Part shown: piece by piece, positions 1 to 64,000 of the stretch
How the letters are laid out: each line of letters starts with the position of its first letter
Position numbering within the stretch: the stretch's first letter is position 1
Virus record (IMG/VR): IMGVR_UViG_3300047320_000362
Strand: one strand, 5' to 3'
From: an uncultured virus (IMG/VR IMGVR_UViG_3300047320_000362)
Lineage: Duplodnaviria > Heunggongvirae > Uroviricota > Caudoviricetes
DNA: 64,000 nucleotides
Program-made: the position numbers and the translations under genes
Notes under the pieces: model-generated
What the model saw: only the letters and a program-made list of their open reading frames with translations
Database searches by the model: none
What the model was told of the DNA's origin: nothing

Positions 1-579
1 ATGCTGCAGCGTAGCCAGGCCCTACAGATCTACCTGAAGCCGGGACTGAAGGAAGACGATCTCATGATCCGCGTATGGGAGGCGTGCCGGAAGAGCGGCC
101 GTCCCCAGCACGTCTTTCGCACGATGCTGCGGGCGGGGCTGATCGCAATGGTCGAATCCGGCGACATGCCGGAATCGGTGATCGAGGAGTGCGGACTGGA
201 TTCGCTCGTTGAGCGTCGCCGCAGGCGCGTGTCCCGGCACTCAGACAAGCCGCAGGCCGCACCGCAGCCGGAGGCTTATCCGGTGCAGTATCCACCGCAC
301 TATGCGCCGCATAACCCGCCTGCGCCGTCCTACCCGTATCCGCCTCAGTATCAGCCACGCGAGCCGGCCGCCTTCGCGCCGACGGCTCCGGCCCGGTACT
401 ACGAGGAGGAACAAAGGCCGCCTCCGCCGGTGGAAGCGCCGGTGCCTCGCGAGGAGGCGAGGGTGGTGACACCTCCTTCGACCATGCCGGAACCCGCGCA
501 GGAGAGGCCGATCACAGCGAATCCTTCCTCCGCGGATGACGAGGCAAAGCCGCAGCGCAAGCTCGGCAAGTTGATGTGA
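1..579 (+). CDS. ParR/StbB-like ribbon-helix-helix plasmid partition adaptor with Pro-rich linker
   Basis: N-terminus LQIYLKPGLKEDDLM...FRTMLRAGLIAM resembles the ParR/StbB RHH pattern; Pro/Gln-rich linker; short basic C-terminal helix KPQRKLGKLM. Confidence 0.5.
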   Translation: MLQRSQALQIYLKPGLKEDDLMIRVWEACRKSGRPQHVFRTMLRAGLIAMVESGDMPESVIEECGLDSLVERRRRRVSRHSDKPQAAPQPEAYPVQYPPHYAPHNPPAPSYPYPPQYQPREPAAFAPTAPARYYEEEQRPPPPVEAPVPREEARVVTPPSTMPEPAQERPITANPSSADDEAKPQRKLGKLM

Positions 580-627
580 CCGAATCCATGAGGGATCATG
601 GATTGAAGACCCAGATGGAGATGAAAG

Positions 628-1794
628 ATGGCAGGTAAGGGCGGCGGCGGCCAGCCGGAGAACAGCAGCAACAGCGAGATGATCGTCCTGGTCACGATCG
701 TCCTCGTGATGCTGGCCCTGTGGGCGATCTGGACATTCTTCCGGGCGGCGGTGGTGCTCCCGGCATTCGCGATCGATGCTGCGTTCATCTTCATCATCGA
801 GCACATAAAGGGGCTGGGCCAGATCGGCACCGCTTCCAAGGAGTTCATCCACTCCTTCTTCACCGGATCCCGCTCCGCAGCGACGGACATCTCGTGGGAG
901 CAGTTCTCCTTCGTGCGCAGCGCGGTTGGCTCGCAGGTCCGCTGGGTGATCACTCCCATCATCCTGGGCCTTGCTGTCTGGATCGTCTACAAGATGAAAG
1001 GGCAGGGCTACAAGCGTGTGTTCTCGCTCGGCGGTGGAAAGGGCAAGCCCCTTGGCCTTGCCCACTACCAGTCGGAACGCTGGAAGGTCGCGACCTACAG
1101 CGCCTACTTCGATCCGGACGACCGCGACTCGCACATCACTCCGGCAGCGACCCCGATGGAGTTCCTCCGCAACAACGAGGTCGAGTTCGAAAACGGATCC
1201 TTCTCCGAGGAGACCCGCGAAAACCGTCTTCCGGACATCTTCGCCGCGCAGCTCGGCAAGCCATGGACGGGCCTGAAGCGTGCGGATCTCTGGGTCCAGT
1301 GCGTCGGCATCCTCTGCGGCCTCCACTACCTCCGCCGCAAGTCGTCGCTTGCAGAGCGCGAGGCGCTGTCCATCGCGTGGGCGCAGGGCAAGGATGGAAC
1401 GGAGGCGATGAAGGCCCTCGTCGCCAAGTACATCGAGGACAAGGACATCAACAAGGTCGTCGACACGATCTGCGCGAAGCATGCCTTCTGCAACACGGGC
1501 CTCTTCGCGCTTCTGGACCGCTCCCGTGCCCGCGCCGGCGTTCTGGCGTCCGCCGACTTCGCCTATCTGAAGCAGCTAGACCGCTCCCTGTGGTACACGC
1601 TGTCGAACTGCGGCCGCAGGCGCTTCTTCATCGAGGCGGCCGGAGTGGTCAGCCATTACTTCGCCGAGAAGGTGACGGCCAATCCTCTGATCGAGCCGAA
1701 CGTCGAGAATGCGATCAACGGCCTCGAGGACTATCTGGACGAACAGGGACTGCTCTCCCTCACCGAGTTCTTCAAGACGGAAGACATCGTCTGA
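628..1794 (+). CDS. dotM: Type IVB secretion coupling-complex protein, DotM/IcmP (TrbA) family
   Basis: N-terminal TM segments; C-terminal KHAFCNT..LL..R..GVLASADFAYLKQLDRSLWYTLSNCGRR...EAAG..SHYFAEK....P.VENAI.GL matches the DotM/TrbA C-terminal signature. Confidence 0.85.
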   Translation: MAGKGGGGQPENSSNSEMIVLVTIVLVMLALWAIWTFFRAAVVLPAFAIDAAFIFIIEHIKGLGQIGTASKEFIHSFFTGSRSAATDISWEQFSFVRSAVGSQVRWVITPIILGLAVWIVYKMKGQGYKRVFSLGGGKGKPLGLAHYQSERWKVATYSAYFDPDDRDSHITPAATPMEFLRNNEVEFENGSFSEETRENRLPDIFAAQLGKPWTGLKRADLWVQCVGILCGLHYLRRKSSLAEREALSIAWAQGKDGTEAMKALVAKYIEDKDINKVVDTICAKHAFCNTGLFALLDRSRARAGVLASADFAYLKQLDRSLWYTLSNCGRRRFFIEAAGVVSHYFAEKVTANPLIEPNVENAINGLEDYLDEQGLLSLTEFFKTEDIV

Positions 1795-2610
1795 TCAGAC
1801 CGCAGGAAGCGTCGATGTAAGCATCTCGGCGGTGATCGAACCAGAAAGGAGCTGCGTGACGCGGCTCCTTTCGCTTTCAAGAACATGCGCGCCCTCTCCA
1901 TCCAGCCAGCGCTCGATCTTCCGGAGCACGGAGAAGAGATTAGCGTCCTCTTCAAGTCGTTCCTTTTCCTTCATTGCGGCGTAGACGCTGTCCATCGCGC
2001 ATTCTCGCGCTCGGGCAGCCACGCGCGCTTCGAAGGAAGGGATGTGCTCCATGACTTCCCCTAGATCCGGTTGCAGCATCCGATCCGTGCACTGGGCCGA
2101 GAAGCCTGACATGCCGGGTGTTCCCGCAGGATTGGCCCGCAGGATGCTGTCCCAGACCTCGCCGCGCGCGTCCCAGTCCTCTTCCGATACCTCGTCGGGC
2201 TGGTCGGTGTTGTCCCAGTACGAGAAGTCCTCGACACCGTCCAACTCCATCCAGCGATCCACCCAGCGCGAGCGCTCCGAGAAGACCATGCCGTAGATGC
2301 GGCCGTCGTGGGGCAGGATGGCGAGTTCGAAGTCGAAGTCCACTTCGGGATCGCGCAGACCGCTTCCCAGGACTTCCTTCTGCCGCGTCCTGACTTCCTG
2401 CCGTGCCTCGCGGAACGGGTTCTTTCCGGCGTTCCGCTCGGGATTGACGGCATTGCGGTCGATCGTTTCCGCGCACATGCCGGCGAGCAGCGTCGCCAGC
2501 TCGTTCCGGTGAATGGATGCGAGCTCGATCCGCCATTCGGCGACGAGACGCTGGACGTCGAAAATGTCGTGGCTCCGGAAGCGGAACCCGGTGTAGATCT
2601 TTGTGCTCAT
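1795..2610 (-). CDS. hypothetical protein (271 aa)
   Basis: Long ORF, ATG start, coding-like codon usage; motif DFSYWDNTDQPDEVSEEDWDARGEVW. Confidence 0.7.
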   Translation of the reverse strand: MSTKIYTGFRFRSHDIFDVQRLVAEWRIELASIHRNELATLLAGMCAETIDRNAVNPERNAGKNPFREARQEVRTRQKEVLGSGLRDPEVDFDFELAILPHDGRIYGMVFSERSRWVDRWMELDGVEDFSYWDNTDQPDEVSEEDWDARGEVWDSILRANPAGTPGMSGFSAQCTDRMLQPDLGEVMEHIPSFEARVAARARECAMDSVYAAMKEKERLEEDANLFSVLRKIERWLDGEGAHVLESERSRVTQLLSGSITAEMLTSTLPAV

Positions 2611-2670
2611 GGTGTCTCGGGATACAAAAGGGATTGAAAGATTTATCGGAAGTCAGGGAAGGGCAGGTTC

Positions 2671-3648
2671 CTACACCCCTCCGGATGTTGCCGATCTACC
2701 GTTTTTCCGCCGCTCGGGAACCGATCCGACCGCCTCGAGGAGCGCCCCGACATCCGTCTCCCGGAGTATCTGCATGTCCGCCGTCGGCGGGGTCATCGAA
2801 ACGTGCGATCCATCCGCCCCAACGGCGGCGATCGCGGCGGGGTGTCCGTCGGCGCTCCAGAGAAGGTAGAGGTCGCTGCCTCCGACCGGATAGCGGGACA
2901 TGAACGTGCCGAGATGCGACGACAGGGCGGCCGAGGCCTCGGAAGCATTCGGTGATCTACGGGACAGGTGACGAACCGCGGCGGCAAGCGCGCCGCCTGA
3001 CAGCATCTCGCGCCAAATTCCGTTCGCCGATGGGATCTCCCGCCCGAGACTGCACGCATCCTTGAGGATCTGCACAAGCCAGCGCTCGTTCCACTCGGTC
3101 GGATCGAAGACCTTGTCTTCAGTATCCTCCATGAACCGGAGAAGCGAAGCGGCGGCGGCCCTGGTTGCAGGCTGCGCCGTAGGGTTCTCGACATACTCAG
3201 CGATCAGCTCGCACAGGCCTGACGTCGGCTTCCATTCGGGGCCGGGATCGATCGAGAAGCCGACCGGCCCCGAGACGATGGGCCTGATCGCCAGGACGTC
3301 GCGGCGGCCCTCATCGAACACCAGGGCGTCGATGAACTCCAATGCGGCGACGGGGAAGAACGAGGCTCCGATCCCTTCGAACATCAGAACCGTGTCCCAT
3401 GTCATCATGTAGCGGTGAAGCTCGTCGGCCTTGTCGAGATCGATCGCGATTGATCCTGACTTCTTCCTCATGAAGCAGCCCGTCACCTTGCCATCCTGCT
3501 CCTTCATCATGGCCCGGATGCTGGTACCGGGGATCCTGCTGACCAGAAGCCGACTCTTACCCTGCCATCGGACCTGGAGCGATCCTCCGCCGAGAACCGC
3601 GTGGCGGGCGCGGAGGAGAAAGGCGACGTAATCGAATCTTGAATCCAA
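2671..3648 (-). CDS. hypothetical protein (325 aa)
   Basis: Long ORF, TTG start with GGAGG upstream on the minus strand. Confidence 0.65.
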   Translation of the reverse strand: MDSRFDYVAFLLRARHAVLGGGSLQVRWQGKSRLLVSRIPGTSIRAMMKEQDGKVTGCFMRKKSGSIAIDLDKADELHRYMMTWDTVLMFEGIGASFFPVAALEFIDALVFDEGRRDVLAIRPIVSGPVGFSIDPGPEWKPTSGLCELIAEYVENPTAQPATRAAAASLLRFMEDTEDKVFDPTEWNERWLVQILKDACSLGREIPSANGIWREMLSGGALAAAVRHLSRRSPNASEASAALSSHLGTFMSRYPVGGSDLYLLWSADGHPAAIAAVGADGSHVSMTPPTADMQILRETDVGALLEAVGSVPERRKNGRSATSGGV

Positions 3649-3705
3649 GGCATCCTCCGTTCATCGCGGGGGATTAGATAGCCCTCTAGCGGTTATTGTC
3701 AACAG

Positions 3706-3963
3706 TTATTCGACCACGTAATCGACGTGATCACCCTGGAACGGGACGAATCCAATCGAGGCACCGAGAAGGACAGAGTAGCTTGCAACAAATTCGAAGG
3801 ATGCGTCGACCAATCCCAGCTCGAACTCCGACACGCGCTTTCGGCTGCAACCCAAACGGGCTGCCACCTCGTGCTGCGACATTCGTCTCCGAATCCTCTC
3901 GTCCCTGAGATTCCGCCTGATTTCAACCAAGAGCCCTGACGGGCTGGTTTCCGATCGATCCAC
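3706..3963 (-). CDS. XRE-family HTH transcriptional regulator
   Basis: LRDERIRRRMSQHEVAARLGCSRKRVSEFELG is an HTH_3 pattern. Confidence 0.8.
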   Translation of the reverse strand: MDRSETSPSGLLVEIRRNLRDERIRRRMSQHEVAARLGCSRKRVSEFELGLVDASFEFVASYSVLLGASIGFVPFQGDHVDYVVE

Positions 3964-4232
3964 GATTGTCTCCGTGTCTTGCTACCCGAAAAGCATGACA
4001 CCTGAAGGTTACAGACGCAATTCGAAAAAAATTGCGCCGACCGCAGGGCAAATCGAGATGATACACCTCTTGTGGTTGTCCACAACGGATCGTTGAGAGT
4101 CTTTCTGGAAGGATTCGGTCGCACTCTGCCGAGAATGGCTCACTACGACTATAAGTCAGGTTGGATTTTCGAGTTGACAACTGCCGACATCCGGTTCACT
4201 TGTTTTGAACAAAACAGGAACATTGCTCTATC

Positions 4233-5442
4233 TTGGCGCATCTCAAAGCCTATCGTCTGAAGCTCTATCCGTCGAAAATGCAGTCTGCTATTTTGGCTCG
4301 ACATGTCGGCGCTTGCCGATGGCTATGGAACCACCTTCTCGCCATGCAGAAGGCAAAATACGCCGCCGACGGCAAGTTCATCTTTTTTTACGAGATGGCA
4401 AAGATGCTACCCACACTCAAGCGGGAGCATGTGTGGCTTTCCGAAGCGCCTAGCAATAGCTTGGTACGAATCTGCAAGAATCTGGATTCGGCGTTGAGAA
4501 AGTGTTTCAGAGAGGGTGCTGGATTTCCGCGCTTCAAGGCGCGGGGCAAATCAAAGCAATCCTTTTACGTCGCCAACCACGTCATGCGGATCGAAGGAAA
4601 TGGCAGGGCGCTCCTTCCCAAAATGGGGCAGGTGCGATTCCGCGCCAGCCGAATTCCAGAGGGCCGTGTCCTCGGGGCTAACGTCGCATGGAACGGCAGG
4701 GCTTGGGAACTGACCGTCCAGTGCGAGACGGACGGGGCCGTTCCCGACATTGCCCCTCAGTCGGTCACCCTTATCGGCGTGGATCTCGGACTGAAGGATC
4801 TGATGGTTCGATCGGACGGCGTCTCGGTCAAACCGCACGGGTAGCGCCAACCGGGAGCGGCAAGCCCGGCGCGTCGGCAGAGTTCATGCTCGGGTTCGCG
4901 ACACTCGCCGGGATGCGCAACACAAAGCAACGGCTTCGCTTGTTGCGGCAGCGTCAGCGGTGGTCACTGAAGACCTGAATGTGAAGGGCATGATCCGGAA
5001 CAGGCATCTTGCCCTGTCGATCTCCGACGCGGGCTGGGGCGAGATCGTCCGCCAGGTCAGCTACAAGTGCCAATGGGCTGGCAAGATTCACATCAAGGCC
5101 GGGAGGTTCGAACCCTCCACGCAGACATGCTCGACATGTGGGAACAGATTGACCGGAGACGATAGGCTCCGGCTTCATCAACGCACCTATCGGTGCGTGT
5201 GCGGAGCGGTCATCGACCGCGACTGCAACGCGGCGAGGAATCTGCGCCGCTACGGGCTTAACGCCCTTGGACTGGAAGACACGAACGACGTAGGGCAGGC
5301 TATGCCCGAACGGGCCAGTGGGATTCGTCTCGTGGCCGACGCCTGTGGAGAGACCCCTGACGGGAGGATTGCGCCAGCAATCCTTAGTCATGTCTCGCTG
5401 AAGCTGGAAGTGGAGCACGTTCAACCGAAACTTTCCGCATAG
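4233..5442 (+). pseudogene. tnpB: TnpB (IS200/IS605/IS607-type RNA-guided nuclease) disrupted by an internal frameshifting deletion near 4835-4840
   Basis: 5' part has KAYRLKLYP HTH and GVDLGLKDL (RuvC-I); from 4840 another frame reads GSANRERQARRV..HKAT..VVTEDLNVKGM (RuvC-II), CSTC/CVC Zn ribbon and DRDCNAARN (RuvC-III); about 20 codons normally between the parts are absent; no tnpA seen. Confidence 0.9.
5288..5442 (+). ncRNA. putative TnpB omegaRNA / element right-end region
   Basis: GTAGGGCAGGCTATGCCCGAA...ACGCCTGTGGAGA...TGAAGCTGGAAG blocks of the kind found at tnpB 3' ends; boundaries uncertain. Confidence 0.4.
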
Positions 5443-5511
5443 CCCTGTTGACGAATTCCATCTCCTCCCCGCACACTTCCAGACATGAACAGGACTTTTG
5501 GCAGGTGCGGG

Positions 5512-6831
5512 ATGGAATTCTTCAAGAAGCGCTCGAACGAGTTTTTCAGGGGTGTCGGAGCCGAATTCGTCTTCAAGACTTCGGATGGGATATCCCTCGT
5601 GTCGGGCGGTCGAATCCTTAAGTTGAGGGTCGACGGGCCGCTTCCGGGAGCTACCGCGTCGCGACTTGTGCTCGCGGAACCCGACGGCAATGAGCATGTT
5701 ATCTTCGAGGGTGACGCGGTATCCGCCTCGGCGAAGTTCGTGGAGATCGCGAACGAAGCGACATCGAAGCGAACGCCTGTCAGCGTCAGCCGCAAGGGGG
5801 CCTATGCGGTTCTGGCCGCATTTACCGCCGTCTATCTGATCTTCTGCCATCCGATCTCGCAGCCTGCCTCCCAGCTCCCGGCAACGCAGACATCCGCATC
5901 GGATCTTGATGCGCTGCTCAAGTCTATTCCTTCCCTGACGGGCGGCGTCGGCAAGCTGAACGGCCTCAACATCCCGGCGGCTGTGAACTCGGCAGTGCCG
6001 ATCCAGCCCGGCGTGGCGGCGGACTCCGTGTCGCCCGTCCTCGACAAGCCATCCTTCCTGTCGCTTCCCGAGGACGAAGTCTCCGCGGCGAAGGCGGACG
6101 AACAGAAGACGAAGGACGTCGCCGCGGCGATTCCCGCCTACAGCGCCGATCTCTACGACAAGGCCGACCCGAAGGCAGCGCCGACGGCTGACAAGTCCGT
6201 GCCGGAGGCTTCGAAGCCATCGGAGGCTGCCACGACCGCGAAACGGACCGAAGAGGTGTCTGTGGCGCCGACTGATGCGAAGCCGGCCGCCGCCACCGAG
6301 GTTGCAGCGCTTCCGGCAAGCACGCCAGTCAAGGCCGACGAGGCTGTCGCGGGCAAGGATCCGGCAGCGGCAACTCCTGCGGTTTCCCCGGTCGAGAAGT
6401 CCGAGGCGAAGCCGGCGGATGCCAAGCCAGACGCCGATTCCGCTGCAAAGGCGGCAAAGGCCGCGACGAAGGACATGTCGGCGGCGGAGACCGCAGATCT
6501 CCTGAAGCAGATCGAGCAGATGATGCAGATGGATCCGACGGCCATCACGCCGGACATGCTGGCGAAGCTGCCGCATGAGATCGCCCAGACGCTCCGCGAC
6601 ACAGGCGTGATCGGCAACCCCGAGTCCATGCCTGAGAAGGGCAGCGCTCCCTACGCGGCCATCCGCCTTCCTCCCGGCGCCATCGACAAGTTCCGCGGCA
6701 GGGATGGCATCGCGTCCATTCCCGAGAACGACACCTTCGCGGCGCTCGGAAACAAGATCACGCTCCAGCTCCCTGGCGGCGGAGACATCCGCAAGCCCGA
6801 TGATCTCAAGCTTTTCGGCTTCAAGCCGTGA
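5512..6831 (+). CDS. membrane-anchored Ala/Pro/Lys-rich hypothetical protein
   Basis: Single TM (GAYAVLAAFTAVYLIF), low-complexity linker, compact C-terminal domain; start could be 5485. Confidence 0.75.
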   Translation: MEFFKKRSNEFFRGVGAEFVFKTSDGISLVSGGRILKLRVDGPLPGATASRLVLAEPDGNEHVIFEGDAVSASAKFVEIANEATSKRTPVSVSRKGAYAVLAAFTAVYLIFCHPISQPASQLPATQTSASDLDALLKSIPSLTGGVGKLNGLNIPAAVNSAVPIQPGVAADSVSPVLDKPSFLSLPEDEVSAAKADEQKTKDVAAAIPAYSADLYDKADPKAAPTADKSVPEASKPSEAATTAKRTEEVSVAPTDAKPAAATEVAALPASTPVKADEAVAGKDPAAATPAVSPVEKSEAKPADAKPDADSAAKAAKAATKDMSAAETADLLKQIEQMMQMDPTAITPDMLAKLPHEIAQTLRDTGVIGNPESMPEKGSAPYAAIRLPPGAIDKFRGRDGIASIPENDTFAALGNKITLQLPGGGDIRKPDDLKLFGFKP

Positions 6832-6902
6832 GTGGTCTGAACGACTAACACCTTCGTCCTGCCGTCGGCGGGAAACGCACCCACGATTGAAAAGGAAGCC
6901 AC

Positions 6903-7307
6903 ATGTCGGCAGGAGACAAGCCATACTTCGTCGAGATCAACGACTGGGCGCCGGATGTCCTTGAATACCGGGCCGTCGCCGATCAGGACTGGAGGACTAT
7001 CGCCTTCCAGCCGGAAGCATACCTCTTCGCCTTCTACGAACGCGCCAAGGGTCAGGCGCATCCACCCGTGTCCGACTGGTTCTATCTCACGACGGATCCG
7101 CGCGTTCTGACCGCGAAGGAGGCTCTCGAGGAGTTTCCGGACTACGCCGGGACGATCGAGATGTGGTCGACCCATGGCGTGAAGCTGTTCGGCAACCACG
7201 CCTACGACCATGGCGGCAAGAAGGGTGGCCGCATCATTCCGATGATGAACGGCATCGTGTTCATCGACAGGAAGGCCATGACGCAGGTCTGGCCCACAAT
7301 TCCGTGA
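6903..7307 (+). CDS. hypothetical protein (134 aa)
   Basis: AAGGA SD; stop overlaps the next GTG start (GTGA). Confidence 0.7.
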   Translation: MSAGDKPYFVEINDWAPDVLEYRAVADQDWRTIAFQPEAYLFAFYERAKGQAHPPVSDWFYLTTDPRVLTAKEALEEFPDYAGTIEMWSTHGVKLFGNHAYDHGGKKGGRIIPMMNGIVFIDRKAMTQVWPTIP

Positions 7308-7657
7308 CCGAGGTCGCCCCGGGACTAAAGATCGCCGTCGTCGGGAGCAGGGGCTTCCGCGATGCGCGCCTCGTCGATCGCAAGCTTTCGGAGATGAAGC
7401 CTTCTCTCGTCATCAGCGGCGGGGCGAAGGGCGCGGACCAGCTCGGCGAGACATGGGCGCGGCGAAACGGGGTCGAGGCGCAGATCTTCCACCCCGACCA
7501 CAAGCGATACAAGCACCCGTACCACCACCGCAACCGCCTCATTGCGGAGGCCTGCGACGTCCTGGTGGCCTTCTGGGATGGCCGCTCGTCGGGGACGAAA
7601 TACACGATCGAGTACGCGAGACGCATAGGAAAACCTGTCGTCATCGTTCGCTTCTGA
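7304..7657 (+). CDS. SLOG-family (YspA/DUF2493-like) nucleotide-binding protein
   Basis: IAVVGSRGF, ISGGAKGADQLG, RNRLIAE, VAFWDGRSSGT motifs. Confidence 0.85.
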   Translation: MTEVAPGLKIAVVGSRGFRDARLVDRKLSEMKPSLVISGGAKGADQLGETWARRNGVEAQIFHPDHKRYKHPYHHRNRLIAEACDVLVAFWDGRSSGTKYTIEYARRIGKPVVIVRF

Positions 7658-7719
7658 AGGCTGCCCGCCCAGGACACGAAGAGAATTTGATCCCCGCACG
7701 AACATGGAAGGAATGACAT

Positions 7720-8184
7720 ATGATCGATTTCGCCAAGCTTGAACTTGATGAGCAGACCACGGAACTCCTGTTCGAATTCTGCAGGACTCATCGTCTCGGC
7801 CTGGCCGACGTCGATGATCAGTCGGCCCTGTCGGCGGCTGATTTCAAGTTCCACGTGACGGTCATGTACAGCAAGGTGACGAGTCCCATGTTCCCGGAAG
7901 GGGAACGCGACTTCTCCCCGCATGTCCTCCAGCCGGAGGGGTTCGACCTGTTCGGCCCCGAAAACGACATCCTGGTCCTGAAGCTGCAATGCGACGACGT
8001 TCTCGCCGGCCTGTTCGACCATTACCGTGTCACCTATGGCCACGTCTCCGACTTCATGCCCTTCAGACCGCATATCACCGTCCGTGGAGGCGGCACCGGG
8101 CTGAAGGACCGCATCGCGGCCATCCCGCTTCCCGACTTCGACCTACGGGCAAGCCGCCTCATTCACAAGGTGAAGGCGGCCTGA
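7720..8184 (+). CDS. 2H phosphodiesterase, Acb1 (T4 gp57B-like anti-CBASS) type
   Basis: Two HxT motifs HVTVMYSK and FRPHITV with LVLKL and G.VSDF between them, as in Acb1 (HSTICYSR / LVLVL / GATHDFDDYTPHITL). Confidence 0.75.
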   Translation: MIDFAKLELDEQTTELLFEFCRTHRLGLADVDDQSALSAADFKFHVTVMYSKVTSPMFPEGERDFSPHVLQPEGFDLFGPENDILVLKLQCDDVLAGLFDHYRVTYGHVSDFMPFRPHITVRGGGTGLKDRIAAIPLPDFDLRASRLIHKVKAA

Positions 8185-8279
8185 TTCCATCGCGTAGAGA
8201 AGCCTTGAGCTTCTTCGCGTGGACGCTTCCAGTCATACCGGACTTGAGCTTGTGCCTCGGCTTGGCCGATGGGCCGAAC

Positions 8280-8711
8280 CTAAGCGCCTGCTTCTGCTGT
8301 CGCCGCTTCCGGCGCTTGGTGTGAACCGTCATGGAGAGCTTTCCACGCCTTGAGCATCGAAATGCAGAGCGCCACCGCGTTCCGCCCGGAGGGGCGAAGA
8401 TCGACGTCGGTGATCCCCGCCCAGTCAGTCGCCTCGCATAACTGCGATCTGAGGCGGGCGCCATGTTCGGGGCAATTGAAGTCCGGCATCAGCCAGGCGT
8501 CGTCGGACACGCTGCATTCGGCGACGCGCCATGACCATCCGGGATAGACCCGCTTCACCATGGAGATCGCCTCGACAAGGTTTGTCGTGCACTGAGAGGC
8601 CGGCCAGCCGTTTTCGGCGATCTGCGGCTCGAGGAACGCCTGCATGGCAGCATCGAGCTCCGGTGATCCCTTGGACTGCTCCAGTTCGCAGATGAGTTGG
8701 TCGGCATCCAT
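8280..8711 (-). CDS. phage-like hypothetical protein
   Basis: ATG at 8711 with GAGGAG SD; ELDA..TT.L..A....PGWSW..ALC pattern common in phage proteins. Confidence 0.6.
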   Translation of the reverse strand: MDADQLICELEQSKGSPELDAAMQAFLEPQIAENGWPASQCTTNLVEAISMVKRVYPGWSWRVAECSVSDDAWLMPDFNCPEHGARLRSQLCEATDWAGITDVDLRPSGRNAVALCISMLKAWKALHDGSHQAPEAATAEAGA

Positions 8712-8802
8712 GGCGCAGCTCCTCTTCAATCCGAGGACTGGTATCACGTCGGAAACCGGAGTGCCAGTCCTTGCCGTCGAATATCGGGCCGCCGCTGGAT
8801 GC

Positions 8803-9786
8803 CTATGCGGAATGCCTGCGCGGCACGAAGTAGGTGATGGGGAATCCTTCAAAATCGGCGATGCGGCGGCCCATGTCGACCTCGTCGGCGCGCTCCATGT
8901 GAACTTCGAGCGTGGATTCCAGACCGGAGTTTGGGGCGACAACTTTCACGCCGGGATGCGTGCGGGAGAAACGCTCTAGGATATCCGGCGACACTTCGCG
9001 GCCGAGTCCGTCCATCGACTTCGAGCGCAGGTTCATCCGAGGGATCTCATGCCCGTCGGCGCGCGCCCGGGAAATGATCTCCGAGGCGATGTCTTCGGCG
9101 CGGAGGCGGCATTCCACCTCGAACAGCGCGAAGCAGTCCTCACCGACCCTGATGCTGATCTGGCCGCTCTGCCTGTGGATCTCGATGGACTGGATCGAGT
9201 TGTATGGCACCGAACGAAGCTCGGGCTTCCAGCCCCATTTGAACGGGCGGCTTGAATGGATATGGATTGCGTTGGATCCGAGCGCCCACACCGAACCCGC
9301 CCGATATACCATCTCTCCTACCGATTCATCGGGATATCGACCTATGACCAATGGAGTGATGTCGCGGAATGCCTCCCGCACGGTCTCGCAGAGCGCAACC
9401 GCGAAGAGGGTCGAACCGATCCCGGCGCCTGCGAGAATGGGCAGGCCAGCAAAGACCTTCCAACCCACGTGCAGATCCGAGGTCGCCACAATGAACAGGG
9501 AGAGCGCGCATGCGGTGACGAACCAGCCGATGACCCCTCCAATGCCACACGACTTCGCCAGATCCTTGACCCCGTTCCATCGGGCATCCCTTGCCTGCCA
9601 GGTGATCGCCCGGATCCGCCGGACCCCGACGGTCGCGAAGACATCCGCCTCATCTCCGGCACCGCGCAGGGATTCCTCGACGGCTGCAGACGCACGCGCC
9701 CGTTCCGTATTCATGAGTCCCATGAGTTCCTGAATTCTGTTGGGCTTGAGACCGTCGGCGTGAAAGTCGAGTTCACGGAATTGCAT
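8803..9786 (-). CDS. membrane protein with two TM helices
   Basis: ATG at 9786 (MQFRELDF); two hydrophobic segments. Confidence 0.65.
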   Translation of the reverse strand: MQFRELDFHADGLKPNRIQELMGLMNTERARASAAVEESLRGAGDEADVFATVGVRRIRAITWQARDARWNGVKDLAKSCGIGGVIGWFVTACALSLFIVATSDLHVGWKVFAGLPILAGAGIGSTLFAVALCETVREAFRDITPLVIGRYPDESVGEMVYRAGSVWALGSNAIHIHSSRPFKWGWKPELRSVPYNSIQSIEIHRQSGQISIRVGEDCFALFEVECRLRAEDIASEIISRARADGHEIPRMNLRSKSMDGLGREVSPDILERFSRTHPGVKVVAPNSGLESTLEVHMERADEVDMGRRIADFEGFPITYFVPRRHSA

Positions 9787-9929
9787 GAGGATTCCTTCCC
9801 TTGTCTGGAAATCATGATGTCCAGGTTCGGGCGCGACGGCAACATCGAATCCATGACAAACGAGTTGACCTTCCGCCGCATTCGAACGAACATTTCCGGA
9901 GCCAGCCACCCCAGACAAGGATCTTCCCC

Positions 9930-10400
9930 ATGCCCGCAATTACACCCAATGCCATCGCCGCAGCAGTTCTCCTGCTCGCCTCGCAAACCACCGTTCTGGC
10001 TGGCGATATCCGCTCGCATGGGGTCGAGGTGCAGGCGCTGGCTGCGAAGGAAACTCTCGATGGGACGATGAAGTCGGTATCCGTCCGATCGATCGAGGTA
10101 CCGAAGAACGACGCCTCCATCCATGTCGTGGCGACGAAGGTCGGCTGGGTATCATCGATCTCGTTCCGCTCCCCCGACGGCAAGCGCTGCGCCTTCACTG
10201 ACGTCACTGTTGGATCCGGCGCCTTCAATATCGTGCCGGAAGGTGGCACCGTCCATGTGCACCCGCAGATGACAGGCCTGGCCACCAACCTGAACGTCTC
10301 CGTCGCGGGGAGCCGGGAGATCCGCACCTTCGTCCTCGAGGCGGGCACCGAAAAGGTAGACACGCGGACGGAAGTCGTCATGGATTGCCCGCAGGGATAG
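9930..10400 (+). CDS. short DotH/IcmK (TraN)-like secreted protein
   Basis: Signal peptide; GWVSSISFRSPDG, FNI and NLNVSVAG...FVLEAGTEKVDTR resemble the DotH/IcmK core (GFVSSLVFLDSTG..FNI..NLAV.L.G...LIPGQKAVDYR). Confidence 0.55.
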   Translation: MPAITPNAIAAAVLLLASQTTVLAGDIRSHGVEVQALAAKETLDGTMKSVSVRSIEVPKNDASIHVVATKVGWVSSISFRSPDGKRCAFTDVTVGSGAFNIVPEGGTVHVHPQMTGLATNLNVSVAGSREIRTFVLEAGTEKVDTRTEVVMDCPQG

Positions 10401-10511
10401 AAGGGTTCGCTTTGCCGTTATGTTGACATTCGTCAACGTGATGGCTACCTAAGTTGCAGGGATCCGACTGCAACGCGAAGGATTCGTTCCGACCCCATCC
10501 AGGAGACATGA

Positions 10512-10817
10512 ATGGCCAGCATCGAAAAGCGCGCCATCGAGAACAAATACATCCACGACCAGGAACTGAAGTTCCTCGCGGAAGGTCGCCGCAACCGTCT
10601 CGTCGCAGTCTGGGCGGCTCCGATCGTCGGCAAGTCCGATGTCGACGCATACACCAGGGAAGTCGTCGACGCCTTCTTCGCCAAGGGCGGCGATGCTGTC
10701 TACCTGAAGATCCGCGACGATCTCGATGCGGCCGGCAATCCCATCAGCGATGCGGAACTCCGTGCAAAGCTTAACGAGTTCCTGGCGGCGGCTGAGGCCG
10801 AACTCGCCAACGGCTGA
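10512..10817 (+). CDS. DUF1476 / F1Fo-ATPase inhibitor zeta subunit homolog
   Basis: RAIENKYIHDQELKFLAEGRRNRL...WAA...KIRDDL..AG..ISDAELR signature; AGGAG SD. Confidence 0.85.
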   Translation: MASIEKRAIENKYIHDQELKFLAEGRRNRLVAVWAAPIVGKSDVDAYTREVVDAFFAKGGDAVYLKIRDDLDAAGNPISDAELRAKLNEFLAAAEAELANG

Positions 10818-10843
10818 TCCCTCCAGCATCCCCAGAAGACAGG

Positions 10844-10868
10844 AAAGCCCGCGGTCTGCGGGCTTTTT
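10844..10868. terminator. bidirectional intrinsic terminator
   Basis: AAAGCCCGC-GGTCT-GCGGGCTTTTT between convergent genes. Confidence 0.8.
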
Positions 10869-10873
10869 GCTGT

Positions 10874-11209
10874 TCAGAGGACGGTGGTTGTTTCGATGTT
10901 GTTTTCAGGCTCGGCCAGAGTGATGTCGATGCCTTCATCGACCCAGAGCGTCACGTCATCGATCGTGTAGCCATCCACCGTGATCGCGGTGGCATCGGTC
11001 TTGGCGTTCTCGACTGCGTCCTCCTGGTTGTCGGCCTCGACCGAGACGAGCTGGTCGCAGCGAATCTGGACGACGAGCGGCTGTTGGTCTGCATCGCGCT
11101 CCAGAGCCTCGAAATCGTACTCTTCCCAGCCTTCGATGTGTCCGCTCGCATTGGCATCTGCGCGGGTTGCGGTCACGATCGCCCGGACGTTCACGTCATA
11201 GTTCGCCAT
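10874..11209 (-). CDS. acidic hypothetical protein
   Basis: ATG 11209 with AAGGAG SD. Confidence 0.7.
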   Translation of the reverse strand: MANYDVNVRAIVTATRADANASGHIEGWEEYDFEALERDADQQPLVVQIRCDQLVSVEADNQEDAVENAKTDATAITVDGYTIDDVTLWVDEGIDITLAEPENNIETTTVL

Positions 11210-11277
11210 GTGGATCTCCTTGTGTGGCTGGAGACAGCATCTCCGCCAGATCCGCAAGCGACCAGCCAGGAGCTGAC

Positions 11278-11484
11278 TTAGTTCCTTCTGGCCGACTGCC
11301 TGGTTTCGGCCTCGCGGGCGCGGTCACGCTCCTCCATGCGGCGCTCCCATTCCGCCATGACGGCAGGCATGCCGTTGCGCTTCTCCAGACGCAGCTTGTC
11401 GTAAGACCATCTCCGTGGGTCACATGAGAGGTCGTCGTGCCTGGTTCTGCCGTCCATGTCGCCCTCCTGCCGCTGGAATGTCAC
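11278..11484 (-). CDS. small hypothetical protein
   Basis: Part of a tightly packed minus-strand block. Confidence 0.45.
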   Translation of the reverse strand: MTFQRQEGDMDGRTRHDDLSCDPRRWSYDKLRLEKRNGMPAVMAEWERRMEERDRAREAETRQSARRN

Positions 11485-11891
11485 TCGGCCGCCTGAAGCG
11501 GCTCGGTGACGCTCGACTGTTCCTTGTCGAAGCGCTCGAGCGCCTGGTCGGCGAAGCGGCCCCAGTGCAGGGCCTCATGCGCCATGTCGGCATACTTCAT
11601 GGCCTCGCGCACCAGCGCCAGCTCCTGCTTTACTGCAGCAAGCGCCTGTCGGTCGAGAGCGAGCTGATCCGAGGTGTCCTTGGCCATCTTCTGAATCTCG
11701 CTGGCATCGGCGGGAATCTTCAGAACGCGCTCGATCGTGTCCGCAAGCTGGCGGTGGCTTTCCTCCCGGCTCTTGATGTCTCGCTCGAGCTTTGTCTCGC
11801 GGGGCATGAGCTTCTGCACGCGATCCCGCAGATCGTGATCGCGCTTGCGCACCATGGCATAGATCGGGGCGCTGTCGTAGGTCTTGTCCAT
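11481..11891 (-). CDS. coiled-coil hypothetical protein
   Basis: ATG 11891 (MDKTYDS), heptad-rich. Confidence 0.65.
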   Translation of the reverse strand: MDKTYDSAPIYAMVRKRDHDLRDRVQKLMPRETKLERDIKSREESHRQLADTIERVLKIPADASEIQKMAKDTSDQLALDRQALAAVKQELALVREAMKYADMAHEALHWGRFADQALERFDKEQSSVTEPLQAAE

Positions 11892-11892
11892 A

Positions 11893-12732
11893 TCAGATCG
11901 CCTTCTTCGTGGATGGGTAGCGCAGGAGCGCCTCGATGTCGGACGCGAGAAGCTGGATGCCGCCGTCCCTCGTGATGTCATAGCTGTGGATCTCTTCGTA
12001 CACGGTTCCGTGGGCCTTGCGGCGACGCGCGAGATACTCGCTGACGCGGGCGGCCGCGGTGACCTTTGCCGCAAGCGCCGGATCGAGTGCGTCACGGCGA
12101 CGCTCGAGGAGATGGAGGCAGGCTTCGACCTTGGCGTAGACGGAGGATCCCTCCGTGAAGTCGGGCAGGATCTGCGTGCCTTCGTCGTCTCCCTGACCGT
12201 CGAGAAGCATGGAGTCGATCTCATCCAGTTCCGCGGCCAGATCCAGCCGGGAGACGATGATGTCCTGAGCCTCCTGCGGTGAGTATCCGACATCATCCGG
12301 AACGCCGATCTTCTCGATCAGTATCCAGGACAGCACCTCCTCGGCAGCGGTCATCGGGGTGTCGCCACCGTCGGCCATGATGTGGTCCGCATCGTAGAGG
12401 TGCTGTCCGCCGGACGTGATGTCCGACACCTCGAATGCTTCGACTGTCAAGCCGAGGAAGCTGCGGACGAACGCCTTGTAGTCGTCCTCGGCCGCCGTCA
12501 GCGCCTCCTCGGCGCTCCGGTACTTGTTGCTGCCATAGCCATCTCCGGCATGGAAGTGCCATGAGTTGTTGTCGTTCTGCGTGACCAGGTACTCCCGCCC
12601 GAAGACCGACGCGTCATATTGCGGCTTGTCGATGGTGTTCAGGCTCTTCGTCCAGTCCAGCGGTTTCAGTGCAATATCCGCGATCTGTGACAAGGACACA
12701 GTCAGGGTCGGAAGTTCGGGCGTGGCGGTCAT
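11893..12732 (-). CDS. hypothetical protein
   Basis: ATG 12732 (MTATPEL) with AGGA SD. Confidence 0.65.
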   Translation of the reverse strand: MTATPELPTLTVSLSQIADIALKPLDWTKSLNTIDKPQYDASVFGREYLVTQNDNNSWHFHAGDGYGSNKYRSAEEALTAAEDDYKAFVRSFLGLTVEAFEVSDITSGGQHLYDADHIMADGGDTPMTAAEEVLSWILIEKIGVPDDVGYSPQEAQDIIVSRLDLAAELDEIDSMLLDGQGDDEGTQILPDFTEGSSVYAKVEACLHLLERRRDALDPALAAKVTAAARVSEYLARRRKAHGTVYEEIHSYDITRDGGIQLLASDIEALLRYPSTKKAI

Positions 12733-12788
12733 CGGTCGGTTTCCTGTGTGGCGTGATATTGTCGTCGGGCAGCTCTGTCCCGCCGGAT

Positions 12789-13208
12789 TTAGCGGGATCG
12801 GGACGGGGATGCCTGGTTGAGAACCTTGCCGATCACGTTCGCGAATTCCCGGCAGTCGTCGGTCTCGATGAAGATCGGATATCCGTCCCACTCACGTTCG
12901 ATATTGAAGTCGAAGCCGTCGCGGTATGGTTCACCGCGGTTCGTAGCACGAACGACGAAGCTGAGATCGTCCGATCCAAGATTCAGCAGGGCGCCATGCT
13001 TACGCATCGTCGTGACATCGGTGGAGAGGACCTCGCGAAGCTGCTCCAGTTCGCCGGAATCCAGCTCGACCTCGCGGCCCTTGCTCCATTCATCCACGAA
13101 GAGAATGCGGGCAGAGGCCTCGGCATCAGTGCCGGCAAAGGTCACGACGAGGCGACGGCTTTCTTCGCCGGAGAGCTGGAAGAGGGTGATATCGGTCGAG
13201 GCTTTCAT
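12789..13208 (-). CDS. hypothetical protein
   Basis: AGGAG SD, ATG. Confidence 0.65.
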   Translation of the reverse strand: MKASTDITLFQLSGEESRRLVVTFAGTDAEASARILFVDEWSKGREVELDSGELEQLREVLSTDVTTMRKHGALLNLGSDDLSFVVRATNRGEPYRDGFDFNIEREWDGYPIFIETDDCREFANVIGKVLNQASPSRSR

Positions 13209-13246
13209 CGTTGTCTCCTGTCAGATGTATTGGGCGGGGCTTCAGT

Positions 13247-13483
13247 CTACGCAGGATTCGATGCAATCCCATAGGCGGGCATGCCGTCACAGCTCCGCCA
13301 GATGCTCGGGAATCCCTTCTTCACGAGAAGGCCCCGGCGGACGAGCAAGGATAGGCGGATCCGCCAGAACCAGAACTTTGGCAGCGGCGAGAAGCACTCG
13401 ATTCCGTCGATGCGCTGGATCATGCCGGCACCGACCTCATCCCGGAAGTATTCGATCGCGGTCTCCTCGAAGGCGTCCTTCAT
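13247..13483 (-). CDS. small hypothetical protein
   Basis: ATGA overlap with the upstream ORF. Confidence 0.55.
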   Translation of the reverse strand: MKDAFEETAIEYFRDEVGAGMIQRIDGIECFSPLPKFWFWRIRLSLLVRRGLLVKKGFPSIWRSCDGMPAYGIASNPA

Positions 13484-14028
13484 GCCTTGTATCCCTTTGC
13501 GAGCGGATGGAGGTAGAGCGGCTTGCAGCCGATCACGGACTCCGCGTTCTGAGCCTCGACCTCCTCAGGGTTCTCGAGTGGATCCACGAAGGAATAGCGA
13601 TAGTCGGCGTTGTAGCCGCCACCATCGCCCCAGCGCCATGCGACGATCTCCCCCCATTCGTCGGTATGCAGGGGGATCGCCTCCGACAGGCCGTACTTGT
13701 CCTCGGCGAGCTTGGTGCGAACCTCCTTCGGAAGCCCCGACCATACATGGAGCCATGCGACCGGAGGCGTTCCGGCCGTGGCAACGAGATCGCGGTTACG
13801 CAAGTCCTTCGAGTGTCCGGCCTGCTCGCGCTTGAGCTTTTCCGCTGCGATCTGCTCGAGCGCCGCCTTGGCGAAGCCCCAGACCTGGATGCGGAGACGC
13901 TTCTCCGTGAGGCTGCGGTCCTGCGACAGTGCGAGGATGCGCGTCAGGGCGGCTTCGACGGAAACGGGAGCCGTCGAGTCATTTTCAGGCAGGTTGCTAT
14001 CCTTGGTCATCAGGTCCTCGTCGTTCAT
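13480..14028 (-). CDS. phage-like hypothetical protein
   Basis: PVAW...VAWRW...PLY motifs common in phage accessory proteins. Confidence 0.6.
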   Translation of the reverse strand: MNDEDLMTKDSNLPENDSTAPVSVEAALTRILALSQDRSLTEKRLRIQVWGFAKAALEQIAAEKLKREQAGHSKDLRNRDLVATAGTPPVAWLHVWSGLPKEVRTKLAEDKYGLSEAIPLHTDEWGEIVAWRWGDGGGYNADYRYSFVDPLENPEEVEAQNAESVIGCKPLYLHPLAKGYKA

Positions 14029-14035
14029 ATGGCTA

Positions 14036-14455
14036 TCAGCCGTTGTTCAGGTGCCTGTAGAATTCCATGTAGAAGTCCGACACGGCATCCGTGGCGAGAT
14101 TGGCGCTCGCGGACGTTGATCGGTTCATCTCGGAGAACTGGGACTGCGCCCGGTTCATCACGTAGAAGGCCACCTCGGCGGAGACCTCGGCGAACTTCTG
14201 CTCGTCGCCGTATGCGGTGCCATCCGGACGTTTCTCCATCTGGATATGCGCCAGAAACTTCAGGGCCTCGTCCGCATGGAAGACCGCGACGACGAGCGCC
14301 ATGGCGTCGCGGCGCATGAAGTGAGTCAGATGTCCGGCCTCCCGATCGCTGTCCAGCTTCGCGAGCAGGTCTTCACGCCGCGAAACCTTGTGTGCGAGGA
14401 ACTCGCGGACATCCGCAAGTGTCTTGATACGCTTGTTCATGTGCGTGTCTCCCAT
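14036..14455 (-). CDS. hypothetical protein, paralog of 14464-14865
   Basis: Shares LLAK.D..RE.GHL.HF and RSTS.SAN...F..E.Y..LN with its neighbour. Confidence 0.7.
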   Translation of the reverse strand: MGDTHMNKRIKTLADVREFLAHKVSRREDLLAKLDSDREAGHLTHFMRRDAMALVVAVFHADEALKFLAHIQMEKRPDGTAYGDEQKFAEVSAEVAFYVMNRAQSQFSEMNRSTSASANLATDAVSDFYMEFYRHLNNG

Positions 14456-14463
14456 CGTGTTTT

Positions 14464-14865
14464 TCAGTAGCCGCCGTTGAGGGCCTGATAGAGTTCGATC
14501 CAGAATGCGCGCTCCGCATCTTCGTCCTGATTGGCGCTCAGGCTGGTGCTGCGGCTCGTCAGGCGCATGTTCAGGTTGATGACGCGGCGCTGCGTCTCCT
14601 CGCGGACAATGTTCAGCTTCGCCTCGTCAGTAACCAAGCCGCCGCCCTCGGCTTCGCGCTCCTCGGCGATGAAGCTCAGGAAGCGTGCAGACTCATGAGC
14701 GTAGACGGTCAGCGCTTGGAGATAGGTCGCGTTCGAGCTGAGGAAGTGGCGCAGGTGGCCGTCTTCGCGGGCCTTGTCCATCTTGGCCAGGAGTTCTTCC
14801 TGTTCGGACACGGACTTTTCCAGGTAGGACTTGAGGTTCTCGATGGTGCGTACGCGTGCAAACAT
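14464..14865 (-). CDS. hypothetical protein, paralog of 14036-14455
   Basis: ATG 14865 with AAAGGAG SD; shared motifs. Confidence 0.7.
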   Translation of the reverse strand: MFARVRTIENLKSYLEKSVSEQEELLAKMDKAREDGHLRHFLSSNATYLQALTVYAHESARFLSFIAEEREAEGGGLVTDEAKLNIVREETQRRVINLNMRLTSRSTSLSANQDEDAERAFWIELYQALNGGY

Positions 14866-14912
14866 TCCGTGTCTCCTTTGATCGTTGAAGCCATCCGTAA
14901 AGAACTCGCCAG

Positions 14913-14929
14913 TCAATGTCAACAATTAT
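14913..14929 (-). promoter_or_regulatory. conserved -35 region ATAATTGTTGACATTGA
   Basis: Identical 17-mer at 43417-43433; contains TTGACA about 50 nt upstream of a minus-strand start. Confidence 0.65.
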
Positions 14930-15051
14930 TGCCAAAGAAGGGTCGTGAATCCATGCGCAAAAATGCTGGTCGCATAGGATTCGCTTGCGCATCCTTGGAG
15001 AACGAATAGGATCGAGGTGGAACCTATTCCCAGAGAGGAACGGAGAGACGA

Positions 15052-15774
15052 ATGCTGAAGCTCTGCACGCTCACGGGCGTCGATGAATCGACATCCTTCG
15101 ACTGGATCGTCAACACCGCGCAGCTCCATGCGCGGGCCGAGTTCGGCATCCTTCTCTCCGCCACGTCCGACGGCAGTGACAACCGCTACCCGTCCCGCGC
15201 CTTCATCGAGAAATTCGCCGGAGCCATGCAGGGCGCGATGGTCAACACCGCGGTTCACATCTGCGGGCGCGCTGTCCGGATGTTCGTCGATGGCGACAGC
15301 GAAATCCGCGGACTTGCCGCGCGCTTCGGACGTGTCCAGTTGAACTTCAACGCCCAGCACGTTCCGTTCTCGTACGAGGAGCTGGACGCCGCCATCGCGT
15401 CGTTCTCACGCCCGGTGATCACCCAGCACAACGAGGCCAACGCCTGCGTGGCGGCCAGCATCAAGGCGCCGAACCACCATGTGCTGTTCGACGCGTCCGG
15501 CGGCCGCGGCATCCACGCCAAGGAATGGCCGGAGAGGCTCCATGGGAAGCTCTACGGCTACGCCGGAGGGTTCGGCCCCGAGACGCTGATCTTCGATCTC
15601 AAGGGCGCGCAGGATGCGTCCGAAGGGCGGCCGTTCTGGATCGACATGGAGAGCCGCCTTCGCCACGACAACTGGCTCGACGCGTCCATCTGCGAGACCG
15701 TGCTGCGCTGCGCCTCCGCATGGGCCGACGCCGAGAAGCACCGTCACTGCCAGGAGCGCAAGATCGATGGCTAA
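15052..15774 (+). CDS. TrpF (PRA isomerase)-like TIM-barrel protein
   Basis: LFDASGGRG, GYAGGFGP, FWIDMES motifs. Confidence 0.7.
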   Translation: MLKLCTLTGVDESTSFDWIVNTAQLHARAEFGILLSATSDGSDNRYPSRAFIEKFAGAMQGAMVNTAVHICGRAVRMFVDGDSEIRGLAARFGRVQLNFNAQHVPFSYEELDAAIASFSRPVITQHNEANACVAASIKAPNHHVLFDASGGRGIHAKEWPERLHGKLYGYAGGFGPETLIFDLKGAQDASEGRPFWIDMESRLRHDNWLDASICETVLRCASAWADAEKHRHCQERKIDG

Positions 15775-15922
15775 ACGGAACAAGACCGAAGGCATGCTGG
15801 GCGACCAGAGCCGCTGGGAGATCATCAAGTATCTCCTGCTGATCGGAGACTACCGAGCGGCCGTCGCATGGCTGTTCGTCAGGCGCCGGAAACCCGCCCC
15901 GGCGCCACGCCACGGTTCGTGA
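15767..15922 (+). CDS. small hypothetical protein
   Basis: Overlaps the previous stop; AGGAG SD. Confidence 0.4.
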   Translation: MAKRNKTEGMLGDQSRWEIIKYLLLIGDYRAAVAWLFVRRRKPAPAPRHGS

Positions 15923-15992
15923 ACACCAACGCGCCCTTATGGATTCAATCCAGCCGGATACCGCCCCGGCGTTTCACATGCAGGAGAGACGG

Positions 15993-16208
15993 ATGAACAG
16001 GGATGAAATCGAGTCCGCGGCAGCCGTCTTGGGGAAGATGAACCGTCTCTGGCGTGACCCCCAGGCTCGAAAGAGATTCGAGCAGGAAGCCGGCCTGGAT
16101 CCCATCATTTCAGGGAACAGCCCTGAGGTCGAGGACCAGCACCAATCCGGACGGACTGAACAGTACCATGTCAGGTTCGAAGCATGGGCGCGAAGCCAGG
16201 AAATCTGA
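15993..16208 (+). CDS. small hypothetical protein
   Basis: AGGAG SD, ATG 15993. Confidence 0.55.
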   Translation: MNRDEIESAAAVLGKMNRLWRDPQARKRFEQEAGLDPIISGNSPEVEDQHQSGRTEQYHVRFEAWARSQEI

Positions 16209-16809
16209 ACACCCGCCAAACCATTCCTGTGACAGAGGACATATCATGAGCACTGAATCGCATATCTACTACGGCTTCTCCCTGACCGAGGACTACGACA
16301 AGATCCAGGAGGTTCTTGGCGAGATCCTGGACGACGAGGGGTTCAACCTTCAGGACTACGTCTGGGAAAACGAGATCGGCGAAAGTCACTACAACGGCGG
16401 CGGATACGGCCAGGTGACTTGCGTCGGGAAGGACATCCCCGAGACCGACCGCGGCTATGTAGTCACGGACGAGATCATCGCAGAGGTCAAGTCGATGATC
16501 GCCAATCTTCCGTCCGAGTTCCAGAAGGCGCTGAAGGAAGTTGTAGGCAGCCAATCATTTTGACCGGCAGCCATTCAAATGTCGCAGTAGATGCGATGGC
16601 TGGATGGCGATCAATATTCTGAAAACATAGTCGAAATCCGCTTTGAGGTCAATCTTGGCCTGGAATTCATGCGGGTCGCAGTAGTGGCCCAGTTGAACCA
16701 AGGTGCTCGGTAACAACATTTGCGCTCGTCTTCGTCGGATCCCACCTATGGGGTTTGCGCCGGCACAGATCGACCGGAAGATAGGGTCACATTTCCGGAG
16801 TCCTTTCTG

Positions 16810-17433
16810 ATGCCGATCATCGACATGTCGCTCGACAGCGATACACTTGCCGCCAAGATCACCGCCTCGGTCGACCAGATCGCCGACGGAATAGGGAACT
16901 GTGAGGGCGGAAAGATTTATGTCGTCGGCAGCGCCGATGACTTCGATGAAATCTGCGCGCCATTGATCGATCAGTTGCCTAACGTCGTCGGCAGCGCCTG
17001 CATCTGGGCGAAGCTTCGGCCGAGTCCCATTTTCCCGACGAATGTGGATGTCATCATCACCGGAAACTACATCGAGCCCGGAAAGGACGGATGCGCCCTT
17101 GTTCTCTGCCAGTCCGTGGTCGCCCTTCCAGAGCAAATAATTGCGGCTGCCTCTCAAGTGTTGGAGACCTTCGACGCCTCGCAAGTCGTACTTGCGGCCG
17201 TCAGCATCGCCCCGTCGGCGCGCACGGAACTGGCGAGGTTCTTTCATGAACGCTATGGGATCGAGGCCCGCTTTGTAAGCCTTGAGGATTACCCGGTGCC
17301 CGCACCTCCACTGACCTTTCATCACCGCTTCGTCGATCTTATCGACAACCGTCCCAAGCGCGATTTCCCGGTGATGCCGGAATGGGTCTTGGATCGTATC
17401 AAGGGGAACGGAGAAATGACGGACGACGAGTAG
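16810..17433 (+). CDS. cargo protein, possible degenerate phosphoribosyltransferase-like fold
   Basis: Alpha/beta alternation (KIYVVGSADDFD, ACIW, NYIEP, ALVLCQSVV); inside the mini-transposon. Confidence 0.55.
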   Translation: MPIIDMSLDSDTLAAKITASVDQIADGIGNCEGGKIYVVGSADDFDEICAPLIDQLPNVVGSACIWAKLRPSPIFPTNVDVIITGNYIEPGKDGCALVLCQSVVALPEQIIAAASQVLETFDASQVVLAAVSIAPSARTELARFFHERYGIEARFVSLEDYPVPAPPLTFHHRFVDLIDNRPKRDFPVMPEWVLDRIKGNGEMTDDE

Positions 17434-17486
17434 AGGTCATGGCACTTCCAAAACTTGATTGCCATCCTGTGAAGAGGATTTAGGAA

Positions 17487-17771
17487 ATGATCGACGTCGA
17501 TATGGAATCCGTACCCGCGTTCACCGACGCAGTGAACTCTGCCGCGCGCAATGGCGAGCTGAGGGGCGTCGCGAGGTCGCTCGCGAGGTACCTCAATGCG
17601 CGCGGAGTGAACCATCCTGACATTCACAAGCACCTGTGCGAACTCCCTCTCGGCACGCTTCGGCAACTACGGGACGAATGCTTCAATACCGACGATCGGG
17701 AAGAACTTGGTGAGACCCGCGTAGGCGACTTCGGACTTTCGGGCACTCCAAAGAATAGATATCCGGGGTGA
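17487..17771 (+). CDS. hypothetical cargo protein
   Basis: AGGA SD, ATG; inside the mini-transposon. Confidence 0.5.
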   Translation: MIDVDMESVPAFTDAVNSAARNGELRGVARSLARYLNARGVNHPDIHKHLCELPLGTLRQLRDECFNTDDREELGETRVGDFGLSGTPKNRYPG

Positions 17772-18121
17772 GGGCCTGAACGCGACGTGTGGTCAAGTCT
17801 CTTACCATATTGGGAAGTATTATCGCCACAGGCTCACACGTCGACCGACGCCGGCCCGATATCGAGTCATGCAGTCATGGTTAATTTCCGTCAACGATTC
17901 CAATTATTTGGCGATCTCGGTCAAATTCACATGGCTGTCGCGTCAAAATGGATTGGCTGCGGGAATCACCAAGTCGTTGGAATCACACAATCCGCTGCGT
18001 CATAATCAGTGGCTGCCTATAGAAGTCTACGGCGAGGTTCCGGAACCGAAGTTCGAGCACGAGCACAGCGACGGCTGACATAGCCGTTCGCCACAAACAG
18101 CAGCAACAAGGAAATACAAGA

Positions 18122-18490
18122 ATGGGTGCTTATACCACACAGTTCTGGGGCATCAGCCTCACTGAACGCTACGAGAAGATCGAGGAGGCAATGCCGTCCC
18201 TCGACCCGGAAAATGCGACGGGCGACGACGGGGAGATCGCGGAACTCTCCGACTACATCCGCCATCACAAGCTCGGCAGGTCGCTGTATGACGGCGGCGG
18301 CTGGGGACAGATCACATTCATCGGGGTCTCCATCAAGCCCTCCGCCCGCGGCGTCGTCGTGACCGATGAGCACGTTGCGGAAGTGGCCGCCATCATCGAA
18401 CGGATCCCGGACGAGCTGAAGGATGTCCTGACCAAGGTCTATGGAAGCATTCCCGAACCCGCATTCCACACCGAGGAAGGCTGGGGCTGA
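18122..18490 (+). CDS. hypothetical protein
   Basis: AAGGA SD; paralog of the interrupted gene (G.SLTE.Y.KI.E, Y.GGG.GQ.T..G, RG.VVTDE..AEV). Confidence 0.75.
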   Translation: MGAYTTQFWGISLTERYEKIEEAMPSLDPENATGDDGEIAELSDYIRHHKLGRSLYDGGGWGQITFIGVSIKPSARGVVVTDEHVAEVAAIIERIPDELKDVLTKVYGSIPEPAFHTEEGWG

Positions 18491-18633
18491 CCTCAAGCAC
18501 CTACTACAATTCGCGCTATGGACGGAAAATGACCTATAGCGCGAATTGTTTATGCAATGCTCGTTCGGTGCGGGTCGCAGTGAACCTGTCAATCTTGACG
18601 ACCTCGCTCGATCGGAGCGACGATCACGATGGA

Positions 18634-19062
18634 TCAGTCGTCCATCATCTTGAGTTTCATGGGATTGCAGAAGCCGCCTTCGTTTCCGAATGGATTGTAG
18701 TCGGGCCAGATGCTCATCTTCTCGCGGTAGGGCGAGCGCATCCCCATCTTCCTCACTTCGATGAAGACGACGCACATTTCTGCGACATGGCGGGCGACAT
18801 TGTCGGATCCCTTTCCAAGCACTTCCTCACCCTTGCCTGACGCATCCCAGGCGAGCGTCTCGAACTCGGACAGCTCGATATCCTTGGCGGCCTCGCCCTC
18901 CCTCTCGAGCAGCGCCGCACCTATCGAGCGGGCGACAGCCTTGCAGAGATCCACGCGCTTGACGGTCTTGGTGTCACGGAAGACGAGCGACTGCGTCTCG
19001 GCGAGGATCCACGAAAGTTCCTCGTCCATCTGGCGGTCGATCTTATCAAGGACTGACATCAT
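18634..19062 (-). CDS. hypothetical protein
   Basis: Directly downstream of def, GGAGG SD. Confidence 0.65.
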   Translation of the reverse strand: MMSVLDKIDRQMDEELSWILAETQSLVFRDTKTVKRVDLCKAVARSIGAALLEREGEAAKDIELSEFETLAWDASGKGEEVLGKGSDNVARHVAEMCVVFIEVRKMGMRSPYREKMSIWPDYNPFGNEGGFCNPMKLKMMDD

Positions 19063-19063
19063 G

Positions 19064-19504
19064 TCAGGCTGCCTCCGCGAACTCTCTGTCGATGATCAGG
19101 ATGCCGTCGAGATGGTCGATCTCGTGGAGGGCACATCGCCCCATCATTCCGTTGTGCCGGATCTTCTTCTTTGATCCGGAAAGATCGAAATACTCGACCT
19201 CGACGGAGGAGGGGCGCAGCACGCGGGTGCGAGAACCGGGGATGGAGAGGCACCCCTCGTCGAGAACGGTTTGCGCCTCGGAGCGCCAGACGATCTCGGG
19301 GTTGATCATCGCGAACTTGCCCACGAGCGCGATGCGGCGAGTGATGCCGATCTGAGGCCCTGCCAGTCCGATTCCGGCGGCGGCGGCCATGGTGGCGCGC
19401 ATAGTCTGGATGATTTGCCCGATCTCGTCACCGAACGCCTCGACCGGTTCGCAGACGGTGCGGAGGATTTCATTCGGGTGGATGACGATTTCGGCAGCGG
19501 TCAT
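19064..19504 (-). CDS. def: peptide deformylase (short, 146 aa)
   Basis: GIGLAGPQIG, EGCLSIPG, HEIDHLDG motifs. Confidence 0.93.
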   Translation of the reverse strand: MTAAEIVIHPNEILRTVCEPVEAFGDEIGQIIQTMRATMAAAAGIGLAGPQIGITRRIALVGKFAMINPEIVWRSEAQTVLDEGCLSIPGSRTRVLRPSSVEVEYFDLSGSKKKIRHNGMMGRCALHEIDHLDGILIIDREFAEAA

Positions 19505-19585
19505 GTCGGATCCTTAATGAAGGAGAGCAGGACCTCGCAGGTCCTGCTCATTTCCAGCATTCATGGACCATCGCAACGGGATCGT

Positions 19586-19611
19586 CAAGGATTCATTGAG
19601 GTGAATCCTTG
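19586..19611. promoter_or_regulatory. perfect palindrome CAAGGATTCA-N6-TGAATCCTTG
   Basis: 10-bp inverted repeat built from the window-wide motif, about 80 bp upstream of def. Confidence 0.6.
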
Positions 19612-19739
19612 CATACAGGCGCTATCCGCGGCTCGTCTTCGCGATCAGGTGGATGTCGGTGGCGGCAGCCTCTGCAGCCTGACGGATCAGCCGCAGGAAG
19701 CTCTGCTTCAGCTTTTCGCGTTCGAAGTCCTCGGAACCG

Positions 19740-19994
19740 TCACTCATCGTCGGCATCCATGTGTTCCTCGCCGTCCTCGTCGTATTTCGGATAGAACCTC
19801 TCCGGATCGGGATTGAATTCGAGATCGGAGGTTTCGAAGTCGAGTTCCGGGTCGCGCGAGCGGAGGTAGTCAATTCGGGCGGCGCGCAGCTCCTCGGTCT
19901 CGTAAGCCTCCTCGGCGGTGTAGAACACGCTCCACGCTTCCCTGGAACCGTCGTCCCGGCAGAACTGCAGCAGATAGATCTTCTTGGCGGACAT
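19740..19994 (-). CDS. acidic hypothetical protein
   Basis: ATG 19994 with AAGGAAGG SD. Confidence 0.6.
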   Translation of the reverse strand: MSAKKIYLLQFCRDDGSREAWSVFYTAEEAYETEELRAARIDYLRSRDPELDFETSDLEFNPDPERFYPKYDEDGEEHMDADDE

Positions 19995-20445
19995 GGCCTT
20001 CCTTTCACATAGTGGAGCCATATCCAGTCTGAACGCCCTGAAGGCCGGCGCAACAGGTCATGCTTCAGGCCACGATCAATGCCTGGAGATTCGAAAACGG
20101 GAGAAGCGTCTCCATGAGGAACTCGTGCCTGAATCTTCCACCTGAATAACGGCCACCGGATCTTGACGGGTGGACGAATGGTGCGACAGCATTTGGATAG
20201 TCAAAATCTTTCGAAAGGGATTCCCGTGGCACTCAAGCCTCTCACTGCACAGGAAAAGAAATCGCTGTACCTTCTTCTCGCTGGTTCGGTTCTGCTCCTC
20301 GGACTTGTCTTCGGGGCGCTCTTCATCGCTGCAAGGCCATAACCGGGGCGGATACCCGCCGCTCCAGCGGCGAGCATTCCCAAGACATGAAGGCCGCGGG
20401 AGCGATCCGCGGCCTTCATGTTTAAGTTCAATGGCGTGGCGAGTC

Positions 20446-20826
20446 TTACTTGGAGGCCACCACTTCTGTGCAGACCTGCCCGACACCCGCGTCCTTGATG
20501 CCGATCTGAGTAGCTGCGGCGCGTGACAGGTCGATCATCCTGTGCCGCGGCCCGCGGTCGTTGACACGGACGATAACGGACTTGCCGTTCTTGCGATTGT
20601 GGACACGCAGCAACGTCCCGAACTTGTAGAACTTATGAGCTGCAGTGAGAAGCGACGGGTTCATGCGCTCGCCGGATGCCGTCTTGGAGCTCATTGCATA
20701 CCACGACGCATGTCCGCATGTCTTCGACGAGGGCTGCGCGGAGGCGGCTGATCCAAAGGAGAGGGCCGCGAGGCATGCGGCCAGAACCGCGGCGCGCTTT
20801 GCACTGATAAAGCTGATGTTCTTCAC
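20446..20826 (-). CDS. rlpA: RlpA-family (DPBB) lytic transglycosylase, secreted
   Basis: Signal peptide; [31 protein letters not shown]. Confidence 0.88.
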
Positions 20827-20849
20827 TCGATGATGTCGCAATGTTAATC

Positions 20850-20957
20850 GAATCCTTATCGCTATTGAAACCAAGTTGCCGGGGCATCTTTAGCAGGCAG
20901 AATATCGTTGTCAACAATAAGGATTCGATTGCGAATGTTGCCAACTGAAAAGGATTC
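20850..20957. promoter_or_regulatory. divergent promoter region with three GAATCCTT/AAGGATTC sites and TTGTCAACAA
   Basis: Motifs at 20850, 20908, 20919, 20950. Confidence 0.6.
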
Positions 20958-21016
20958 GTTTTAGCTACTGTAGTCCTCGCGCTACCGTGCGCGGCAAACG
21001 CAACCGGGGGAAGCCC

Positions 21017-21577
21017 ATGAACCAGACTGGTATCGAGACGTTCACGCCGGAGCAGATTGCCGTCATCGCGGCCGACAGCGACCGGGTTCCCTCGGCCAAC
21101 GATCTGTTCGTCAGATACGAGGATCACTCCGCGGTCGTCCATGAGGCCTCAGGCCCGCACCCGCCGCTGCTTCTACCGAGGGCGGCCCGCGCGGACGGCG
21201 ATCTGGCGGATACGCTTTCACAGGCCGGATACAGCAGGAGCAGCCGTAAGGGCGACCTGCGTGCGGGCGAGGGAAGCTTCGTCGCGCTGTGGCAGAAGCG
21301 GATCGAGGATGGGATCGGCACCCGATATTTCGTCAACTTCACAGAATACAATCCCGGCTTCTACAGCCTGACGGAGGTTCCTCACGTCTTCGAGGCGGAG
21401 GTCCACTTCCGGTTCACCAACGGAGGTCATTCGAACGTCAGCCATTCTGTCGATCGGCAGGCCATCGACGACATCGAGGACTACTTCGAGGAGATCTGGA
21501 CCCACATGGGGATGGGATATGCCGAGGGCGGCCCGGACTATGAGAAGGCTGCGCGCGCGGCTGGAGACATCCAATGA
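21017..21577 (+). CDS. hypothetical protein
   Basis: ATG 21017; ATGA overlap with the DUF1643 gene. Confidence 0.65.
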   Translation: MNQTGIETFTPEQIAVIAADSDRVPSANDLFVRYEDHSAVVHEASGPHPPLLLPRAARADGDLADTLSQAGYSRSSRKGDLRAGEGSFVALWQKRIEDGIGTRYFVNFTEYNPGFYSLTEVPHVFEAEVHFRFTNGGHSNVSHSVDRQAIDDIEDYFEEIWTHMGMGYAEGGPDYEKAARAAGDIQ

Positions 21578-22197
21578 GCTACCTGTCCGACTTGCTCCCC
21601 TTCGTCCGCACATACGAGCTTCCCGTCGACGCTGCGGCCCATCTCGCCCACGATCCCGGCGGCAAGGTCCGCATCGACCTCGAACAGGATATCGAGGGCG
21701 GAGCCTACTTCTCTCCCGACGGCCGGCATCGGCACCTTCTGTGGCGTTTCTGGCAGGATGGCATCACGCGGCCCGGCTTCGTCTTCTGGATCGGCATGAA
21801 TCCGAGCACGGCTGATGCCTCCGTCGATGATCCGACGGTCAAGAAGGAACGCAAGTTCACGAAGCGCTGGGGCTACGGGGGCTACGTGAAGGCGAATGTC
21901 ATGGACTATCGCGTGACCGATCAGAAGCGGCTCATGGATCCAGGTGTCATTCCTTGCACCGACCACAATCTCGAGGTCATCATCGACGTCGCGCGTCAGG
22001 CCGATGTCATCGTTCTGGCATTCGGGTCTCCGCACAAGAAGCTCCGCCACCACGGCGAGAACGTCGTCAGAGCGATCCACGGGATCGGCAAGCCGATGCA
22101 CTGCCTCGGGCTCACGAAGGACGGGCTTCCAGGACATCCGCTATATCTCAAGGACACGTCAGAACTCATCCCGTTCCCCGTGAGCGTGGCTGCTTGA
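21574..22197 (+). CDS. DUF1643 family protein
   Basis: FSPDGRHR..LWR, IGMNPSTADA..DDPT, WGYGG, LGLTKDG.P.HPLYL. Confidence 0.85.
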   Translation: MSYLSDLLPFVRTYELPVDAAAHLAHDPGGKVRIDLEQDIEGGAYFSPDGRHRHLLWRFWQDGITRPGFVFWIGMNPSTADASVDDPTVKKERKFTKRWGYGGYVKANVMDYRVTDQKRLMDPGVIPCTDHNLEVIIDVARQADVIVLAFGSPHKKLRHHGENVVRAIHGIGKPMHCLGLTKDGLPGHPLYLKDTSELIPFPVSVAA

Positions 22198-22514
22198 CGC
22201 TGACAAGAGTCTTCCCGCAGACATTCGGCGGCGCGTATCTCGGCACGATCATGGTCAAGGTTCCGAGCATGCTCGGATACGCCTACAGGCCGACACCGAG
22301 GGCTGAACTCATTGCCGCAGTTATCGGCGTCGCTCTATCGGTGATCGTCTGCGTCAGGGAATACCGTCGTGATAACCGGCTCAACGCCCCATTGAAGCTG
22401 GGCCGCTGAGTATCGGATTCGAACAGCAAGCTTCGGGAAATAGCAGATCAAATTGGAACCGTGGCAGGCCGCTTCAGGCGTACCGCATAATTATCATCTT
22501 GTTGGAGTGCATGG

Positions 22515-22937
22515 ATGGTCGATCTTCACGAGGAACGTTCTTTCAAATGGGAGCAACACGGTCTGAGAGTGGAATTGAGGGTAGCGGAGGATCTGATCGA
22601 ATTGATCTCCGACGACGGACAAGCATTCAAAGCTCCCCGTGATTTCTGGGAGACAGTCTCCTCAATCATCGCCTCCTGCAAGCCCAAAAAGGTGACCCAG
22701 AAGAAGGCGAGGCGAGAGGTTCCTGACAGCACCCGCCCGAACCAGGGCCAGCCATGGTCGCCGTCGCTGGATGAAGAACTAAGGCAGATGTGGGAAGCTG
22801 GCAGGACAGCTCGTGACCTTGCCGCTCATTTCGGAAGAACAACTGGAGGAGTAGCGTCGCGGCTGGTCAAGCTGGGCATAGTCGAAAGTCGCGACGATGT
22901 CAGAGCCAGAAATGCGGCGCCAATGGAAAATTCATGA
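22515..22937 (+). CDS. protein with C-terminal Myb/GcrA-N-like HTH
   Basis: PWSPSLDEELRQMWEAGRTARDLAAHFGRTTGGVASRLVKLG. Confidence 0.65.
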   Translation: MVDLHEERSFKWEQHGLRVELRVAEDLIELISDDGQAFKAPRDFWETVSSIIASCKPKKVTQKKARREVPDSTRPNQGQPWSPSLDEELRQMWEAGRTARDLAAHFGRTTGGVASRLVKLGIVESRDDVRARNAAPMENS

Positions 22938-23288
22938 GCAATGTCGCACACCCCGATTGACATGGGCCACGCAGGAACTCAGTCTTGCAATACGGGTTGT
23001 CATGAGGCTCCAATTTGCGAAAGCATACGGCCTCATGTAGATATCTGGACTACTCCGCCCCAGCCTCGAGCTGGGGTTTTTCGTTTTGACAACCCAATGC
23101 ATCAGCATCGGAGAAGCCTCCTGGCAACGCCCATCGCTGAGGCCCCAAACGCGGCCTGCGAACCAAGAGGACGCGACGGCCTCCAACGGCCATGACCGAG
23201 TCATACTCCTGCAGTTCGCCTTCGTTCCAAACCCTGAGCGGCCGAACCTCGTTTTCCATCTCTTCGCACACTCCTTGGCGCTTCTCGT

Positions 23289-23591
23289 TTAGCTATTCGA
23301 CTTCAGAAACGCGATGAGCTGGTTGAGGTCCATCTCTTTTTCGGCCTTGGTGACGCGCCTGCTCATTCTCTCGATGTACTCGTCGGCCACTTCCTCGGCG
23401 AGGAAGAAGACCATGTTGTAGGTCATCTCACCGTTCTCCTCGTGGAGAGGCCGCGAACCACCTCCTCTTGGCGAGAACACATCGCGCTCGGTAAACTCCA
23501 TCATCAGCGCGGTGTGGCGCTGGGATCTATGCCTGTCTAGGTTGATGTCGAACGCTCGACATTTCTGATTTGAGCGGATCTTGAAGGCCAT
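23289..23591 (-). CDS. hypothetical protein
   Basis: ORF in a minus-strand block. Confidence 0.55.
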   Translation of the reverse strand: MAFKIRSNQKCRAFDINLDRHRSQRHTALMMEFTERDVFSPRGGGSRPLHEENGEMTYNMVFFLAEEVADEYIERMSRRVTKAEKEMDLNQLIAFLKSNS

Positions 23592-23612
23592 GTGGGAAAT
23601 CCCTGTTCGTAT

Positions 23613-23981
23613 TCAGTACGACGTGATGCCGTCCTCGATGATGCCAGCGGCGGCGAGGGATGCGAACTCCCAGAAATCGCGCTCCTTGCGCATGCCGCCC
23701 TCGCTGACCGCCGCGATCGCGCCGAACAGTCTCCGGCACTCGTCCGCCGTGAACGCCAGGCCAAGGGGTTTGCCGTCGATAGTCAGCACGTCGTGCTCGG
23801 GGTGATTGTCGACGGGGCCGTTGTAGCGAACGAGGAGGTCTCTAACCTGTGGGGCCTCGCCCTCGAGCCAGTCCGAAAACTCCTGCCATCCGCGGGCCGA
23901 GAAGCACACTGTGCCGGCACCGTTGAACTGTCGGTCGTGCTTGTCGGCACACGATCTTGCCGTCTTGAAATAGATACTCAT
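23613..23981 (-). CDS. hypothetical protein
   Basis: ATG 23981, AAGGGA SD. Confidence 0.6.
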   Translation of the reverse strand: MSIYFKTARSCADKHDRQFNGAGTVCFSARGWQEFSDWLEGEAPQVRDLLVRYNGPVDNHPEHDVLTIDGKPLGLAFTADECRRLFGAIAAVSEGGMRKERDFWEFASLAAAGIIEDGITSY

Positions 23982-23995
23982 TGCAAATTCCCTTC

Positions 23996-24367
23996 TCAGA
24001 ATCCGACGAGGCCGCCGTTGACCGCGCCGCGTGCGACCGCGGCGATGAGTTCCCATACGGTCCGGCGAAGATCGGGTGCCAGCGCGCTGATGTCAGCTAC
24101 GACTAGCTCCTTCAGGAGCGCGCGGCAATCGTCCTCGTCGATATCGAGAACCATCTCCGGAAAGTCCATCTGCCAGCTATTCCACGGGGGAGGGTTCGAC
24201 GCCTCGGAGAGCTTCTTCAAGTGCTCTGTCGTAGCCGGAGCCACCTTGGCGAGATGCTCGCAGATTGTCTCCCATGACAGCTCCATCATACGGATGGATG
24301 CGTGACTCGGAATGCTCGTGTCCTTCGCTGCTTCCGCGTAGTCGTCAGCCGGAACAAAGAATCGCAT
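23996..24367 (-). CDS. hypothetical protein
   Basis: AAGGGA SD, ATG. Confidence 0.6.
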   Translation of the reverse strand: MRFFVPADDYAEAAKDTSIPSHASIRMMELSWETICEHLAKVAPATTEHLKKLSEASNPPPWNSWQMDFPEMVLDIDEDDCRALLKELVVADISALAPDLRRTVWELIAAVARGAVNGGLVGF

Positions 24368-24380
24368 GGTCGGGATCCCT

Positions 24381-24788
24381 TCAGGCTCGAATGTCGAGCT
24401 TCACGTTCTTGTGCGATGGATGAATGCTGTAGACAAAGATCTTGTTCATCTCCTTGTCGGTGAGGAGCCGGAGGAAGCGGACCTCAATGGTGTTGTTGAG
24501 GTTCACCTTCAGCACCTTGCATCCGATCTTGGTGATGCGTGCATCCGGCAGATCGAGGTAGCAGTCGGTCGGCAGCTTGTACTGCGTGAGCAGTGACAGG
24601 ATGGCCGTGCTCTTCGAGATCCGTATGATGTCGCAGCGGCGCGAGGCGAGGTGGGTCATGCCCTTCTCGGTGTATTCGATGCGAGCGGCGTTCATAGTGT
24701 CAACCATGGGGAAGCGAGGCTCCCGGTCATACATGAAGGACTCCTGGTCCCGTAGATAGGTCGCGAACACTGCATTCTGAGTAGACAT
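24381..24788 (-). CDS. degenerate PilZ-like domain protein
   Basis: REPRF followed by RCDIIRISKSTA and a beta-rich body; AAGGAG SD. Confidence 0.6.
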   Translation of the reverse strand: MSTQNAVFATYLRDQESFMYDREPRFPMVDTMNAARIEYTEKGMTHLASRRCDIIRISKSTAILSLLTQYKLPTDCYLDLPDARITKIGCKVLKVNLNNTIEVRFLRLLTDKEMNKIFVYSIHPSHKNVKLDIRA

Positions 24789-24810
24789 GCGTATCTCCTT
24801 TGGGCGGCAA

Positions 24811-24944
24811 TCAATCCTAAGCGAATCCAGTTGTCAACAATTGATTGGCTGCAACGCCTGAAAGATTTAAGGACTCGGCGCACACAAAACCGTTGACAAT
24901 GCAGCCCATGGCCGGAATTCATGAAGTTGAGATTTTGAATCCTT
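24811..24944. promoter_or_regulatory. divergent promoter region with back-to-back TTGACA boxes and GAATCC(TT) sites
   Basis: TTGTCAACAA 24831, GTTGACAAT 24892, GAATCC 24823, GAATCCTT 24937. Confidence 0.6.
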
Positions 24945-24983
24945 ACGGAGTTGCGCGTGTTCAATGACGGATACAGCGAGGAG

Positions 24984-25328
24984 ATGGCACGCAGAACTGC
25001 GGAAGGTTCCTCCCGTGGAAAGTCGATGTCGTTCGGCGACTATCTGGCCTTCGCCGCGGCAATCCCGGCGGCGTGGCTGTTCTGGGCCTATGTGGCGCAA
25101 CCTGTCTGGCACTTCAGCCAGGAGGTCGCCGAGGCGGCCCGGCTCGACGAGGCGCGCAAGGAGAGCATCTCCGGCATGTTCGGTCACTGCTATTCCACGC
25201 CCATCGGCTCGATCGGCGCCGTGATCAGGATCGAGAGCGGAACCACGGTGAAGATGGCGTTCAAGAGCGGCATCACGGGCACCTATCCGGTGGTCTCGCT
25301 CCAAAAGGTCGCGTGCCCGAAGGACTAA
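24984..25328 (+). CDS. TM-anchored small beta-domain protein, Cys-pair family (copy 1)
   Basis: TM plus CYSTPIGSIGAV...KMAFKSG....Y....L.KVAC. Confidence 0.7.
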   Translation: MARRTAEGSSRGKSMSFGDYLAFAAAIPAAWLFWAYVAQPVWHFSQEVAEAARLDEARKESISGMFGHCYSTPIGSIGAVIRIESGTTVKMAFKSGITGTYPVVSLQKVACPKD

Positions 25329-25399
25329 AGACGATATGAGACCGCCATGCCCTGATCGCATCAGGCTTTTCATCAGTCAGTTATCAAGAGGATCCCGGA

Positions 25400-25825
25400 A
25401 TGGGTGATTTCATCGAAGGCCCGATCGAGGGCACAGGACGGTTCGTCGAGTACACCCGCTACCACAACCCGCTGTCTCCGGCCGCCATTCGCGACCACCG
25501 GGAGAGCGAAAGAAGGCGCAGCCCCAACCTCGTCCTGGCGATCGGCGGTCTCCTGACTGGCGCGGTCATCACGCAGGGGGTTATCCTCCATACCGACCGC
25601 AGCAATGCCGAGGAGTCCTTCGCGGAACTCGCCGACGACCGCTGCTTCGTCACGTCGATCGGGGCCTTGGGGATGGTCGAGTCCTCGGACGCGCGGGCGA
25701 AATCCGTGAAGATGATCTTCCCTTCCGGCCTTCGCGAGACCTATCCAATCAACAAGCTGTCCGAAGTCCCGTGCGCCACGGTTTCGGATGCCGCCAATGC
25801 GCGCAACCAAGGAGACAGGCGATGA
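25400..25825 (+). CDS. TM-anchored Cys-pair family protein (copy 2)
   Basis: TM plus CFVTSIGALGMV...KMIFPSG...TY....L.EVPC. Confidence 0.7.
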   Translation: MGDFIEGPIEGTGRFVEYTRYHNPLSPAAIRDHRESERRRSPNLVLAIGGLLTGAVITQGVILHTDRSNAEESFAELADDRCFVTSIGALGMVESSDARAKSVKMIFPSGLRETYPINKLSEVPCATVSDAANARNQGDRR

Positions 25826-26205
25826 AGGACTTTTACGAAAAGATGGCCGATACCGGCAACGAGCTCATGAAGATCGGCTTCGGAGCCATTGTCGGACTGG
25901 TCATCTTCGGGATCGTCGCGGTTCTCGCGATCATCAGCCTTGTGGTCTATCTCGTGTTCTTCTCGGGTTCGGATACGCCTGCTCCGTCCGCGGTTCCCCA
26001 GGTGATCCAGACCGAGGCTCCTGCTGCCGCCATCCGCTATCCGAACGTGAAGGGACTGTGTTTCCGCACCCCGATGGGCGACATCGGCAAGGTCATGGAG
26101 CAGGACAACGACAGGCTCGACATGAGCTTCCGCGGCGGCCCGAGGGCAACCTATCTCTACGACCAGGTCGTCAACGCCGACTGTGGCTATCTGCCAAAGG
26201 GCTGA
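25822..26205 (+). CDS. TM-anchored Cys-pair family protein (copy 3)
   Basis: TM plus CFRTPMGDIGKV...DMSFRGG...TY....V.NADC. Confidence 0.7.
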   Translation: MKDFYEKMADTGNELMKIGFGAIVGLVIFGIVAVLAIISLVVYLVFFSGSDTPAPSAVPQVIQTEAPAAAIRYPNVKGLCFRTPMGDIGKVMEQDNDRLDMSFRGGPRATYLYDQVVNADCGYLPKG

Positions 26206-26308
26206 TCCGGCAACCTTCGCGACAAGCGAAAACGTTGCGCCGGCCGCCCGCAGCCGCGAGGCTGGATCGGTCGGCGCGATCCTGCGCCCCGATCTCGCAG
26301 AGGCGCTC

Positions 26309-26665
26309 ATGTCAGACTGGATCATTCACCCGGATGGGGGCAAACTCGGCCTCTTTCGCCGCAGGGAGGGATTGCTGGCCAGCCGAAACGAGGCACCGGA
26401 CGTGCTTCGTCTTTTCGTGGTGCAAGGATTCGAGACCAATCCCGACATCACGGCTGCCCGAGACTACCTGCGGCGAGGCGGACGGACGTCCCAGGAACTG
26501 GAAACCTGCGGCAAGGACTTCATCGCCGAGATCCACGCGACGGCAGCGGTCGCCGACGACCGGATACGCCCGTGCTATCTGGATTACTCCATATTCTGGA
26601 GCCGCTCGCGTTCTAACCGGATGTGCGTCTACTGCAAGATCGATGACGGAGACTGGGAGTGGTAA
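26309..26665 (+). CDS. hypothetical protein
   Basis: ATG 26309 with GAGG SD. Confidence 0.55.
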   Translation: MSDWIIHPDGGKLGLFRRREGLLASRNEAPDVLRLFVVQGFETNPDITAARDYLRRGGRTSQELETCGKDFIAEIHATAAVADDRIRPCYLDYSIFWSRSRSNRMCVYCKIDDGDWEW

Positions 26666-26770
26666 ACCAGCATTGACGCGGTCTGAGAGCTGCGCGTGAC
26701 ACCATCATTGCTTGATTTCGCGTATTGAGGATTCCATGTAAAGTCCCGGGATGAACCGAGGGCGCAGACG

Positions 26771-27397
26771 ATGAGCAACGGCAGTCCGGCGACACTTGCG
26801 CGGCTTGTGGAAGTCGATGACTACCCTTTCCTCTTTTCTCCGGAGTACGCCCTGAGGGTGGAGGCGCTTCATGCGGGCTACCGCGTGAGCGCCCATCCGA
26901 GCGACGACACGGATGAACCTGGCCAGAACGGCTTCGTGGGCGGACGAACCGAGGTCGCCATGGCCATCGGATTGTCGGATGCGGAGCTGGACAACCTGTT
27001 CGACCTCCTTGACACGGATCTGGCGCATGCGAAGAAATGGATGCTGGCGGACGCGCAGGAGGGGCACCTCGGCCCAGTCGGCGAGATAACGGGCTGGGAC
27101 GCAATCAGAGAGACGGATCCGGTCGACTACATGCTGTATCTCTCCGGAGCCGGAGACGAGGCACGCTACCACACCCACGCCGATGGCGAACTCAGCGGTA
27201 GCGCCGCGGTCAAGACGAGGATCCGCGAGAGGGATAGAGAGAGCCAGGGCATCCTCGGGAAGGGGCTTCCGCACGATGCCAGAGGTCACGTTCTCGGCGA
27301 TCTGATGTTCGGGTACAACGCCGCCCTCGAGCATGCTCTCGACGGATGGATCCGCGAAGGAGGTCTCCTCGCTCCTGCGCCGGATGTCGGCTCGTAG
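26771..27397 (+). CDS. hypothetical protein
   Basis: 208-aa ORF, GAGG SD. Confidence 0.65.
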   Translation: MSNGSPATLARLVEVDDYPFLFSPEYALRVEALHAGYRVSAHPSDDTDEPGQNGFVGGRTEVAMAIGLSDAELDNLFDLLDTDLAHAKKWMLADAQEGHLGPVGEITGWDAIRETDPVDYMLYLSGAGDEARYHTHADGELSGSAAVKTRIRERDRESQGILGKGLPHDARGHVLGDLMFGYNAALEHALDGWIREGGLLAPAPDVGS

Positions 27398-27471
27398 ATC
27401 CCGTTGCTTCCTTGATCCAGACTGCCGGCCGCTCCAGACTTGTTGTCTACGGATAACCTGAAGGAATACCG

Positions 27472-27738
27472 ATGCAGGACGAGCTGTCACTGAAGTGGGG
27501 CAAGATGAAATCGTGGAGCCTGCGCTCCGGCCCCGCCCGCGTCGCCGGGCAGAAGTACATCGATCTGGCCAAGGCCACTAAGTGGGAGGACTGGGATGGG
27601 TCCGACGCCCAGAAGCAGTGCCTGTGCGAGATCATCGATGCGGTCAACTGCGACATCACGAATGACTGGAACGGCTCCGTCATCTCAAAGGCAGACGCGA
27701 AGCGCTACGTCATGATGGAGACGCAGCCCTTCGCCTGA
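27472..27738 (+). CDS. phage-like hypothetical protein
   Basis: LSLKWG..K.W ... CEIIDAV...I.NDWNG pattern; AAGGA SD. Confidence 0.65.
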   Translation: MQDELSLKWGKMKSWSLRSGPARVAGQKYIDLAKATKWEDWDGSDAQKQCLCEIIDAVNCDITNDWNGSVISKADAKRYVMMETQPFA

Positions 27739-27748
27739 CCTGCTTCTG

Positions 27749-28120
27749 TCAGTTCCGGCTGTCGAATTCGGGGATGCCCGGCTTCCTGATGGCCAAGGCG
27801 AAGAAGTCCAGCCTGAGACCTGCTGGACTTTCGAAGAATTCCGAGAGGCTGCGGAACGCCCGCCATCCATGCTCCGCCCTGTGCGAATCCTGCAGGGTCT
27901 CTACCATGCTTCCTGCGCCGCGCACCATGAACGCGGTCGAGCCTTCGTAGTATGGCGAGGATACTACGATCTTCGCGGCATCGTCGCCGTGCTCCACATC
28001 GATCTGCAGAACGCCCTTGGATGGGGACCTGACAAGATGCAGGCCTTCAGCGGGAATGTCCTGCGCTCCCATGATATTCTGAACCGGGATCGGCTGGTCT
28101 GTGATCGTCGCGGCTTCCAT
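27749..28120 (-). CDS. hypothetical protein
   Basis: ATG 28120, GGAGGGAG SD. Confidence 0.6.
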   Translation of the reverse strand: MEAATITDQPIPVQNIMGAQDIPAEGLHLVRSPSKGVLQIDVEHGDDAAKIVVSSPYYEGSTAFMVRGAGSMVETLQDSHRAEHGWRAFRSLSEFFESPAGLRLDFFALAIRKPGIPEFDSRN

Positions 28121-28193
28121 GGATCTCCCTCCGTTTAGGGGAGACCATTGTCGGCCGGCTATCGGATGCAATGCCCGATCGCACCCGGAGGCC

Positions 28194-28637
28194 TTAGGGA
28201 TGCGGCTGGTTCTCGGATTCCCTGATGCGCTCGAGCAGCGGATCCACGAAGGTGCGGGCGAGGCGGAAGGAGATCGGCGCACCCTGGTTCTCGACATACC
28301 ATTCCTGGATGTCGGCCTTCGTGCCCACGCCCCAGCCAGCCACCTCGTCGTCGGCGTCGCCGTGGTAGCGATCCACGATGTCATCGATGTCGTGCGTGCC
28401 GTCGATATCTACAAACCTTCCATCCGGACGCATCACGCCCCAGTGCAGCGAGGATCCGCCGCCAAGCGCGCCATCATGGACGTTGTGGCCGTCGGTGATG
28501 CCGATGATCTTCCATCCGGTGGCCTCGTTCATGGCATAGGCCAGGGCCGCGCAGGCACCCGTGCTGAAGGCGTGCTCGGCAGCGCCGTCGATGACGCCGG
28601 GAGTAAGGCGGTCTTCGCTAAGGTAGGTCATTCCCAT
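28194..28637 (-). CDS. putative Cys-His-Asp (papain/transglutaminase-like) protein
   Basis: FSTGACAALA ... LHWGV ... DGRFVDIDG. Confidence 0.55.
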   Translation of the reverse strand: MGMTYLSEDRLTPGVIDGAAEHAFSTGACAALAYAMNEATGWKIIGITDGHNVHDGALGGGSSLHWGVMRPDGRFVDIDGTHDIDDIVDRYHGDADDEVAGWGVGTKADIQEWYVENQGAPISFRLARTFVDPLLERIRESENQPHP

Positions 28638-28774
28638 GTCTCCTCAAGGCACTGTTCCGATCGTCGTTCTATGACGGTATCGCCTTGCCCGGCAACGGAC
28701 AACGCGACCGGTCTCGGGGCTTGATCGGTGCATGATTGCGGAAGATCTTGTCTTTCAACGGACAGGAAACATGA

Positions 28775-29311
28775 ATGCGCCTCTGGATATCGCCGGAACT
28801 GGAAAAGATCGAGATCGAGGATGGGGGTTCGCACTCCATGACGATCGTCGATGATCCGCTGCGCTACGGGCTCGATCCGGTCGCGGTCGCCGACTACATG
28901 CGCGAGATAAACGACGAGGACGACGACGCGCAGTTCGATTTCGAGACGGTGATCTCGCTTGCGGAAATGGCGGGATGGGTACGAACGTCGCGGGATGGTG
29001 CGCGTCAGGACGGCGAGATCGCCATCAGCGCCTGCGATGTCCGTCGCGCACGCAAGGCCATCAGGAGCCTCATCGAGGACGGGCATCATTTCCCGGGCGG
29101 CATAAAGCTCCACATCGAACGCATCGAGGGAAGCCTGATCGTGAGCGAATACCGCGATCTCGATGGCGAGGCGCTCGACCTCTTCCTTCACAACGGACGG
29201 TTGCCAATGGCGCGCCGCGATGTGACGTCCGTCGAACCCGAGAGCATGCCACTCATCAAGGCTGTGCTCGATGCACGCAGATATGGTGCGGCAGTTCCGC
29301 ACCATCATTGA
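28775..29311 (+). CDS. hypothetical protein
   Basis: AGGA SD, 178 aa. Confidence 0.65.
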   Translation: MRLWISPELEKIEIEDGGSHSMTIVDDPLRYGLDPVAVADYMREINDEDDDAQFDFETVISLAEMAGWVRTSRDGARQDGEIAISACDVRRARKAIRSLIEDGHHFPGGIKLHIERIEGSLIVSEYRDLDGEALDLFLHNGRLPMARRDVTSVEPESMPLIKAVLDARRYGAAVPHHH

Positions 29312-29333
29312 ACACCCACAGGAGAACAACATC

Positions 29334-29978
29334 ATGAGCCAGAACAAGCGTCCAATGGCGGAAGTGTCCGTCTACGCCGTCACATCGAGGGATCTTGACA
29401 CCCTCAGGGAGATGAAAGGCGTCGTCTCGTCCCAGAACCCTCTGCGCGTCCACCGGAACGCCTACGGCCTTCTCGTCAGCCTTGGAATGTTCCACAACGG
29501 CCAGAACGATGCTGACAGACGCCTTGCCGCTCTCGGGTTTTCGACGGACATCATCCGCACCCTGGCGGTTGCGGCCGAAGGCGGCGCCTCCTATCTCGAC
29601 ATCAACGCAAACGCATCTGGAAAGATCACGGCAAAATCCTACCTCGACCTGTCGACTGCGCATCTCCGGGTCAAGGATGGCGACCTCCTCGAAGGCATCG
29701 GCTCCAGCAGGATCGTGGGATCGGTACCGCTGCTCGCCCATAGCACCGAGCACGGCTACGTGGTCGACATGTCCTTCGTTCGCACCGCAGCCGAACTCAA
29801 GGAATTCGGGTTCTCCGACGAATTCGTCGCTCTCATCGCTCTCGCCCGGGAAAACGAGGCGTCCTTCATTGATTTTGACACTGATGCTGACTACGAGCCG
29901 GGCTACACGATCTTCGACCAGATCACGGACGCGGATGTCACCGCAGACCATTTCGAGGATGCTCCGGCACCGAATTGA
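29334..29978 (+). CDS. DUF5983-like protein with internal duplication
   Basis: YLDLSTAHL; two repeats of G...LGFS...L.A...ASY/F.D. Confidence 0.6.
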   Translation: MSQNKRPMAEVSVYAVTSRDLDTLREMKGVVSSQNPLRVHRNAYGLLVSLGMFHNGQNDADRRLAALGFSTDIIRTLAVAAEGGASYLDINANASGKITAKSYLDLSTAHLRVKDGDLLEGIGSSRIVGSVPLLAHSTEHGYVVDMSFVRTAAELKEFGFSDEFVALIALARENEASFIDFDTDADYEPGYTIFDQITDADVTADHFEDAPAPN

Positions 29979-30025
29979 TTCGCGCAGGGGAGAGCGATCA
30001 ACCCTGCTATCAGCGACCGGGCAAG

Positions 30026-30150
30026 GAATCCTTATCCGGTCGCATTGGAAGCGCGCGCGGCTGACATCGAAGACACTGAAAGTGCGGCCTTTCTGCACTG
30101 TCCCAAAGGATTCGCCAATCCTTGCCTCTGAGACCAACAAATCCGTTGAC
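30026..30150 (+). promoter_or_regulatory. rpoD upstream region with GAATCCTT, an AAGGATT-CGCC-AATCCTT palindrome and GTTGAC
   Basis: Motifs at 30026, 30106-30123, 30145. Confidence 0.55.
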
Positions 30151-30245
30151 CCGCTCTTCACATTCCATCTCTCGCGCCCTACATTCATATTTCCCCGCTT
30201 ACTGTTAGGACGTTTATCGTCCGGACGCGAAAGGACTGCGACCGC

Positions 30246-32252
30246 ATGGCTACTTCGGCTGAAAAAATCGATGCAACCGACACTGCCTCTGGCCCCGACC
30301 GTCCGCTCCTGGACATGACCGACTTTGCGGTCAAGCGCATGATCGCTGCGGCGAAGAAGCGCGGCCACGTCAGCATGGACACGCTCAACACCGTGATCTC
30401 CACCGACGAGATGTCAGCCGAGGCCATCGAAGACATGCTCGCCATGATCTCCGACATGGGCATCAACATCGTGGAGGACGACGAAGCCGACGACTACGAC
30501 GGCGAGGGCGACGGGCACGAGGAGGAAGAGGAGCCGGAGACCCAGATCGCGGTCGCCAGCCCCAAGGCCCTCGCAGCCAGCAAGAAGAAGGAGCCGACCG
30601 ATCGCACCGACGATCCCGTGCGCATGTATCTGCGCGAGATGGGTTCGGTCCAGCTTCTGTCGAGAGAAGGCGAGATCGCCATCGCCAAGCGCATCGAATC
30701 CGGCAAGGAGACGATGATCGCCGGCCTCTGTGAAAGCCCCCTGACATTCCAAGCCATCATCATCTGGCGCGACGAGCTGCTGCAGGGCACGACCCTTCTT
30801 CGTGACATCATCGACCTCGACGCAACCTACTCCGGGCCGGAGGCGAAGGCCGCGCCGGAATTCAAGAGCGCCGAACAGCTCGAACTCGAACGCAAGGCAG
30901 CGGAAGAGAAGGAGCGTGCGCGCAAGGCGCGGCAGGCCGAGGAAGACATCACCAATGTCGGCGGGGAGGCTCCGGTCGTCGAGGAGAGCGAAGACGACGA
31001 CAGCACTCTCTCCATCGTCGCCATGGAGGCGGAACTGCTGCCGCAGGTGACGGTGATCCTGAACGAGATCGCCGATATCTACGCCTCGCTGCGCAACCTG
31101 CAGGGCAAAGCCCATCTCTCCGCGGCCGAGCAGGAGCGTCTTTCCGCCTTCAGGACCGACCTCATCGCCTCCGTGAAGAAGCTGTCGCTTCACCACAAGC
31201 GCGTCGAAAGCCTCCTCGAACAGCTCTTCGCAATCTCGAAGAATCTCCTCGGCAGCGAGGGCCGCCTGCTGCGTCTGGCGGAATCGCACGGCGTTCGCCG
31301 CGACGACTTCCTCGCCCACTACAGCGGCCACGAGCTTGATGCGAACTGGATCGACCAGATCTCCCAGCTCCCGGGCAAATGGAAGGCGTTCGCGGAAAGG
31401 GAGGCCGACACCATCAAGTCGATCCTCGGAGATATCCAGACGCTCGTCGCAGACACTGGTATCACGCCCGGAGAATTCCGGCGCATCGTGGCTCAGGTCC
31501 AGAAGGGCGAGCGCGAGGCGCGCGTCGCCAAGAAGGAGATGGTCGAAGCCAACCTCCGTCTGGTCATCTCGATCGCGAAGAAGTACACGAACCGCGGCCT
31601 GCAGTTCCTTGATCTTATTCAGGAAGGCAACATCGGACTGATGAAGGCGGTCGACAAGTTCGAGTACCGCCGCGGCTACAAGTTCTCGACCTACGCCACA
31701 TGGTGGATCCGGCAGGCGATCACCCGCTCCATCGCCGACCAGGCACGCACGATCCGCATTCCGGTGCACATGATCGAGACCGTGAACAAGATCATCCGGA
31801 CATCGCGCCAGATGCTTCACTCGCTCGGTCGCGAGCCGACCCCCGAGGAGCTGTCGGAGGTGCTCAAGATGCCTCTGGACAAGGTTCAGAAGACGCTGAA
31901 GATCGCAAGGGAGCCGATCTCGCTCGAAACCCCGGTGGGCGACGAGGACGGTGACTCCAGCGTCGGCGACTTCATCGAGGACAAGGGCGCTGTGCTCCCG
32001 ATCGATGCGGCCGTGGCGGCGAACCTGCGCGAGACGACGACAAAGGTTCTGGCCACCCTGACGGCGAGGGAGGAGCGGGTGCTGCGCATGCGCTTCGGCA
32101 TCGGCATGAATACCGACCACACGCTCGAAGAGGTCGGCGTGCAGTTCTCGGTCACGAGGGAGCGCATCCGCCAGATCGAGGCGAAGGCGCTGCGCAAGCT
32201 CAAGCATCCGAGCCGCAGCCGTGCGCTGCGCACCTTCCTCGAAGCATCGTAG
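30246..32252 (+). CDS. rpoD: RNA polymerase primary sigma factor (sigma70), element-borne paralog
   Basis: Region 1.1, [11 protein letters not shown] (1.2), [55 protein letters not shown]. Confidence 0.97.
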
Positions 32253-32267
32253 GAAGGGCCGAAGATG

Positions 32268-32298
32268 AGCCTGCCTTCCCGACACCAGAAGGCAGGCT
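32268..32298 (+). terminator. hairpin after rpoD
   Basis: AGCCTGCCTTC / GAAGGCAGGCT 11-bp stem. Confidence 0.65.
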
Positions 32299-32389
32299 GT
32301 CGGTTGTTCCGCCAATGCCGCGGCGACCTCGATAGCCTAAGCCCATACAAATCATTGACGATTTTCGTGGAATATGGTTCATTTCATCC

Positions 32390-32803
32390 ATGAGTACGGT
32401 GGAACCAAATCTTGGCATCTATGAGAATGAAGGCGTGGCTCTGGCGGAGCTTGTACGTCGGCTTGTGGACGGCCTGAATCCGCAACAGGTTTTCCTATTC
32501 GGTAGCCGAGCGCGCAGGGATCATCGTCCTGATAGCGATTTTGATTTCTTAGTAGTCACCAATGTTGAAGATGGTGAGAATGGGCGGGACTGGGGTTGGG
32601 TTCGCAAGCCGCTCAGAGGGAGTGGCGTTGGCTGCGATGTCGTTCCTGTTCGTATTGATGATTTCGAAGCCGAACTTCACAGTGGTATCAGCATGATCCC
32701 TTCGATCATGCATGAAGCTGTGAAGGTATATGATGTCAAAGAAGGTTTCCGGATACCTGGTCTTGGCCGATCGGGAACTAGCGGCAGCAAGATGTTTGCA
32801 TGA
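32390..32803 (+). CDS. minimal nucleotidyltransferase (MNT) antitoxin
   Basis: LFGSRAR...DSDFDFLVV. Confidence 0.88.
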   Translation: MSTVEPNLGIYENEGVALAELVRRLVDGLNPQQVFLFGSRARRDHRPDSDFDFLVVTNVEDGENGRDWGWVRKPLRGSGVGCDVVPVRIDDFEAELHSGISMIPSIMHEAVKVYDVKEGFRIPGLGRSGTSGSKMFA

Positions 32804-33140
32804 GAATGAATTCAAAGGGCAGGCGATGTATTTCATCGCGCAAGCTGCGGAGAAAGCAGCGAGGGCTATCATCGAGGCATCTGGCCTCTACGCTGGCACC
32901 ACCCATAGTTTTGATCAGCTAGGTTCGAAACTGAACGTAGATCATCCTTACAGAGAACGAATTCTTGATTTCGATGAAGCTCTTTCAGGTGCTTCAACTA
33001 GATATCGTTACCCTACCGAAAGTGGCCAAGTTAGAGAGCCGACCTACTCCAATGTCGAAAAATATCTGGGTGATGTAGCGGAATTTATTGAAGAAGCTCG
33101 CCGCTTTATCGTCTCCACGCATTTCAATTTCCGCAGATGA
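32730..33140 (+). CDS. HEPN-domain protein (MNT-HEPN toxin)
   Basis: A..EL.AA, QAAEKA.RA, TH...L, TRYRYP; overlaps MNT. Confidence 0.85.
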   Translation: MMSKKVSGYLVLADRELAAARCLHENEFKGQAMYFIAQAAEKAARAIIEASGLYAGTTHSFDQLGSKLNVDHPYRERILDFDEALSGASTRYRYPTESGQVREPTYSNVEKYLGDVAEFIEEARRFIVSTHFNFRR

Positions 33141-33284
33141 ATCACGTGGCGAAGCCCATAGAGCATGTCGCCTTGGCCAAGGTGGGTCTCATCCGCAGAG
33201 CGTCAGACCTTCGCGCTGGCGATCAAGGGTTTGTCCCATTCGGCGCCCGTTCGTACGCTTGCCTCTTCAAGTGAGGAGAATTCC

Positions 33285-33992
33285 ATGACCGATGAAGCAG
33301 AACGCCGCATCCGATTTTTCGAGGTGACTGCGGAACGTGACGAGCAACTGCAGGCCTTCCATGACGAGAAGACGGCCTACAACGCCGAGTTCAAGAAAGA
33401 AGTCGAGACCCGCTGGCGCAAGGAAAACCCGCGCAAGGTCTTCACGTGGGCGAAGGCGGCCGCCTCCTCGTGGTACAAGGAAACCTACGACCAGGCTCTG
33501 CGCGGCTTGAACGCCATCCTGGACAGACATGAGCTTGAGACCGCGTCTTTCAGCAAGCATCTAGCGGAGCTCGCCGAGGATCTCCCCCTCGAACGCACCG
33601 AGGATGAGGTCAGGTGGGACTTCAACTACGACTCCCACTATGCGAGCCAGGGGTACGGAGCCGCCAGCTACGCGAAGAACTCCCTGAAGTTGAAGGGCCT
33701 CAAGGCTCAGTTACATGGCCTCGACTGCGAGGTTCGCGAAATCGACCCGGTTGTCGACGGCGGCGGTAGCCGCTGCTTCGGCCTGTTCCTGAAGACGACG
33801 GAGCAGGATCTCGCCATCCTCGACGCGAAGCCGGAACCCGGAATGAGGGATATCGTGCAGTTCTGCTGGCGTTCCGGTGCGAACCCGCGTGTCTACTTCC
33901 CGTTCCTCCCGCACGGCTTCGAGGAACAGAACGGACTGGACTTCTTCGGAAACGACATCACCGCGGGAGAGCGCCCGGCGCGGCGCATGTAA
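33285..33992 (+). CDS. hypothetical protein
   Basis: ATG 33285, GAGGAG SD. Confidence 0.7.
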   Translation: MTDEAERRIRFFEVTAERDEQLQAFHDEKTAYNAEFKKEVETRWRKENPRKVFTWAKAAASSWYKETYDQALRGLNAILDRHELETASFSKHLAELAEDLPLERTEDEVRWDFNYDSHYASQGYGAASYAKNSLKLKGLKAQLHGLDCEVREIDPVVDGGGSRCFGLFLKTTEQDLAILDAKPEPGMRDIVQFCWRSGANPRVYFPFLPHGFEEQNGLDFFGNDITAGERPARRM

Positions 33993-34036
33993 GCGTTACG
34001 CCCGAACGACAGTCGGCTGAGGGTAGTCGTGGTTCG

Positions 34037-35050
34037 TCATGGCGCGCCGGGGCGATCTCCCCATCTGCCGAGCGGCAGGCCCGCATCTTCGGCACGGTGT
34101 GCGCCGAGCAACTTGTCGGGGTGCATCGCGCGCAAAACTGTGGCGTCATCGAGAATGCGACGAAGCTTCGTATAGGTTTCTGGCGCAAGAAGCGGATGAC
34201 GACGTTCACTCTCGGGCAGGTCGACATCCAATGTCCTATCGCGCGCTTTCATGTACTCGTCCTCATGGTCGCGCCGAAACTCCGAGAGAAGGTTCATCGC
34301 GTACCGTTGCGCAGGCCGAAGTTGGTGCCGATCAACAAAGGTTCTCACGATGAAGTTGATCTCGTAGTCGGAGGGGTGGCCCAGGATTCCTTGACGGGCG
34401 CCAATCTTGTTGTACTTCATGGTGTACGAATGGACCAAAGGAAGCCTCACATATTCTCCCAGCAGCATGCCTTCGTCGTTCGTCGTGGGCAAACTAAGTC
34501 TGTAGTCGAGCTTCGTGGCCGACGTTTCACTCGCTTCCTGGATGAGCCACGACCAATCAGCTAGTTCGGCAGCGAGTGCCTCGAAAGGCAGCGTTGCGGC
34601 CGCCGCTCGTTCAACGAGGCGTTCGGCCGCGTGATACAGGAAAGCGACGTTTAGAGGATGAAGCTCCAGTTTGACGACCTTTGGGGTGATCGCCAGGCGA
34701 AGATTGTACAGTCGGTATAGGGAATCCAAGCCGGCGTACCTCTTACGCGACTTCAATACGACGGTATAACTGACATCGAGCGCGCCGCTTTTCGGACGCG
34801 CTCTTGTGGGGCCGATCTCCCGGTATCTAGCATCCACAACGTGAAAGGCAGCCAATGTAAAGCTGTCGCAGTCTCGGAACATCGTCTGCATATCGGCCTG
34901 AGAAAGTTTCTTTCCACGCGCATATTGCCGCAAAACCAGACGTTCGATTTCATCCCAGAGCTGCCGCACGGAATCATCCGCGCTATCCACGCTCATTTCG
35001 TCATTCACGAGAGTCCTTATCCCGCTGGCATCCAAATCACGATGGCGCAT
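34037..35050 (-). CDS. hypothetical protein (337 aa)
   Basis: Long ORF; HAAERL motif. Confidence 0.65.
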   Translation of the reverse strand: MRHRDLDASGIRTLVNDEMSVDSADDSVRQLWDEIERLVLRQYARGKKLSQADMQTMFRDCDSFTLAAFHVVDARYREIGPTRARPKSGALDVSYTVVLKSRKRYAGLDSLYRLYNLRLAITPKVVKLELHPLNVAFLYHAAERLVERAAAATLPFEALAAELADWSWLIQEASETSATKLDYRLSLPTTNDEGMLLGEYVRLPLVHSYTMKYNKIGARQGILGHPSDYEINFIVRTFVDRHQLRPAQRYAMNLLSEFRRDHEDEYMKARDRTLDVDLPESERRHPLLAPETYTKLRRILDDATVLRAMHPDKLLGAHRAEDAGLPLGRWGDRPGAP

Positions 35051-35165
35051 TATTCCCCCGCATCGGCATGATCCGCTTTCCTTACCACGTTCAACGGTGT
35101 GCTTTCAAATGCGGAAACCCCGACTAGGAAGTGCACATGCAGGCCGATCCGCCGGACGGCATCGG

Positions 35166-36257
35166 CTAGAGGTAGGTCGTGCTGTCGGTCGCGCTGAGGT
35201 GTTCAATGTTGTCGAGCAGGCTGTGGATGCGGCACACGTGAAGATGCGGCCTTCGGTAGCGCGTCGCAGCGTCCTTGTTCTCCACCAGATAGCTTCTATG
35301 GATGTCGACAGACGAATTCCTCATCCGACGCACCACGGCGACCTCGAGGGATCCTGCCCTGAAGCCCTCGACAAAGGCGACCACGGCCTCCTTGTGCTTC
35401 GGAGCGATATTTCCGCCCCAGACCAGAAGATCCTCCAGAAGCTCCTTCGTGTCCCGGCCATGCCGCGGCACCGGATAGGGTCGGATGCGATCACGATGCC
35501 AGAACCAGGCATTGAGTTCGGCGAAGGTGCCCCTGTCATCGTGGTGGCGATGGCAGACGCCGTAGAGATCACGCATGCGATACCGAGCTTCGTAGTCGTC
35601 GCCCTCGTCGAGCATCAGTCCGATGTTGGCGTATGCCACGAGCGCCGCCTTGCGGGACTTCTCATCGTCGTCGCGGTCGAGCTTCCTCTTGAGACCCCAT
35701 TTCACACCCGCCGGCTTGGCGCGCTCACTCTCCAGCGCCTCGAGCCTCGCCAGGACCAGCGACAATGCCCTGCCGCGGCCGATCCCGTGCGCATCCAGAG
35801 CCGAAGCCAGAGCGACCTCCCAACCGGGCGTCATCTCCACGTAGGCCTGAAATCCTTCCCCGGCGGACATCAGTCTGTATCCGGAATGCATCATCCAGAC
35901 CGCCCACGTCCGATCCTCGGGAGCGAGATGCGATCCTTCAAGAAGGGGACAGTGGGCCGCGAGGAAGCCGACCACATCAGCGCTGGCATTCAGAAACGTG
36001 ACGTCGGTGTTTTGTCCTGCCTCGGTTTTCGCCGTGAAGGCATCCCACTTGCCGCTGCGCGCGGCATCGCATATCTGCGACACGTAGGTAGCAAGCTCGT
36101 CCTCGGAGCACCCGAGCAGAAGTGGCTCCAGCACGTCCATCGGGCCTCCCAGCTTTTTCGCAAGCCCAATGGCAACATCCCGGCGAAGACTCGACAACAG
36201 ACTCACTCCTGACTGGTTTCCTCCCTCCATCATTCGACCAGGAGTCCATCGGCGCAA
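35166..36257 (-). CDS. hypothetical protein (start uncertain)
   Basis: Long ORF. Confidence 0.65.
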   Translation of the reverse strand: MRRWTPGRMMEGGNQSGVSLLSSLRRDVAIGLAKKLGGPMDVLEPLLLGCSEDELATYVSQICDAARSGKWDAFTAKTEAGQNTDVTFLNASADVVGFLAAHCPLLEGSHLAPEDRTWAVWMMHSGYRLMSAGEGFQAYVEMTPGWEVALASALDAHGIGRGRALSLVLARLEALESERAKPAGVKWGLKRKLDRDDDEKSRKAALVAYANIGLMLDEGDDYEARYRMRDLYGVCHRHHDDRGTFAELNAWFWHRDRIRPYPVPRHGRDTKELLEDLLVWGGNIAPKHKEAVVAFVEGFRAGSLEVAVVRRMRNSSVDIHRSYLVENKDAATRYRRPHLHVCRIHSLLDNIEHLSATDSTTYL

Positions 36258-36270
36258 TCAGGGAGGGGAC

Positions 36271-36636
36271 TTATGCAGTCAGCATTGTCTGCGCAGGGAG
36301 ATCAGTCAGCCAGAATTTCTTGCCATCGATGACGACGGGAGGACGGGTGTCGTCTTCGCCTGGAGTAAGGGCGAGGATGATCGTGAAAGGCCATTCGGTC
36401 GCGGAGACGGCGTTCGCAAGATGACCGACATGAATGTTGATTGCCTCCCGGATAGGTCTGGTCTGCTGCAGGAACCGTTGGTACCGGGCATCCCGTTCGT
36501 CGCGCGGGCAGTCCGCCATCTCCTTGAGATCCTTGTGAACGGCGGTTTCGCAAGCTGCCAGATCCTCCTTCAAGGCGTCCAGCACTGCGAAATACTCCGG
36601 ATGCTTCGTTCTCATCGATTCCAGATTGATAGCCAT
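36271..36636 (-). CDS. hypothetical protein
   Basis: AAAGGAG SD. Confidence 0.65.
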   Translation of the reverse strand: MAINLESMRTKHPEYFAVLDALKEDLAACETAVHKDLKEMADCPRDERDARYQRFLQQTRPIREAINIHVGHLANAVSATEWPFTIILALTPGEDDTRPPVVIDGKKFWLTDLPAQTMLTA

Positions 36637-36686
36637 CTAAATCTCCTTTGCCGCAACTAATCACGAAGGACTGGGCGCTTCAAGCA

Positions 36687-36733
36687 AATCCTTCAGATGC
36701 GGGTGAATCCTTTGATGCAATAAATGTTGACAA
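36687..36733 (+). promoter_or_regulatory. two AATCCTT sites upstream of a TGTTGACAA -35 box
   Basis: Motifs at 36687, 36705, 36725. Confidence 0.6.
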
Positions 36734-36785
36734 TTCACGACCGCATAGATTAGATGACGACGAATAGCACCCGAGGGGACGCAGG

Positions 36786-37067
36786 ATGTACAAGACAGGC
36801 ATCATCACCAACACCAAGAACGGCACCTTCCACCCAATCTACTTCCGTATGGCGCCTCTGCCCGGCGGCGCGGAACTCTCGAGCGGTCACGAGCGCTACA
36901 AGTCGGCGTTCCACCACACGGGCGGGTTCCCGACGCTTGAAGCCGCCGAAGCCAGCATCGTCTCCGCGGCCGAACTGCCCGATTCTCCTGTGGTCGGAAC
37001 GTCTGACAGTGGTCGTCGCTGGGAATGGGACGGCGAGGGCATCCCGGCGATCGTGGATTTCTTCTGA
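36786..37067 (+). CDS. hypothetical protein
   Basis: GAGGGG SD, ATG. Confidence 0.65.
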   Translation: MYKTGIITNTKNGTFHPIYFRMAPLPGGAELSSGHERYKSAFHHTGGFPTLEAAEASIVSAAELPDSPVVGTSDSGRRWEWDGEGIPAIVDFF

Positions 37068-37107
37068 TCGTTCACCACCAATTTCACGCGACAGCTAGAG
37101 ATCGCAC

Positions 37108-37311
37108 ATGTCAGACTTCACGCCGGCACAGGCCAAAAGCTGGGTCGCACAGGAAGCCGCGAAGCATACGACACCGGCCTCGATCCGCCAGCGTATCGCG
37201 ACTGAGCAGAAACAGGCCGAAGATCCAATCATGAAGAAGATCTCGGCGGACTTCCCCAACTCAACGAAGGCGCATCTCGACCTGATCGCAGTGCTCGAAG
37301 CGCGGCTCTAG
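37108..37311 (+). CDS. small hypothetical protein
   Basis: ATG, co-oriented with neighbours. Confidence 0.55.
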   Translation: MSDFTPAQAKSWVAQEAAKHTTPASIRQRIATEQKQAEDPIMKKISADFPNSTKAHLDLIAVLEARL

Positions 37312-37416
37312 TAAGCCGACTTTCGTTACAGCACCCCAAGCAGATCTTGCACCCGACCGCCGTCCAGGGGAAGATGATGGAAACGGGTGTTCCGCCACCC
37401 CAAGTGCGGACCTGAA

Positions 37417-37449
37417 AAACGGGAACTGGATGCTGTCCAGTTCCCGTTT
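37417..37449. terminator. perfect 14-bp hairpin
   Basis: AAACGGGAACTGGA-TGCTG-TCCAGTTCCCGTTT. Confidence 0.65.
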
Positions 37450-37518
37450 GCGTTTCTCCTTCATACTTGCCGCCTCGTGCGGCAGACTTGCAAGCATATC
37501 ACCAAGGAGCCTTTGTCG

Positions 37519-39063
37519 ATGACTACACGCAACAGCATCAAGCGCATGGACATGGGCTATGGTCGCTCCATGATGGCCTTCCGCGTGTTCCCGCCCTTCG
37601 CGTCAGCGTTCTCAGATACTCCTCTGGGCAAGGCCGCACTGGGCCGCGACATCGTCACCGACCACGAGCGCCTGGAGGCGCTGATCGATGCGATCGATGC
37701 GGCCAGCACCGAAGAACTGGAGATGGCGCGTCCTGTCCTGCACTTCCACATCGAGGAACTGAAGGACTTTCTGCGGGACACGTCGTGGCAGGTCCGCGAT
37801 GTCTTGAAGCTGGACAAAGGCCCGGCGGCGATGATCGAGGGAATTCTCGACGGAGTGTCGAAGGATGTCCGCGAGGCGATCTCCGCAGTCGACCGCGCGC
37901 CGCGCCACAGGAAGCACCAGCAGGTCGTGCGCGGCACCATGGATTATCTTGCCGAGGTTCTCGCCTTTGCCAACGCCGCCGCTCCCGCCTGCGGGGCCGG
38001 GTTCGACAAGATCACGAAGAAGGCCTCGGCTACCTACATCAAATGCGCCAAGGACATCAGGAAGATGGCCGCGGAACTTGAAGGCCGCTATGAGGGAGTA
38101 ACCGAACGGCTCGGCGACCCGGATGCGATGCTGCGCGAGGCAGACGCACATGTCCGCGAGGTCGACATGACGATCCCTGACATCTCCGCGCAGACCCTCG
38201 AACGGGTGCTCGCAGTCCTGGGCGACAGGGATCGTCTCTGGCACGTCTACAACGGCGACGAACGCCTGAAGGATGCCCTCGAGAAGGGACATCACAGGGT
38301 CTACTCCGATTTCGACGCCGTTGAGCTGCGCCGCCTCGTCGGCAAGGTCTTCAGGGAGGTGAACCGCTCCTACAACACGGGCGGCATCGCGGCGGAACTG
38401 ATGATGGCCACGTCGGCGATCCGCTACAGCGCGACCAACTACATCAACACGGCCGACAAGCACACGGCGCAGGCGGTCAGGATGACCAGGAAGGTCCAGT
38501 ACGAAAGCGAGAAGGAGCGTGAAGAGCGCATCGAGAAGCGCATCGGTGAAGTTCCGGGCGACCGCTTCTTCTCCCGCTCGGAAGCGGCCGCATGCATGGT
38601 CAAGGCCAGCATGATGGGTGACCTTCTCAACGACGTTCATGCGAGCCTTCACCCCGAAAAGCCAGTAAGCCGGGTCAGCTTCGAGCGCTTCGCCGAGGGC
38701 ATTCTCGTCGGCGAGCTTCCAGGCCTTGAAGACGCGATCGTCATCGCGAGGGACCGCTCGGTCGGAGAACAGGACGGGGTCTATCTCGCAAGGGTGCCGC
38801 ATTCGGAGATCGTCGAGGGATTCGACTGCCAGCGCGCCAAGGAATTCGACGGCACGAACTTCTACTCGGCCGACGATGCCCTGCGCGATCTCGGGTCGGA
38901 ACTCGTGCGGACGATGTTCTTCGATGGATTGCCGATCAACGGCCATAACGGGTTCGAAATTCTGGCTCAGGAGAGAACGGCCATCCGCAAGAAGCTGGCG
39001 GACGGAGCAAGCATCACGGATTTCGCCGAATATGACGGCAGATCCGCACTCTCCATGGCCTGA
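37519..39063 (+). CDS. alpha-helical hypothetical protein (514 aa)
   Basis: ATG 37519 with AAGGAG SD. Confidence 0.75.
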   Translation: MTTRNSIKRMDMGYGRSMMAFRVFPPFASAFSDTPLGKAALGRDIVTDHERLEALIDAIDAASTEELEMARPVLHFHIEELKDFLRDTSWQVRDVLKLDKGPAAMIEGILDGVSKDVREAISAVDRAPRHRKHQQVVRGTMDYLAEVLAFANAAAPACGAGFDKITKKASATYIKCAKDIRKMAAELEGRYEGVTERLGDPDAMLREADAHVREVDMTIPDISAQTLERVLAVLGDRDRLWHVYNGDERLKDALEKGHHRVYSDFDAVELRRLVGKVFREVNRSYNTGGIAAELMMATSAIRYSATNYINTADKHTAQAVRMTRKVQYESEKEREERIEKRIGEVPGDRFFSRSEAAACMVKASMMGDLLNDVHASLHPEKPVSRVSFERFAEGILVGELPGLEDAIVIARDRSVGEQDGVYLARVPHSEIVEGFDCQRAKEFDGTNFYSADDALRDLGSELVRTMFFDGLPINGHNGFEILAQERTAIRKKLADGASITDFAEYDGRSALSMA

Positions 39064-39081
39064 ACCGGACGGCAACCGGAA

Positions 39082-39108
39082 CGCGGAGCCGGGAAATCCC
39101 GGTCCGCG
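39082..39108. terminator. hairpin between convergent genes
   Basis: CGCGGA(G)CCGGG-AAAT-CCCGGTCCGCG. Confidence 0.55.
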
Positions 39109-39131
39109 CTGAGGCATTCGGGGCTACCGGA

Positions 39132-39368
39132 TCAATTCGGTCGCGATGCACCTTCGTAGTAGTCTCCACTGCCGACCGAAGGGCCTGCGTGGCCAGCCTG
39201 GCCAGATCCGACCTTGCCCTGCACGGCGCGTTCCGAGATGGCGCTGCCACCGGTCGAGGAGCCGCTCTGGACGCCTTCGTAGTAGTCGCCGCCGACATGG
39301 GCTACGGCGCCGAACGAAACGGCGGAGATGAGAGCGGCGGCGAACGTGGATGCGATGGTCTTTTTCAT
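39132..39368 (-). CDS. small secreted protein with repeated GDYYEG motif
   Basis: MKKT signal peptide; GDYYEG occurs twice. Confidence 0.75.
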   Translation of the reverse strand: MKKTIASTFAAALISAVSFGAVAHVGGDYYEGVQSGSSTGGSAISERAVQGKVGSGQAGHAGPSVGSGDYYEGASRPN

Positions 39369-39773
39369 TGTTTTCTTCCTTGGGTTTGCTGCGGCGTTTC
39401 AGTCGCCACGAATCCAAGATCGGAGCTCATGCCGCGCTGCAAAAGCCCTGAATCCTTCAACAGTCGTTCGACATTCGTTGACAGTTAAAAGTTGGCAATG
39501 TTTGACCAACCATGGATTGGTGATCGAATCCAAGCTGAAAGTCGACGTCGACATGGCTCCGGTGACTGGAAATCTCGCCCCCGAGCGGTTTGACTGCCTC
39601 GGTCTTCCGCGCGTGGAGGTTGCCACGTGGTCGGGAAAAGAAAATGCGGCCGCGGACGTTCACTCTGTGTTGATATCGGCCGACTTCCATTTCGACCCGA
39701 ATTGAGCACCGGGCTGTCTTGGACACTTGCTCGGCCCGGGGTAAGGATCGTCAGAAATGGATACGAGGACGGC

Positions 39774-40826
39774 ATGGATCTCTTCAAGGCAACGATCGAC
39801 AGCGGTTATGAACCCTTCACGGACGAATTCGACCGCATTTCCGATGTCACGGATCTCGTGACCAAGGAGAGGGCGGCGGAACTCGTGCGGTTCCTGACCG
39901 AATACAAGCTCGGGAACATCGAAAGGCCGGAGTATCCCAAGGATCACGACGAGCTGCTCATCACCCTCGAGAAGGAGAAGAACGAGAACGAACTGATCTC
40001 GGGCATTCCGCGCGGCACCAGCCGGAAGCATCTCTACGGCTTCCTGCGGGCGGCAAAGGAACTCAGGAAGCGCATGGACCATGACTTCCGCAACCTGGGT
40101 CTGGATCCCGAGGAGACGTCGGTGACGTTCCTCATCGAGAACTCCGGCTCGACCCGCGGCGAGCTTGCCTACCATATCGCCCTGTCCACCATGGAGATGG
40201 TCCAGTCGCTCGACAGCCTTGGCGTGGAGACGGGAGTGATCGGCTATACCACGCAGTCGTGGAAGGGCGGCAGCGCCCGCAAGAAGTGGATCGAGGAGGG
40301 CAGCCCTGCCAATCCCGGCCGCCTCGAGGATCTCCTCCACATCGTCTACAAGCGCCCCGACGCGCCGATGGACAACCTGGCGCTCGTCCGCATGCATCTA
40401 CTGGCCGATCCGGCGCTCAAGAAGGAGAACGTCGCGGGTGAGGGGCTGATGTGGGGAGCGGCGGCGACTGCGGCCTCCACGCGGGCCAACAAGCTCCTCG
40501 TGCATGTGGTTCACAAGCCGGAGACCATCTCCGACGCGACCGTCTCGGCCGATGCCTCCTTCAAGCAGAAGTTCCGCGAGCATCGGGAGGCCGTCGTCAA
40601 CGAGATCGACGAGTCCGGCGAGGTCGCCATGTCCACCCTGATGCTTGCCCCCAATGAGACAATGCATGCCCAGACCCAGGAGCTGCGTCCAGAGCTCGGC
40701 AGGATGTTCGTCTTCGCCGAGGGGGACGGACGCGCCGACGAGACGCTCGAGGGTTTCGTGAACGGCACCGTTGCAGCGATGGAGAGGATTGCCGAGCTAA
40801 GGAACGGCATGGCTCCCGCAGCTTGA
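39774..40826 (+). CDS. CobT-like C-terminal vWA domain protein (degenerate)
   Basis: VTFLIENSGSTRG, GYTT..WKGG..R.KW...G.PANPGRL.DL.HI.YK..DAP, LKKEN..GE.L.W match CobT_C. Confidence 0.75.
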   Translation: MDLFKATIDSGYEPFTDEFDRISDVTDLVTKERAAELVRFLTEYKLGNIERPEYPKDHDELLITLEKEKNENELISGIPRGTSRKHLYGFLRAAKELRKRMDHDFRNLGLDPEETSVTFLIENSGSTRGELAYHIALSTMEMVQSLDSLGVETGVIGYTTQSWKGGSARKKWIEEGSPANPGRLEDLLHIVYKRPDAPMDNLALVRMHLLADPALKKENVAGEGLMWGAAATAASTRANKLLVHVVHKPETISDATVSADASFKQKFREHREAVVNEIDESGEVAMSTLMLAPNETMHAQTQELRPELGRMFVFAEGDGRADETLEGFVNGTVAAMERIAELRNGMAPAA

Positions 40827-40989
40827 AACACATGGTGCATGCCTCTGCGGGGGTGGCACGTCCGTCTGACCTTGACCCGGCCACCAGACCCTGCGGGTTT
40901 TGACGCGGGGCAGTTGACGTGGCAAAGAGTTGCGAAATTGCTCCATCGCGGTCACCATTTGGCGATGATTGACAATTGAGGATCAACAA

Positions 40990-41145
40990 ATGGCTATCAA
41001 AACGCAGATCATCACCGCCGCCGGCTGTGTCTTCAAATCTTCGAAAGAAGAATTCGTAAAAACGCTTCGCCTCTTTTTGGTGATCCTGTATCCGTCGAGG
41101 GAATCTCTCGCCCGCGTGAAAGCTTCGGCTCAGGCGCTTGGATGA
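40990..41145 (+). CDS. small ORF (51 aa), not in the ORF track
   Basis: GAGGA SD; MAIKTQIITAAGC...AQALG*. Confidence 0.35.
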   Translation: MAIKTQIITAAGCVFKSSKEEFVKTLRLFLVILYPSRESLARVKASAQALG

Positions 41146-41207
41146 GTGGGGCGGATTGACCTCGGAGCCTCGAAACGTTACGTAACACGGCATCGCAAAC
41201 TGACAGG

Positions 41208-41726
41208 ATGCCAATGCCGGAAGACCTACCTTCAGTCCTCGCGAGGATTGCCGCGGATGCCCGTGAAAAGCTGAAGACGATGCCCTTCATCGTTCCGATG
41301 ATGGAAGGCGACCGGACATCGCCCGGGCGCGCCTACTCGATCGGCCTCGTGAACGCCGGACACCCGGAGATCACAATCGTGGGGCTTCCCGATCTCGAAA
41401 TCGCCCGGCAGCTCATCACCGTGGCAGGCAATCACGTCCTGGACAAGACCTATGACTTCCGCGAGCCGTGCCTCTGCGGCGAGATCGCCGGGGGCTACAA
41501 CGTCGCCTTCCGCCCGATCGCGAAGGGGTCAATGGGCGGTGGCTTCGGCCTTGGCCGCGCGGTGATCGGGTACGAGTTTCCCGTCGTTCAGCTCTACTTC
41601 CCTGATGAAAACGGCTACTTTCCGTGGCAGCGAAAGGTTGATCGCAGGTACAGCAAGATGCAGAGCTTTTTCAAGCACGAGGGCGCTCTTCCTCTAACAA
41701 TGCTTGAAAGACACGTGATCAATTAA
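41208..41726 (+). CDS. DUF4262 family protein
   Basis: AYSIGL...GHPEI.IVGL ... VVQL.FPD..G.FPW. Confidence 0.8.
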   Translation: MPMPEDLPSVLARIAADAREKLKTMPFIVPMMEGDRTSPGRAYSIGLVNAGHPEITIVGLPDLEIARQLITVAGNHVLDKTYDFREPCLCGEIAGGYNVAFRPIAKGSMGGGFGLGRAVIGYEFPVVQLYFPDENGYFPWQRKVDRRYSKMQSFFKHEGALPLTMLERHVIN

Positions 41727-42063
41727 ACTCGGAAGCCGAGCAGCTTTTCGCCGGCGTTTGCCACAGATTCATCCCGCGGGACATCATTTGCCATCGGCAA
41801 CGTGGAGTTTCTTCGATGAATTCAACTTTGATACGGCCAATTCTAGGTCTGGCAGCGCTTCTCGCGACGATCCCTCTCATCGCAATGCTTCCAAGAACCC
41901 TGGGAATTCTTTTCGGGTTAGGCGAGAATGGCTGGGTTGCGGTGGCGACATTTGCACTGATGGCGATCGCTACACCGCATTCCAGTGGAAGCTGACGCTT
42001 CTTGCCGCCCCATTCCTCCGGCAGGTTGGGAAGTTCCTGAAGCTCCGGAAGTAACGAGCGCCG

Positions 42064-42474
42064 TCACTTCAACCCAAGAACGGCCTTTGCCTCGTCCTCG
42101 GACATTGCATCCGGCGGAATGATCTCATCCAAGGACAAGACGGGAAGCGCCGCGATGTCGATCACGCCACGGTAGAGGATCGTCATATCCCGGCGCTCGA
42201 TGTTCGGATCGACGTCGACAAGCCTTCGATCGATCCGCGTGTCGTCCACCACGAGAACGCAAATGGCTTCCAGCGCCTCGGGCGGTGCCATTTCCCATTC
42301 GTCCCCGTTCATCATATAGGCTTCGATCAACATGGAGATTGCGACGGCGGGGTCGGTCGAGAGGTAGACTCCCCTCTCGACCGGGAAGTTCTGCATGTCC
42401 GGCAACGCTCCGCCCAGACCATGCCTGCGGATGGACGGAAGATGGCGACGCCAGGTTGCGTGGTAGTAGGGCAT
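42064..42474 (-). CDS. putative ADP-ribosyltransferase-fold (Tpt1/KptA-like H-Y clade) protein
   Basis: YYHAT...LPSIRRHGL ... GVYLSTDP. Confidence 0.55.
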   Translation of the reverse strand: MPYYHATWRRHLPSIRRHGLGGALPDMQNFPVERGVYLSTDPAVAISMLIEAYMMNGDEWEMAPPEALEAICVLVVDDTRIDRRLVDVDPNIERRDMTILYRGVIDIAALPVLSLDEIIPPDAMSEDEAKAVLGLK

Positions 42475-42548
42475 TGGGTGGCATCTTCCTTGTCACATAC
42501 TCGATCATCGGGAAACCTCGATAGCATGCGTGCCGTCGGGTGATAAGG

Positions 42549-43016
42549 TCAGGCCTCGGTCTTGGGCTTGTAGAACTGCGCATTGTAGACGGCGACGCTG
42601 TCGGCGATCTCACGCATCTTCGGCTTTGCCGTGCGCTTGAACTCCTCGATGGCGCTCGCGGCATCCTCGCTTCGCGTCTCCCATGGATTGGGCATGCCGG
42701 CATCGACCCAGCGCTTGTGGATCATCGTGCTGAGACGGCGATCCTCGCGCTCCGTGTCGCGCTTGAGCGTCAGCTCCTCGCGCTTCGCCTCCAGCCACTC
42801 GGGAAACTCGGGGAGATCGTGGGGCTGGCTGGGCTTTCCGGCCTTCACCCATTCCCCCTGCCACTCGCGCGCAAGCTTCTTCTTCTTGAAGTGACCGAGG
42901 AAGAGGCCGCGGGTGTTCCGGATCACCTCCTCATGCCGCATCCACTCGGGATTGCGGATGTTAGCGAGCGTCCGCGCTTGGATCACGGGACTGTTGCGAT
43001 ACGCGTTTCCGAGCAT
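42549..43016 (-). CDS. hypothetical protein
   Basis: GAGGAG SD. Confidence 0.65.
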   Translation of the reverse strand: MLGNAYRNSPVIQARTLANIRNPEWMRHEEVIRNTRGLFLGHFKKKKLAREWQGEWVKAGKPSQPHDLPEFPEWLEAKREELTLKRDTEREDRRLSTMIHKRWVDAGMPNPWETRSEDAASAIEEFKRTAKPKMREIADSVAVYNAQFYKPKTEA

Positions 43017-43025
43017 GGAGGCTCC

Positions 43026-43373
43026 TCAGGCCATCAGATGGGGCGGCAGGTCGATCTCGCGGGCCAAAACCCAGCGGAACCCCTTCGTCTTGTAGAAGGA
43101 CTTGTAGAGATGCGATGTGCTGAAGCTTTCGGCCGCCGCGCGCGCTACTTCGAAGATCTTCGCCGCATCGCCGTAGATTCCGGATCCTGCCTTGCCATTG
43201 TAGAGTTCGTGATAGGCGAGCTGACGTCCGCCGAGCGTGCCGATCTGGCGGATGATGCAGCGCGCGTCACGGACCTCGAGGTCGTTGGAGGCGGGGGCCA
43301 GCACCAGCGCGAATTCGGAACCGTCGTCGATCTTCGCAATCAGGTCCGGTAGTCCGTCATCGAGCATGTCCAT
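43026..43373 (-). CDS. hypothetical protein
   Basis: ATG 43373, AGGAG SD. Confidence 0.65.
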   Translation of the reverse strand: MDMLDDGLPDLIAKIDDGSEFALVLAPASNDLEVRDARCIIRQIGTLGGRQLAYHELYNGKAGSGIYGDAAKIFEVARAAAESFSTSHLYKSFYKTKGFRWVLAREIDLPPHLMA

Positions 43374-43403
43374 GGGCCGTCTCCTGTTTCGGTCTTTAGA
43401 TGT

Positions 43404-43445
43404 AAAGGATTTGATATCAATGTCAACAATTATGGCGCAGGATTC
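43404..43445 (-). promoter_or_regulatory. promoter with TTGTTGACATTGA flanked by AATCCT(T) sites
   Basis: AAAGGATT 43404, 17-mer 43417-43433 identical to 14913, AGGATTC 43439. Confidence 0.65.
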
Positions 43446-43515
43446 ATGTGACAAGGACCTTGCCCGCGCTAATTTATTGACGCACCCTTTGTGCAGGTAA
43501 CGAAAGGACTCGTCA

Positions 43516-44262
43516 ATGGATGTGAAGCAGGCGGCGGCCGAACTCAACGGCAGGCAGTACCGGGACGAATGCAGCAAGGATCTTCATAACCGGATGAAGG
43601 CGGCCGGCATCGTGGCGGTGTTCGGGGGCAGCGACGATCTGGTCTATTTCGCAGGCGCTGCCAATGACGAGCGCGGCGCCTGGAATGGCGGCGAATACTA
43701 CTTCTCGTCCGACGGCCTGCTGGAGAACGAGTGCAACGACGACTGCCGCTACTTCGAGCGCATCGAAGCTCTGGCCACTCCGGTCCGGGCGATCTGGTCC
43801 GACGGCGGCTTCTCGTGGCGCTACGAGACGACGATCCCGCACGAGAAGTTCGTGATCATGGAGGACGACGACACCTATTGCGAAGGCATCGTGTTCGCTC
43901 TCGAGAACGTGCACGGCACGCGCTTGGCCAGCCGCGCCGCCGACATCGTCCGCAGGGGCGACATCGTCTTCCCCGACGGCATCGCCGACGAGACCCAGGT
44001 CTTCATTCAGAAGCACCTGCCGAAGTGTGCGGACGTGGCGACTGTCATCGCGATCGCGCTGGCGATCAACTCGGAGCGCACCCGTTGTGCTCGCATCGTC
44101 GAAACAGAGGAAGAGCTCTTCGTTGATCCGCCTCAGCATGTGCTGAATGCGATGATCGCCGTCGGCCCCGTTGGCAACGTGCGTGATGCTGTTGGGGCAC
44201 TCAAGCACTCGATCATCGAGCGAATCCATTCGGGCGAAGCTGGCCCGGCATTTGAGGGGTGA
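43516..44262 (+). CDS. conserved phage-type hypothetical protein
   Basis: LNGRQY, VFG.SDDL..F.GA..DE, W.Y.T.IPH..F.IMED...YC.GIVF. Confidence 0.7.
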   Translation: MDVKQAAAELNGRQYRDECSKDLHNRMKAAGIVAVFGGSDDLVYFAGAANDERGAWNGGEYYFSSDGLLENECNDDCRYFERIEALATPVRAIWSDGGFSWRYETTIPHEKFVIMEDDDTYCEGIVFALENVHGTRLASRAADIVRRGDIVFPDGIADETQVFIQKHLPKCADVATVIAIALAINSERTRCARIVETEEELFVDPPQHVLNAMIAVGPVGNVRDAVGALKHSIIERIHSGEAGPAFEG

Positions 44263-44531
44263 CCATGGAGGACAGGATCCGCGATCTGTCCGAGCTTCCC
44301 GATTTCCGCAGGATGGAGATCGAGGAGCACGGCATGCCCAAGAACTGGGGCTTCTGCCGCGGCTACAACGGGCTGGAGCGCGACCAATGGGCCATCCAGC
44401 ACGTCCACGAGGATCTCTCGTCCGACATCTACCCGCTGCCTCTCTTCGTGACGGCGCTGGTGAGGTGGGAGAGGAACGACGAGCGGCAGACCCTGCAGCG
44501 ATCCTTGAAGGCGCTTCTCGACATCGACTGA
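44259..44531 (+). CDS. hypothetical protein
   Basis: GTGA overlap with the previous gene. Confidence 0.6.
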   Translation: MTMEDRIRDLSELPDFRRMEIEEHGMPKNWGFCRGYNGLERDQWAIQHVHEDLSSDIYPLPLFVTALVRWERNDERQTLQRSLKALLDID

Positions 44532-44640
44532 TCGGCGGGATCCGTCAACGACCCTGCGCATGCGTTACGCACTCTGCGTATTCCTTTTGACAAATACGAA
44601 ACGCATGATAGTAAGTCTGTCACTTCGTGATGAGGAAGCG

Positions 44641-45066
44641 ATGACGGACGCACCAGAGAACACACCCGCTGAAAGACTGAAGGCCTCGCGTACAAGGGCT
44701 GGTTTCAGTTCTGGGAAGAAAGTCGCAGACCAGCTCGGCACTCCCCTTCCTACATACGCTGCGCACGAGAACGGCCGACGCGACTTCGACCGCAATCAGT
44801 GCCTTGCGTATGCGGCGCTGTTCTCCGTCGACCCTGCCTGGCTCATGTTCGGATCAAGATACGGCCAGCCTCCGGAAGGCTCACCGCCGCCACCTCCTGC
44901 GGGCCGTCAGCGTGATCGTTCACAGAAGTCCAACGAGGTCGAGCTGCTGAACGTGACAATCGGCCGGGAAGGAACCATCAGGATCGTCCACTCTCCGGAA
45001 ATGACAGACGAAAAGGCAAAGACCGTTCTGCGAACGTTTCTTCCAACTATCCTCAACCCCGAATAA
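44641..45066 (+). CDS. XRE-family HTH regulator
   Basis: RLKASRTRAGFSS...A..LG....TYAAHENGRR...V...WL.FG. Confidence 0.8.
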   Translation: MTDAPENTPAERLKASRTRAGFSSGKKVADQLGTPLPTYAAHENGRRDFDRNQCLAYAALFSVDPAWLMFGSRYGQPPEGSPPPPPAGRQRDRSQKSNEVELLNVTIGREGTIRIVHSPEMTDEKAKTVLRTFLPTILNPE

Positions 45067-45111
45067 TGCGAAGTCAGGGGCTAGATGCCTCTCCCGTGAC
45101 CAGGAGCCTGC

Positions 45112-45429
45112 ATGATCATCATCAATCACATCCCAGCCCCGAAATCATTCGGACGCCCGGACCGTCGCGACCCGCCGAGCGATTTCGCATTCGGAGTTCT
45201 CCTATTCTGGACGATTGTTTTGCTTCTAGGCACTTTCGGCCAAATCGTGGCATCGGAAATGGGATACCTGGCCCCCCTCCTGAAGCAGATGGTCACCGCC
45301 CCGGCGTGGTCACCATGGTTCGGCGGATCGCAGATTTCGCTCTTCAAACTCTGGTTGATCGTACTTCTCGGCTCACCAGTTCCTGTCTTCCTTGCGGCTT
45401 ATCTGGCAAAGTGCCTGCTATCCCGCTGA
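45112..45429 (+). CDS. small membrane protein
   Basis: Two TM segments; AGGAG SD. Confidence 0.55.
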   Translation: MIIINHIPAPKSFGRPDRRDPPSDFAFGVLLFWTIVLLLGTFGQIVASEMGYLAPLLKQMVTAPAWSPWFGGSQISLFKLWLIVLLGSPVPVFLAAYLAKCLLSR

Positions 45430-45497
45430 AGATCAAAGGAGGGCGCAACGACCGGGCGCTTGCCGTAACCGCCGATATCCTTCGCTGCCGGGAGTTC

Positions 45498-45932
45498 CTA
45501 GCAAGGCGACGGGGTGATCGGCGGCTCGAATTCGCTGATCCAGTCCTCGACCCGCGATACGCAGGTGTCCATCGAGTCCTGGAAGTCGCCTGATCCGATG
45601 AAGGCGTCGTCATGGCGATACGGATCCGCCAGCGCCACGACATCGGCCGAGCCGGCATTGATGTCTATGGCCTTCCCGTCAAGCACGTTGAAGACGTGAT
45701 CGTAGTTTCCGCCAATGTCGGCGCCGAACACCACCGATCCGAATAGCGCGGTGAACTTGCAGGCGTTCGAAAGATCCTGCGGCCCTTCGTCCGGGGAACC
45801 CTTGTTCTCGACGTGCCGTTCCTGCCACTTCTGCAGACAGAAGGCGCGAACCGTTGCGATGTTCTGCTCGGAGGCCTCGATCGGATAGCCGTCGAAGTAG
45901 TCGCCGAAGAAATCCTCTTCACTCAGATGCAT
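45498..45932 (-). CDS. hypothetical protein, possible Cys-His-Asp triad
   Basis: DLSNACKFTALF ... GNYDHVFNVLDG..IDI. Confidence 0.6.
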   Translation of the reverse strand: MHLSEEDFFGDYFDGYPIEASEQNIATVRAFCLQKWQERHVENKGSPDEGPQDLSNACKFTALFGSVVFGADIGGNYDHVFNVLDGKAIDINAGSADVVALADPYRHDDAFIGSGDFQDSMDTCVSRVEDWISEFEPPITPSPC

Positions 45933-45944
45933 GGCTGCCCTCCG

Positions 45945-46958
45945 TCAGGCTCTGAAGGCAGATTCTGTTTCGCGGATCAGCCTGATGAGGTGCTGCGGTT
46001 CCTCGGCGCGGCCAAGTTCGTTATCTCCGTCCCGCAGCACCCACTCCTGGTCATGGAAGTCATAGGCGATGGCCATTCCGCTATCTGCCGGGGCGATACG
46101 CTCGGCCGTAAGGAAGCTAGCGTTGGCGAGTTTCCACTCGCTGTCCGAAAGCCCCATCGACTTGAGGGTCTCCGTCCTGCAGCGGGCCGCCTTCTTCCTG
46201 AACCAGTCGGTGCTCACCTCGAAGGCTTCTTCCCTGGTGGCGAAATAGAAGGGCTTGTCCAGGGTCGTGTCCGTGAACTTGTATTCCTTTCCGCTCAAGG
46301 TGATCTCGATTTTCTCGATCTTCATGAATTCATGCGGCTCGTCCGCCACGATGGAGTCCCAGTGCGCATGAGGAAGAGCAGCTCGCCAGGCATCGTCGCC
46401 TTCGACCCTCTCCCACATCGCCCCCGGATTGTACTCGCGGGCCTTCGCGAGAGACTGGCGCTTCTCGTCGAGCCAGCTCTTGGCGTTGACGCTCTCGATC
46501 GCGTCCGCGGTCACGAAATCCGCGCCGCCACCGAGCCGGCCGAAATCCGGTGTCGCCGAACTGGTCACTTCAGCCCATGCGATCTCGAAGTGTGTGAGCC
46601 TGTCCGGATACATGCGGCAAAGCTCCTGCAGGACATCCGCGATGTCGAACTGTTCGATTTCGAGAGTCTCGCCGAATTCGTCCAGGAAGAGATATTCCTT
46701 CTCGGCGATCGCCTTTTCGAGCATAGGAAGGGCGGCCTTCGCGAAGCGGCTGTCGCTCTCGCGGGCAAGCTGCAGAAGTTCTTCGAGATTGACCGCGGCA
46801 TTCTCGACCCCGGCATTGCTCCAGAGCTCGTAGCCGTCCTTAGTGCGCAGCACGCCGACCATGCGGCGGATAAGGGCTCCCTCGAACGTCTCGTCGATGA
46901 TGTCGTGCGGCACGTCCGGAGAGACGGCGATCTTGATTACGGATCCACTCATATGCAT
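45945..46958 (-). CDS. hypothetical protein
   Basis: ATG 46958, GAGGGGA SD; PDFG..GGGADFVT motif. Confidence 0.7.
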   Translation of the reverse strand: MHMSGSVIKIAVSPDVPHDIIDETFEGALIRRMVGVLRTKDGYELWSNAGVENAAVNLEELLQLARESDSRFAKAALPMLEKAIAEKEYLFLDEFGETLEIEQFDIADVLQELCRMYPDRLTHFEIAWAEVTSSATPDFGRLGGGADFVTADAIESVNAKSWLDEKRQSLAKAREYNPGAMWERVEGDDAWRAALPHAHWDSIVADEPHEFMKIEKIEITLSGKEYKFTDTTLDKPFYFATREEAFEVSTDWFRKKAARCRTETLKSMGLSDSEWKLANASFLTAERIAPADSGMAIAYDFHDQEWVLRDGDNELGRAEEPQHLIRLIRETESAFRA

Positions 46959-46968
46959 TTGATTCCCC

Positions 46969-47289
46969 TCAGTTCGCACGCGGTACGGCGGCGCGGATTT
47001 CTTCGATTTTCGCCAGCACTTCATCCAGATCGTCGGTGTCGATGATGCAGGAGTTGCCGTTTGAGATGACCTGGTTGTCTTCCGTGAGCTGATAGAGCCC
47101 GTAGCGCGACACGCCCTCGTACTCTCGCACTGCCGGATCCGGATAATCGACCATGAGGCGGACGTGCAGCTCTTCGTTCAGAAGGCAGGGGCAGGGTTCG
47201 TTGTGCCAGCTCAAGTCGATGAAGCCTTCGATCTCGGGAAGGGCTTCGGGATAGTCGGGAAATGCTTCCCTGTAGTTTCCGATCGGCAT
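46969..47289 (-). CDS. hypothetical protein
   Basis: FPDY, D.SWHN..CP motifs; AGGAG SD. Confidence 0.65.
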   Translation of the reverse strand: MPIGNYREAFPDYPEALPEIEGFIDLSWHNEPCPCLLNEELHVRLMVDYPDPAVREYEGVSRYGLYQLTEDNQVISNGNSCIIDTDDLDEVLAKIEEIRAAVPRAN

Positions 47290-47309
47290 TGCGTGACTCC
47301 TGTGTCTGT

Positions 47310-47564
47310 TCAAACGGCGAGCGCGGCCGCCGGGCCATCCAGCACGTATTCGTGATACACGCCCGTGCCCCCGGCCATGACGGCCTTGCCCGAGGCCTCG
47401 AGATCCTCCCTGATCTGGGCGGCCTCGACACGAAACGCCTCGATCTCAGGCTCCGAGCCTGCCATGCCGTCCTCGTAAAGGGCGAACAGCTCGTCGAGAT
47501 CGTAGGTGCCGACGAATTCGCGGTCGTCCGTTCCGGCGGAGCATTCATATACATTCACGCGCAT
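47310..47564 (-). CDS. small acidic hypothetical protein
   Basis: GAGGA SD. Confidence 0.6.
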   Translation of the reverse strand: MRVNVYECSAGTDDREFVGTYDLDELFALYEDGMAGSEPEIEAFRVEAAQIREDLEASGKAVMAGGTGVYHEYVLDGPAAALAV

Positions 47565-47652
47565 GGGAGATCTTCCTCGCTCTTGTGGATGTAGACTGAA
47601 AGCAACGGAAGCAAGCTACCAGCGGGTGACCTGCAGCGCGAGCAGCCCGATT

Positions 47653-48315
47653 TTACAGACGTCCGATGACGTTGCGGACGATCCCGACGAGGCGCAGGCT
47701 GTCGGCCTCCGTGTCCAGATCGATGGGCGGCGTCTGCCGGGCCTCGTTCCGACTTCTGAAGTGAAGCTCCCCTCGTCCCTTGCGCATGTCGACCTGGCGC
47801 AGGGATCGTTCCCACCCCGGGTGGCCGGCGGCAGCCCGGTCGATGACCACGAGCGTGCCGTGTTCGATATCCGGAACCCAGTCTGCGTGCTTTTCGGGAA
47901 TCGAGCAGACAATGTAGTCCCCATCGCTGACGGGACGGGGGCGGAGCGCCTCCATGCCGTCGCCGACGATCGCAAAGAGCCGAAACCCCGGAAAATTCGA
48001 TGGCGAGAAATCGGGATCGGCGACAACGGCCCGCCGCATGGCATCGTCGTCCCTGTAGACGCCCGCCTCCACGATGCAGACGGCTTCGTCCTCGCGGCCA
48101 CCACCGGGCTGAAGGACGGCATCGGCTCTGAAATAGCGCCGCGCAAGCTCCATCTCGCTTGCCTTGACCTGCCTGATGCCATTTGTGATTTTGCTGATCA
48201 CACCTTCTGTAACCCCCATCGCCGCGGCAAGCTCGCGCCGCGAGAAGCCAGGGCGGGCGCATTGCTCCTCGATCCATTTTGCGAATTTTGCGTCGAGGGT
48301 CTCAACCGTATCCAT
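47653..48315 (-). CDS. phage repressor-like HTH plus degenerate S24-like domain
   Basis: SRRELAAAMGVTEGVISKITNGIR HTH; IVGDGME...DGD..V C-terminal domain; catalytic Ser not evident. Confidence 0.65.
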   Translation of the reverse strand: MDTVETLDAKFAKWIEEQCARPGFSRRELAAAMGVTEGVISKITNGIRQVKASEMELARRYFRADAVLQPGGGREDEAVCIVEAGVYRDDDAMRRAVVADPDFSPSNFPGFRLFAIVGDGMEALRPRPVSDGDYIVCSIPEKHADWVPDIEHGTLVVIDRAAAGHPGWERSLRQVDMRKGRGELHFRSRNEARQTPPIDLDTEADSLRLVGIVRNVIGRL

Positions 48316-48422
48316 GTCAACTCCTTGTGCACACGGATGAATACCGAAATCGCTCATTGCTGGCAAACGCAATGTCTCCAAAATCGAATATATGCGTTAT
48401 GTTCGAGGAGCGATTTCGGTAT

Positions 48423-48608
48423 TCATGCCGCCACGTCGATCGCGGTGGGATGCCACGGCGCATATCTCGCGTGCATTGGATCGGCCGCGACGACTTCATC
48501 GAGGCGGGCGCGTGCGACCTCGTTGATGCCCGCCCAGTTTTGGGCGAGAAACGTGAACCTGAATGTCAGGCCGCTGTCGTTGACCGCAGTCGCCGCGAAA
48601 CGCCTCAT
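48423..48608 (-). CDS. small hypothetical protein
   Basis: Follows the stop of the upstream gene. Confidence 0.45.
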   Translation of the reverse strand: MRRFAATAVNDSGLTFRFTFLAQNWAGINEVARARLDEVVAADPMHARYAPWHPTAIDVAA

Positions 48609-48609
48609 C

Positions 48610-48933
48610 TCAGTCGATCCAGAGGATGTCATAGACGGCCGCGAACTGCGCACCGACGGCGTCGAACCCGAACTTCTCGTGAAGCTCCGCTCCGGTGTAG
48701 CGGGCTGCGTGGATTGTGCTGTCCCCGTCGCCGAAGCCATGGAGCATGCAGCGGAACTCCTCGGTGCGGTCGCGCAGGGCAGGGTGCTCCTCCACGTTCG
48801 CGCCTTCATAGCGCTTGCCTAGGACGACCGCCCTGAAGTCGTCGGCAGATCGACCCGCGGCCTTGTTGTGCGCCTCAATGAGTTTCTTCAGGAACGGGTG
48901 CGCATACTGTGCTGGTTCAACGAGAAACATCAT
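48610..48933 (-). CDS. hypothetical protein
   Basis: ATG 48933 (MMFLVEP). Confidence 0.6.
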   Translation of the reverse strand: MMFLVEPAQYAHPFLKKLIEAHNKAAGRSADDFRAVVLGKRYEGANVEEHPALRDRTEEFRCMLHGFGDGDSTIHAARYTGAELHEKFGFDAVGAQFAAVYDILWID

Positions 48934-48940
48934 CCGACGC

Positions 48941-49474
48941 TCATAGCTCCGTGATCGCGTAGTCGTCTTTGACGGCCGATTTACGCAGGATCTTGTCGAT
49001 CTGCGCCTTCTGCGGCTCGCCAGCGAAGTAGGAGGTTGTCTGGTAGTCGTCGCCATCGTCGGAATGGATCCAAGCGTCGAGGCGGTGGGTGTAGCCCTTG
49101 GCCTTGTACTTCTTGTCGTCCTTCTTCTGCTGGGCCGCGGCGCGCTCGTTCTCCGCGGCGATATCGCGGGCGAACTCCGCCTTCGCCACCTGCCACTTCG
49201 CGATGCTGTCATGCAGGATCGACGTGCCGTTCTCGGCCAGCCACTTCTCGACCATGATCTTGGCGGCGGCTTCCAGCTCCTGCTTCGGCTTGCTGCTCGC
49301 CTCGATGCCCTTGTCGATGATGAACTCGCTCTCGGCGTTGACTGCGTTCTGCTTCAGCGAGACCTGCACCTGAAGCCCGTAGCCCTTGTTCATCCATGAG
49401 CACGGCGAGACGGAGAAGAACACCTGTTCGCCGTTATGGTTGATGGTGTTGTCGGTTTCCTGAAGCATGCGCAT
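48941..49474 (-). CDS. hypothetical protein
   Basis: AAGGGG SD; Lys-rich. Confidence 0.7.
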   Translation of the reverse strand: MRMLQETDNTINHNGEQVFFSVSPCSWMNKGYGLQVQVSLKQNAVNAESEFIIDKGIEASSKPKQELEAAAKIMVEKWLAENGTSILHDSIAKWQVAKAEFARDIAAENERAAAQQKKDDKKYKAKGYTHRLDAWIHSDDGDDYQTTSYFAGEPQKAQIDKILRKSAVKDDYAITEL

Positions 49475-49504
49475 CCCCTTCGTGACGTGGACATCTTGTC
49501 TGAC

Positions 49505-49569
49505 TGTTGACTTAGACCACCTCGAACGCATTGTCAACAATTGTAGCGCGGTTGACAGTCCGAATCCTT
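49505..49569. promoter_or_regulatory. divergent promoter region with TGTTGAC, TTGTCAACAA, GTTGACA and GAATCCTT
   Basis: Motifs at 49505, 49531, 49551, 49562. Confidence 0.6.
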
Positions 49570-49608
49570 AGCGAGAGCATTCTTCGTGAATTCGAGGAGA
49601 TCCCCGAA

Positions 49609-49953
49609 GTGTTTCAGGCCATCATGCTCAGCGTCGCAATCATACTCCTCGGCACGCTCGGCCTTCCGGGGGCGATGCTCTACTACGACATGCATCATCC
49701 TTCTCCGCCTCAGTTCGGACCCTCCATGCAGGAGAAGCTGTCGGCGGACTGGGGTGGCCGCTGCGTCACGAACGGCAACGGCGAGGTCGGACGCACGCTG
49801 GCATCGGGTCGCGACAGGACTGGCACCTACGTCGACTTCCGTCCGACCGACAAGGCCGACGACCGCTTCAGGAAATACGAGCAATACGTCCACCTGAAGA
49901 TTGCGGACTGTCCGGAGCGGCACGTTCTGCAGACAACAAGCACGGCAGACTAA
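49609..49953 (+). CDS. TM-anchored Cys-pair protein, distant relative of the 24984-26205 family
   Basis: TM plus RCVTNGNGEVGR...VDF...Y..L.IADC. Confidence 0.55.
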   Translation: MFQAIMLSVAIILLGTLGLPGAMLYYDMHHPSPPQFGPSMQEKLSADWGGRCVTNGNGEVGRTLASGRDRTGTYVDFRPTDKADDRFRKYEQYVHLKIADCPERHVLQTTSTAD

Positions 49954-50045
49954 GCAATTCCACGGACGGTTCGAGCTGGGCCACGGCGAAGTCATTCAAC
50001 TGGGCGGCCTCAGATAACTGTTAGCCGACCTATCCGTGAGACGAC

Positions 50046-50077
50046 AACACCCGGCTCGAAGGCCGGGTGTTTCATTT
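50046..50077 (+). terminator. intrinsic terminator
   Basis: AACACCCGGC-TCGAAG-GCCGGGTGTT-TCATTT. Confidence 0.7.
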
Positions 50078-50220
50078 CTGCGGCAGCTTTCGAAATCTCA
50101 TGGGACTTCTTTTAGAAGGACTCCAAAACCTGCCATCGTGTCAACATTCTTTCCATGAAGGATTGAATCTTCCATGGCGAGTGATATACCGAGGACACGA
50201 ATAGAAAAGGAGTCCCTGCA

Positions 50221-51234
50221 ATGGGCATCAAGGCCACTCTCATCCCCGGCGACGGCATCGGCCCCGAAATCGTAACCGCAACCCTCCACGTCCTGGATGC
50301 CATGGGTAATCCGTTCGACTTCGATGTGAAGCACGCCGGAGAGCTCACCTACAAGACCGAAGGCTTCGCATTCCCCGAAGCCACGAAGGACAGCATCCGC
50401 GAGCGCGGCCTCGCGCTGAAGGGGCCTCTCGGAACACCTTCCGGCGGCGGCTACCGCTCGGCGACCGTGCAGATGCGCGAGGAGTTCCAGCTCTTCGCAA
50501 ACGTCCGCCCGTCCCAGTCCTTCGTTCCCGGCGACAGGTTCCACAAGGACGTCGACCTCGTGCTTGTGCGCGAGAACCTGCAGGGCCTCTACGCCTCGGC
50601 CGAGGGCTACATCCCGATCGGCGACGATCCGCACGGCGTGGCCTTCGCGACGGCCTACAACACCAAGGAGGAGATGCTCCGGATCCTGCGCTACGGCTTC
50701 GACCTCGCTCACAAGCGCGACGGCAAGCGCAAGGTCACCGTCGTGCACAAGTCGAACATCCTCAAGAAGCTGAGCGGCATCCTCGTCGAGGCCTCGAACG
50801 AGATCCGCGGCGAGTACGCGGACCTGACCGTGGAGCACGAGATCGCCGACGCATTCGGCGCGAACCTCGTCGTCAAGCCGCAGTACTACGACGTGATCGT
50901 CACCACGAACCTCTTCGGCGACCTGTTCTCCGATATCTCGGCGGTTCTGGTCGGACGTCTTGGCACCGCTGCGGGAGCGAACTACGGCAAGGACGCGGCC
51001 ATCTTCGAAGCCGTCCATGGCACGGCCGAGGACATCGCAGGGAAGGGGATCGCGAACCCAACTTCTCTCCTGCTTTCCACGGTCATGATGCTCAATCACG
51101 CAGGAATCCCCGACGAGGCCGTTCGCCTCGAGAAGGCGGTCAAGGACACGATTCGCGCAGGCGAGATGACGGGCGACATCGGCGGATCGCTCGACACCAA
51201 GGGCTTCGTGAAAGCGGTGATCGGACGTCTGTGA
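50221..51234 (+). CDS. isocitrate/isopropylmalate dehydrogenase family, NAD-IDH-like
   Basis: IPGDGIGPEI, ALKGP, ANVRP, RENLQGLY, VHKSNILK, NLFGD..SD, FEAVHGTA.DIAGKGIANP. Confidence 0.92.
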   Translation: MGIKATLIPGDGIGPEIVTATLHVLDAMGNPFDFDVKHAGELTYKTEGFAFPEATKDSIRERGLALKGPLGTPSGGGYRSATVQMREEFQLFANVRPSQSFVPGDRFHKDVDLVLVRENLQGLYASAEGYIPIGDDPHGVAFATAYNTKEEMLRILRYGFDLAHKRDGKRKVTVVHKSNILKKLSGILVEASNEIRGEYADLTVEHEIADAFGANLVVKPQYYDVIVTTNLFGDLFSDISAVLVGRLGTAAGANYGKDAAIFEAVHGTAEDIAGKGIANPTSLLLSTVMMLNHAGIPDEAVRLEKAVKDTIRAGEMTGDIGGSLDTKGFVKAVIGRL

Positions 51235-51581
51235 TGCAGCATCTTCTCACGAAAGTCATGGCTTGCGGCGTTCTTGCCGCAATCCTTCTCTCCGCCCAGC
51301 CGGCCGCCGCGGTCAGCTACTCCGACATCATGATCCTGAAAAACGAAAACCAGCGCCTCCAGAGCAAGATCGAGCGGCTGCGTGACGAGGTCAACGGCCT
51401 GAAGCGGCGCGCCATGCGCCTGACATCGGAGTGCGACGGGCAGAAATGCGTCCTCAAGGAAGCCGTGACGTATGACAGCTACGGGGAATGCAGGGAGTCT
51501 ATCGTCCCCGAGAAGGTGGCGCTCTCAATCTGCATGCCGATGGGCGGAGAAACGTCCGGCGGCGTTCCAAGTTCGCCGTAA
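51231..51581 (+). CDS. secreted coiled-coil / Cys-containing protein
   Basis: Signal peptide; GTGA overlap with the dehydrogenase gene. Confidence 0.6.
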   Translation: MMQHLLTKVMACGVLAAILLSAQPAAAVSYSDIMILKNENQRLQSKIERLRDEVNGLKRRAMRLTSECDGQKCVLKEAVTYDSYGECRESIVPEKVALSICMPMGGETSGGVPSSP

Positions 51582-51598
51582 AAGGAAAGGAACTTTCA

Positions 51599-51787
51599 GT
51601 GAGCGAGAATAGCACATTCGGAAGCCTGACCGAGACCATGGATCGCCGGAACAAGGTGCACCTGCGCATCATCAAGGCGCTGGAGCGCTGGCCCCGCGAC
51701 CAGGCGATGTCCTGCATCATGATGTGGATGAGCATCGACGAGCTGGAAGAGGCGGCGAAGACGATCTGCAAGGATCTCGATGACTGA
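51599..51787 (+). CDS. small hypothetical protein
   Basis: AAGGA SD, GTG start. Confidence 0.5.
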   Translation: MSENSTFGSLTETMDRRNKVHLRIIKALERWPRDQAMSCIMMWMSIDELEEAAKTICKDLDD

Positions 51788-51803
51788 ACGGTGTTTTCGG
51801 AAC

Positions 51804-51855
51804 GCCATGCCTTACGGTGTGATCATCGCAAGCGCATCGCACCGTAAGGCATGGC
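51804..51855. repeat. 20-bp near-perfect inverted repeat
   Basis: GCCATGCCTTACGGTGTGAT / ATCGCACCGTAAGGCATGGC (19/20), 12-nt loop. Confidence 0.8.
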
Positions 51856-51954
51856 CCGTCCGACGCGGCAGGCTTCCTGGTGTCTGGTTAACCACTGCAC
51901 GCATCTTTAAGGATTCGTGCTTGATTATTCTTCTCGGCGGCGCATAGTGCCGTC

Positions 51955-52131
51955 TCAAAGGGTGCCTTCCGCATCCTCCCTCGTCTCGGCGATCGGGTTA
52001 AGCCTCCTCCTAGGCCGGAAATTCCAAGTGATGAAAGCATTCCGCTCGTCGTGGCGCTGCGGATACATTTGGCCGAAGAGGCTGCAAATCATAGGGAACG
52101 TCCACGAGCGTTCTCGAGCCCAGGAGGCACT
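51955..52131 (+). ncRNA. candidate structured leader RNA with kissing loops
   Basis: Nested helices 51962-70/52123-30, 52001-06/52078-83, 52013-19/52068-74, 52041-45/52059-63, 52094-100/52109-15; loop-loop TCGTGG/CCACGA. Confidence 0.55.
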
Positions 52132-54054
52132 ATGAAGTACGCTCTCGCCAACGACGCACGCGCCCGTTCCGTCGCCAAGGATCTCGCACGCCTCGCCAAG
52201 GAATACAGCCTGAAGCTCCCGCTAACGTCCGCCCAAAATGTCACCGCGCGCCTCTTCGGCTATTCCGGCTGGCAGGTTCTTCTTGCAAACGTGGGACAGG
52301 GACGCGGCCCCGAGGATCATGAGCTTTCCAAGGAATCGGCCACGGAACGCCGGGCCGACCAGATCGAGACTCTCGTCAACGCAGGCTTCGGGACTGAAGC
52401 CGGCGCGGTTCTCGACGCCCTGCGTCCCACCGGCCGCGAGCAGGCCTCAATGGAAGCAAATCCGCGTATCTGGCCCGTGCAGATCGGCGTGAACCACCAC
52501 CCGAACCGTATGCGTGTCGCGCTAGACGAGCTTGACGGCACCTACATAATGCATGGGAAATTTGACGCTCTTCCGGAGTACATGAGCGAATGGGAATCGA
52601 AACGCTTCGTGCATCCACTCGACCGTGAGTCCAATTCCGCCCATGCCATCAATAGCCTTCTCATGACGTTCGAGATCTTCCGTGAGGAGGCTGGCCATGT
52701 CGTTGATGTCTCTGCGATCGTCAGCGACAAACCCGATACGAGCGTGCTCGATGAAAAATGGAGTGCCTTGCCCGACGATCTCGCCGATCTGGGGCGGTAC
52801 TACTTCCACTTCGGCAACCATCGGTTCCCGTCTCCATTCAAGGACATCGGCATCGATGGATGCTACGTTTCGGCTCTCGATGAGGTGCTTGACGAAAACG
52901 GCATTCCTGGAGGGTTCAGCTTCACTTTCACGACCAGCCCTGAGATCGCACCTGGCTTCGATGACGTTCTGTTCGACAACGAGCCCGAACTCGACTTGCG
53001 ATCAGTGCTCCGAGTTGTGGAGATCATCTGCTCCGACATGGATGGAGAGCATGTCGGAAGCGCAATCAACGCCGCGAACGAGTCCGAGCATTCGGACGAG
53101 TACGTCGATGCCTGGAGGCCGTATCTGGAAAGGCCTCTCTGCGCGGCGTGGACGGCATTGAAGGCTTACCGCGCACGCCAGAGCCCGATCTACGACGCAC
53201 TCGACGCCGACAGCTTCAAGGAGGATTTCTCGAGGCTCGAACGCGCGACGACGGATCAGGCTGTCGTAGACCGTATGCGGCAGATTGCCGAGAACAGTGG
53301 GATGGACCAGGATTTCCCGGTCCGCTTTATGGGCAAGACCCCGCCATCGGCGGACATCTATCTCGAGGAGATGGCCGCAAGCCCATTCCCGGTCGCTGGA
53401 TCCGGCCCTGAGCGCTATGACATGAATCATGTCCTGTCCAAGCTCGCCGACGCGCTGCAGATGGAGCGGATCTGGAGCCTGTACGAGTGCGCCAAGGAAG
53501 CACTCAGGATGTGCGGCGACCTCGATGCATCCGACCCGACAACGGAGCACGTCACCGTCAAGGCCCGCGCGATGGTCATGAATGGGGCGCACATGGTCGG
53601 GGATGGAAAGCGGGCGCTCGAAGCTGCGAGCGCCGTCCTTCGCTCGCAGCTTCCTAAAGTCGTGGACTATCTTCCCGGCGCGGTCATCGTCTTGGCGGCG
53701 GCCGGACTTGAGGAGGATGCGCGGAACACATCAGCTCGGCTGTCGGAAGCTGCTCCCGGGACGGCCATGGCGGCGCTCTCGGAGCTTCTGGTCGCCGCCA
53801 TCTTTTCGGAGAGGCATGTCCGCGACACGCTGCTGAGGAAGTTCGTCGACCACCATGAAGACGCAGCCAAGTGCATTCTGCGTCTCAAGGTGGAGCCGTG
53901 GAACTGGTTCAGCCGTGACGGCAGTTACGGAGACGATGAGATCGATTACGCGGCCTGCATGTTCAACGAACCTCTGAGACGGGCCGGGGTCAGGGAGATC
54001 CTGCAGGCCCTTATTGATGCTCAGACCCCCTCCGGGTCGGCTACTCTTCACTAA
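52132..54054 (+). CDS. 640-aa protein with N-terminal Glyoxalase_8-like helical domain
   Basis: ARSVAKDLARL...LPLTSAQNVTARLFGYSGWQVL N-terminal pattern; helical C-terminus; GGAGG SD. Confidence 0.7.
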   Translation: MKYALANDARARSVAKDLARLAKEYSLKLPLTSAQNVTARLFGYSGWQVLLANVGQGRGPEDHELSKESATERRADQIETLVNAGFGTEAGAVLDALRPTGREQASMEANPRIWPVQIGVNHHPNRMRVALDELDGTYIMHGKFDALPEYMSEWESKRFVHPLDRESNSAHAINSLLMTFEIFREEAGHVVDVSAIVSDKPDTSVLDEKWSALPDDLADLGRYYFHFGNHRFPSPFKDIGIDGCYVSALDEVLDENGIPGGFSFTFTTSPEIAPGFDDVLFDNEPELDLRSVLRVVEIICSDMDGEHVGSAINAANESEHSDEYVDAWRPYLERPLCAAWTALKAYRARQSPIYDALDADSFKEDFSRLERATTDQAVVDRMRQIAENSGMDQDFPVRFMGKTPPSADIYLEEMAASPFPVAGSGPERYDMNHVLSKLADALQMERIWSLYECAKEALRMCGDLDASDPTTEHVTVKARAMVMNGAHMVGDGKRALEAASAVLRSQLPKVVDYLPGAVIVLAAAGLEEDARNTSARLSEAAPGTAMAALSELLVAAIFSERHVRDTLLRKFVDHHEDAAKCILRLKVEPWNWFSRDGSYGDDEIDYAACMFNEPLRRAGVREILQALIDAQTPSGSATLH

Positions 54055-55109
54055 ACGGTCGAGATGCCAACCCACCCCGGCAGGGCGCTGTTCTGCCGGG
54101 CATGCGCGTGAAAGAGGAACTCCCACGCCGATCTCAGCGCGTAGGATGTGTGGCCGGACTGCTCCGCAAGCCATCGGCCCACTCCATCCAGTCCAAGAGC
54201 GGCCGCATCGAGCACAACATGACCCTCCGTGAACGGCCGCTCGGCATCATCAATGCTGTTTCCTACGTCGGCCCAGCGCCCGCGAATCCTCGACACCCCA
54301 ATGAATTCCGGCTTGCCGCCGCGCTCCATATGACGGACGAAGGCGATGATGCGGGTCTCCACGGCAACGGTCTCGTCCAGGCCGGTCTCTTCAACGAGTT
54401 CGCGGGTGATCGCGTCGGCGACCGCCTGCGTCAGCGACGATGCGCCTGCGATGTCCGCCATGTCTATCGACCCCGCCGCGCTCGACGTGATCTTCCCTGC
54501 AGCGACCGCGGCGGCTGATCCGGTGACACAAAGGCGCAGCCGGCCGTCATCGTCGAATGCGAGAGACGTGGCTCCGATGTGGTTCGACATGCGACTACGG
54601 GAGAGCTTCGGAACCATCGATAGCGGGAAGGCGCGCGACGTTCCGTCGACAGAAAGGCCGTCGCATGCCTGATATTCCCGGAGACAGAACTCGTTGGTGA
54701 CAAGCCCCTTGAAGTAGCTCGTCGGCTCCAGCGCGACCGCTTGCCCGGCTGCGGGATCCGAGGCCATGCGGATCTTCATGGAATCGAAGATGTTCCGGCC
54801 CTCCGCCCGCATCTGGCTGATCCGCCTGTCCAGCATCCATGGGTCATCAGGCTCAAACGGGCGCACCGACATCACGAACGGCAGGGGAACGCCGTCGGAG
54901 AGGGAGGCATTCAGTCCTTCGTGGTAGATGGTGTCGGGCTCATCGATTTCCTCGCTGAGGAAAGCCATTTTCCAGCCCGCGGCGGCGAGCCTCGGTTCAA
55001 GTGTGAGACTCGACAGACGGGATCTGTCCGCTCCTGAAAGACTGCCGCCCATGCCCAGCTCCTCCGGTGTTGCTCCAAAAAGGCTGGCGGGAGCGGAGGC
55101 AAGTGACAA
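54051..55109 (-). CDS. NUDIX-fold hydrolase-like protein (start uncertain)
   Basis: NHIGATSL..DDDG, GSID, RELVEETGL, GGKPEF. Confidence 0.7.
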   Translation of the reverse strand: MSLASAPASLFGATPEELGMGGSLSGADRSRLSSLTLEPRLAAAGWKMAFLSEEIDEPDTIYHEGLNASLSDGVPLPFVMSVRPFEPDDPWMLDRRISQMRAEGRNIFDSMKIRMASDPAAGQAVALEPTSYFKGLVTNEFCLREYQACDGLSVDGTSRAFPLSMVPKLSRSRMSNHIGATSLAFDDDGRLRLCVTGSAAAVAAGKITSSAAGSIDMADIAGASSLTQAVADAITRELVEETGLDETVAVETRIIAFVRHMERGGKPEFIGVSRIRGRWADVGNSIDDAERPFTEGHVVLDAAALGLDGVGRWLAEQSGHTSYALRSAWEFLFHAHARQNSALPGWVGISTV

Positions 55110-55145
55110 ACAGCGTCCGGACGGAGAGCAGGGGGTGCGAGGCGG

Positions 55146-55355
55146 TTACTTGCGCCGCGCGAGCCGTCGGCCGTCGATGAAGTCGATGAGTGAAATCAAG
55201 ATCGAGCCTACTATCACGAAAAGTAGCGGAGACAGAACCAGTATCCCAATAACGGCTATGAACGGATGGGCTGAAGCGAACCCGGTGAAGTAGGCCGTCA
55301 GGGCCAGAACGACGGCGGCGATCACCGTGCCGATGGCGGGTTCTATTAGCGTCAT
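55146..55355 (-). CDS. small membrane protein
   Basis: Two TM helices; GGAGG SD. Confidence 0.6.
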   Translation of the reverse strand: MTLIEPAIGTVIAAVVLALTAYFTGFASAHPFIAVIGILVLSPLLFVIVGSILISLIDFIDGRRLARRK

Positions 55356-55496
55356 GAAGATCCTCCAGATTGGGATTCAATCATCCCGCCTGATCCCGAT
55401 CGGCGCAAGGACTCATGTCAGTGCGGGCCGTCGGGGTCTTTGTCTCATGCCTGTCCGGTATCTAGGATCCATGCAGATCGATGAAAGGTAACGCAC

Positions 55497-56192
55497 ATGG
55501 AACTGCAGAAGCCGACGGACAGGATCGTCAAGGCAACGCTCGTCTCGCTCGTCAGGAAGGTCGCCTGGGGGCCGAGCCGCGACATGCTCTTGAAGGAATC
55601 GGCGCGCTTCCGTGCGGCGGCGGGCGAAGCCACGCAGCAGGTGAATGGCATCGTGCTGAACGAACTCTTCACGCACAACGCCCGCGGAGGGGTCGAGGAC
55701 GACGCGCTCCGCGATGCACGGAAACGCGAAGGCATCCTGCGCACGCAATCCGATGAACTTCACTGGAAGTCGGAACTCTACGCCCTGGCGGCAGCCGCAC
55801 GCTTCCCACGCGACGATGATCGGACGCTGAAGAACTTCGTCGTGAACATCATTGAGGACATCCGCCAGTTCCAGGATAAGGGCTATATCACCGCAGGACG
55901 CGCGATGCAGGACATTGCCGGAGCCGTTACCAGCGCTCTTGAAGCGGAAGGTCTCGAACTCAAGGATCTACCGCTTCCTCCAAGCATCGAAGAGATGATC
56001 GACAGGGGAATGCCACGTCCGGACTACATCTCGGAAAAGCACTGGAAGGCTGCGGAGGAAGCCTACTTCCACCAGATGACGCTGGACAACACGCCTTCCG
56101 ACTTCATCAACGGCGGCGATGACTACGACGACTATTCCGGTGACGATGGTTTTGCCGAGAGCCCTGAAGAAGAAATGGCACTGGCGCGCTGA
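55497..56192 (+). CDS. hypothetical protein with acidic tail
   Basis: AAGG SD; 231 aa. Confidence 0.7.
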   Translation: MELQKPTDRIVKATLVSLVRKVAWGPSRDMLLKESARFRAAAGEATQQVNGIVLNELFTHNARGGVEDDALRDARKREGILRTQSDELHWKSELYALAAAARFPRDDDRTLKNFVVNIIEDIRQFQDKGYITAGRAMQDIAGAVTSALEAEGLELKDLPLPPSIEEMIDRGMPRPDYISEKHWKAAEEAYFHQMTLDNTPSDFINGGDDYDDYSGDDGFAESPEEEMALAR

Positions 56193-56219
56193 CAAAGTCT
56201 GCTTGAAGGATGTATCCAA

Positions 56220-56762
56220 TCAGGGCGCTGGCTTGATGCTGCGTTCGTAGTCGGCATCCAGCTCCTTGGCCTGGGCACGCCATTCATCGACGGTGATAGT
56301 CTTCGCCCGGCGCAGGTCGCCAAGCGCGATGTGAGCTGCGCGATGAGCCTCGTATCGGTCCTGACGGTCGATGAAGGCCGTCACGCCGTCGATGAAATCG
56401 TATTTCGTCTCGATCCCGCGGCGCTCCGCGATCGCCACTTCGACTTCGCTTCTGAGCTCGACGTATCCGATCTCGTCGCGGTTCGCGAATGCGATCATCG
56501 GACGTCCGTTGACCGCAACGAAGCAGATCTCGCCGTCATCGACCAGCGCGTGATGGATGGTGTGAAGGAGGCCTGCGAAATCCTCGGCGCTTTCGAAGGC
56601 GCGCGCATAGCTTCGCTCGATGAAGCCGTATGGATTCGCCTCCGTCTCCATCAGCCATCGGGTAATCAGGCGCATGTCTGGAGTGTCATCATTGCGGAAC
56701 CGCTCGATCCGCTCGAGAGCGCCATCGAATCTTTCGCGCCAGTCATCGAAGCTTACTGCCAT
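56220..56762 (-). CDS. hypothetical protein
   Basis: AAGGA SD. Confidence 0.65.
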   Translation of the reverse strand: MAVSFDDWRERFDGALERIERFRNDDTPDMRLITRWLMETEANPYGFIERSYARAFESAEDFAGLLHTIHHALVDDGEICFVAVNGRPMIAFANRDEIGYVELRSEVEVAIAERRGIETKYDFIDGVTAFIDRQDRYEAHRAAHIALGDLRRAKTITVDEWRAQAKELDADYERSIKPAP

Positions 56763-56836
56763 GAATTCCGTCCTTTAAAACGTAGCCTAATTTGCACTGA
56801 AGGGAGCGCCCAACGACATCGAACGTCGCCCCTGCC

Positions 56837-57346
56837 TCAGCTACTAGCCGACATGAACGAGACGTTTGACGCAATGACCAGCGACGAGATCACGAATGAG
56901 AAAGCGGCTACAGTCAGGAAGATGCGGTACTTAGCCGAAGAATGCCTGTATGCGACGAGGACGGCTGGAACCGCGGTGAAATGGGCAAGGATCCATGCCG
57001 TCGGAGTGCTCGTGACCACTCCGTAGCTCGGGTGCGGAATGAACACGGAGGTGCACCAAAGAATTTCAGCCAGGACAGCCGTGACAACTGAGAAGGCGGT
57101 CGCGGTACGCAATCGGTTTCCACCCTCGCCACTGGTCATCTCGACCCGCCGCGCGGCCATGACCGCGTCGTGCTCTCCACTGAGCCAGATCTGGACCTCA
57201 GCCATCAGAGCACCGGCCGTGACGACGCCCACGATGGCGAGGATGAGAACGGCACCGCTCGCAGCGCCGACGTGGAAGAGCACGCAGAGGAAGAGCAACG
57301 CGGTTGCAACCTCAAGCGGATTCCCAAAGACGGATCCGATTTTCAT
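56837..57346 (-). CDS. multi-pass membrane protein
   Basis: About 5 hydrophobic segments; AAAGGA SD. Confidence 0.65.
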   Translation of the reverse strand: MKIGSVFGNPLEVATALLFLCVLFHVGAASGAVLILAIVGVVTAGALMAEVQIWLSGEHDAVMAARRVEMTSGEGGNRLRTATAFSVVTAVLAEILWCTSVFIPHPSYGVVTSTPTAWILAHFTAVPAVLVAYRHSSAKYRIFLTVAAFSFVISSLVIASNVSFMSASS

Positions 57347-57374
57347 GACTTAGTCCTTTCTGCGAATTCGTTGA

Positions 57375-57830
57375 TCAGTGGATGCAGGGCGCGGTAAAGA
57401 AACTGAGATTAGCTTCGAGATAGGCGATGACCTCGCCCAGAAGCTCTCTTGCGAATTTGGGATCACACTCGGCGCCGGACACAGTCTCGTAGCACGCGCG
57501 GCCGTCCCTGACCGCCACGATGACCAACGGCTGTCTTCCGCTGGTGTATGCCGCGAAGAAGCCGTCCACGGCCCCATCCTTGGCGATCCGGTCGAGCGGG
57601 AAGCTCATCTTGCGATCCAGTCCCCACGACGAGCCTCGGCCGCCGGGCCTGGACCAGTTCCGCGGATTGGCCCAGTACATCGCGTCCGCGATTTCGTCGG
57701 CAGTCTTCATCTCGACCCAGACCACGTTCTTCCAGCGGCCGTCTGCAAGCTTGACCGCCAGACCGCCTTCGGGGCGGCGACTTTCGAAGAGTTCGTTCAA
57801 ATGGCCCCAAAGGGCGTTGCTCACAATCAT
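57375..57830 (-). CDS. hypothetical protein
   Basis: GGAGGA SD. Confidence 0.6.
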   Translation of the reverse strand: MIVSNALWGHLNELFESRRPEGGLAVKLADGRWKNVVWVEMKTADEIADAMYWANPRNWSRPGGRGSSWGLDRKMSFPLDRIAKDGAVDGFFAAYTSGRQPLVIVAVRDGRACYETVSGAECDPKFARELLGEVIAYLEANLSFFTAPCIH

Positions 57831-57890
57831 CCTGTCCTCCGTATCGAAACCTCAGGCGACCACTCGATTGGCGGTCGCCTAACAGAGGTC

Positions 57891-59726
57891 TTATTGCAGG
57901 GCTTCCTTCAGGCGCTGGCGGATAGCCTTGAGTTCCTCGGGCGTCGGGGGATCGAGATTGTCGATCACCTTCAGCAGGACATCGTCAGCCGCCGCGCTGC
58001 TTTCGACCACTTCCGCCGGGCCTTCCTTCCCGCTGAAGCGGAGATTGTCGAACTCTGTTGAGAAGACGACGACAGGCTCCTCGTTGTCGGTCGTGAAGCG
58101 GACGCGGTCGCCGATCTTGGTGACGACGATGTCGCCGATCTTCTCCTCGGAGATCTCGATGATCTTGCCGGGGATGGTGTCGAGTGTCAGGTAGAAGCTC
58201 GTGCGCTCGTTCTGCACGACCGAGGTCATCGTCACCACACGCCCCTCGAAGGATTTGCCCAGAGGAGCAGATCCGGCGGAGAAGCCCGCGTCGCGGCCAG
58301 CGCGCTGCATGGAGCGGCTGTAGTCGGTGAGGGCGGCCTGGATCGAGTTGCCTTTGCCGAAGACGTTGCGGTTCGTCTGGGACACGATGGCGAATGCCTT
58401 TCGCGATCCGGCGCCGTCGACGATGATCGAGAAGTATGCGGCCTCCCCGTTGATCGTCAGGAGCACGCAGTCGGCTGCATTGTAGCCCTCGAAGTCCGCA
58501 TAGGCGCCGTTCATCACGGCCTTCGCAGCGGTCTCGGTGATGCCTGCGCGACGGTAGAAGGTGATCTTCCCGGTGCGTGCGTTGGCGGTGTAAAAGCCGG
58601 AGGTCGCGCCCTCGGACTTGTTGTTCTGGAACTGCGTTCCCGAGTAGTAGACGATGTCCTGCGCCGCATCGATTGTCACGTTGATGCCGGGCGTGGAGAC
58701 GATGACGTCGTTGCCCGTGAAGAAGCAGGCGGACCACCCCTGCGACCAGCAGCCCCAGTCGCTGAAGCGCTCGGAGATCATGTCCTGATGGTACAGGCGG
58801 TCGACCCACGCAGGCACGTCGGCGATGTTCGTATAGGTCTGCACGTCGCCGGTCATGGCATTGACGATGGACCAGCTCACAGGCATCTCGCCGCCCATGC
58901 CGACCTGAGGCAGGGACATCGGGACAACCCAATAGGGGTTCCATTCCTCGTCGACCTGGAAGATAGCCTCGCCCATGATCTCGTTCTTGAAGCCGCGGTT
59001 GAACAGATGACGATAGACGTTGTCGTCCGACCATGCGTTCACGCCGATGCGCAGCGGCTTGTCCTGCACGAAGTTGGTGACCATCTCGCTCGTCTGCGAC
59101 ACGGCGATGTAGCCGGGAGTCGTTCCATGCGACTTCCATTTGCCGTAGCCGGAGTGCTCGAGCGGAATGACCCAGTACATGGTGTTGCCGACCTTATTGC
59201 CCCAAGGCTCGCCCATCTCGACACGGGAGCCGAGACCAGTCTCCGTGGCGGAGGCGAGGATTTCGGCAGCGCGCTTGAGCGCAAGCTGATCAGTGACCGT
59301 GCGGGCCTGCGACTGGTCGACTAGCGGAACCGATGCGTCACGCTCCTTGATTTCGGGCGTAACGAGGCGACCGTAGGCTTCGGCATTGAAGATCGGAGCC
59401 GACGTATAGAACCCCACTCCGAAGGTTACGACTGCCGATGCGACGAAGAACATGACGGAAGTCCCTCGCATGTCGCCGAACGGCACGCGAACCAGGATCG
59501 CGATCAGGGCGACGAAGTACGCCTGCACCCACGTGCTGACGAGATATGGGCTGAAGGATGTCATGAACATCCAGGCCAGCAGTGCCGACAGACCGCCGAT
59601 GATCGTCATGGCGCACAAGATGGTTCCGACACCGGTGCGGATAGGGTGGTCGAGAACCCAGACCACAAGGGTGATCACGGCACCAGCCACAAACCAGGCG
59701 GGAACGGTTGAGAACAGCATGCGCAT
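57891..59726 (-). CDS. membrane-anchored extracytoplasmic protein (611 aa) with C-terminal OB-like fold
   Basis: 4 N-terminal TMs; PLEHSG..KW, PYWVVP, PAWVDR motifs; EGRV...FY...TKIGDRV. Confidence 0.75.
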   Translation of the reverse strand: MRMLFSTVPAWFVAGAVITLVVWVLDHPIRTGVGTILCAMTIIGGLSALLAWMFMTSFSPYLVSTWVQAYFVALIAILVRVPFGDMRGTSVMFFVASAVVTFGVGFYTSAPIFNAEAYGRLVTPEIKERDASVPLVDQSQARTVTDQLALKRAAEILASATETGLGSRVEMGEPWGNKVGNTMYWVIPLEHSGYGKWKSHGTTPGYIAVSQTSEMVTNFVQDKPLRIGVNAWSDDNVYRHLFNRGFKNEIMGEAIFQVDEEWNPYWVVPMSLPQVGMGGEMPVSWSIVNAMTGDVQTYTNIADVPAWVDRLYHQDMISERFSDWGCWSQGWSACFFTGNDVIVSTPGINVTIDAAQDIVYYSGTQFQNNKSEGATSGFYTANARTGKITFYRRAGITETAAKAVMNGAYADFEGYNAADCVLLTINGEAAYFSIIVDGAGSRKAFAIVSQTNRNVFGKGNSIQAALTDYSRSMQRAGRDAGFSAGSAPLGKSFEGRVVTMTSVVQNERTSFYLTLDTIPGKIIEISEEKIGDIVVTKIGDRVRFTTDNEEPVVVFSTEFDNLRFSGKEGPAEVVESSAAADDVLLKVIDNLDPPTPEELKAIRQRLKEALQ

Positions 59727-59734
59727 ATCCTTTC

Positions 59735-59830
59735 AAGGATTCATCATGGTGACCTCGTATAGATTGAATCCTTCTCCGTAAAGACCCGGCGGCTCAATCC
59801 ATGCAGGATTCGGCTATGAATTTTGACATT
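59735..59830. promoter_or_regulatory. divergent promoter region with AAGGATTC, GAATCCTT, AGGATTC and TTGACA
   Basis: Motifs at 59735, 59766, 59805, 59823. Confidence 0.55.
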
Positions 59831-59902
59831 GGCCGCTTTGGTCTGTTTACAGATCCGGCACCGCGCGCTACATCGAATGCACGAAAACAAGGTATCCGCG
59901 AC

Positions 59903-60568
59903 ATGTCCACGTACTACAGCTACTACCTCCGCGCTCCTCTGAAGGATCCGTCGATCTCGTCGGTTCAGGAATTCCGCGACATCGCATTCAAGGCGCCAGG
60001 AGAGATCTGCTTCGACATCGAAAGCGGGACGATCCACAACGTGTCAAGCACCCCGTATTTCGGCAAGTCGACGGACTACGAAGGGCCAAGCTTCTCCTTC
60101 GAGGGGATGGACGTAAGCAATGGCGTCCTCAGCATCGGCATCTTCGCGAGCAATCTCGAGCGTTCGGAGAACTACTACGAGGAGGATGGGATCCAGGGAC
60201 CTCAGTACCGTTCGCGTCTCGAAAACCTGATGAGCTACCTGTCCAGCGTGACCACGGGCGGACCCGGCGAGGTGCAGGGATCCTTCGGCAGCGAACACGA
60301 CGACTACATGCACGGACATCCGATCATCCGGTGCGCCGACGGCGGACTGCGCATCCTTCGCACGGATACACAGGACGACTATGACTGGTATCATGGCCCG
60401 GGAGACATCAGGACCGAGACGGAAGGCGTGCTGGCCGTCATCCCCGACCGGATTCCGGCCGACCTCGTCGTCGACTACAAGAACGACGCCTATCTGAACG
60501 ACATTCACGACGAACTGGTCGCGAGGCTGCGCCCGATTGACGGCTCGACGCAGAAGCTCATCGGATGA
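59903..60568 (+). CDS. hypothetical protein
   Basis: ATG 59903 (MSTYYSYY). Confidence 0.7.
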   Translation: MSTYYSYYLRAPLKDPSISSVQEFRDIAFKAPGEICFDIESGTIHNVSSTPYFGKSTDYEGPSFSFEGMDVSNGVLSIGIFASNLERSENYYEEDGIQGPQYRSRLENLMSYLSSVTTGGPGEVQGSFGSEHDDYMHGHPIIRCADGGLRILRTDTQDDYDWYHGPGDIRTETEGVLAVIPDRIPADLVVDYKNDAYLNDIHDELVARLRPIDGSTQKLIG

Positions 60569-61233
60569 CGGCGAAACAAAAGGATCACCTCATGGAATTC
60601 GACAAGAAGGTCCTAGACCGCACGCTTCATGACTGGATGGATGCCGTCAGGACTGCGGTGCACACCATCACGCCCGGCGTGTTCATCGTCGCAGGCATCG
60701 AGCGCCACCGGAAGCTGATCATCGACGCGACCATGTCCATGCTGAAAGAGGCGGGGCCCGTTGATCCAACTGTGATCCCGAGGCATCCGATCGTCCTCCG
60801 CATGAGGCCGTTTGAAGACTTCTATTCGTATAGCCGCCTCTCGGGACTTGAGGAAGCAGAAGAGGCTTTCAGCCTTGCCATCTTCCGCCCGGTGGTGATC
60901 GAGATGCACGTGATGTCGGTTCGAAGCGTCTTTCGACGACTGGCGGGAACCGGAGTTCACGATGCCGATATCGGTCTGATCAAGGGCATTTACAGTCTCA
61001 CTGGCGTACCATCGGCCAACGGCGAGGCGATGGTCAAAGACATCAGATTCTTCGCGAACGAAGCCGAAGTGACGCGCGCTCGAACTGACGAATTCAATAG
61101 CAGCGAAGACCGCTACTTCATTGGCGACAGCCTGCGCAAGATCTCCGGCGAGGGCATTTCCATCGAGGACGTGAAGAACCGCTTTCCGCGCGACACTGTG
61201 GTCGAAAGCGTCCAGTCGCTCTGCGCCGCCTGA
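60565..61233 (+). CDS. hypothetical protein
   Basis: ATGA overlap; directly upstream of dnaG. Confidence 0.65.
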   Translation: MTAKQKDHLMEFDKKVLDRTLHDWMDAVRTAVHTITPGVFIVAGIERHRKLIIDATMSMLKEAGPVDPTVIPRHPIVLRMRPFEDFYSYSRLSGLEEAEEAFSLAIFRPVVIEMHVMSVRSVFRRLAGTGVHDADIGLIKGIYSLTGVPSANGEAMVKDIRFFANEAEVTRARTDEFNSSEDRYFIGDSLRKISGEGISIEDVKNRFPRDTVVESVQSLCAA

Positions 61234-61247
61234 TAAACGAGGCTCAG

Positions 61248-62768
61248 ATGCGCTTTTCCAATGCCTTCCTTGACGAGCTGCGTGAACGCGTTCCGATTTC
61301 GGACGTGATCGGCCGCCGCATGGTCTGGGACGAGCGCCAGACAAACGTCGCGCGCGGCGAATACTGGGGCTGCTGCCCGTTCCATCGCGAGAGGTCTCCA
61401 AGCTTCCACTGCTATATCCGCAAGGGGCGCTATCACTGCTTCGGCTGCGGGCAGAGTGGCGACCACTTCAAGTTCCTGATCGAGCTGGAGGGCCTGAGCT
61501 TTCCTGAGGCCGTGCAGCAGATCGCTGACATGGGCGGTGTCACGCTGCCTGCAGCGGATCCGGTCTCGGAAGAGCGCGAGAAGGAGCGCAAATCGCTTCT
61601 CGATGTCATGGAGCTTGCGACCCGGTTCTTCGAGGAGCGGCTGCTGTCGGTGGATGGTGCCAAGGCGAGGGCCTATCTGCAAGGGCGAGGACTGACAGAG
61701 GATACGATCGAGACGTTCCGGCTGGGCTTCGCTCCGGACAGCCGCAATGCCTTGAAGGAGTTCCTGGCAGGAAAGGGCGTCTCCAGGCAGCAAATCGAAG
61801 CCTGCGGACTTGTCGTGCACGGCCCAGACATTCAGGTTTCCTACGACCGCTTCCGCGACCGGATCATGTTTCCGATCCTGTCGCCACTCGAGAAGGTCAT
61901 CGCATTCGGCGGGAGGGCCATGTCACCCGGCGCATCCCCAAAGTATCTCACCGCCAGCGACACCGAGCTCTTCCGCAAGGGCGACATCCTCTACAACCTC
62001 GCGCGGGCGCGCCGGGCCTCCAATAGCGGGAGGGGGAATGGGGGTGTCGTGGCCGTCGAAGGCTACATGGATGTGATCGCGCTGCATCAGGCGGGCGTCG
62101 AGAATGCCGTGGCACCCCTCGGCACCGCGCTGACCCGCAACCAGCTAAAGCTACTCTGGAGGATTGCTCGGGAGCCGATCCTCTGCTTCGATGGCGACAG
62201 CGCTGGCACCCGGGCCGCGAACCGGGCCGCCGATCTGGCGCTTCCAAGCATCAGGCCGGGCCGCAGCCTTCGCTTCGCCCTTCTTCCCGACGGCAAGGAT
62301 CCTGACGATCTGGTGCGCGAGGAGGGCAGGAGTGCGTTTGACAGCGCGAGGCAGCAGGCCACGGCGCTGTCGGAACTGATCTGGATCCGCGAGATCGGCG
62401 ACGCGCGGTTCGACACGCCAGAGGCCAGAGCCGAACTTGAGGTGCGCCTCAGAGACATCGGGAACGCTATCGCCGATGAAGGCGCGCGCCACCAGTACCA
62501 GCAGGAAATGCGCGACCGCATGAACAGCTTCTTTTCAAGCGCCGATCGATACACCGGTCTTCTTGGCGACGGCCTGGACATAACCGGAAGACAGATCGAG
62601 TACTGGGGAGACATCTGGACGGTCACGGGCAAGAACTACCTCGGTGACTGGGATGTCGAGCGCTTCGAGACGAGGCCCGACGGCAGGTTCAGGATCACGT
62701 CGTCCATCTGCCCGAAAATTCTCCCCGAGACGCACGGGCACTTCGCGCGTCTTGTCAGCCATTCCTGA
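61248..62768 (+). CDS. dnaG: DNA primase DnaG (CHC2 Zn finger + TOPRIM), C-terminus replaced
   Basis: CCPFH..SPSF..HCFGC, YDRFRDRIMFPI, FGGR, VEGYMDV, FDGD.AG, KDPDD. Confidence 0.93.
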   Translation: MRFSNAFLDELRERVPISDVIGRRMVWDERQTNVARGEYWGCCPFHRERSPSFHCYIRKGRYHCFGCGQSGDHFKFLIELEGLSFPEAVQQIADMGGVTLPAADPVSEEREKERKSLLDVMELATRFFEERLLSVDGAKARAYLQGRGLTEDTIETFRLGFAPDSRNALKEFLAGKGVSRQQIEACGLVVHGPDIQVSYDRFRDRIMFPILSPLEKVIAFGGRAMSPGASPKYLTASDTELFRKGDILYNLARARRASNSGRGNGGVVAVEGYMDVIALHQAGVENAVAPLGTALTRNQLKLLWRIAREPILCFDGDSAGTRAANRAADLALPSIRPGRSLRFALLPDGKDPDDLVREEGRSAFDSARQQATALSELIWIREIGDARFDTPEARAELEVRLRDIGNAIADEGARHQYQQEMRDRMNSFFSSADRYTGLLGDGLDITGRQIEYWGDIWTVTGKNYLGDWDVERFETRPDGRFRITSSICPKILPETHGHFARLVSHS

Positions 62769-62781
62769 CGTGATGGAGGTC

Positions 62782-62849
62782 CAAACCTTGGGAGTTGCAT
62801 CTCAAACCTTGGGAGCTGCCTCCAAGGCTTCGGAGGAACTCCCAAGGTT
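62782..62849. repeat. iteron/operator-like repeats AACCTTGGGAG
   Basis: CAAACCTTGGGAG at 62782 and 62803 (21-bp period), degenerate copy at 62823, inverted CTCCCAAGGTT at 62839. Confidence 0.7.
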
Positions 62850-62944
62850 CCATGACAAAACCAGCCACATTGATGCCGGGTGTGGTCGCTTGCCGAGATG
62901 ACACGCAGATTCAGATGAAGTTCAAGCCCGCGGAAGGGGTCGCA

Positions 62945-63202
62945 ATGAGCAACAATCTGAACGCCGCGCTGCAGACGTTGCGCCACATCATGGGTGACGA
63001 ATGCGAAAACTTTACCAGCGGCCTCGGCTCCTGCTATGAAGCCGGCCGTTCCCCGGGGGCCGAATACTCCTCGGATCGATGCTGCGTGAACTGCATCGCC
63101 CACAGGTTCCTGACCTGCGGCGAAGTCCCGCGCGAGGAACGGCACATCGATCTCGAAACGGAAAATTCCTACGGGAAGCCGGCGTTCCTTCTTCCGCGCT
63201 AA
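62945..63202 (+). CDS. small Cys-rich hypothetical protein
   Basis: CENFT...SC...CCVNCIA. Confidence 0.55.
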   Translation: MSNNLNAALQTLRHIMGDECENFTSGLGSCYEAGRSPGAEYSSDRCCVNCIAHRFLTCGEVPREERHIDLETENSYGKPAFLLPR

Positions 63203-63281
63203 CCCCGTCTTTCCGTGTTCTAACCCGCATTGATCCAATCCCCGCCCGCATCGATCATTGTTGTGCAATGACGGGAGATGC

Positions 63282-64000
63282 ATGTTGAGCAAGGATAACG
63301 TGATCATAGTGGGGGATCTTTCCCTGGAGCCTTCGAGCTACACTTCGGAGCGGTCGGAGAGGGCCATGCCCGGCACCGCCGCAATCAAGCAGGTTCTCAC
63401 CCTGATCCAGCCGCCGGCACCGCCGGAGAACCCCGTCCCGGAAGATGATCGCGACTACGGGCCGGATCCAGTCGCCGAATATGTGCTCCGGTTCGACGCG
63501 CCGAGCACGTTCTCGTGCTCAGAGATGTCCGAGGCCCTCCTGACGATAAAATGGCCGACACCCCTTGAGAGACCCTGTTACTACGTCGTGACTCCCTCCG
63601 GCCAGACGACGTACCTCATGTCAATCGACGCCCCGACGGAAGGAGTGGCGATCGTGGCGGGCTGGAGCCTCAGGGATCTGGATCCGGCGGAATTCATTGC
63701 GGCTTCGGCGGAGAAGCTTGCAAGATGGCTGTCGAAGCGCAGGTTCGGCTTCAACGCCGCATCCGAGATCTCCCTAACCGACATTGAGACGCAGGTCGAC
63801 CGCGCCGCGGAGATCCAGGTCGTCGCTCCAGAACGTGTCGAATGCCTGGTCTACCTCGACAAGACGGAAGACATGCTCGACGGAAAGCGCGTCTGGAACC
63901 TGCTGCATTCCATGGGCTTTACCTGGGGCGACATGGACTGTTTCCAGTGGGCGGACGAGACCGGTCAGTCCGACTACCTCATCTGGGTCGAGGTCTATGA
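63282..64000 (+). CDS. ZipA C-terminal (FtsZ-binding)-like domain protein, partial (runs off the window)
   Basis: Open from ATG 63282 by manual translation; LDGKRVWNLLHSMGFTWGDMDCFQW resembles the ZipA_C G..FG.M.IF motif. Confidence 0.55.
   Translation, partial: MLSKDNVIIVGDLSLEPSSYTSERSERAMPGTAAIKQVLTLIQPPAPPENPVPEDDRDYGPDPVAEYVLRFDAPSTFSCSEMSEALLTIKWPTPLERPCYYVVTPSGQTTYLMSIDAPTEGVAIVAGWSLRDLDPAEFIAASAEKLARWLSKRRFGFNAASEISLTDIETQVDRAAEIQVVAPERVECLVYLDKTEDMLDGKRVWNLLHSMGFTWGDMDCFQWADETGQSDYLIWVEVY

Follow-up and report, generated by a model that had tools for sequence, protein, structure and literature searches.

The two ends of Tn7 carry 3 + 4 sites. Surveys of Tn7-like transposons, as described in one of them, seed on tnsB (PMC8649781), and members without a transposase are therefore missed by design. 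Non-autonomous elements that rely on a transposase encoded at another locus have been described as MITEs and Tn3-derived TIMEs (PMC4133298, PMC3575428), and the class 1 integrons In0 and In2 are tni-defective Tn402 derivatives that are moved in trans by the tni genes of Tn502 and give rise to a 5-bp duplication (PMC3575428). Laboratory donors of the mini-Tn7, mini-Tn6022 and mini-CAST kind consist of ends of ~70-155 bp each and a small cargo, with the proteins supplied in trans (PMC11014353). For Tn7-like elements, natural examples without a transposase did not turn up in our searches of open-access full text and bioRxiv.

The element analysed here lies within a 64-kb stretch of DNA (the whole of which is called the window in the following) and shares with Tn7 and Tn7-like transposons (e.g., Tn7, Tn6022) asymmetric ends with repeat arrays, a TGT-type terminus and a 5-bp duplication. 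The agreement with Tn7-like transposons extends to its relatives, which encode a TnsB-like DDE protein, the AAA+ protein TnsC/TniB, TniQ and a probable TnsA, insert in a single orientation immediately 3' of a conserved housekeeping gene and have defence genes as cargo, whereas the window copy has no transposition genes and is located away from the att site. It differs from Tn7 itself by its 2 + 3 sites, and the family to which it belongs differs in that half of the right-type ends read TAT, that the att gene is nrdJ, and that the cargo of the autonomous relatives occupies the stretch from the att-proximal end to tnsA.

The closest natural analogue of the window element is the tni-defective class 1 integron: as in In0 and In2, a cargo carrier has kept both terminal repeats, and the transposition module is absent. 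Those integrons, however, belong to the replicative Tn5053/Tn402 branch with its resolvase and have an integron platform as cargo, whereas the putative helper family of the window element uses nrdJ as its att site and possesses a TnsA-like gene. Among engineered constructs, laboratory mini-Tn7 and mini-Tn6022 donors come closest. The layout is the same as in these and in mini-CAST donors, but the latter three are engineered, while the window element is natural and known from sequence. Unlike MITEs, which are non-coding and derive from IS or Tn3 families, it contains two ORFs and has Tn7-type ends.

Boundaries and Repeat Arrays of the Element

The 1480-bp element is framed by two copies of the pentamer GAAGT (Table 1), and this target-site duplication, noticed already in the initial annotation, is borne out by the sequence. 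The element starts with TGTAGGCAGCCA and finishes with TGGCTGCCTATA, and its termini form an inverted repeat of 21 nt with 86% complementarity (16544-16564 / 17999-18019). Allowing at most one mismatch, TRTAGGCAGCCA is found at exactly two places in the window, both of them element termini, compared to an expectation of 0.16; in a shuffle control, at least two matches occurred in 2 of 100 shuffles.

Table 1. Positions of the mini element, its end sites and cargo, and the flanking gene parts in the window.
Feature	Position	Strand	Remarks
Host gene, N part	16246..16541	+	99 codons; ORF now runs on to a stop at 16563
Left target-site duplication copy, GAAGT	16537..16541	.	from sequence and empty-site joint
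Mini Tn7-like element	16542..18021	+	1480 bp, without transposition genes
Left-end site L1, putative TnsB-binding site	16547..16564	+	GCAGCCAATCATTTTGAC; conserved in 13 left-type ends
Left-end site L2, putative TnsB-binding site	16567..16587	+	GCAGCCATTCAAATGTCGCAG
Cargo gene 1, predicted type I phosphoribosyltransferase fold, no family name	16810..17433	+	207 aa; start at 16810 most likely
Cargo ORF 2, no family	17487..17771	+	94 aa; conserved in the pRlX5 copy
Right-end site R3, putative TnsB-binding site	17920..17938	-	
Right-end site R2, putative TnsB-binding site	17940..17960	-	
Right-end terminal site R1	17995..18016	-	terminus TATAG on the - strand
Right target-site duplication copy, GAAGT	18022..18026	.	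from sequence and empty-site joint
Host gene, C part, displaced	18022..18078	+	18 codons and stop
Uninterrupted paralog of the host gene	18122..18490	+	122 aa; shares 42% identity with the N part

The repeat arrays that had been described for both ends are present, with two units at a spacing of 20 bp on the left and three on the right, one of them terminal and the other two adjacent to each other (22 bp apart) ~35 bp further inward. A fourth unit that had been suggested for the right end did not hold up, as three are conserved there. All repeats face inward, and all five end sites are intact. The motif GCCA-N6-8-TG[AT]C occurs 23 times on the two strands of the window, and five of these occurrences fall, all facing inward, within the element's terminal 110 nt, an enrichment for which the Poisson probability (P ~2e-10) is indicative only because the motif was derived post hoc. 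Apart from the element's own two ends, the window contains no ends of this kind.

An Rfam search of positions 15700-18200 returned a single, sub-threshold match to Hammerhead_II outside the element (22 bits vs. a gathering threshold of 37, E 0.23). In a scan for promoters and terminators, three sites had a weak resemblance to promoters and no terminator was detected; this outcome is not treated as evidence.

The Interrupted Gene and Its Empty Site

The element is inserted in a small conserved gene, 16 codons ahead of the stop. The N part of this host gene now reads into the element and ends with ...KEVVGSQSF and a stop codon, while the displaced C part translates as EVYGEVPEPKFEHEHSDG followed by its stop, with the first two codons (GAA GT.) derived from the duplicated GAAGT. 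Both parts align to the paralog that lies directly downstream. The gene is thus indeed split; that it is split "in frame," as had been stated, is correct only in the sense that removal of the element together with one GAAGT restores the reading frame.

An uninterrupted allele, whose existence the initial annotation had left to be checked, was found in three independent lines of evidence. None of the host protein's eight non-self homologues is interrupted, their length being 114-116 aa, and the closest of them (P0002, 93% identity) ends with ...ALKEVYGEVPEPKFEHEHSDG, i.e., with the exact junction predicted upon removal of the element and one GAAGT. In a syntenic metagenome locus (L080, 72-81% nucleotide identity across the neighborhood), the counterparts of window positions 16244-16532 and 18026-18491 are only 8 bp apart. 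Finally, we compared Logan contigs of four rhizosphere-metagenome runs with positions 16000-18600, interpreting only the parts with contig cover, and in two of the four runs (X6 and X12) contigs join 16536 directly to 18022. At this joint 1485 bp (1480 + 5) are skipped, and the five letters fit on either side. Contigs crossing the filled junction are also contained in both runs. As the empty-site contigs are diverged from the window at many positions (32 differences in 273 nt for that of X6), they represent alleles of related strains rather than excision products, and they document insertion, not current excision. When metagenomes were scanned with P0002, only the 71%-identical relative at L080 was returned and the 93% allele was not found; nor was the host gene found in the 400 genomes sampled from the family of G001.

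The element is therefore an insertion. That there is no mobile element at all and that the repeats and the duplication arose by chance or through a local rearrangement would fit with the shortness of the duplication and with nothing else, and is refuted by the exact empty-site joint in two runs; the conservation of the ends across 13 loci (see below) and the enrichment of the motif at the termini speak against it as well, so that we consider its probability negligible.

Tn7-Like Relatives in Rhizobiaceae

Related DNA in PLSDB was restricted to one record, the 1.32-Mb plasmid pRlX5 of R. leguminosarum TP16. When 185,579 species genomes were scanned with the 17-base end pattern TRTAGGCAGCCANNNATTNTG, 64 loci were obtained, 13 of which continue with the same internal repeats, seven as left-type ends (two sites) and six as right-type ends (three sites). 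These 13 are all from Rhizobium, Pararhizobium, Rhizobiaceae or alphaproteobacterial genomes. The remaining 51 loci have neither the internal repeats nor any other similarity beyond the pattern; random matching is expected to produce them with a pattern of 17 bases, and we regard them as spurious. The layout with two sites on the left and three on the right is conserved across 13 left-type and eight right-type ends. Over the core sites, the ends of the window element are 72-86% (left, over 50 nt) and 63-81% identical (right, over 105 nt) to other ends of the family.

ORFs of at least 220 aa inside the ends were searched against Pfam. This revealed TniQ near four of the six non-mini right-type ends (L022, L033, L049, L068) and TniB/AAA_22 near three of them (L022, L049, L068). 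Upstream of tniB lies an ORF (806 aa at L068) whose product matches solved TnsB chains (PseCAST, Tn6677, ShCAST) with E-values of 6e-17 to 3e-13 and, weakly, the IS481/IS3 DDE and rve models. Further upstream of this tnsB follows a conserved ORF of 255-296 aa that is 60-83% identical among three elements. It had no match in Pfam, NCBIfam or PDB sequence searches; in a language-model lookup, the 294-aa protein scored 0.96 against Atlas clusters whose members have the Tn7_TnsA-like_N domain (PF08722) in 14-34% of cases. The ORF also keeps ESGLE / IDV / AVK motifs, which we take to be those expected of a TnsA-type nuclease. Judged from these similarities, it is probably TnsA.

Whole-genome pattern searches for the ends allowed us to pair those of three complete elements, in R. 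tropici (29.1 kb, duplication ACGGA), Rhizobium sp. BK650 (37.0 kb, GCCAA) and Rhizobium sp. F40D2 (83.8 kb, TGCAT), each with a 5-bp duplication. The search with the ends thus led to the autonomous, tns-encoding relatives that had been postulated from the sequence of the window. Two Pararhizobium ends (L036 and L051) were considered as one 120-kb element and rejected, because their flanks form no duplication and the L036 end abuts tniQ/tniB of another element. The cargo near the ends of the relatives is largely of defence type (patatin with CD-NTase and E1/E2, SAVED with SMODS, ABC-3C CTD6), with multiubiquitin/E2/E1/JAB, deaminase and MazEF genes as further examples, in agreement with what a survey reports on the cargo of Tn7-like elements (PMC8649781).

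The initial annotation had named Tn7, Tn5053 and CAST-type elements as possible sources of such ends and had pointed to IS21 as well. Families Tn5053/Tn402 and IS21 also have 5-bp duplications and repeated ends. A derivative of a Tn5053/Tn402-type element (tniABQ and resolvase, replicative) or of an IS21-type element, instead of a Tn7-type cut-and-paste transposon, would moreover suit the Pfam names TniB and TniQ obtained for the relatives. We regard this as highly improbable, since a TnsA-like gene precedes tnsB in the relatives and the best solved matches of their transposase are TnsB proteins of CAST/Tn7-like elements. Around three tns-proximal ends, the ORFs of at least 120 aa up to 10 kb away contained no resolvase or integrase domain, which speaks against Tn5053/Tn402, and nothing resembling IstA, IstB or other IS21-type proteins was seen among the genes beside homologous ends. 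Cas domains, as a CAST would have, were absent from the ORFs scanned within 10 kb of each end in the family loci. Since homologous ends flank TnsB, TniB/TnsC, TniQ and the probable TnsA and are bordered by 5-bp duplications, the element is of Tn7 type and not an IS21 derivative.

The termini of the window element read TGT on the left and TAT on the right, and the latter had been taken as a sign that the copy might now be immobile. TAT is, however, found at four of eight right-type ends (and at one of 13 left-type ends), including that of the 83.8-kb element of F40D2, which combines a TGT left-type and a TAT right-type terminus with tns genes and an intact duplication. We therefore interpret TAT as a recurrent natural variant that gives no evidence of decay. 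In a published terminus experiment TGT/ACA was swapped for ACT/TGA, which altered the terminal base too and is thus uninformative with respect to TAT (PMC11014353).

Insertion Next to nrdJ

Of the ten non-mini left-type ends, nine are found either 19-22 bp past the nrdJ stop codon or directly beside this gene, which encodes a class II ribonucleotide reductase and reads toward the element; the tenth abuts tniQ/tniB of another element. Such insertion adjacent to nrdJ in one orientation represents att-site targeting in the style of TnsD/TniQ. Other genes for ribonucleotide reductases, namely nrdB and nrdD, have been reported to serve as att sites (bioRxiv 10.1101/2025.07.27.667033), while we did not find nrdJ named as one in the main texts searched. 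The window copy does not reside at nrdJ, the usual att site of the family.

With respect to orientation, in all three contexts available (nrdJ, element A of pRlX5 and the window) a gene reads toward the element and has its 3' end next to the end with two sites, which, with only two cases in addition to nrdJ, is weak evidence for a general rule.

Mini Elements on Plasmid pRlX5

The plasmid pRlX5 (L001) harbors an intact transposase-free element of 2682 bp (element A, 2623-5304, TGT...ACA) with three ORFs that belong to no Pfam family. It begins 8 bp past the stop of the upstream ORF and is flanked by CTTTT and CTTTG. A second left end starts 8 bp beyond element A, and farther along two fragments, one of a right and one of a left end, are fused to each other. 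Next comes a decayed copy that carries the cargo of the window element at 88% nucleotide identity and has no right end. In total, three intact ends were found on the whole 1.32-Mb plasmid.

The mini elements (window, L001-A, L001-B/C) share a left end over about 87-101 nt (78-80%) and a right end over 146 nt (75%). These extended stretches go beyond the conserved sites and are not shared with the autonomous elements. Save for the decayed copy with the window's cargo, the cargo differs from one mini element to the next. Shared extended ends combined with different cargo and different sites suggest that the small elements move as units.

Instead, the element could be a remnant formed in place, i.e., a full autonomous element might have inserted and an internal deletion might later have removed the tns genes along with the bulk of the cargo, in which case the 1480-bp unit itself would never have transposed and may be a fossil. 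Deletion after insertion leaves the same duplication and two ends, deletion junctions between ends do exist in the pRlX5 array, and a second full or identical copy of the exact 1480-bp unit was not found in our searches. This scenario nevertheless appears unlikely to us: the extended ends of ~100 nt and 146 nt that the mini elements have in common are absent from autonomous elements, which points to a lineage of small elements rather than to independent deletions, the same left end and cargo recur at another site on another replicon, and none of the five end sites has decayed.

Cargo Genes

Between its ends the window element carries ~1.2 kb of cargo with two ORFs, for which searches of Pfam, NCBIfam and PADLOC gave nothing. 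Cargo gene 1 is represented by only two 90% clusters in 5.8 billion, and an exhaustive HMMER search collected 35 related proteins at E <=1e-3. An alignment of 31 members shows the conserved motifs Y.VGNG.DFDEF, CQS.IAD..E and LDDR..K..P.MS.W. None of the 31 was matched by Pfam, phosphoribosyltransferase (PRT) models included, and a profile search of the PDB with this alignment resulted in chance-level matches only (E 0.6).

A single-sequence AlphaFold2 model of the protein was poor (pLDDT 48.6) and was set aside, whereas the model computed with the 31-member alignment reached a pLDDT of 94.1. In Foldseek, the latter model was matched best in the PDB by type I phosphoribosyltransferases, foremost those for uracil (E 5.5e-8, TM 0.60-0.66, 8-13% identity), and an Atlas feature search agrees with this fold. 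The canonical PRPP-binding loop consists of an acidic pair followed by a T/S-G-x-T/S turn. At the corresponding position the family has the consensus LLxCQSxIADxxE (ALVLCQSVVALPEQ in the window protein), and the canonical motif is absent. Because of this replacement we refer to the product as a PRT-fold protein and assign no activity. The predicted structure thus indicates a diverged protein with a PRT fold.

Compared to the pRlX5 copy, cargo gene 1 has a dN/dS of 0.21 and is thus under purifying selection. Cargo ORF 2 is 89% identical to its pRlX5 counterpart over 76 residues, with a dN/dS of 0.53 over the aligned ORF. In the autonomous R. tropici element, the stretch from tniQ to the right-type end includes a distant family member of cargo gene 1 (hhalign 97.8%, hmmsearch 2.6e-11).

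Proposed Mobilization in trans

No transposition-related domains were detected in the two ORFs of the element, and none of the 92 window ORFs of at least 170 aa matched TniQ, TniB or DDE/TnsB. Having no transposition gene of its own and none found in the 64-kb window, the element qualifies as a non-autonomous Tn7-like mini-transposon. The initial proposal of a non-autonomous cargo element is thus supported, with TnsB, TnsC/TniB and TniQ missing from it and homologous ends flanking elements that encode them. Its movement would have taken place in trans, with proteins from an autonomous relative. The replicon represented by the window carries, among others, DotM/IcmK-type T4SS genes, an rpoD-like sigma factor and dnaG, and the best megablast match of its rpoD is pRlX5 (78.8%). 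Close relatives of TnsB were not present on PLSDB plasmids, where the best match is 43% identical, which fits indirectly with chromosomal helpers and plasmid-borne mini elements.

We consider it very likely that the window element is a non-autonomous member of a Rhizobiaceae family of Tn7-like transposons, presumably moved as a mini unit by the proteins of an autonomous relative in the same cell. What weighs against this reading is that PLSDB plasmids have no close TnsB relative, that a second identical copy of the whole unit did not turn up and that the insertion lies away from nrdJ. The mini element would have retained only the cis-acting ends, two sites at the end that corresponds to the nrdJ-proximal type and three at the other. 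A TnsB homologue from the autonomous relative would bind the five sites and pair the ends, together with TnsA if that assignment is right, and TnsC/TniB would couple the complex to the target. Strand transfer with a 5-bp stagger would then duplicate GAAGT in the 3' end of the host gene on the large Dot/Icm-bearing replicon, a target presumably chosen by a pathway other than recognition of nrdJ.

It is tempting to extend this model, although the extension is rather speculative and in our judgment more doubtful than not. The window and pRlX5 elements might constitute a lineage of transposase-free Tn7-like shuttles with ends of ~100/150 bp, which exchange small cargo cassettes and use chromosomal nrdJ-targeting transposons to reach megaplasmids by a pathway independent of nrdJ. 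The PRT-fold protein with its CQS...D..E motif could in that case be a new accessory or defence-type module of both mini and autonomous elements.

Implications for Tn7-Like Transposition in Rhizobia

As this case shows, Tn7-like elements without a transposase occur naturally, with intact ends, a clean empty site and coding cargo of small size. The practical weight of this finding is modest, as the class of mechanism is well known. The mini elements reside on large secondary replicons, away from the chromosomal att site of their family, and an unnamed family of PRT-fold proteins is linked to these Tn7-like elements. Together they offer a concrete system for the use of Tn7-like machinery in trans and for a second, non-att target pathway in rhizobia.

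Insertion site and cargo of the autonomous family, and a tandem arrangement

The autonomous Tn7-like transposons of Rhizobiaceae, whose tns genes accompany ends homologous to those of the mini element, are inserted 19-22 bp downstream of nrdJ, the gene for a class II ribonucleotide reductase (left-type ends L005, L006, L026, L039, L048, L007, L074, L075 and L076). In the literature searched (open-access full text and bioRxiv), no mention of nrdJ as an att site was found. CBASS-type and other defence genes are abundant in the cargo adjoining the ends of this family. Within the element of R. rhizogenes (L068), tniQ and a patatin-like gene flank a MazE/MazF (PemK) toxin-antitoxin pair.

At locus L036 of Pararhizobium sp. 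LjRoot235, ~250 bp separate a left-type end from the 3' end of the tniQ and tniB of another element. This locus thus holds a tandem stack of Tn7-like elements, like the array on pRlX5, the R. leguminosarum TP16 plasmid.

Positions of features in the window and in related loci
Feature	Sequence	Position
Dot/Icm-type T4SS genes (DotM_C, weak DotH/IcmK), full-length sigma-70, DnaG primase	window	628-1794, 9801-10400, 30246-32252, 61248-62768
ORF, 203 aa, N-terminal HTH_OrfB_IS605 domain only	window	4233-4844
Stretch with ~436 bp missing from L080	window	15775-16243
Hammerhead_II match, minus strand, sub-threshold (E 0.23)	window	15866-15979
89-codon ORF	window	15939-16208
CCGAGTTCYAG, then GCGCT	window	16514-16541
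CCGAGTTCYAG, then GCGCT (element A)	pRlX5, L001	2604-2622
Counterparts of window 16751-16821	pRlX5, L001	6286-6356, 7153-7223
Paralog of the split gene	window	18122-18490
Left-type end near tniQ and tniB of another element	L036	10022-13230
MazE/MazF (PemK)	L068	12625-13397

Variation around the PRT-fold gene

One low-depth contig of the rhizosphere metagenome X6 (depth 2.8, shorter side 30 nt) joins window position 16791 to 17415 with AAC in between. The joint would denote a version of the element from which almost precisely the PRT-fold gene is missing; a related element or an assembly artefact could also account for it. On pRlX5 the counterpart of window 16751-16821 occurs twice, on either side of ~0.8 kb of additional sequence that holds two small ORFs and looks like a cassette inserted immediately upstream of the PRT-fold gene.

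Flanks of the element

Immediately outside the left end, the window and pRlX5 element A share CCGAGTTCYAG followed by GCGCT, but at unequal distances from the end (28 vs 19 nt), so that the likeness is probably due to chance. Contigs of three metagenomes (X5, X6 and X12) run from position 18081 through 34-55 other letters straight to 18501 or 18520, so the paralog seems to be absent from related strains. Further upstream, the ~436 bp missing from the syntenic metagenome locus L080 include the 89-codon ORF; neither terminal repeats nor a duplication were found around this stretch.

Replicon

The ORF with the HTH_OrfB_IS605 domain is probably a truncated TnpB/IS605-family gene. The closest DNA match of the rpoD-like gene of the window is the 1.32-Mb plasmid pRlX5, which is also home to the related mini elements.

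Follow-up and report, generated by a model that had tools for sequence, protein, structure and literature searches.

A conserved, putatively structured 5′ leader before an uncharacterized gene on a giant rhizobial plasmid-like replicon

The leader, its promoter region and its gene

The window, i.e., the whole stretch of DNA that was analyzed (64,000 nucleotides), belongs to a giant rhizobial plasmid-like replicon. On its plus strand, an untranslated leader of about 177 nt (51955..52131, from the putative transcription start to the start codon) lies 5′ of an uncharacterized gene for a 640-aa protein (52132..54054). Window-type leaders were fetched at four loci (n = 4), amounting to about three independent lineages: the window, a close metagenome ortholog locus (L001; its protein is 76% identical to the window protein), a paralog on plasmid pRlX5 of Rhizobium leguminosarum strain TP16 (L003; protein ~27% identical) and a second paralog of the same strain (L004). 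A direct reading of the window found every motif listed in the initial annotation in its place. The leader opens with the segment AGGGUGC[CUUCC]GCAUCCU (51959..51977), which may form a local hairpin or pair through GUGCCUUCC (51962-51970; GTGCCTTCC in the window) with the Shine-Dalgarno (SD) region as helix P1. This segment overlaps the conserved motif UUCCGCAYCCUCCC (51967-51980), of which exact copies occur in L001 and L003 as well. A second 5′ hairpin, CCC-UCG[UCUCGG]CGA-UC-GGG, followed by GUUAAG (51978..51997), is present in the predicted pair table and has a counterpart in L003. Folding and comparison then point to a long stem (52001..52083) of AGCCUC/GAGGCU (AGCCTC 52001-52006, GAGGCT 52078-52083) and GGCCGGA/UUUGGCC (GGCCGGA 52013-52019, TTTGGCC 52068-52074), in which GCCUCCU (52002-52008) is an alternative pairing partner of the SD sequence AGGAGGC. 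Inside this stem sits hairpin A (52042..52062; strands TCCGC 52041-52045 and GCGGA 52059-52063) with the 6-nt loop UCGUGG (TCGTGG, 52049-52054), which has the form YCGUGG in all four leaders. Next comes UCAUAGGG (52089..52096), invariant in the four leaders, whose GGG opens hairpin B (52094..52115; GGGAACG 52094-52100, CGTTCTC 52109-52115). Folding and comparison give the latter as GGGAACG[UCCACGAG]CGUUCUC, and its loop CCACGA (52102-52107) is complementary to loop A. The leader ends in the SD sequence AGGAGG (52122-52127) and GGCAC, the 3′ strand of P1 (GGAGGCAC, 52123-52130), ahead of the ATG at 52132 (whole element 52122..52134); all homologs begin with MKY or MQY.

The initial annotation had placed a promoter-like site before the leader. 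A promoter-like site of the form CTTGAT/TTGATT-N16/17-CATAGT is indeed read there from the consensus on the plus strand (51920..51948), with TTGATT (51921-51926), a 16-nt spacer and CATAGT (51943-51948) in the window. Position and spacing are kept in L001, where the scanner reports TTGACT-16-GATATT (CTTGAC...GATATT) with a score of 9/12, but the site in the window scores 8/12, under the scanner's threshold. The transcription start is inferred because none of the 24 sequencing runs listed is an RNA run carrying the stretch. About 27 nt 5′ of the −35 lies a perfect 10-bp palindrome, TGGTTAACCA (51885..51894, unstranded), which may be bound by a regulator and falls within a block that L001 shares (51877-51897).

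The encoded protein combines an N-terminal helical domain of ~105 residues, a central alpha/beta domain, marked by the motif YYFHFGNHRFPSPF...GCYV, and, C-terminally, a TPR-like repeat (residues ~430-630). It had been called Glyoxalase_8-like, which survives only as a remote homology of the N-terminal ~55 residues: at E ≤ 10, Pfam gives no hit for the window protein, including its first 73 and first 223 residues. The pRlX5 paralogs reach 16-23 bits against PF20066 (cut-off 23.7 bits), at profile positions ~5-59 only. Of 400 Rhizobiaceae genomes, 115 have ORFs that an N-domain profile (A4) matches at residues ~5-57 (E ≤ 1e-5), and PF20066 is present in all five tested proteins matched by the profile, two of which cover only the first ~58 profile positions, fused to Glyoxalase_7. 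The first ~57 residues of the N-domain appear remotely homologous to the start of the Pfam entry Glyoxalase_8 (PF20066); nothing in print was found on Glyoxalase_8/PF20066 in a literature search. NCBIfam and PADLOC gave no hit for the gene or six neighbors, bar three coiled-coil-type NCBIfam matches far below cutoff, all of which fall on a 116-aa neighbor, and Atlas hits for the protein stayed below 0.9.

The structure model of the protein has a pLDDT of 90.6. For the N-domain, predicted to fold as a helical bundle of 110 aa, structural comparison turned up nothing informative (best Foldseek E 0.78, best VIA Z 5.7), and a sequence search of the PDB with this domain gave no match. The C-terminal third (~430-630) resembles TPR chains (VIA Z 10-12; Foldseek E 0.04-0.2) and has a profile match to a designed PPR (E 2.5e-5). 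In the model it is probably a TPR-like helical repeat, with scores that are typical of helical repeats and give no function. The sole non-TPR structural row for the central domain is AcrVA2 (7ci1_A; Z 8.6, rmsd 5.4, 207 aligned, model residues 117-403); this model-based likeness finds no support in sequence and may serve as a lead only.

Conservation and distribution of the leader

Between the window and L001, 154 of 182 aligned leader columns are identical (85%), against 59% of the four-fold sites (152 of 257); the promoter region retains 54 of 82 positions and codon positions 1-2 are 85-88% identical. At the sequence level, the leader is demonstrably under strong purifying selection and conserved as tightly as protein-coding sequence. 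Among strain variants in the contigs of four runs, no changes inside the leader were seen, with an expectation of only about two.

The initial annotation had proposed to look for conservation 5′ of homologs, which was found at three loci: the leader is conserved in L001, recognizable at L003 and present as core motifs at L004. A blastn search with the leader matches the region 5′ of the L003 gene on pRlX5 (E 5e-4), and this leader has UUCCGCAYCCUCCC, CGUCGUGGCG, and UCAUAGGG followed by a hairpin and SD in common with the window. The L004 leader carries CGUGGCG and the same succession of UCAUAGGG, hairpin and SD, in the order of the window. A covariance model from the window, L001 and L003 recovers only hairpin A of L004 (6.8 bits, E 2.2), and because it misses the L004 leader as a whole, the membership of L004 relies on two short motifs and their position. 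The core motifs persist between paralogs with N-domains merely 40-44% identical and whole proteins ~27% identical, and by these motifs homologous leaders clearly precede distant paralogs.

The gene family is rare, with 89 clusters among 1.84 billion representatives. The N-domain family has 11 copies with variable C-terminal parts on one 1.3-Mb Rhizobium replicon, and on pRlX5 leader-like 5′ regions precede N-domain genes with different C-terminal parts, so that the duplicated unit seems to be promoter, leader and N-domain. No further leaders were retrieved when the region was compared with plasmids by megablast and blastn, from viral contigs (by protein and by pattern) or from genome contigs (by protein pattern). 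A tblastn search against plasmids returned one record only, and the metagenome contigs held one locus, L001. Across 401 Hyphomicrobiales genomes, the pattern CGTGGCG..TCATAGGG..GGAG gave seven hits versus four for the reversed control, none of them leader-like. Covariance model R1, run on 16 sources and all of pRlX5, returned its own three training sequences and two weak hits (E 0.04 and 0.06), which were rejected as leaders: they are devoid of UCAUAGGG and, by eye, coding sequence. With the N-domain profile, one of the 401 Hyphomicrobiales genomes was found at E ≤ 1e-10, and the 400 Rhizobiaceae genomes yielded three near-full-length domain hits, at loci where blastn detects no leader. We also considered UUCCGCAYCCUCCC as a repeated element and rejected this on match counts, the window having three matches (≤2 mismatches) versus 1.8 expected and pRlX5 43 versus 19 in the control, only one of them exact.

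Folding and pairing of the leader

The MFE structure of the 180-nt window leader includes the 5′-end/SD helix (P1), the long stem and the last hairpin. Taken alone, this sequence folds no better than chance (MFE z −0.34 versus dinucleotide shuffles, −1.03 versus mononucleotide shuffles) and exceeds chance only via its relatives. For the full leader of three sequences, RNAalifold gives −41.9 kcal/mol with a z of −3.04, a value reached by none of 300 column shuffles; for the 3′ module alone, the consensus-fold z is −1.46 and 22 of 300 shuffles are as good. Together with the constraint at 85% versus 59%, the consensus fold supports the initial annotation in that the 5′ leader is probably structured. 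It had also not been recognized as a known riboswitch, in line with Rfam 15: a cmscan of 50000-56000 at E ≤ 10 gave seven weak matches that fall far short of the gathering scores and all lie outside 51955-52131, those closest to the leader being miRNA models on a palindrome at 51796-51863.

Within the long stem, all changes between the window and L001 in GGCCGGA/UUUGGCC preserve pairing, and AGCCUC/GAGGCU is weakened in L001. The 5′-end helix on which the earlier proposal of ribosome-binding-site sequestration relied recurs in several paralog leaders: helices of the 5′ end with the start region that are analogous to P1 appear in L004 and L006. Against shuffles, the P1 duplex has a p of 0.06 in the window, 0.03 in L001 and 0.002 in L006, and is not significant in L003, L004, L005, L007, L009 and L150. 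Several alternative anti-SD pairings are present in the leader.

The arrangement common to all four leaders is a hairpin with loop YCGUGG, the invariant UCAUAGGG and a second hairpin with a complementary loop. This partner region ends 15 nt 5′ of the SD. Folded in isolation, each of the two hairpins reaches −6 to −9 kcal/mol in all four leaders with differing stems, those of hairpin A being rewritten in L001, L003 and L004. The complementarity of the two loops, already remarked upon in the initial annotation, is kept in every related leader fetched, all six loop-A bases pairing with loop B: UCGUGG:CCACGA in the window and L001, UCGUGG:CCGCGA in L003 (U-A to U·G) and GCGUGG:CUACGC in L004 (one U-A replaced by G-C through changes in both loops, and one pair that is G·U). 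Hairpin B of L004 is unrelated in sequence and retains both its stem and the pairing with loop A; a random loop of equal length would pair fully with loop A with a probability of about 0.027. In alignment A8 (three sequences: the window, L001 and L003), 94.7% of the cells pair versus 31-49% with slid partners, and two pairs change on both sides, for which the shuffle control is weak (56 of 500 shuffles are equally high). Five of the six kissing pairs are invariant among these three leaders, other 6-mers of the L003 leader are also able to pair with loop A, and by simple arithmetic about two to three six-base complementary pairs are expected by chance in any 150-nt sequence. A second leader subtype (L005, L006 and L150) resembles the first in that the first-hairpin loop pairs with a stretch located ~30 nt 5′ of the start, with matched changes (GCCCAC:GUGGGC, GUCCAC:GUGGAC and CCCACC:GGUGGG). 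Because only about three independent lineages were fetched, the covariation across them is suggestive and not statistical.

Proposed function and relation to known systems

We propose that the leader is a cis-acting translational-control RNA that hides the ribosome site, and thereby a new, rare RNA switch, a reading that we hold to have about an even chance of being right. The leader would be transcribed from the promoter at 51920-51948, starting at the putative site, and its Shine-Dalgarno/start region (52122-52134) would be held by a CU-rich upstream strand, either the 5′-end GUGCCUUCC or, alternatively, GCCUCCU at 52002-52008. The loop UCGUGG of hairpin A, at the tip of the long stem, would kiss the loop CCACGA of hairpin B, 15 nt 5′ of the SD, over six bases, and this contact would lock the compact fold closed to the ribosome. 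Alternatively, the kiss may be an activating contact, as in the IncI/IncB plasmid pseudoknots. The balance would be tipped by a trans factor, which may be a protein, a small RNA, a ligand or temperature. We infer the transcription start, the direction of regulation, the trigger and RNA rather than DNA as the constrained object; as for the last, covarying stems of unrelated sequence favor RNA over a DNA operator. A bolder extension, which we regard as unlikely, is that the leaders of all paralogs on the giant rhizobial replicons are individual versions of a single ancestral leader, in which a private loop-loop code (UCGUGG:CCACGA, GCGUGG:CUACGC, GCCCAC:GUGGGC, GUCCAC:GUGGAC, etc.) and the 5′-end/SD helix form the sensor. 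Such a sensor, which the family's N-terminal domain might recognize, would represent a novel class of riboswitch-like or protein-responsive RNA and would switch the whole diversified family on together.

Control may also be autogenous, the protein's own N-terminal ~105-aa helical domain binding the leader to repress or activate translation, with leader and N-domain as one inherited RNA-protein module. Leaders with autogenous operators are well known (cf. PMC4137082), and leader-like 5′ regions do accompany N-domain genes with differing C-terminal parts on pRlX5. Duplication alone explains this co-inheritance, however, and the domain has its first ~57 residues in common with glyoxalase-superfamily proteins of PF20066/PF19581, while blastn finds no leader at any of 30 loci fetched with the N-domain profile. 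As the predicted fold (best Z 5.7) and the PDB search are uninformative too, binding of the leader by this domain, as suggested in the initial annotation, finds no support, and we consider autogenous control rather unlikely.

The leader might have no specific RNA function and consist of inherited or gene-converted flanks of a recently expanded family, the helices and loop match being chance in a GC-rich, CU/GA-rich sequence. The unremarkable folding of the single sequence, the six-base complementarities expected by chance, the few sequences and the invariance of most kissing pairs are consistent with this. A leader 85% identical against 59% at neutral sites, motifs that outlast paralog divergence, the L004 hairpin B that keeps stem and loop-A pairing despite its unrelated sequence and the consensus-fold z of −3.0 argue against it and make it distinctly unlikely. 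Still less probable is a function at the DNA level or in antisense, in which the motifs are operator sites or UCAUAGGG, read on the other strand as CCCTATGA, is the −10 of an antisense promoter with a transcript covering hairpin A, as in plasmid countertranscript control. The element is plasmid-like, antisense RNAs compete with the pseudoknot of IncI1/IncB repZ according to PMC8053102, CTATGA is kept in all four leaders, and the scanner reports a minus-strand promoter-like TCGAGA-18-TATGAT (52117-52088) in the window. Yet the same scanner gives no minus-strand promoter there in L001, L003 and L004, the putative −35 sits in the non-conserved sequence of hairpin B, and the minus strand of the window has no terminator-like site except hairpin B itself; for protein operators, stems that alter their sequence and stay complementary are unexpected. 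A translated uORF (51917 or 51962 to 52135) through which translation of the main gene is coupled or attenuated is very improbable: its 72-aa frame terminates in ATGA at the start codon, the TGA overlapping the ATG, but the L001 leader has indels of −1, +3 and +1 that lead the frame into a stop or the main frame, the five differences between the window and L001 in the first 22 codons comprise four amino-acid changes and one synonymous change, and no start codon with an SD is conserved.

If the fold of the proposed translational-control RNA is real, it would be an uncatalogued cis-regulatory RNA tied to an uncharacterized, diversifying protein family, would offer a way to learn when these orphan genes are expressed and would supply a further bacterial intramolecular kissing loop adjoining a ribosome-binding site. 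The immediate reach is limited, as the element is rare and its trigger missing.

Among known systems, ROSE RNA thermometers are multi-hairpin 5′ UTRs of Rhizobiales with a paired SD, located 5′ of small heat-shock (HSP20) genes. The leader likewise has a Rhizobiales-type replicon, a multi-hairpin 5′ UTR and an SD that is predicted to be paired. It was nonetheless rejected as a ROSE thermometer: it has no Rfam match at E ≤ 10, no small heat-shock gene follows it (the downstream protein has no Pfam hit), and an anti-SD hairpin of the U(U/C)GCU type with a bulged G was not observed in the leader.

Asano and Mizobuchi (in 1998) and Praszkier and Pittard reportedly worked on the pseudoknot-dependent translation of repZ/repA. 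Such translation in IncI1, IncB and IncL/M plasmids is described in PMC8053102 and is the subject of titles cited in PMC10724649. As in IncI1/IncB, a long mRNA leader lies on a plasmid-type replicon and an upstream hairpin loop pairs with a stretch near the ribosome-binding site (loop A with loop B, 6 bp, in four of four leaders); the long-range loop contact decides translation in IncI1/IncB, a role that is only proposed for the leader. The plasmid gene is a replication initiator, whereas the gene behind the leader does not encode a Rep protein. The IncI1/IncB structure is opened by translation of a leader peptide; here the uORF is not conserved, its frame being broken by the L001 indels and its substitutions being mostly non-synonymous. 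In the plasmids, the hairpin loop is also the target of a competing antisense RNA; among the four leaders, the minus-strand promoter scan is positive in the window alone and not in L001, L003 or L004. The leader is unrelated to IncI1/IncB in sequence, and its pairing partner is the loop of a second hairpin, 15 nt 5′ of the SD.

In cobalamin riboswitches, an L5-L13 kiss occludes the ribosome-binding site, and purine and lysine riboswitches also have loop-loop contacts. PMC11260477 mentions a kissing loop in B12 switches. Unlike riboswitches of these classes, the leader has no Rfam riboswitch match, no evident conserved core resembling a ligand pocket in the ~3 lineages fetched and a tiny distribution, and the gene downstream gives no metabolite hint. 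What it has in common with these kissing-loop platforms is an intramolecular loop-loop contact between an upstream domain and an SD-adjacent hairpin, together with a 5′/3′ helix that would close the fold.

Leader elements, putative promoter and start codon

A direct reading of the sequence recovers all elements named in the initial annotation at the same coordinates: a promoter-like TTGATT (51921-51926) and CATAGT (51943-51948) separated by a 16-nt spacer, a 5'-end strand GTGCCTTCC (51962-51970) opposite GGAGGCAC (52123-52130), the helices AGCCTC/GAGGCT (52001-52006/52078-52083), GGCCGGA/TTTGGCC (52013-52019/52068-52074), TCCGC/GCGGA (52041-52045/52059-52063) and GGGAACG/CGTTCTC (52094-52100/52109-52115), and the complementary loop hexamers TCGTGG (52049-52054) and CCACGA (52102-52107). 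The Shine-Dalgarno (SD) sequence AGGAGG (52122-52127), overlapped by GGAGGCAC, precedes the ATG (52132) by seven bases.

The position and spacing of the -35 and -10 elements are shared between the window (CTTGAT...CATAGT) and L001, a metagenome locus with an ortholog and its leader (CTTGAC...GATATT), where a promoter scanner scored the site 9 of 12. High conservation between the two starts at AAAGGGTGC, a few bases past the -10, and a transcription start near 51955 would fit this onset. Homologs all begin with MKY or MQY at ATG 52132, at which a 72-aa upstream frame terminates as ATGA. A conserved upstream ORF was rejected, as L001 carries indels of -1, +3 and +1 and the first 22 codons differ by four non-synonymous and one synonymous changes.

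Two palindromes lie further upstream. The 10-bp TGGTTAACCA (51885-51894), inside a block conserved in L001 (51877-51897) and upstream of the -35, could bind a regulator acting on the promoter of the leader. A near-perfect long palindrome, CATGCCTTACGGTG...CACCGTAAGGCATG (51808-51851), directly follows the stop of a 99-aa ORF that lies upstream. The palindrome lacks a U tail, is absent from L001 and differs at its edge in one strain variant; it could represent either a repeat that was inserted or a terminator of unusual form.

Conservation, predicted folding and potential loop-loop pairing

The initial annotation proposed a structured cis-regulatory leader; conservation and, to a small extent, covariation support this reading. 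The leader is identical to that of L001 at 154 of 182 positions (85%), compared with 59% (152/257) at four-fold degenerate sites, 54/82 in the promoter region and 85-88% at codon positions 1 and 2; judged from these comparisons, the leader is under selection. Strain variants carry 10 substitutions and two indels over 1001 nt, with none in the leader, where only about two are expected. The leader also matches by blastn (E 5e-4) the region upstream of L003, a paralog on the Rhizobium leguminosarum plasmid pRlX5 (NZ_CP140867.1, 1.32 Mb), in which UUCCGCACCCUCCC, CGUCGUGGCG, UCAUAGGG, the hairpin and the SD follow in the same order as in the window. A second pRlX5 paralog, L004, retains CGUGGCG, UCAUAGGG, the hairpin and the SD. 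Overall identity of the paralog proteins to the window protein is about 27%, rising to 40-44% in the ~105-aa N-terminal domain. A covariance model of the window, L001 and L003 recovers only those three, L004 not being found as a whole and its hairpin A alone scoring 6.8 bits. The 24 runs containing this DNA are all DNA runs from rhizosphere metagenomes, with no RNA run among them. An alternative is an antisense promoter with CCCTATGA as its -10, which the scanner reports in the window but in none of L001, L003 and L004.

Taken singly, the window fold is unremarkable (z = -0.34 against dinucleotide and -1.03 against mononucleotide shuffles), and six-base complementarities within 150-180 nt are expected by chance alone. 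The comparison across the four leaders is more informative. The six-base loop of hairpin A (52049-52054) reads YCGUGG in all four, on differing stems: CCGC-U-CG/CG-CU-GCGG in the window, CGCACG/CGU-C-GCG in L001, CCGCG/CGCGG in L003 and CCACG/CGUGG in L004. Hairpin B (loop 52102-52107) begins in the GGG of UCAUAGGG, invariant in 4/4 leaders, and its stems also vary (GGGAACG/CGUUCUC, GGGUUCG/CGCGCCC, GGGCGGCA/UGCAGCCU). That the hairpins instead form a DNA operator is unlikely, as their stems differ in sequence yet remain complementary.

All six bases of loop A can pair with loop B in each of the four leaders: UCGUGG:CCACGA in the window and L001, UCGUGG:CCGCGA in L003 (one U-A becoming U.G) and GCGUGG:CUACGC in L004 (one U-A becoming G-C by substitution at both positions, with an additional G.U). 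The probability that a random loop of the same length and composition pairs fully is about 0.027. The only truly independent test of the proposed kissing interaction is L004, in which the hairpin B sequence is unrelated, L003 being partly independent. In a three-sequence alignment (window, L001, L003), 94.7% of cells pair, versus 31-49% with partners slid; both members change in two pairs, and five of the six kissing pairs are invariant. RNAalifold assigns the full leader of the same three -41.9 kcal/mol (z = -3.04, reached by 0 of 300 column shuffles) and the 3' module alone z = -1.46. The sample amounts to roughly three lineages, too few for a formal covariation statistic.

A second leader subtype, opening with the same (A/G)GGUG, precedes three further pRlX5 paralogs on minus strands (L005 1807-1918, L006 1816-1944, L150 1816-1982). 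Read by eye, its first-hairpin loop is complementary to a segment about 30 nt before the start, with matched changes (GCCCAC:GUGGGC, GUCCAC:GUGGAC and CCCACC:GGUGGG), a sign that long-range loop pairing may be a family trait. The fold of the L006 leader is much stronger than that of its shuffles (z -4.7).

The minimum free energy fold of the 180-nt window leader includes the long stem, the last hairpin and the 5'-end/SD helix, in which the SD and start pair with the 5' end (GGUGCCUUC/GGAGGCACU). L001 retains this pairing: a C-to-U substitution leaves a G.U pair, and an inserted C pairs with an additional G. Analogous helices occur in L004 (AUGUG/CACAU) and L006 (GGUGAUCCCC/GGGGAUCACC). With the 5' strand shuffled as a control, the duplex gives p 0.06 in the window, 0.03 in L001 and 0.002 in L006, and is not significant in L003, L004, L005, L150 and the further paralog loci L007 and L009. 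Other CU-rich leader strands able to cover the SD are CAUCCUCCC and GCCUCCU, the latter paired with AGGAGGC by RNAalifold, and strand GAAGAGGCU is SD-like; given these several strands, a three-strand switch at the SD would be possible.

The encoded protein and its family

The gene (52132-54054) encodes 640 aa without a Pfam family at E<=0.1 (none at E<=10 for its parts) or a match in NCBIfam or PADLOC. Its full-length model is confident (pLDDT 90.6, pTM 0.89). Over the C-terminal third the protein is TPR-like, with VIA Z 10-12, a Foldseek E of 0.04-0.2 and a profile match to a designed PPR at E 2.5e-5. The central alpha/beta domain (52480-53340, residues ~117-403) carries an invariant motif around YYFHFGNHRFPSPF...GCYV and has no clear structural match; its one non-TPR neighbour, the anti-CRISPR AcrVA2 (7ci1_A; Z 8.6, rmsd 5.4, 207 aligned), is borderline and without sequence support. 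The N-terminal domain is predicted as a small helical bundle (pLDDT 85; Foldseek best E 0.78, VIA best Z 5.7). Its profile matches ORFs in 115 of 400 Rhizobiaceae genomes (E<=1e-5), mostly over its first ~57 residues only; all five matched ORFs tested carry PF20066 (Glyoxalase_8), two having only the first ~58 positions joined to Glyoxalase_7. PF20066 is not reached by the window protein, and the pRlX5 paralogs score 16-23 bits, below the 23.7 cut-off. Autoregulation through binding of this domain to the leader, as proposed initially, is unsupported: the leader is absent by blastn from 30 loci fetched with the domain profile, and the predicted domain has no informative structural neighbour.

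This family is a rare one. Among 5.8 billion proteins, a word-indexed search yielded seven; a full HMMER pass against 1.84 billion representatives yielded 89 clusters (E<=1e-3), about 35 sharing the N-terminal and central domains and the remainder only the first ~105 residues, with other C-terminal parts. DNA was compared for one ortholog (L001, protein 76% identical) and one plasmid, pRlX5. On the latter, 11 ORFs (L141-L151; 148-624 aa) carry the full N-terminal domain, internally behind Sel1/TPR-like repeats in L148 and L149, and their C-terminal parts differ and lack Pfam families; they are a diversifying family. Searches of plasmids, viral contigs, species-representative genomes, and 401 and 400 sampled Hyphomicrobiales and Rhizobiaceae genomes, respectively, yielded no additional copies.

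The 99-aa ORF upstream (51488-51787; L001 ~5500-5700) and a 352-aa opposite-strand ORF downstream (54051-55109; L001 7926-8975) both adjoin the ortholog in L001, so synteny extends over all three genes, none of which belongs to a known family. The window stems from a rhizosphere metagenome, and nine of its 66 long ORFs scanned, many of which may be spurious, have a Pfam family (E<=1e-5). Among mostly family-less ORFs, it encodes an RpoD-like sigma-70 (668 aa, 30246-32252) and a DnaG primase (61248-62768). This sigma factor shares 75% identity with one on pRlX5 (565321-567288), whereas its identity to the closest of 80 genomic RpoD loci is at most 70%. The window therefore probably belongs to a giant replicon of the pRlX5 kind, and the sigma factors point to a common class of such replicons equipped with a housekeeping-type sigma factor. 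At 32390-33140, a nucleotidyltransferase (PF01909) adjoins a HEPN protein (PF05168), an arrangement typical of toxin-antitoxin modules.

Comparison with known systems

The initial annotation recognised no known riboswitch in the leader, and Rfam 15 gives no match there (cmscan, 50000-56000, E<=10). Riboswitches such as the cobalamin class use a kissing-loop expression platform. For the rep genes of IncI1/IncB plasmids, pseudoknot switches are described (PMC8053102). These rep switches and the riboswitch kissing-loop platforms are the closest working analogues of the leader. It belongs to neither and has no Rfam match, conserved leader peptide, rep gene or recognisable ligand core. It probably represents a known type of regulator, as a rare and uncatalogued member.
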